From positions 1 through 19,313 of the forward strand of contig CAVWCX010000005.1 of the NCBI GenBank assembly GCA_963753595.1: 19,313 nt of DNA. The letters are read 5' to 3'. Below, in pieces: positions 1 through 19,313 of the stretch (within the stretch, counting starts at the first letter, position 1; each line of letters opens with the position of its first letter). The notes below the pieces were generated by a model that saw only the letters and a program-made list of their open reading frames with translations, made no database searches and was not told where the DNA came from. A program made the position numbers and the translations under genes. The DNA comes from Candidatus Methanoperedenaceae archaeon. Its GTDB lineage: Archaea > Halobacteriota > Methanosarcinia > Methanosarcinales > Methanoperedenaceae.

Positions 1-3
1 AAT

Positions 4-264
4 TTAAGTATTAAGATGGCTTACGAGTTCAGATTTTCCCGCCCATGTAAAAAACCGCTTTAGCTTGACTTTGCAGATTTGTGCTCCGGCTATACATTCA
101 TTATGTTTTCCCAGAATGTACTTATTCACATCGGTTTTATCCCACTTTTCGAGAGACTTCTGCCTGTGGATGTTCTTTAAAAATTTACTATACTCCATCA
201 TGGTTTTCTCTGCCGTACCATTGATTTTTAGATCCAGGAGGAATTTATCGATTATATTAACCAT
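4..264 (-). pseudogene. Truncated tyrosine recombinase/integrase N-terminal (core-binding, SAM-like) fragment
   Basis: 86 aa from ATG at 264. The pattern 'IDKFLLDLKINGTAEKTMMEY...DVNKYI...VKLKRFFTWAG' resembles Xer/Int N-terminal domains. It stops at TAA (4-6) before any catalytic domain. Recognised by eye only. Confidence 0.45.
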
Positions 265-494
265 GTAATCTAATATGTAAGTAATAAGCAATAAAGCCAT
301 TATATGAAAAAATAACAAATCCACATAATGTCGTTTTTTAAAGTAAAACCTGATTTATAGGTGTATTTTTACAAAATATTAATTTATGTGCAATTAAACA
401 CCAAAATGCCTCTGATAAGCTATTAATACACCAAAAATGTAATTCTTGTCACTGAAAAAGATATTCCAAAGATAGATATATATGATAAAGTAAA

Positions 495-518
495 GTATAA
501 ATACACGTATAAATACAC
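495..518. promoter_or_regulatory. Tandem 12-bp direct repeat (GTATAAATACAC x2), putative vapBC operator/promoter
   Basis: Exact repeat at 495-506 and 507-518, ending 8 nt before the vapB ATG. Each unit holds GTAT-AA-ATAC dyad symmetry and a TATA-like TATAAATA. Confidence 0.55.
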
Positions 519-526
519 TTAAGAAT

Positions 527-754
527 ATGGCACACAAAACATTAACAATTTCAGAAGAAGCTTATACGGCGCTGGCTGAGCTCAAAAAAGAAGGCGAAAG
601 CTTTACCGAGCTTATAAAGCGCATCACTAAACCTTTACGAAAGAGGCGCCTGAGTGAGTTTATTGGTGTCTTAAAAGATGATGAAGATTTCGAAAAAGCA
701 GTACTTGAGGTAAGGCATTCCGCAAGTACCAGATTGGAAAGGTTGAAACTGTGA
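527..754 (+). CDS. vapB: VapB-family antitoxin (DUF217-like)
   Basis: 75 aa. 'KTLTISEEAY..L..LKKEGESFTELI.R' is typical of archaeal VapB. GTGA overlap with the downstream PIN gene. Confidence 0.88.
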   Translation: MAHKTLTISEEAYTALAELKKEGESFTELIKRITKPLRKRRLSEFIGVLKDDEDFEKAVLEVRHSASTRLERLKL

Positions 755-1134
755 CTGTCCTCGATAGCGATTTCTTAATATCCATCCTCAGAGGTAAAGG
801 CGTTTCAGAAATAACAGTGGATATGATAGAAGATCCGAAAACAACTATGATAAATGTCTTTGAACTTTATTATGGGGCTATGCGTTCTGTAAACCCGGAT
901 AAAGCGATCATGGAAACAAATTCATTATTCAAGTCTATGGAAATACTTGGCTTTGATAGATTTGCAGCTGCGAAAGCTGCTGATATCCATGCAAAATTAA
1001 TGAATTCAGGAAAGCCTCTGGACATCCAGGACGTTCTCATAGCAGGGATTGTAATATCAAATAAAGAAGAACTTGTGACCAGGAACATTAATCATTTCAG
1101 CCGCATCCCGGGTATGCGATGCAGACAATGGTGA
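751..1134 (+). CDS. vapC: VapC PIN-domain toxin
   Basis: 127 aa with PIN motifs VLDSDFLI, ELYYGA, DVLIAG and LVTRNINHF. Confidence 0.92.
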   Translation: MTVLDSDFLISILRGKGVSEITVDMIEDPKTTMINVFELYYGAMRSVNPDKAIMETNSLFKSMEILGFDRFAAAKAADIHAKLMNSGKPLDIQDVLIAGIVISNKEELVTRNINHFSRIPGMRCRQW

Positions 1135-1239
1135 TTTCTTACAATTAATCCCTCTTTTTTCATAATAAACTACTTTTTGCTCCTTGAACCAAAACCTTTA
1201 ATCTTAAAATAACAGTAATCGACCTGGAGAAAATAAATC

Positions 1240-1452
1240 ATGGCAGTTAAGAAATACAGTGAAGGCTCTATAACGATCGAGATCGATGAAGATAAGTGTA
1301 ATGGCGATGGCGAATGTGTCAATGTTTGCCCCACCAATGTTTTTGAACTCGTGGACAAAAAATCAAAAGCCACACGCATTGCAGACTGCATTGAATGCTG
1401 CGCATGCGTGGATGCATGCCCCACAAAGGCCATCAAGCACCATTCCTGTTAA
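1240..1452 (+). CDS. Dicluster ferredoxin (CxxDxxCxxxCP + CxxCxxCxxxCP)
   Basis: 70 aa with motifs CNGDGECVNVCP and CIECCACVDACP. GGAG RBS upstream. Confidence 0.9.
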   Translation: MAVKKYSEGSITIEIDEDKCNGDGECVNVCPTNVFELVDKKSKATRIADCIECCACVDACPTKAIKHHSC

Positions 1453-2126
1453 GTTCCATCACTAAGCCGAATCCAAAGTTTTTCGGGAAGATGTGCTTTT
1501 TGCATATCTTCTACCACTTTTTCAATATCATACTTTTTTCGTTTGAGTTGTATTTGCATTTTATCGGTGTCAAGAATAGCAAAAGCTGAATCCGGGTCTA
1601 GATCCCTGGGCTGCCCGACTGAACCCGGATTTATTATTATGCCTTCGGGATATTCTTTCTTGAATTGTATATGTGTATGACCAAGAACAAGAATGTCAGA
1701 ATCGCTCATTGTGAGAAATCCCGGTTCAAAATCCTCAGGATATACATACCGGTCAAGATCTTTCGGGCTTCCATGGACTATGACTATTCTGGCATCATCT
1801 ACGGTTATTGCTTCAATATCTTTGAGCTTTGAAATAAATCCAAGATTCTCACAGGTTATTATCTTTCCTGTCCATTCAAGAGCCGCTGCAGCATATGGAT
1901 TGAATCCAGATGTATCTCCTGTAACAAGCGCTCTTTCATGATTTCCCCGGACCGATATAATCTTTCTTTTTTTGAATGATCCAATCGTCTCATTTGGATA
2001 TGGATTATACCCGACCATGTCTCCTGCATGCAATATTATTTCAACACCCAGTGCATCCATTTCCGAAAGTACGGCTTCAAGGGCAATGACATTTGAATGG
2101 ACATCTGCGATCAACCCGATGAGCAT
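1449..2126 (-). CDS. Metallophosphoesterase (YfcE/MJ0936-like, calcineurin-like superfamily)
   Basis: Motifs DVHSN, GDMVG, GNHE, HGSP, GHTH and NPGSVGQPRD. Start moved to ATG 2126 (MLIGLIAD) because the longer ORF adds no domain sequence. Confidence 0.9.
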   Translation of the reverse strand: MLIGLIADVHSNVIALEAVLSEMDALGVEIILHAGDMVGYNPYPNETIGSFKKRKIISVRGNHERALVTGDTSGFNPYAAAALEWTGKIITCENLGFISKLKDIEAITVDDARIVIVHGSPKDLDRYVYPEDFEPGFLTMSDSDILVLGHTHIQFKKEYPEGIIINPGSVGQPRDLDPDSAFAILDTDKMQIQLKRKKYDIEKVVEDMQKAHLPEKLWIRLSDGT

Positions 2127-2165
2127 ATCAATAAATATACTATGATTTCCCAAATAGTTGACTAC

Positions 2166-3158
2166 ATGAAAAAGGTCAGGGCTTCAATGGGAACACTTGG
2201 CGTACTCGGGCTTGAACTTGTACAAATGGATACGCCTCCTACTACTGCATATCTTCAGATATTCACCGACAAACGCTGCAATGCAAATTGCCAGTTCTGC
2301 GCCCAAGCATCCGGCTCATCTGCAGACCTGACACATATTGCGCGCGGCATGTACATTCCTTTTGATCTTGAAGCCGTGGTGGGACGGTTAAAAATTGCGT
2401 ATGAACGAGGTTATCTTGACCGCACCTGCATACAGACGGCGCTTTATGATACGTGGTGGGAGGACACGGTTTACCTTATTAAAAGGATCAGGGAAGAAAG
2501 CCAGGTACCAATCTCGTTATCGGTTTTTCCATTGAGTACTGGAAAATATGAAGAATTAAAAATACTTGGTGTAAATGAAATTGTCATTCCGCTTGATGCA
2601 TGCACGCCTGGATTATTCGATAAGATAAAAGGAAAAACAACCGGCGGACCCTACTCATGGGAAAAACATATTGAAGGGATAAAAACTGCTTCCCTGGTAT
2701 TTGAAAAAGTCGGAACGCATTTGATAATAGGGCTCGGGGAAAGTGATGAAGATTCAATAAAAGTCATTTCTTATCTTTGGAATAATAACGTTAATACAGC
2801 TTTATTTTCTTATACATTTATTCCAGGGACACAATTAAAAACATCGGATAAAATAGAAAGCGAAACGATCAGGCATTATCGAACCGTACAGCTTGCAAGG
2901 CATCTGATTATTGAAAATATTGCTCCATTTAAAGATATGAGGTTTAAGGAAGGATCATTGATAGATTATGGAGTTGAAGAAAATGTCATACTCCGGATCA
3001 TCGAAGATGGAACAGCATTCAGGACTTCGGGATGTTCCGGCTGCAACAGGCCGATGGCTAATGAAACCTTTTCAAAGATATATAATTTTCCAGGAAAACT
3101 TGATGAAATTGAAAAGGACAATATAAAAAAAGATCTAGGATTAATCAATAACATATAA
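2166..3158 (+). CDS. Radical SAM protein, biotin-synthase-related, LipS2-like (archaeal-type lipoyl synthase component)
   Basis: CxxxCxxC (CNANCQFC) plus C-terminal RTSGCSGCNRP, close to the LipS2 motif TxGCPxC(N/D)RP. Start taken as ATG 2166 (MKKVRAS). Radical SAM call is firm, LipS2 call is moderate. Confidence 0.8.
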   Translation: MKKVRASMGTLGVLGLELVQMDTPPTTAYLQIFTDKRCNANCQFCAQASGSSADLTHIARGMYIPFDLEAVVGRLKIAYERGYLDRTCIQTALYDTWWEDTVYLIKRIREESQVPISLSVFPLSTGKYEELKILGVNEIVIPLDACTPGLFDKIKGKTTGGPYSWEKHIEGIKTASLVFEKVGTHLIIGLGESDEDSIKVISYLWNNNVNTALFSYTFIPGTQLKTSDKIESETIRHYRTVQLARHLIIENIAPFKDMRFKEGSLIDYGVEENVILRIIEDGTAFRTSGCSGCNRPMANETFSKIYNFPGKLDEIEKDNIKKDLGLINNI

Positions 3159-3215
3159 CCACAATCTTAATTTGCACCCCAGACAAGATTACATATTGAC
3201 AGGGAGAGGAATACC

Positions 3216-4325
3216 ATGGAAATATCCGAAAAAATATTCGAAATAACAGATGAAATAGGCCCTGAAAAGATCATTCATTTATATGAACCGCGATCTAAAA
3301 TGAAAGCCATCGTTGTGGTAGATAACGTAGCGGCTGGCCCTGCTATCGGTGGCGTGAGGATGGCCCCTGATGTAACACTTAACGAGGTCAGAAGGCTTGC
3401 GCGTGCTATGACCTACAAAAATGTCATGGCGGGTCTTCCCCACGGAGGCGCAAAATCCGGGATTATCGCTGATCCTAGAACAGTGAACAAGGAGCAAATA
3501 ATAAGGACATTTGCCCGCGGCATAAAAAATCTCCTTGAATATATTCCGGGGCCCGATATTGGTACGGATGAAACATGTATGGCTTATGTCTATGATGAAA
3601 CATCCCGCGCCGTGGGGCTTCCAAGAGAACTTGGAGGCATCCCTCTTGATGAAATTGGCGCAACAGGGTATGGTCTATCTGAATGCGCAGATGTGGCGAA
3701 AGATTACATTGATCTTGACCTGAATGGAGCCCGCGTCACCATAGAAGGATTCGGGAACGTGGGTAAACCTGCGGCGCGTTTTCTTGCCGAAAAAGGTGCA
3801 GTACTTGTCGGAACAAGTGACTCAAAAGGTACGATATATAATTCAAAAGGATTGAATATTGAAGAATTGATACACATTAAGGAATCCACAGGTTCTGTAA
3901 TTAATTATAAAGACGGGGAAGTCTTAAAAACAACAGACCTTTTGCTGATAAATACGGATATCCTTATTCCGGCAGCAAGACCCGATTTCATAAGTGATGC
4001 AAATGCGGATGTAGTCGATGCAAAATTGATAATCCAGGGTGCAAATATCCCTATCACTGAAAGTGCAGAAAAATTGCTGCACGACAGGGGGATACTGGTA
4101 ATTCCTGATTTTGTGGCAAATGCAGGCGGTGTAATAACCGCGTCAGTCGAATATCATGGCGGGACAGAAACGATCGCGCTTGACAGGACAAAAAGCACGA
4201 TCCGAAAGAACACAAAGGAAATCCTTGATAAAGTGTATAGCGACAAAACATATCCCCGTGAAACTGCTGTCGGGATCGCAAAGCAGCGTGTTATGCGGGC
4301 AATGAAATACAGGGAATGGATGTAA
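3216..4325 (+). CDS. Glu/Leu/Phe/Val amino-acid dehydrogenase, probably not glutamate-specific
   Basis: 369 aa with GPAIGGVRM, MTYKN, GGAKS, PGPDIGT, ATGYG, Rossmann GFGNVG and PDFVANAGGV. Confidence 0.9.
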   Translation: MEISEKIFEITDEIGPEKIIHLYEPRSKMKAIVVVDNVAAGPAIGGVRMAPDVTLNEVRRLARAMTYKNVMAGLPHGGAKSGIIADPRTVNKEQIIRTFARGIKNLLEYIPGPDIGTDETCMAYVYDETSRAVGLPRELGGIPLDEIGATGYGLSECADVAKDYIDLDLNGARVTIEGFGNVGKPAARFLAEKGAVLVGTSDSKGTIYNSKGLNIEELIHIKESTGSVINYKDGEVLKTTDLLLINTDILIPAARPDFISDANADVVDAKLIIQGANIPITESAEKLLHDRGILVIPDFVANAGGVITASVEYHGGTETIALDRTKSTIRKNTKEILDKVYSDKTYPRETAVGIAKQRVMRAMKYREWM

Positions 4326-5719
4326 TGCTTTCTTCAATCTTCGAACCGGAATCAGTGGCAGTAATAGGCGCATCGAACAATGAGACAAAATGGGGAGGGC
4401 GGATACTCAAAAACCTGTTAAGCGGTTTCAATGGTAAGATATATCCTGTCAATCCAAAGGAAACTATGGTCCAGGGCCTTGATTCCTATCCATCAGTGCT
4501 TGATATTCCAGGAACAGTGGAGCTCGGGATAATAATTGTGCCTTCCAGGTATGTCCATTCGATCGCGGAAGAATGCGGGAAAAAAGGCATTAAGGGACTT
4601 GTTGTGATAAGCGCAGGATTCAGCGAGGCTGGAAATGAAGGGGCTGAACTTGAACTGGTCGAAATCGCACGAAAATACGGTATGAGGATGATCGGGCCCA
4701 ATACTCTCGGGATCGTCAACGAGCGTGTAAGGCTAAATGCAAGCATTATCGGAAGACTTCCACGCCCGGGATCGATATCTTTTATCACCCAGAGCGGATC
4801 GCTTGGTCTTGCCCTTGCCGAGTGGACGATCGCAACTGAACTTGGCCTTTGCAAAGTGATAAGCACAGGCAATAAGGCCGAGACGGATGACGTTGACTTT
4901 ATAGAATACTTAAGCAACGACCCTTCAACTGGCGTCATAGCCATGTATATAGAAGGGATAAAGCGTGGGAGGAAGTTCCTTGATGCAGCCCGAAACATCA
5001 GGAAACCGATCGTGGCTATAAAGACCGGACGGTCAAAGCGGGGAGCAAAAGCGGTTTTTTCACATACTGGCTCGATTGCGGGTTCTGATGAGGTTTATTC
5101 AGCAGCTTTCAGGCAGGCTGGAATATTGCGCGTGGATACGATCGATGAACTTTTTGATGCAGCACTCGCTTTCTCATGCCAGCCTCTTCCACAGGGAAAT
5201 AATGTTGCCATCTTTTCGAATGGCGGCGGAGCATCAATAGTTGCGGCTGATGAATGTGAGAGACAAAACATAAATATCGCAGACCTTACAGAGGAAACAA
5301 AGGTTAAAATAAAAAAAGTGATCCCGGAATTTGCAACTGTTTCAAATCCCATAGATACGGCAGGAACTGTTTCATTTAAAATATATAACGATTCCATCAA
5401 AGCGCTTCATGATGATCCAAATGTGGATGCCATTATTGTTATCTATGTCCATACAATGATCTCAAACGCAATGCCTCCTGCTGAAGCAGTGGTTGAAATG
5501 AAACAAAAATGTGACAAAGAAACTGGAAAAAAACCCATAATCGCATGCTGGATGGGGGGCATGGGCACTGAGGAAGGGGTGGATCTTTTAAAGAGCGGAT
5601 GTATCCCGAATTATCCTGTCCCTGAAAGGGCAGTGAAAGCTCTTTCTGCTCTTATGAAACACCGGAAATTCCTGGAAACAGTAAAGACAGTTGATGCCAG
5701 GCCAGGGAAGTGCTTATGA
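4325..5719 (+). CDS. acdA: ADP-forming acetate/acyl-CoA ligase alpha subunit
   Basis: CoA-binding VAVIGAS and YPVNP, GPNTLG, TQSGS, phospho-His motif SHTGSIAG, NGGG and NPID. ATG 4325 overlaps the upstream TAA (TAATG). Confidence 0.92.
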   Translation: MLSSIFEPESVAVIGASNNETKWGGRILKNLLSGFNGKIYPVNPKETMVQGLDSYPSVLDIPGTVELGIIIVPSRYVHSIAEECGKKGIKGLVVISAGFSEAGNEGAELELVEIARKYGMRMIGPNTLGIVNERVRLNASIIGRLPRPGSISFITQSGSLGLALAEWTIATELGLCKVISTGNKAETDDVDFIEYLSNDPSTGVIAMYIEGIKRGRKFLDAARNIRKPIVAIKTGRSKRGAKAVFSHTGSIAGSDEVYSAAFRQAGILRVDTIDELFDAALAFSCQPLPQGNNVAIFSNGGGASIVAADECERQNINIADLTEETKVKIKKVIPEFATVSNPIDTAGTVSFKIYNDSIKALHDDPNVDAIIVIYVHTMISNAMPPAEAVVEMKQKCDKETGKKPIIACWMGGMGTEEGVDLLKSGCIPNYPVPERAVKALSALMKHRKFLETVKTVDARPGKCL

Positions 5720-6363
5720 AAATACTTACGGAACATGAAGCAAAAAAGCTCCTTTCAAAATATGGTATAACCGTTACGAAAGAGAGTATCGTGAAAAGCC
5801 CTGATGAAGCATTTGAAATAGCATCACAGATCGCAACTCCTGTTGCCATGAAAATATCATCCCCGGATATTTCGCATAAAACCGATGTGGGCGGAGTTGT
5901 ACTAAATGTTAGTGCGAGTGAGGCAGGGAGTACTTACGACAAGATCCTTTCGCAAATCAAAAAAGCAGCTCCTGATGCAAAGATCGAAGGTATCCTTGTC
6001 CAGCAGATGGCACCGCCTGGCCATGAGTTAATTGTTGGTCTGAAAAAAGACCCACAGTTCGGTCATGCTCTTATGTTTGGCCTTGGCGGAATATTCGTTG
6101 AAGTTTATAAGGACGTTTCATTCAGGGTCGTTCCTATAGAAAAAAATGAAGCCCTGGATATGATCTCTGAAATAAAGGGATATCCGATATTAAAAGGTAT
6201 CAGGGGAAGGAAACCTGCTGATATTGAGGCGATAGCTTCTGTTCTTGTTGCAGTTTCCGAGATGGCGCAAAAGGAGAACATTTTGGAGCTTGATATAAAT
6301 CCGCTGATTGTCGGTGAAACCGGGGCGATAGCAGTGGATGCAAGAGCGATGGTGGAAGAATAG
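5716..6363 (+). CDS. acdB: ADP-forming acetate/acyl-CoA ligase beta subunit (ATP-grasp)
   Basis: EHEAKKLL, MKISSPDISHKTDVGGV, DPQFG, FGLGGIFVE, ELDINPL and AVDAR. ATGA overlap with acdA. Confidence 0.92.
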   Translation: MKILTEHEAKKLLSKYGITVTKESIVKSPDEAFEIASQIATPVAMKISSPDISHKTDVGGVVLNVSASEAGSTYDKILSQIKKAAPDAKIEGILVQQMAPPGHELIVGLKKDPQFGHALMFGLGGIFVEVYKDVSFRVVPIEKNEALDMISEIKGYPILKGIRGRKPADIEAIASVLVAVSEMAQKENILELDINPLIVGETGAIAVDARAMVEE

Positions 6364-6396
6364 TTTTTTATCGTGACTTGTTGTGTCAGTTCTATA

Positions 6397-6861
6397 ATGA
6401 AATATAACATCGATGTAATTTTTTCAAAAGTTCTTGATCGTTATATAGAGATAGAATATTCTACAAAATTGCGATCAATCAGGTTTTTCCGGCCTGGAAA
6501 GCAGCTTATGGAAAAAAAGACACATGACGTTACTTATGAATTAGCACGCTATTTTGATGGGGAAGCAATTGATTTTTCATCAGAGGTGGACTTATCTTCC
6601 CTATCGCCCTTTGAGCAAAAAGTGCTAACAGAAACCAGGAAGATAAAGTACGGAAAAACACTGTCTTATTCTGAACTGGCCGAAAAAATAGGCAGCAGGG
6701 CATATCGGGCAGTCGGGAACGCACTTGGTAAAAATCCAATTCCCATTTTTATTCCCTGCCACAGGGTCGTTGCAAAGAAGGGCATAGGGGGATACTCAGA
6801 AGGAATAGATATTAAAACAAGGTTGCTGGAACTTGAACAAATAAATGCCAATAACCTTTAA
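6397..6861 (+). CDS. ogt: Methylated-DNA--protein-cysteine methyltransferase
   Basis: RAVGNALGKNPIPIFIPCHRV active-site motif. Start at ATG 6397 preferred over GTG 6373, uncertain. Confidence 0.92.
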   Translation: MKYNIDVIFSKVLDRYIEIEYSTKLRSIRFFRPGKQLMEKKTHDVTYELARYFDGEAIDFSSEVDLSSLSPFEQKVLTETRKIKYGKTLSYSELAEKIGSRAYRAVGNALGKNPIPIFIPCHRVVAKKGIGGYSEGIDIKTRLLELEQINANNL

Positions 6862-6864
6862 TAT
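6857..6864 (+). promoter_or_regulatory. Putative TATA box of the tRNA gene
   Basis: TTTAATAT 25-32 nt upstream of the mature tRNA 5' end, overlapping the ogt stop codon. Confidence 0.5.
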
Positions 6865-6888
6865 GTCAAAAATGAATGTGGGGTCAGA

Positions 6889-6960
6889 GCCCCGATGGGG
6901 TAGCGGATATCCTTTGAGATTGCGGATCTTAAGACCTGGGTTCAATTCCCAGCCGGGGCG
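6889..6960 (+). tRNA. tRNA-Arg (anticodon GCG), intronless, CCA not encoded
   Basis: Cloverleaf: acceptor GCCCCGA/CCGGGGC (one A-C mismatch), D arm GGGT...TCCT, anticodon stem TGAGA/TCTTA with loop TTGCGGA, T arm CTGGG-TTCAATT-CCCAG, discriminator G. Confidence 0.93.
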
Positions 6961-7215
6961 CTCAAATTTTTGTTAGACGCCTCATGGAATTAATGGATAT
7001 TTTGGGGGAAGGATTAAGTGCATGAGTTTTTCTATCATCTGCTGGTTGTTTTAGTTTTGCAATAGCGCACGGAAAAGGTATATGAGTTCGCTCTTATGCT
7101 TCTTTTGTCATGATTTGTTGTGAGTATCAGGTTGGTAAAATGCATATGAAATCAATGGGTTTGGCTTTTGAGTGCATGCTTTCGCATGTATGAACTCTCA
7201 TTATTTTAAGAGAAA

Positions 7216-7265
7216 TTTTTCGAAGAATTTATTTACAATAGCGTTATGTTCAAATGAATATAAGG
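7216..7265 (+). promoter_or_regulatory. BRE/TATA-like promoter followed by ModE-type operator (CGTTATGT-N8-ATATAAGG, 7242-7265)
   Basis: Dyad resembles the ModE consensus CGTTATAT...ATATAACG and ends 10 nt before the tupA ATG. An in-register second copy is at 15056-15105, and modE is in the window. Confidence 0.75.
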
Positions 7266-7275
7266 CGGTAATAAT

Positions 7276-8184
7276 ATGAAAAATCTATTTGCAAAGATAT
7301 TATTAGTTTCGATTTTGATATCACTTTTTGCTGGCTGCGTCCAGCAGGCACCGACTGAGAATATAACCACTCCAGCAATCACTCAAACATCACCTCCAAC
7401 GACAACTGCTTCCTCCCTTGTGAAAATGCGTTTAGCTACGACAACTTCTACATGCGATACAGGGCTGCTGGATGTCTTTAATAAAAAGTTCGAAGAAGAA
7501 AATAATGTAGAAATATCTACAATATGCGAGGGCACAGGCAAAGCAATAGCCACAGGTGAGCTCGGTGCAGCAGATGTATTAATGGTCCACGCGGTCCAGG
7601 CTGAATTAAAAGCAGTTGCTAATGGCAGTTTCATTAATCGCACTTACATGATGTACAATTATTTTGTGATCATTGGTCCGGAAAATGATCCCGCGGGTAT
7701 CAGGAATGCAACCAATGCTACCAACGCTTTCACAAAGATCGCAGCAAAGCAGTCACCATTCATATCCAGAGGCGACAATTCGGGCACACAGATAATGGAA
7801 TTATCAATATGGAAAGCTGCGAACATCACTCCGGCAGGAACATGGTACGAATCAGTAGGAAAAGGCATGGGAGATACCATCACGACCGCTGACATCAAGA
7901 ATGGTTATACGCTCTCAGACAGGGGAACATATCTTGCAATGAAAGATAAAATAAAACTGAGAATCCTTTTCGAGTCTGATCAGAAGTATCTTTTCAATCC
8001 TTATCATGTCATGGCTGTGAATCCTTCTAAATTCCCGAATGTGAAATACGACCTTGCAATGAAATATATTAACTATGCGACATCTTCGCAGGGACAGGAT
8101 ATCATAAGGAATTATGGCAGGGATAAATATGGAGAAGCGCTATTCGTGCCTGAAGAAGACGCTGGCAACGTAACCAGTCCCTGA
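7276..8184 (+). CDS. tupA: Tungstate ABC transporter substrate-binding lipoprotein
   Basis: Signal peptide with lipobox FAGC, Thr/Pro linker, TupA signature LATTTS, GTG, VHA, SRGDNSGT, LSDRGTY and NPY. Confidence 0.9.
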   Translation: MKNLFAKILLVSILISLFAGCVQQAPTENITTPAITQTSPPTTTASSLVKMRLATTTSTCDTGLLDVFNKKFEEENNVEISTICEGTGKAIATGELGAADVLMVHAVQAELKAVANGSFINRTYMMYNYFVIIGPENDPAGIRNATNATNAFTKIAAKQSPFISRGDNSGTQIMELSIWKAANITPAGTWYESVGKGMGDTITTADIKNGYTLSDRGTYLAMKDKIKLRILFESDQKYLFNPYHVMAVNPSKFPNVKYDLAMKYINYATSSQGQDIIRNYGRDKYGEALFVPEEDAGNVTSP

Positions 8185-8199
8185 AAATATTTTTTAGAG

Positions 8200-8910
8200 G
8201 TGACTGTTTTGAATCAAGCTGCTCCCCGTGTTTGTATCCATTCAGATAATGGCAACCCTTTCAAAATAAATTCCGGAAAGGAAATCTCCATTGATAAGGT
8301 ATTAACAAAAATCACTGACCCTTACCTTCTTTTTCAGATAGAGCGGGTGAGTTTATTCCATGGATACCTGAGCACCGGCGCATTCATCGGGATCCAGATG
8401 CTCAACATCGCAAAAAGGGTGCTTGATGCTGATCCTGAAGAGCAACTGTACGTCACCTGTGAAACGTACAGCTGCCTTCCTGACCCGTTCCAGATACTTG
8501 CAGGATGCACTATCGGTAACAAGAAACTGAAGATCAGGGATTTTGGAAAGATGGCAGTCGTTGTTAATAAGAGGGCAAAAGATGAGCAGATCCTGGTTAG
8601 AAGCGTCAGGATAGTGCTTGATCCTGCAAAAACCGCAAGATATCCCAGATTTCATGAGTGGTACATGAATACAGGAAAAGTTCCTCATGAAGAGGCTATC
8701 TCCCTGCTGATAGATGCGGGAGAAAGCGTGTACACGTACGAAATTATGGACATCGAATTACCGGAAAAACCAGAAAAACGAATTGCCCTATGTATCAATT
8801 GCGGTGAGAGTTTCGTTGCGAAAAACGGTGGGGCCCTATGTATGGGATGTATGGAAAAGATTAAAGGAGTAACATATGAAAGAGGTAGTATTTCAGACAA
8901 AAGAAGATAA
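8200..8910 (+). CDS. fmdE: Formylmethanofuran dehydrogenase subunit E family protein with C-terminal Zn finger
   Basis: FHG.L..G, CET..CLPDPFQ...GCTIGNK and C-terminal CINCGE...CMGC. Sits first in an E-F-A order. Start uncertain. Confidence 0.85.
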   Translation: MTVLNQAAPRVCIHSDNGNPFKINSGKEISIDKVLTKITDPYLLFQIERVSLFHGYLSTGAFIGIQMLNIAKRVLDADPEEQLYVTCETYSCLPDPFQILAGCTIGNKKLKIRDFGKMAVVVNKRAKDEQILVRSVRIVLDPAKTARYPRFHEWYMNTGKVPHEEAISLLIDAGESVYTYEIMDIELPEKPEKRIALCINCGESFVAKNGGALCMGCMEKIKGVTYERGSISDKRR

Positions 8911-9904
8911 AACACTTGTGTATCATCCTGAAAAGTGTATAGGATGTGCAACATGTACGATGATATGCCCAAAAGAGGATATGGTGATCGGGTCAGTGGG
9001 AGCAGTAGCACGCGGGCTTATCAACAAAGACTTCCTTTCGAAAGGCAAAGGGGGATGTACAATATGCAGCATGTGCGCAAAGGTATGTCCGACAGGGGCT
9101 CTTGAAGTAAGAAAAGCGGGTAAGTCGGAGATGGATGACTCTTATCTATATGGCTCATTGAAACCCACGTTGGTCAAAGAAAATTGCTTAAACTGCGGGA
9201 TGTGCGAAGAGGTGTGCCCGCAGGATTGTATAGAAGTACAGAAGCGTCAACTTGCGCAGGATGGAAACCTGCGCATGGATGGAAAAACCACAATCGATCA
9301 GAAATCCTGCGTTCACTGCGGCTGGTGTGCATCCATATGCCCGGTTTATGCAATAACAATGGAAAAACCATTTTCAGGGGAATTTTCAAGGGATGAAGAT
9401 GTGTGCCAGGCTTGCCACACCTGTGTGGATACCTGTCCATGCAATGCTCTTTTTAACAAAGAGTGGAAAGCCGGGGAAAGGGTTGAGAAAGTGACACACA
9501 GGAAGGATGCCTGCATATACTGCGGCGCCTGTTCTGCCGCCTGTCCTGTCGGAGCAATAACAGTAAAAAAGACAGCAATACTTCCTGATATGAAGAAAAA
9601 ACAGATATTTGAGAAAAAGCTCACCGCTGAGGCGACTCCAAGACCTCTGTTGACCTCAACACTTATTACGGACATCGATGCGTGCCTTGGCTGTGGCAAT
9701 TGCGTTATTGCCTGCCCTGTTAACGCTTTTTCAGACCCATATCTTGCCGCAGGACACCTAAATGAACTTGACGGGAAACCTCTGCTTGAGGTTGAAAATG
9801 GCAAAGTGAACGTGGTAAACCAGGAAGTTTGCGGTTCGTGTGCTACATGCAGCCTGATATGTCCCACGAATGCGATAAGACTTGAGAAAAGGGAGGTGGC
9901 ATAA
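8876..9904 (+). CDS. fmdF: Formylmethanofuran dehydrogenase polyferredoxin subunit F
   Basis: 342 aa with eight CxxCxxCxxxCP motifs, between fmdE and fmdA. AAGGAG RBS. Confidence 0.88.
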   Translation: MKEVVFQTKEDKTLVYHPEKCIGCATCTMICPKEDMVIGSVGAVARGLINKDFLSKGKGGCTICSMCAKVCPTGALEVRKAGKSEMDDSYLYGSLKPTLVKENCLNCGMCEEVCPQDCIEVQKRQLAQDGNLRMDGKTTIDQKSCVHCGWCASICPVYAITMEKPFSGEFSRDEDVCQACHTCVDTCPCNALFNKEWKAGERVEKVTHRKDACIYCGACSAACPVGAITVKKTAILPDMKKKQIFEKKLTAEATPRPLLTSTLITDIDACLGCGNCVIACPVNAFSDPYLAAGHLNELDGKPLLEVENGKVNVVNQEVCGSCATCSLICPTNAIRLEKREVA

Positions 9905-10959
9905 TGCCTGGGACAATGGTTATAAAAAACGGATTTGTCTCTGATCCGTTGAATGAAATTGATGGGGAAATAAAGGATATTTTTATCAAAGATGGTAAGA
10001 TCACTGATGAGCTCAAAGGCAACAGTTTGCGGGATGCAAAAGAGATCGATGCAAAGGGCAAGACTGTAATGCCAGGGGGTGTTGACTCGCATTCCCATGT
10101 CGCCGGCGCAAAGGTAAACGGGGGAAGGATGATGTGTCCTGAAGACCGCTATAAATGGGTGACAAAGAAGACAGACCTCACACACAGCGGCAGCGGGAAT
10201 ACCGTTCCCTCGGTGTACATCCAGGGTTATGATTATGCAAAAATGGGGTATACCACAGTCTTTGAGGCAGCCATGCCTCCTATGGAAGCAAGACATACCC
10301 ATGAAGAGATGCGTAACACTCCCATCCTGGACATGGGTGCATATATGGTCATGGGCAATAACTGGTTCATAATGCGTTATCTCAAAGAAGGGAATATCGA
10401 GAAAGCCGCAGCATACACCGCATGGATGATGAGAACTCATAAAGCATACGGCATAAAGTGCGTTAATCCGGCCGGGGTCGAGAACTGGGGCTGGGGAAAG
10501 AACGTGAGTTCCCTGGATGAGCCAAATATACATTTTGGCATCAGTCCAAGAGAAGTAATCCATGGACTTGCAGAAATAAACGAAATGCTGGGAATGCCCA
10601 TGTCACTGCATCTTCATGCCAATAATCTGGGGCATCCGAGATGCTGGGAAACTACAAAGGATTCTCTTGAGGTGACGCGCGATGTGAAGGTCAAATGTAA
10701 TATGGATGTAGAATGGCAAAAGACAAAGATCGATCCCCAGAGAAACCAGAGTGTATATCTGGCGCATGCCCAGTTCAACTCGTTCGGTGGTACTTCATGG
10801 GGGGATTTTGAGTCCGGGGCAAAAGGGATTGTAGATTATGTAAACAAGACTGATCATGTCGTAATAGATAATGGCGCTGTTCCCTTCGGACCGGCAACAG
10901 TAATGACCGGGGATTCCCGCGATATAACCCTGGTGAGTACACGGCTGTTGATATGCTGA
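9904..10959 (+). pseudogene. fmdA: Formylmethanofuran dehydrogenase subunit A, 3'-truncated
   Basis: Amidohydrolase motifs PGGVDSHSHVAG, YGIKCVNP, HLHANNLGHP and HAQF. Homology ends at 'ATVMTGD' (10914, codon 337), followed by 14 unrelated residues. Full-length FmdA/FwdA is roughly 570-580 aa. Confidence 0.88.
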
Positions 10960-11267
10960 GGGAACATGATGTGGATGCTGCGTTTGTGATGTCGGCTGAC
11001 CTTGTTTCTCATTTTCCTGCAACTTGTGCTGAATACCTGAAGGAGATACCCATGGCATGCATTGACATTGCGCCATGCCCGACCACGCTGGCTTCTGATG
11101 TTGTTCTGCCCGGGGTGATCGATGCCATGGAATGCGACGGTACATTCTACAGGCTTGATGATGTGCCTGTGTATTTCCAGCCATTTACGAAATCGCCGTT
11201 TGGGTTTACGCAGAGTAATGAAGATACGATGAAGCAGTTGTTTGAGAGGATAAAGAAATTGAAATAG
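10908..11267 (+). pseudogene. fmdB: Formylmethanofuran dehydrogenase subunit B, C-terminal fragment only
   Basis: The frame of ORF 10953-11267 extends upstream as RGFPRYNPGEYTAVDML. It continues DAAFVMSADLVSHFP...AMECDGTFYRLDDVP, matching the FmdB/FwdB C-terminus. No N-terminal Fe-S or pterin-ligand region. Confidence 0.85.
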
Positions 11268-11306
11268 AGATGGAAATGAGCGAAATCGGGACGGACTCAG
11301 AGTCCC

Positions 11307-11389
11307 AATTCACCAGGCGAGCCGTCCCATCAGGGATGCGGCTGGAAGCTGCACCGAAGGCGGTGCGCCGATGAATGAGCGCGTTATCG
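11307..11389 (+). repeat. GC-rich structured repeat, copy 1 (attC-like imperfect inverted repeat)
   Basis: Outer arms ATTCACCAGGCG/CGCCGATGAAT enclose two hairpins (AGCCG-TCCC/GGGA-TG-CGGCT and GCACC/GGTGC), then GTTAT. The first 38 nt recur at 14958-14995. Confidence 0.55.
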
Positions 11390-11493
11390 TCTTGGAAATG
11401 TATACAATAATTGACCGTCAGGATTGGGAAATGGACAAAATTAATATAGGGTAATTCGCTTAATATAATCAATCGTAAGGATTGATATCAATT

Positions 11494-12288
11494 ATGCAAG
11501 ATCGATATGTTGCTGATGTGGGTGATTTTGGAAAATATGGATTACTTAATTTTATTGCGTCTGAGACAAAACTCAGATTAGGCGTTAATTGGTATCTTAC
11601 TTCACCTACCCCAAACGAGAAAAAATCTGATGACGGTAAGTTTGTTGGTTATTTATTCCTAGGCACAAAATATGAAACAGAAAGTAAAGTCTGCAAGTAT
11701 GCTAAAAAAATAAAGGAATGCGATGAAGAACTTTACAACAAATTACAAAAAATAATCATTGATTGGAGAGATCGGGGTAAAAATTCTAAATACAGATGCG
11801 TGATGCAAATTGAAGAGGGTAAAATTCTGCCAGATCGAACTGTATTTTATTGTGGGGATATGAATAAAACTAATAGAAAAGAGTGGCTGAATAATGGCAT
11901 TCATAGTTTATCTGAAAGCGAGCTAATATTCTTTGACCCTGATAATGGCATTGCGGATAATGGCATCTGCGTCAAAGATGAAGATAAATCCCAAAAACAT
12001 GTTTACTGTAATGAAATTAGGGACTATTTTGAAAAAGGGCAAAGTTTGGTGATTTATCAGCACGCTAATCGGACTGATAAATTCAATAAAGTCCTTAAGT
12101 GTAAGAAAGATAAACTAATCAAAGAATTAGAAAAAATAAATAATAATCAAATTATTTGTCTGAGATACAAAAGAGGTTCAGCAAGAGCTTTTTTTATTGT
12201 TATGCAGCAAGAACATTCTGTTTGTATCACAAAAGCAATAAATCGTTTTTTAAAAACAAAATGGGGAGAACATTTCACTAAAATATGA
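11494..12288 (+). CDS. Hypothetical protein, possibly Rossmann-fold methyltransferase-like
   Basis: Long AT-rich ORF with 'QDRYVADVGDFGKYGLL', 'GVNWYLT', 'LIFFDPDNG' and 'SLVIYQH'. ATG 11494 preferred. Function is speculative. Confidence 0.75.
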   Translation: MQDRYVADVGDFGKYGLLNFIASETKLRLGVNWYLTSPTPNEKKSDDGKFVGYLFLGTKYETESKVCKYAKKIKECDEELYNKLQKIIIDWRDRGKNSKYRCVMQIEEGKILPDRTVFYCGDMNKTNRKEWLNNGIHSLSESELIFFDPDNGIADNGICVKDEDKSQKHVYCNEIRDYFEKGQSLVIYQHANRTDKFNKVLKCKKDKLIKELEKINNNQIICLRYKRGSARAFFIVMQQEHSVCITKAINRFLKTKWGEHFTKI

Positions 12289-12339
12289 GATATTGTATCT
12301 TAGTATAAAATCTGTGTGATTTGATGAAATTCTGTGGAG

Positions 12340-12381
12340 TGGCCGATAGTATCGGTCAAAAATAACATAAAGTGACCGATA
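12340..12381. promoter_or_regulatory. Three copies of 9-mer TGACCGATA in +/-/+ orientation, putative operator
   Basis: TGGCCGATA 12340-12348, TATCGGTCA 12350-12358 and TGACCGATA 12373-12381, just upstream of the ATPase gene. Confidence 0.45.
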
Positions 12382-12414
12382 TATTTATTTATCACTGGAG
12401 AAATATTGCTGGTT

Positions 12415-13701
12415 ATGAACAACGAAACAATAATCGAAATATTAAGCGCCTGGAACTTTTGGAAGAGGGATCAGGAAACGGGCATAATCAGGGACAGTTA
12501 TTTGAACAAGTTGGACCGGCTGGCAAAGACAGACCAGATTGTAGCCATTACTGGAGTAAGGAGGAGCGGAAAATCCACCTTAATGAAACAATTCATCAAG
12601 AAAAAGATATCATCCGGTATTAACAGCGCCTTGTTCTTATATGTGAACTTTGAAGAGCCGAAATTTTCCGGCTCGCTTTCGTCCGAATTTCTCCAGCAAA
12701 TTTACGAGGCTTACTTTGAAATAATAAAGCCAGATGAGAAGCCATGGCTTTTTTTGGACGAGGTTCAAAATGTCCCAAACTGGGAAAGGTTCGTAAGGGG
12801 CTTGCATGAAAAAAAGGAAGCGAATATTTTCATTTCGGGCTCTACCGCCAAACTGCTTGGCAAAGAGCTTGGAACCCTGCTTACCGGCAGGTGGGTGGAA
12901 ATGAAAACATACCCGCTTGACTTCCGGGAATTTCTCCTGTTTAAGCAGATGAAGATAGAAAACAAAATGGACATGCTTTCCAACAAAGTAAGGATAAAAC
13001 AACTTCTCCGGGAATATCTTGAATTCGGAGGCTTTCCCCTGGTGGCTTTGAAAGAGGAAAAGGAGGAGATACTCCGGAGATATTTTGACGACATAGTGGA
13101 AAGAGACATAGCCCTGCGGTACAACATACGAAAAACAGAAAAGCTCAAAGCACTCGCCAGATATTTCCTTACAAATTTCTCATCCCATATTTCATACAGG
13201 AAAATTGCAAAATTCATAGGTTTGAGCCTGGACAGCATAGAGCGATATTCCTCATTCATGGCAGAAGGTTACCTTCTATTCTTCGTCCAAAAATTTTCAT
13301 ATTCCCTGAAAGAGCAGGAAGTAAATCCGAGGGTTGTCTATGGCATTGATTCCGGATTGATAAACATCACAGGTTTCCGGTTCAGTGAAAATCTGGGAAA
13401 GCTTTATGAAAACGCCGTATTTCTTTCCTTGCTTGAGGGTGGAAAAGAGATTTACTATCATAAAAACAGGGGCGAATGTGACTTCTTGATAAAAGAAGGA
13501 CAAAAAGTTGTGCGCGCGATACAGGTTTCGTATCAGATAAAAGAAAACAGAGAGCGGAAAGTTAACGGACTACTGGAAGCCATGAATGCATTTCAACTGA
13601 ATGCAGGATTAATAATAACCGAAGACATGGAAGAAGAAGAAAGAATAGACGGCAGGGAAATAGTTTACATGCCGCTCTGGAAATGGCTCATAAGCGTTTG
13701 A
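12415..13701 (+). CDS. AAA+ ATPase (AAA_14 + DUF4143 family)
   Basis: Walker A GVRRSGKST, Walker B LFLDEVQ, SGS, LTGR, GGFP, D.GL, LYEN.V and C-terminal ECDFLI...AIQV. Confidence 0.9.
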   Translation: MNNETIIEILSAWNFWKRDQETGIIRDSYLNKLDRLAKTDQIVAITGVRRSGKSTLMKQFIKKKISSGINSALFLYVNFEEPKFSGSLSSEFLQQIYEAYFEIIKPDEKPWLFLDEVQNVPNWERFVRGLHEKKEANIFISGSTAKLLGKELGTLLTGRWVEMKTYPLDFREFLLFKQMKIENKMDMLSNKVRIKQLLREYLEFGGFPLVALKEEKEEILRRYFDDIVERDIALRYNIRKTEKLKALARYFLTNFSSHISYRKIAKFIGLSLDSIERYSSFMAEGYLLFFVQKFSYSLKEQEVNPRVVYGIDSGLINITGFRFSENLGKLYENAVFLSLLEGGKEIYYHKNRGECDFLIKEGQKVVRAIQVSYQIKENRERKVNGLLEAMNAFQLNAGLIITEDMEEEERIDGREIVYMPLWKWLISV

Positions 13702-13782
13702 ACCTTCAAATAAAAGCACAGCATCTCGTTTGAGATTAATTAGGAAATACGTTTAATACCATACTGCACTTTTGACATACAA

Positions 13783-14610
13783 ATGAAAGAAAACTGGCAC
13801 GCCGAAAAAGCAGGTAAATGGACAAGTTTCTGGAAGAATGAGGCGCACGACCCTTCTGCTCCATATTTTTTAACAAAATGCATTGAAATTTTGGGAGAGA
13901 ATCGAAAAGAACTCGAACTGGATGTTGTGGAAGAAGAAAGCATAAAGATCATGCTTGACGGGCGGCACATTGTCACTCTTCTTGCTCTTCCGGGAGAGCT
14001 TCGCGAACTTGCTGCGGGATTTCTAATATGCGAGGGCGTCCTTAAGAAAATAGAAGACATTCGTTCGATATCTGTGCAGGAAGATACCGTTTTTTGCCAG
14101 AGTTCACTCGATAACAGTGAACTTGAACTCTGGACTGAGGTCAGGAGTTCAGGGTGCATTGGCATAAAATCTTCGTGGGAAGGAATAGAACCTGTCACCT
14201 CAGGTGTTCGGATGGAAAAAGAAGTGCTGCTGAATGCTATTGAACAGATTAAAGAGAAGGGGAAGATATGGAGAAGAACTGGCGGCACTCACTCCTCGCT
14301 TATTTGCACCAAAGAAGGCGACATCGTCTCTTTTTGCGAGGATGTCAGCCGGGCTTGTTCTGTGGACAAGGCTGCCGGAGCGGCGCTGCTTTCGGGGAAA
14401 AACCTTTCAGACTGCGCCCTGGTCACAACAGGAAGGCTTTCAGGCGGGATGGTGGCAAAAGCGGCACGGGCAGGGATTCCCATAGTGGTAAGCAAGGCTG
14501 CACCATTAAGCACTGGGGTTGCGCTTTCAAAAATGGTCGGTATGACACTTGTGGCATTTGTAAGAAATCCGAATCTGTATGTATATTCTGGGCAAGAGAG
14601 GATAATATAA
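13783..14610 (+). CDS. fdhD: FdhD-family molybdenum-cofactor sulfurtransferase
   Basis: ELAAGFLICEG, SSGC, RRTGGTHS, EDVSR...VDK, TTGRLS, AARAGIP, SKAAP and TLVAFVR. Confidence 0.88.
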   Translation: MKENWHAEKAGKWTSFWKNEAHDPSAPYFLTKCIEILGENRKELELDVVEEESIKIMLDGRHIVTLLALPGELRELAAGFLICEGVLKKIEDIRSISVQEDTVFCQSSLDNSELELWTEVRSSGCIGIKSSWEGIEPVTSGVRMEKEVLLNAIEQIKEKGKIWRRTGGTHSSLICTKEGDIVSFCEDVSRACSVDKAAGAALLSGKNLSDCALVTTGRLSGGMVAKAARAGIPIVVSKAAPLSTGVALSKMVGMTLVAFVRNPNLYVYSGQERII

Positions 14611-14653
14611 ACAATTTTATACTCAAGAACATAATTTACATATATGCCGAACA

Positions 14654-14838
14654 CTTTGCGTCCTTTGCGATGCATGATTTTTTCACCGCAAAGTCGGCCA
14701 TGAATCCTCCCGATTCATAAATAAAAATGAAAAAAAACAACGAACATAAACGAACACGAACGAACTCTGGTAGCTTGAGTTCGTTTCAGTTCGTATTAGT
14801 TCGTTGTTTTTTCATACCAGAGCGCAAAGTCCGCAAAG
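14654..14838. repeat. Nested REP-like inverted repeat cluster
   Basis: Outer CTTTGCGTCCTTTGCG (14654-14669) and CGCAAAGTCCGCAAAG (14823-14838). Small hairpin ATGAATC/GATTCAT (14700-14718). Long imperfect hairpin 14727-14815. Confidence 0.75.
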
Positions 14839-14943
14839 ATTGATTGAATTGTTTGGTTTTGAGTTATTTGATCAATATGCACAATAAACCGCCTATAAAC
14901 GCAAATGAATGGTAACTGGCATTACTTGACTCTGTGCGGTGTC

Positions 14944-14995
14944 TCCCAACCCCCCTTAATTCACCGGGCGCGCCGTTCAATCATGGATGTGGCTG
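14944..14995 (+). repeat. GC-rich structured repeat, copy 2 (degenerate)
   Basis: 14958-14995 matches 11307-11344 at 32/38 nt, ungapped. Preceded by TCCCAAC. Confidence 0.6.
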
Positions 14996-15055
14996 AGATA
15001 CTGGGGGAGGGGCGCTGGGGTGGGATGGGCGCAAAACGAATTGTAACGTTCACTC

Positions 15056-15105
15056 TTTTTCGAAAAAATTAAATAGAATTATGTTATGTTTGAATGAACA
15101 TAATG
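15056..15105 (+). promoter_or_regulatory. BRE/TATA promoter followed by ModE-type operator (TGTTATGT-N8-ACATAATG, 15082-15105)
   Basis: CGAAAAAA-TTAAATA then perfect dyad TTATGTT-N6-AACATAA. Upstream of moeA-tupBC-modE and aligns without gaps to 7216-7265. Confidence 0.75.
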
Positions 15106-15139
15106 AAATTCAACTAATTTGAATCGAGGTGAAAAAAAC

Positions 15140-15220
15140 ATGAAAATAAACCATTTGATAACGATTTTTTTAATTACCCCAGTTGTAGCGCAGCATCAGT
15201 CTGCCTATCAGAAAAATTAA
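15140..15220 (+). pseudogene. 26-codon ORF, possible remnant of a secreted/lipoprotein gene
   Basis: GAGGTG RBS (15126-15131), then MKINHLITIFLITPVVAQHQSAYQKN*, with a signal-peptide-like start directly behind the ModE-box promoter. Confidence 0.4.
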
Positions 15221-15313
15221 ATGAGTGTGTCGCCATAAGAAGAGAATCACATAAATAAACAATACGAGTATCATTAAAAAAATCTGCTATACATATAATA
15301 AAGGAATGAGAAT

Positions 15314-16486
15314 GTGAAAACAATAACGACCCCTAAAGAAGCGCTTGAAAAAATAAGGCAGCTTAAAAGCACATATTATTTCAGGCGCGGATCAGAACAT
15401 GTTTCCCTTCCTGACTCCGTAGGCAGGGAACTCAGTGAAGATATTGTCGCAGATTACATGTCTCCAGCATTCGATATTGCTGCCATGGACGGATTTGCTG
15501 TCCATAGCGAAGATGTTTATCCCCTTAAAATATCGGGCAGTGTATATGCAGGTGATCAAAGAGCAGAAATAAAGAGAGGTGAAGTGCTGGCAATAGCTAC
15601 AGGGGCAATACTCCCGGAAGGTGCGGATGCTGTGCTGAAAATTGAGGAGGCAGAGGTCAAAAAGGATCTCCTATATGGAAAAAATCTAATGAAGTGGGAA
15701 AATGTATTCAGAAAAGGCTCGGATTACCATGCAGGTGACAGGATATTTGAGAAAAATCACCGCATAATGCCCCAGAGCGCTGCGCTTTTATACAGCCTTG
15801 GTGTCGAAAAAGTCCCTGTATATAAAAAGATCAGAGCTGGCATAATATCCACTGGCACTGAAATTTTTAACGGCATGATAAAAAATACAAGCTCGGTGCT
15901 GATACAGGGATTTATGAAAGAAATGGGATGTGAATCTACCTTTGCGGGGGCAGTTCCCGATGATTATGATAAAACAAAGAATATGCTGCTCGAAGCCTGC
16001 GAAAAATACGATGTAGTATTTACAACAGGCGGCGTATCAGTTGGAGAGCGCGACTTTGTCGCTGACATCATTACAGAGGTAGGAGAACTTTCATTTCACA
16101 GAGTTGCTATCAGACCGGGGAAACCCATTGCTGTCGGCATTGTGAATGATACACCTGTATTTTCACTTCCTGGCAAACCAACAGGCGCTTTCACTGCTCT
16201 TGAGATAATAGTGCGAAGCTATTTTACGGATATCCCAAGGGCAACGCAGAAGCTTATGATAAATGAGGATGTTATGCTCCCGGAAAAAGATTTTGAATAC
16301 ATCCTTTTCGTACAGATAGTAAATAATACAGCAACCGCCATTGGCAGACAGATGAAGTTGTTTGAAAGGGAATATAAGACAGCACTCATTTCAGCATCTC
16401 CTCGTTCTGCTGTTGTTGAAGGGTATGTAATAACAAACAGGGATATTGAAAAAGGTGAACTGGTAAATGTATATATTTTCAATTGA
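15314..16486 (+). CDS. moeA: Molybdopterin molybdotransferase MoeA
   Basis: P.FDIAAMDGFA, IATGAILPEGADAV, STGTE, TTGGVSVGERDFV, RPGKP and LPGKP. GTG start. Confidence 0.92.
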   Translation: MKTITTPKEALEKIRQLKSTYYFRRGSEHVSLPDSVGRELSEDIVADYMSPAFDIAAMDGFAVHSEDVYPLKISGSVYAGDQRAEIKRGEVLAIATGAILPEGADAVLKIEEAEVKKDLLYGKNLMKWENVFRKGSDYHAGDRIFEKNHRIMPQSAALLYSLGVEKVPVYKKIRAGIISTGTEIFNGMIKNTSSVLIQGFMKEMGCESTFAGAVPDDYDKTKNMLLEACEKYDVVFTTGGVSVGERDFVADIITEVGELSFHRVAIRPGKPIAVGIVNDTPVFSLPGKPTGAFTALEIIVRSYFTDIPRATQKLMINEDVMLPEKDFEYILFVQIVNNTATAIGRQMKLFEREYKTALISASPRSAVVEGYVITNRDIEKGELVNVYIFN

Positions 16487-16518
16487 TAGAAATATGAATG
16501 AAAAAGAAGAGGCTGGGC

Positions 16519-17253
16519 ATGAGCACCGCTGACTTTCTGGTTCAGGGTATCATAAAAGCATTCGAACTAATATTCAGTCTGAATCCTTATATTATGAGTA
16601 TAACAGGGGTATCCATACAGGTTTCTGGCACGGCGACTACCCTTGCGACTCTGACGGCAATTCCCCTTGCGTTCGTAATATCCTTTATGAAGTTTCGGGG
16701 TAAACAGGCGCTCATAACGCTTATTAATACAGGGATGGGATTGCCCCCGGTTTTTGTAGGTCTTTTTGTTTTTTTAATGATCGTGCCTGTCGGGCCTTTA
16801 GGATTCCTGAATATAGTTTATACAAAAGAAGCAATGATACTTGCCCAGTATATTCTTATCACCCCGATAATTACTGGCATTTCTCTTGCAGCAATAAAAG
16901 CGGTCCCTAAATTAATAATAGAGACTGTATATACTCTTGGCGGCACGCAGAAAGATGCAGCTGTTGCGACATTAAAAGAAGCAAGATTCGGCATAATCAC
17001 AGCAGTACTTGCAGGACTTGGAAGGGCGCTTGCGGAAGTGGGAGCAATTCTCATTGTAGGCGGCAACATTGCCCGTACAGGAAGCGTGGGTGGAATAGGT
17101 GAAGGGCTTTCTGAGACCCGCACACTTACGACTGCGATCACATCGGAAACGAGTAAAGGTGATATCTCAACATCGATCGCTCTTGGAATTATCCTGATCT
17201 GCCTTGTTCTCTCTGTGAATATACTGGCTAACTATTTCCAGAGGAGGGATTGA
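16519..17253 (+). CDS. tupB: Tungstate ABC transporter permease
   Basis: Hydrophobic, with GLPPVFVGL, GPLG, GRALAEVGA...VGGNI, TRTLTTAI and ETSKG. Start at 16519 (GAGG upstream) or 16498. Confidence 0.9.
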   Translation: MSTADFLVQGIIKAFELIFSLNPYIMSITGVSIQVSGTATTLATLTAIPLAFVISFMKFRGKQALITLINTGMGLPPVFVGLFVFLMIVPVGPLGFLNIVYTKEAMILAQYILITPIITGISLAAIKAVPKLIIETVYTLGGTQKDAAVATLKEARFGIITAVLAGLGRALAEVGAILIVGGNIARTGSVGGIGEGLSETRTLTTAITSETSKGDISTSIALGIILICLVLSVNILANYFQRRD

Positions 17254-17982
17254 ATGGAGGAATTGTACCGAATAGAAAACCTGGGTAAATCCTTTGGAAA
17301 TAAAAAAGTATTACAAAATATCAACCTAAATATTTTCAAAGGGGAGATATTTGCTTTCATGGGGCCGAGCGGAGTTGGGAAAACCACACTGCTGCGGCTA
17401 TTGAATCTGTTGGAGATGCCCACTACCGGCAAACTTATTTTTGACGGGAATGATAATGCAACATTGCAGAAAAATAACGTTATGCGAAGGATGTCAATGC
17501 TCTTTCAAAGACCTGCGATATTTAACACATCGGTCTTTAATAATGTAGCTTATGGACTGGAGATACGCAAAGTGGATAAGAAAACAATAGAAAAAAAAGT
17601 GATCGATGCCCTGGCTATTGTGGGACTTGCAGGTTGTGAGAAACAGAAAGGCCTTACCCTTTCAGGGGGTGAGGCCCAGCGTATGGCTTTTGCGAGGGCT
17701 ATTGTCTTTAAACCTGATGTCCTTCTTCTTGATGAGCCGACAGCTAATCTTGATCCGGCTAATGTTGCGAAAATAGAAGATATAATACGAAAGATCAAAA
17801 GCGAGCTTGGCACTACGATCATCCTTGCGTCACATAATATCCATCAGGTGCGCCGCCTTGCTGACAGGGCAGGCATCCTGTTGAACGGAGAATTGATCGA
17901 AGTTAACACTAAAGAGCAGATATTCACACACCCGTTTGACGCAAGGTCTTATGCATTTATAAATGGAGAGATTATATATTGA
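17254..17982 (+). CDS. tupC: Tungstate ABC transporter ATP-binding protein
   Basis: GPSGVGKTT, LSGGEAQR, LLLDEPTANLDP and SH switch. Directly abuts tupB. Confidence 0.88.
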   Translation: MEELYRIENLGKSFGNKKVLQNINLNIFKGEIFAFMGPSGVGKTTLLRLLNLLEMPTTGKLIFDGNDNATLQKNNVMRRMSMLFQRPAIFNTSVFNNVAYGLEIRKVDKKTIEKKVIDALAIVGLAGCEKQKGLTLSGGEAQRMAFARAIVFKPDVLLLDEPTANLDPANVAKIEDIIRKIKSELGTTIILASHNIHQVRRLADRAGILLNGELIEVNTKEQIFTHPFDARSYAFINGEIIY

Positions 17983-18009
17983 TGGAACTTACTTAAAATC
18001 AAGGTCGCA

Positions 18010-18555
18010 ATGGAAAGAACACAGGTTAAGACAAAATTATGGCTTGTAAATGACAAAGATGAGCCCATAATGGGTGGGGGAAAAGTATCTTTACTTGAAG
18101 CTATTAAAGAGGAGGGTTCACTTAACAAAGCATGCAAAAAAGTCGATATATCCTATAAGCATGCATGGCTCCTCCTGAGAGAAATTGAAGAAAGCGTGGG
18201 AGAACCCGTAATAATAAAAAGACGGGGTGGAAAAGACCAGGGCACATTTTTAACAGAAAAGGCAATAAACTTAATAGATGAATATGTTACATATCAAAAT
18301 ATCCTTGCTGAAACAATCTATGATAAAACTTTCTGGGAGGTGATCGGATTGAAAATATCTGCAAGAAACCAGATGAAAGGAAAAGTACTGGAAATCGAAA
18401 AGGGGGACCTTGTGACAAAGGTAAAGATCCAGATAGAACCTGCAACGATAACTGCGGTTATCACAACTGAAGCTGTCGAATCCCTCGATATCAAGAAAAA
18501 TGATAAAGTGATGGCTATAGTAAAAGCAACAGAAGTTATGATCGGAAAGGAATGA
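18010..18555 (+). CDS. modE: ModE-family regulator (winged HTH + single TOBE domain)
   Basis: LLEAIKEEGSLNKAC...ISYKHAW...RGG wHTH, followed by TOBE ISARNQMKG...AVIT...IVKATEV. Confidence 0.9.
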   Translation: MERTQVKTKLWLVNDKDEPIMGGGKVSLLEAIKEEGSLNKACKKVDISYKHAWLLLREIEESVGEPVIIKRRGGKDQGTFLTEKAINLIDEYVTYQNILAETIYDKTFWEVIGLKISARNQMKGKVLEIEKGDLVTKVKIQIEPATITAVITTEAVESLDIKKNDKVMAIVKATEVMIGKE

Positions 18556-18563
18556 TTTTTTTT
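18556..18563 (+). terminator. Oligo-T archaeal-type terminator
   Basis: T8 directly after the modE stop, between convergent genes. Confidence 0.5.
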
Positions 18564-18598
18564 CATTGGTTCCCATAAAAAGAGAAAATCATGTGGAG

Positions 18599-19261
18599 CT
18601 AATTCAACTCCACCCGTTCTCCTGTTAACATAAAAACAACGCTTTCACACAGATTCGTTATGTGATCCCCTATCCTCTCAAGATACCTTGCAACAAAAGT
18701 CAGATGCTGTGAGCCGGTTATCTTTTTTGGATCCTCGATCATAATTGTAATAAGTTCCCTTCTAATCTGGTCAAACAGGGCATCGATCTCATCATCTCTT
18801 TTGGCGGTCTTTCTTGCAAGCTCCACATCCTTATTTTCAAAGGCGTTCATGCAATCCCTGATCATTTCCTGGCATATCTCTGTCATTCTTGGTAAATCGA
18901 CCAGCGGTTTTACAAGAGGCACATTTGCAGTCATTTTCGTAATAGCCGCTATCTCTAAAGAAAGGTCTCCCATACGTTCAAGGTCAATAGACATTTTTAA
19001 TACTGAGATTATAAGCCTCAAGTCCCTTGCCATAGGCTGCTGGAGAGCAAGAAGGCGCATACAGTTATCCTCAATCTCGCGATCAAGAGCATCTATCTCC
19101 CTGTCCATGTCAATGACTTTCTGAGCCATCTCCACATCACGATTTTTAAGAGAAAGTACAGAATTCCCTATTGCCTTTATGACAAGATTTCCCATGTTAA
19201 GTATTTCTTCCTTCAACCTGTGAAGGTCTTTGTGATACGCTTCCCGAACCATATTATCCAA
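18599..19261 (-). CDS. phoU: Phosphate signalling/uptake regulator PhoU
   Basis: Two PhoU repeats: LALQQPMARDLR...DLERMGD and DDEID...LERIGDHITNLCE. Confidence 0.95.
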   Translation of the reverse strand: MDNMVREAYHKDLHRLKEEILNMGNLVIKAIGNSVLSLKNRDVEMAQKVIDMDREIDALDREIEDNCMRLLALQQPMARDLRLIISVLKMSIDLERMGDLSLEIAAITKMTANVPLVKPLVDLPRMTEICQEMIRDCMNAFENKDVELARKTAKRDDEIDALFDQIRRELITIMIEDPKKITGSQHLTFVARYLERIGDHITNLCESVVFMLTGERVELN

Positions 19262-19313
19262 ATCTCCCGACTATGTAATCTTCCGTGCTCTTCTCCTTTG
19301 GCTTTTTAAATAT

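What the first reader, a model, noticed from the sequence alone, without database searches (positions are those of the whole stretch)
2166..6363. LipS2-like radical SAM + non-glutamate amino-acid dehydrogenase + ADP-forming acyl-CoA synthetase: candidate amino-acid-to-acid module
Seen: four co-directional genes. Dehydrogenase-acdA-acdB are coupled by TAATG and ATGA overlaps, and the radical SAM gene ends 57 nt upstream. Known: ELFV dehydrogenases make 2-oxoacids, lipoate-dependent 2-oxoacid dehydrogenase complexes make acyl-CoA, and ACD converts acyl-CoA to acid + ATP. Inference: the block supplies the first step, the last step and a cofactor enzyme for a hydrophobic amino acid to carboxylate pathway. 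The reverse, salvage of branched acids, is also possible. Either would be unexpected in a methane-metabolising archaeon, where ACD is usually read as acetate production. The middle enzyme is not in this window.
Basis: partly seen in the sequence, partly recalled or inferred. Interest (0 to 1): 0.7.

Follow-up and report, generated by a model that had tools for sequence, protein, structure and literature searches.

The report
Amino-acid dehydrogenase plus ACD operon
A methane-oxidising archaeon (Methanoperedens) keeps a non-glutamate amino-acid dehydrogenase in one operon with its only intact ATP-yielding acyl-CoA synthetase, which suggests a hidden link between amino acids and organic acids, while the neighbouring lipoate gene is only a chance neighbour.

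Summary
The radical SAM gene is a LipS2 lipoyl synthase. The dehydrogenase is an ELFV enzyme that lacks the glutamate-binding residues. AcdA and AcdB form a two-subunit ADP-forming acyl-CoA synthetase.

The dehydrogenase-acdA-acdB unit is the real feature. It is tightly co-directional in 46 of the 49 other genomes examined in families f1-f3 of the order. A different ACD lies within 6 kb of the dehydrogenase gene in 14 of 18 f4 genomes.

LipS2 is not part of it:
- It lies upstream in only 16 of 31 congeners and in 0 of 37 genomes of other genera.
- A conserved promoter-like box sits between it and the dehydrogenase.
- No lipoyl E2 was found in this genome.

The missing middle enzyme is a ferredoxin-dependent 2-oxoacid oxidoreductase with fused gamma-delta subunits. 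It lies beside the dehydrogenase gene in other archaea and in 25 of 80 public loci, mostly bacterial. In this genome it is unlinked, on contig C18.

My reading is a module: hydrophobic amino acid <-> 2-oxoacid <-> acyl-CoA <-> acid (+ATP). Direction and substrate remain open, because sister clusters carry AMP-forming ligases. I rate it a new variant of a known kind.

The parts
2166..3158 (+). LipS2-family radical SAM lipoyl synthase (330 aa; CX3CX2C at residues 38-45). An adjacent gene, judged NOT part of the module.
   Evidence: NCBIfam NF053743 scores 294.8 bits against a cut-off of 270. Pfam Radical_SAM. Translation. Upstream of the dehydrogenase in only 16 of 31 congeners and in 0 of 37 genomes of other genera. 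Single copy at varying places in the family.
3162..3173 (+). Conserved box CAATCTTAATTT in the 57-nt gap. A candidate archaeal BRE/TATA promoter element for the dehydrogenase-acd operon (inferred).
   Evidence: Present with at most 2 mismatches within 110 nt upstream of the dehydrogenase start in 30 of 31 genomes of genus g1 and 2 of 2 of genus g2, with or without LipS2 upstream. Absent from the other families. Its function was not tested.
3202..3209 (+). Purine-rich Shine-Dalgarno-like GGGAGAGG, 6 nt before the dehydrogenase ATG.
   Evidence: Read from the sequence. Conserved as GGGAGAGG or GGGAGG in most relatives printed.
3216..4325 (+). ELFV-superfamily amino-acid dehydrogenase (369 aa) with a hydrophobic side-chain pocket. 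It is not a glutamate dehydrogenase.
   Evidence: Pfam PF02812 and PF00208. All NCBIfam GDH models score far below their cut-offs. Aligned to the T. maritima GDH (PDB 2tmg), GPAKGG becomes GPAIGG and GGVTVS becomes GGVITA. A hydrophobic residue sits at that Lys position in 71 of 72 order sequences.
4325..5719 (+). acdA, alpha subunit of an NDP-forming acyl-CoA synthetase (464 aa). Its start overlaps the dehydrogenase stop (TAATG).
   Evidence: Pfam CoA_binding_2, Succ_CoA_lig and Ligase_CoA_2. TIGR02717 scores 539 bits against a cut-off of 567. PDB relatives are 2csu and 4xyl. SHTGS loop seen in the translation.
5716..6363 (+). acdB, ATP-grasp beta subunit (215 aa). Its start overlaps the acdA stop (ATGA).
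   Evidence: Pfam ATP-grasp_5, 266 bits. Translation. Junction.
6373..6861 (+). ogt (methylated-DNA-protein-cysteine methyltransferase), 9 nt after acdB. A possible passenger in the transcript, not conserved at this place.
   Evidence: Pfam DNA_binding_1 and TIGR00589. No Ogt match appeared next to acdB in any related locus. Other genes follow acdB there instead.

Best explanation
The functional unit is the operon dehydrogenase-acdA-acdB (3216-6363), with its own promoter in the 57-nt gap. LipS2 is an unrelated neighbour.

The dehydrogenase interconverts a neutral, hydrophobic L-amino acid and its 2-oxoacid, using NAD(P)+ and ammonia. A ferredoxin-dependent 2-oxoacid oxidoreductase interconverts the 2-oxoacid and the acyl-CoA one carbon shorter. 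The prime candidate is the second POR/VOR-type enzyme with fused gamma-delta subunits on contig C18 (about 35.5-38.5 kb). AcdAB interconverts acyl-CoA + ADP + Pi and acid + ATP + CoA.

I favour the oxidative direction in Methanoperedens. There, amino acids, for instance from protein turnover, would yield NAD(P)H, reduced ferredoxin and one ATP by substrate-level phosphorylation, as in Thermococcales.

What is shown:
- the gene families and the overlapping junctions;
- loss of the glutamate-binding residues;
- conserved and repeatedly re-assembled clustering of the three enzyme types.

What is inferred: the promoter, the identity of the oxidoreductase partner in this genome, the substrate (branched-chain or other aliphatic amino acids is my guess) and the direction.

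Odds: module as such about 0.75; oxidative direction about 0.5; reductive salvage about 0.35.
For: Junctions and families.

Pocket (rule from a passage of PMC2723916): Lys-to-Ile and Ser-to-Ala at the two glutamate-specific positions. This holds in 71 of 72 order sequences. The single exception is the genome's own GDH paralogue.

Synteny:
- Tight dehydrogenase->acdA in f1 31 of 34, f2 7 of 7, f3 8 of 8.
- In f4, a different ACD (32-37% identity) lies within 6 kb in 14 of 18.

Complete three-enzyme clusters:
- f4 genus g20 in 3 of 5 genomes: dehydrogenase divergent from gamma-delta/alpha/beta-acdA-acdB.
- One f3 genome: alpha-beta-dehydrogenase-acdA.
- A Nitrospinales genome: all six genes co-directional.
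- 25 of the 80 named loci have the gamma-delta-fused oxidoreductase beside the dehydrogenase gene.

The dehydrogenase tree puts f1/f2/f3/f5 and f4 in separate lineages, each paired with a different ACD type. The pairing therefore arose more than once.

Oxidoreductase partner: each of 5 genomes searched has exactly two POR-family alpha subunits, the canonical PorA and a second one. The second is dehydrogenase-linked in f3 and f4. The second ones fall outside the canonical PorA clade, with 100/99 support.

The window's AcdAB is the only intact stand-alone ACD in this genome. The C30 copy is an ACD-GNAT fusion and the C27 copy is in fragments.

A recombinant ANME-2a Acd formed acetate from acetyl-CoA with a Km of 31 uM (PMC7414198, passages). 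This shows the ATP-forming direction is feasible.

Promoter box.
Against: - No expression data. No RNA run was listed, so co-transcription and the promoter are inferred.
- In this genome the oxidoreductase is unlinked. 4 of the 49 f1 genomes, G000 included, lack a C18-type gamma-delta match, and 3 of those 4 still carry a dehydrogenase orthologue.
- The C18 alpha subunit is only 40-43% identical to the dehydrogenase-linked alphas. That is about the same as to its own PorA. Orthology rests on the tree and the shared fusion.
- Against the oxidative direction: 7 f4 loci and 20 of 80 named loci carry AMP-forming acyl-CoA ligases in the cluster, and these normally activate acids.
- Most carriers are chemolithotrophs or methane-cycling archaea, not amino-acid fermenters.
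- Oxidoreductase subunits score best on pyruvate-type models, and only acetyl-CoA was assayed for the ANME-2a Acd. The substrate could therefore be alanine/pyruvate rather than a branched-chain amino acid.
- AcdA scores below the TIGR02717 cut-off.
- The numbering of the pocket residues is partly recalled.
Confidence: 0.5

Rival explanations
1. Same three enzymes, reverse direction. Short or branched-chain acids are activated by AcdAB at the cost of one ATP. They are then reductively carboxylated by the ferredoxin-dependent oxidoreductase and reductively aminated by the dehydrogenase. The result is amino acids, either as salvage or as an electron sink when acceptors run short.
For: - AMP-forming ligases sit in sister clusters. 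An MbcS-like ligase (best NCBIfam hit NF047394, 568.6 bits, below the 850 cut-off) occurs in f4 genus g19 (4 of 4) and g20 (3 of 5).
- A PRK12583-type ligase occurs in 20 of 80 named loci, 15 of them as dehydrogenase-oxidoreductase-ligase.
- Carriers are mostly autotrophs or methane-cycling archaea.
- Methanogen VOR/IOR enzymes are anabolic, and ADP-forming ligases activate acids in ammonia-oxidising archaea. Both points are recalled, not checked here.
- Earlier scan note e1-2112635 reports low-oxygen control of the bacterial cassette. This is unchecked, and would fit an electron-sink role.
Against: - Separate-subunit ACDs of archaea are classically ATP-forming. The ANME-2a enzyme was shown to work in that direction (PMC7414198).
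- Known Leu, Val and Phe dehydrogenases are catabolic (recalled).
- No acid transporter was seen beside the operon.
Confidence: 0.33
2. The module handles alanine, pyruvate, acetyl-CoA and acetate. The dehydrogenase is an ELFV-type alanine (or 2-aminobutyrate) dehydrogenase working with a pyruvate-type oxidoreductase, and the ACD is an acetate enzyme. Together they form an overflow or redox valve around acetyl-CoA.
For: - The linked oxidoreductases score highest on PorA/PorB models.
- E1-alpha subunits next to the dehydrogenase gene in two of the three alphaproteobacterial E2-linked loci pass the PDH E1-alpha model TIGR03181.
- The ANME-2a Acd has a Km of 31 uM for acetyl-CoA.
- Methanoperedens is reported to excrete acetate when nitrate is limiting (PMC9058156, passages).
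Against: - The pocket carries smaller residues (Gly112, Ala309) than I recall for leucine dehydrogenase at those positions. That suggests room for larger side chains, not alanine (positions recalled).
- No ELFV-family alanine dehydrogenase is known to me.
- The best ligase hit in f4 is a branched-chain acid ligase family.
- All oxidoreductase scores are below the PorA and PorB cut-offs.
Confidence: 0.12
3. LipS2 supplies lipoate to a lipoate-dependent 2-oxoacid dehydrogenase complex, which forms the middle step between the dehydrogenase and the ACD.
For: - LipS2 ends 57 nt upstream on the same strand.
- In 3 of 26 bacterial loci whose neighbours were scanned, a lipoyl E2 with E1 genes lies directly upstream of the dehydrogenase gene.
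- The genome does hold LplA/LplB, two GcvH-like proteins and two LipS1-like genes.
Against: - No PF00198 E2 was found in this 92%-complete genome.
- LipS2 adjacency holds in 16 of 31 congeners and in 0 of 37 genomes of other genera.
- LipS2 is kept single-copy elsewhere in genomes where it is not adjacent.
- The ancestral upstream neighbour is a divergent Tpt1/KptA gene.
- The conserved promoter box lies between the two genes.
Confidence: 0.03
4. There is no pathway. The dehydrogenase is a nitrogen-assimilating glutamate dehydrogenase, as several databases name it, and its position next to acd is historical accident.
For: JGI and some NCBI records name close homologues 'glutamate dehydrogenase'. 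The best PDB sequence matches are GDHs.
Against: - Both glutamate gamma-carboxylate ligand positions are replaced in all orthologues. The genome keeps a separate true GDH.
- Translational coupling to acdA.
- The dehydrogenase has been independently re-associated with ACDs, ligases and oxidoreductases in distant lineages.
Confidence: 0.02

Closest known systems
Peptide and amino-acid fermentation of Thermococcales: aminotransferases plus GDH, then POR/VOR/IOR/KGOR, then ACD I/II (recalled; touched on in PMC7414198 passages)
   Same: The same last two steps and the same logic. A 2-oxoacid is oxidised by a ferredoxin-dependent oxidoreductase to an acyl-CoA. A two-subunit NDP-forming acyl-CoA synthetase then converts it to acid plus ATP. 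The authors report that the ANME-2a Acd clusters with Pyrococcus Acd.
   Different: The first step here is a direct NAD(P)-linked ELFV dehydrogenase instead of a transaminase/GDH couple. The oxidoreductase has fused gamma-delta subunits. The hosts are methane-cycling Methanosarcinales, which are not known to ferment amino acids. The direction is unproven.
Bacillus subtilis bkd operon: ptb-bcd-buk-lpdV-bkdAA-bkdAB-bkdB, i.e. leucine dehydrogenase, branched-chain 2-oxoacid dehydrogenase and Ptb/Buk (recalled, not checked here)
   Same: One gene cluster joins an ELFV hydrophobic amino-acid dehydrogenase, a 2-oxoacid decarboxylating enzyme and an acyl-CoA-to-acid step that can yield ATP.
   Different: A lipoate-dependent complex and Ptb/Buk there. 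A ferredoxin-dependent oxidoreductase and ACD here. The dehydrogenase here is closer in sequence to archaeal and Thermotoga GDHs (E 1e-62) than to leucine dehydrogenases (E 1e-39).
ANME-2a Acd, proposed to support 'acetogenesis by ANME' (PMC7414198; passages read)
   Same: A two-subunit (55 + 25 kDa) ADP-forming enzyme from a relative in the same order. It is probably the orthologue of the acdAB seen beside the dehydrogenase in the other families of the order. I could not check this, because the sequence was not in hand.
   Different: That work assayed acetyl-CoA only. The word isobutyryl does not occur in its main text, and the passages I read mention no neighbouring dehydrogenase. Here the gene context argues for a wider or different role.
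Bacterial cassette of amino-acid dehydrogenase, ferredoxin-dependent 2-oxoacid oxidoreductase and CoA ligase (earlier scan note e1-2112635; seen independently here)
   Same: An orthologous dehydrogenase (52-62% identity) and the same gamma-delta-fused oxidoreductase type. It likewise links an amino acid, a 2-oxoacid and an acyl-CoA.
   Different: The bacterial form uses an AMP-forming ligase and keeps all genes in one operon. The Methanoperedens form uses ACD and has the oxidoreductase unlinked.
Anabolic VOR/IOR of methanogens, which assimilate branched-chain and aryl acids by reductive carboxylation (recalled: Tersteegen 1997; Porat 2004)
   Same: Ferredoxin-dependent interconversion of acyl-CoA and 2-oxoacid in a methanogen relative. 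This is the basis of the salvage rival.
   Different: Those pathways end in transaminases and are not clustered with an ELFV dehydrogenase or an ACD. The oxidoreductase here scores nearer POR than VOR models.

Membership tests
ELFV (Glu/Leu/Phe/Val) amino-acid dehydrogenase superfamily | N-terminal dimerisation/substrate domain plus C-terminal NAD(P) Rossmann domain | tested here: met
   PF02812 at 98.1 bits and PF00208 at 186.3 bits, both above their cut-offs. GFGNVG at residues 178-183.
ELFV (Glu/Leu/Phe/Val) amino-acid dehydrogenase superfamily | Catalytic Lys in GG(G/A)K, alpha-carboxylate Lys in (T)xKN, catalytic Asp in (G/A)PD, Asn in GAN (the roles are recalled) | tested here: met
   K80, K68, D114 and N277 are invariant in the 13-sequence alignment A1. 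The motifs are kept in the order-wide set, with one MTLRN among 72.
Glutamate dehydrogenase | Lys (CsGDH K89) and Ser (S380) that bind the glutamate gamma-carboxylate | tested here: not met
   Ile44 and Ala309 sit at these positions (alignment to PDB 2tmg). 71 of 72 order sequences are hydrophobic at the Lys position. NCBIfam GDH models score 229 against a cut-off of 750 and lower. The rule comes from a passage of PMC2723916. My placing of K89 in the GPxKGG motif is recalled.
Leucine, valine or phenylalanine dehydrogenase | Hydrophobic residues at the LeuDH L40, A113, V291 and V294 positions, and closest sequence kinship to these enzymes | tested here: inconclusive
   The residues are I44, G112 (Ala in other families), V306 and A309. 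That is hydrophobic, but smaller at two positions. PDB LeuDH matches (E 8e-39) are weaker than GDH matches (E 4e-62). No Leu, Val or Phe dehydrogenase model was among the NCBIfam matches; the only non-GDH ELFV match, ScyB tryptophan dehydrogenase, scored far below its cut-off.
NDP-forming acyl-CoA synthetase (ACD), two-subunit type | Alpha subunit with a CoA-binding domain, a succinyl-CoA-ligase-like flavodoxin domain and a ligase-CoA domain; separate ATP-grasp beta subunit | tested here: met
   PF13380, PF13607 and PF19045 in AcdA. PF13549 at 266 bits in AcdB. PDB 2csu at E 9e-117 and 4xyl at E 3e-111.
NDP-forming acyl-CoA synthetase (ACD), two-subunit type | Score above the curated cut-off of the 'acetate--CoA ligase alpha subunit' model | tested here: not met
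   TIGR02717 scores 539.0 bits against a cut-off of 567.15. The acetate-specific name is therefore not earned by score.
NDP-forming acyl-CoA synthetase (ACD), two-subunit type | Phosphohistidine loop in alpha and a second His in beta (motifs recalled) | tested here: inconclusive
   SHTGS is seen in AcdA and SHKTDVGGV in AcdB. I did not align them to a solved ACD residue by residue.
LipS2 lipoyl synthase | Equivalog model above cut-off, and a radical SAM CX3CX2C motif | tested here: met
   NF053743 scores 294.8 against a cut-off of 270. CNANCQFC is in the translation.
LipS1/LipS2-LplAB lipoate assembly system | Partner LipS1, an LplA/LplB ligase and a lipoyl acceptor protein in the genome | tested here: inconclusive
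   Two LipS1-like genes score 223.7 and 218.8 bits, just under the cut-off of 230. LplB is above its cut-off and LplA below it. There are two tandem GcvH-family proteins. No E2 or GcvT was found.
Lipoate-dependent 2-oxoacid dehydrogenase complex as the middle enzyme | An E2 acyltransferase (PF00198) encoded in the genome | tested here: not met
   0 matches in G000, which is 92.3% complete. The control search hit 10 of 14 reference genomes.
Thermococcales-type amino acid -> 2-oxoacid -> acyl-CoA -> acid + ATP pathway | A ferredoxin-dependent 2-oxoacid oxidoreductase besides the housekeeping POR | tested here: met
   A second POR/VOR-type enzyme lies on C18, with gamma-delta fusion, alpha and beta subunits, all below the PorA and PorB cut-offs. 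A two-subunit OAFO_sf enzyme lies on C1.
Thermococcales-type amino acid -> 2-oxoacid -> acyl-CoA -> acid + ATP pathway | Net flux from amino acids to acids with ATP gain | not testable with these tools
   This needs enzyme assays, labelling or transcript data. No RNA run was listed.

The most novel reading that the evidence does not exclude
The acd gene used as the marker for 'acetogenesis by ANME' is really the end enzyme of a conserved module of amino acid, 2-oxoacid and acyl-CoA. That module would give Methanoperedens, related families of the order and some methanogens a hidden second metabolism. One form is fermentation of hydrophobic amino acids for maintenance ATP. The other is the reverse: reductive synthesis of amino acids from short acids, CO2 and ammonia, acting as an electron sink when acceptors run out. 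In both cases an ADP-forming enzyme replaces the costlier AMP-forming ligase of the bacterial cassette.
Probability: 0.3. Interest if true: 0.8.

Novelty: new variant of a known kind. Interest (0 to 1): 0.6.

Why it matters
The papers I read treat ACD in Methanoperedens and ANME-2 as an acetate-forming enzyme (PMC9058156, PMC7414198, PMC13079720; passages). I found none that mentions the dehydrogenase translationally coupled to it.

If the operon links amino acids and short acids, several things follow:
- Carbon and energy budgets of methane-oxidising archaea would need another term.
- Acd abundance would no longer be a clean proxy for acetogenesis.
- The routine database name 'glutamate dehydrogenase' for this protein would be wrong.

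The question is directly testable with two recombinant enzymes and existing enrichment cultures.

The wider cassette of dehydrogenase, gamma-delta-fused oxidoreductase and a CoA ligase or ACD is widespread in bacteria and, in the searches above, undescribed.

Tried and rejected
- **RNA evidence.** The look-up of sequencing runs listed no RNA holder for window 2100-6900. Read laying was therefore not used, and co-transcription stays untested.
- **Promoter and terminator scan.** The sigma-70 scan gave no more sites than shuffles (13 found against 15.4 expected; 4 against 4.8). It does not apply to archaeal promoters.
- **LipS1 search.** Searching the genome with the LipS2 protein found only LipS2 itself. 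LipS1 candidates came only from the family model.
- **IOR candidate.** The IOR_alpha-like gene on C34 (481 aa, 318.7 bits against a cut-off of 650.9) shows only the TPP-binding domains in Pfam, and the gene just upstream (TiaS-like) is not an IorB. I dropped it as a candidate partner.
- **Literature.** Four searches for the dehydrogenase plus ACD or oxidoreductase in methanogens or ANME found nothing relevant. Two papers on Methanosarcina pyruvate metabolism are not held. A PFOR review has no occurrence of 'amino acid dehydrogenase' or 'leucine dehydrogenase'. I opened no supplementary files. Those of PMC7414198 and of PMC10332631 (lipoate gene tables for archaea) may bear on the acd context and on LipS1/S2 in this lineage.
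- **Earlier notes of this scan.** None near this place.
- **Structure tools.** Structure prediction, fold search and complex prediction were not run. They could not settle substrate or direction.
- **Inverted repeat.** I looked for one around the promoter box. The arms are not conserved among the relatives printed, so I dropped it.

Full report
**Observation.**

The window is the whole of contig C5 (19,313 bases) of a 2.89-Mb genome in 37 contigs, 92.3% complete. The nearest named relatives are Candidatus Methanoperedens (record titles at 90% and 86% identity; source names).

- A radical SAM gene, 2166-3158.
- An ELFV dehydrogenase, 3216-4325.
- acdA, 4325-5719.
- acdB, 5716-6363.

The junctions are real: a 57-nt gap, a TAATG overlap and an ATGA overlap.

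The family calls also hold.
- The radical SAM protein passes NCBI's LipS2 equivalog model (294.8 bits, cut-off 270).
- The dehydrogenase has both ELFV domains.
- AcdA and AcdB have the domains of a two-subunit NDP-forming acyl-CoA synthetase. AcdA falls just short of the 'acetate--CoA ligase alpha' cut-off (539 against 567).

**The dehydrogenase is not a glutamate dehydrogenase.**

Aligned to the Thermotoga maritima GDH (PDB 2tmg), the query reads GPAIGG where the GDH reads GPAKGG. It reads GGVITA where the GDH reads GGVTVS. These are the positions of the Lys and Ser that hold the glutamate gamma-carboxylate. Leucine dehydrogenase replaces them with Leu40 and Val294 (passage of PMC2723916). 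My placing of the Lys in the GPxKGG motif is recalled.

Of 72 sequences drawn from the order, 71 have Ile, Leu, Met or Val at the Lys position. The single one with Lys and Ser is this genome's own 423-aa paralogue on C27, the true GDH. The residues for catalysis and for the alpha-carboxylate are invariant.

Databases call close homologues 'Glu/Leu/Phe/Val dehydrogenase' or, wrongly in my view, 'glutamate dehydrogenase'. By overall sequence the protein is nearer to GDHs than to leucine dehydrogenases. I take it to be a separate hydrophobic-pocket lineage. Its exact substrate is open.

**What travels with what.**

A hit of at least 50% identity to the dehydrogenase is present in 92 of 151 sampled genomes of the order, counting this one (my count from the table). 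I examined the surroundings in 68 of the other 91. These were the 29 best-scoring loci given by the tool with 1.5-kb flanks, plus 39 that I chose for spread with up to 7-kb flanks.

acdA follows the dehydrogenase gene tightly and on the same strand as follows.

| Family | Tight dehydrogenase->acdA |
|---|---|
| f1 | 31 of 34 |
| f2 | 7 of 7 |
| f3 | 8 of 8 |

Two of the three f1 misses are contig ends. The third has 1.5 kb downstream without acdA.

In family f4 the tight form is absent (0 of 18). A different ACD (32-37% identity) lies within 6 kb in 14 of 18. The one f5 genome has none.

LipS2 behaves differently.
- It lies upstream in 16 of 31 other genomes of the genus and in 0 of 37 genomes of other genera.
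- It is nevertheless a single-copy gene in 44 of 50 other genomes of the family, often on another contig.
- In many loci without LipS2, in f1, f2 and f5, the upstream neighbour is a divergent Tpt1/KptA gene.
- A box, CAATCTTAATTT (window 3162-3173), starts 4 nt after the LipS2 stop. It is kept upstream of the dehydrogenase start in 30 of 31 g1 and 2 of 2 g2 genomes, whether or not LipS2 is present.

I read the box as the operon's own archaeal promoter. This is an inference. No RNA run was listed.

**The middle enzyme.**

The genome has no detectable lipoyl E2 or GcvT. It does hold four candidate oxidoreductases.
- A canonical PorABCD on C36.
- A second POR/VOR-type enzyme on C18, with fused gamma-delta (299 aa), alpha and beta subunits, all below the PorA and PorB cut-offs.
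- A two-subunit OAFO enzyme on C1.
- A doubtful IOR-like gene on C34.

Elsewhere, an oxidoreductase with the same gamma-delta fusion lies next to the dehydrogenase gene.
- In f4 genus g19, 4 of 4 genomes.
- In f4 genus g20, 3 of 5. There the layout is dehydrogenase divergent from gamma-delta/alpha/beta-acdA-acdB.
- In one f3 genome: alpha-beta-dehydrogenase-acdA.
- In a Methanothrix contig.
- In a Nitrospinales genome, where all six genes are co-directional.
- In 25 of the 80 named loci returned in all.

Each of five genomes searched has exactly two POR-family alpha subunits, the canonical PorA and one other. That other is the dehydrogenase-linked one in f3 and f4. In a tree the canonical PorA clade is split from all the others, including the C18 type, with 100/99 support.

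The C18 type is kept at 70% identity or more in 45 of the 49 f1 genomes, this one included.

I therefore name the C18 enzyme as the likely partner, with moderate confidence. Its identity to the linked alphas is only 40-43%.

In 3 of 26 bacterial loci whose neighbours I scanned, a lipoyl E2 with E1 genes stands in the same place.

**Independent assembly.**

The dehydrogenase tree puts f1, f5, f2 and f3 together. f4 and Methanothrix fall inside a proteobacterial clade. The ACDs paired with the two lineages are only about a third identical. Two separate lineages have thus each brought a dehydrogenase of this family next to an ACD. I take that as strong evidence of a shared pathway.

**Direction and substrate.**

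The window's AcdAB is the only intact stand-alone ACD of this genome. The C30 copy is fused to a GNAT acetyltransferase and the C27 copy is in fragments. A recombinant ANME-2a Acd made acetate from acetyl-CoA with a Km of 31 uM. Only acetyl-CoA was assayed (PMC7414198, passages).

These points, and the catabolic role of known ACDs and hydrophobic ELFV enzymes (recalled), favour amino acid -> acid + ATP.

Against this stand the AMP-forming ligases.
- The f4 clusters also carry an AMP-forming ligase. Its best family hit is the branched-chain acid ligase MbcS (568.6 bits, cut-off 850).
- 20 of the 80 named loci carry another AMP-forming ligase, 15 of them as dehydrogenase-oxidoreductase-ligase.
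- Such ligases normally activate acids.

I confirmed the cassette but not the control.

The oxidoreductase subunits score best on pyruvate-type models, so alanine/pyruvate cannot be excluded.

I therefore commit to the three-step module (about 0.75). I lean to the oxidative direction (about 0.5), with salvage at about 0.35.

**Comparison and novelty.**

The logic is that of Thermococcales peptide fermentation and of the Bacillus bkd operon (both recalled). Three things differ.
- A direct dehydrogenase replaces the transaminase/GDH couple.
- A gamma-delta-fused ferredoxin-dependent oxidoreductase and an ACD replace the lipoate-dependent complex and Ptb/Buk of the Bacillus operon.
- The hosts are methane-cycling archaea.

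The papers I read treat acd in Methanoperedens and ANME as acetate formation. Five searches found none that links it to an amino-acid dehydrogenase. I rate it a new variant of a known kind, with interest 0.6.

Noticed in passing
window 9904-11267: The formylmethanofuran dehydrogenase cluster looks broken. fwdA stops after 351 aa, matching model positions 2-319 of 556. It is followed at once by a 104-aa frame that matches only the last part of FwdB (positions 325-421 of 421). This is either a deletion of roughly 2 kb or an assembly join.
   Followed up: no
G000 C24:74346-75156; C2 (L079 7960-10095); C3:103583-104275; C23:92331-93143: The genome has a dispersed lipoate assembly set: LipS2, two LipS1-like genes just under the cut-off, and lplB-lplA followed by a geranylgeranyl-reductase-family flavoprotein. 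It also has two tandem GcvH-family proteins between a cbb3-oxidase-like gene and an IS4 transposase. No E2 or GcvT client was found. What the lipoylated H-like proteins serve in Methanoperedens is unexplained.
   Followed up: partly
G000 C18:35469-38495 (L188 4721-8496): The second oxidoreductase operon (gamma-delta, alpha, beta) is followed on the same strand by a glutaredoxin and by a ferredoxin-thioredoxin-reductase-like protein with a rubredoxin domain. This hints at thiol-redox control or electron supply.
   Followed up: no
G000 C27:54704-56409 (L187 3205-4909) and C30:40863-43652: A second ACD is in pieces: an ATP-grasp fragment of 129 aa, a CoA-binding fragment of 94 aa and an alpha fragment of 332 aa. 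It is probably a pseudogene. A 929-aa ACD-GNAT fusion looks like a Pat-type protein acetyltransferase.
   Followed up: partly
loci L107-L169 (named bacterial records): A five-gene cassette is widespread in Proteobacteria, Nitrospirota, Planctomycetota and others: dehydrogenase, gamma-delta-fused oxidoreductase (3 genes) and an AMP-forming acyl-CoA ligase. 15 of 80 loci have both the oxidoreductase and the ligase. The f4 and Methanothrix dehydrogenases and oxidoreductase alphas nest among bacterial ones, which suggests transfer between domains.
   Followed up: partly
L118 4091-7095 (Anabaena sp. 4-3): Here the dehydrogenase orthologue (59% identity) follows an indolepyruvate/phenylpyruvate-decarboxylase-like TPP enzyme (467.6 bits, cut-off 554.5). 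The pairing is reminiscent of ScyA/ScyB of scytonemin synthesis (recalled).
   Followed up: no
window 751-1134; 7276-8184 and 15314-18555: A PIN-domain (VapC-like) gene lies near the contig start. Downstream of the operon lies a molybdate/tungstate-type set around the fwd genes: a periplasmic binding protein, FmdE, a polyferredoxin, FdhD, MoeA, an ABC permease and ATPase, and a TOBE/HTH regulator.
   Followed up: no
L006 (G074:C18): One close congener (90% identical dehydrogenase, with LipS2 upstream) shows no acdA in the 1.5 kb downstream of the dehydrogenase gene. All other f1 loci with that much flank do.
   Followed up: no
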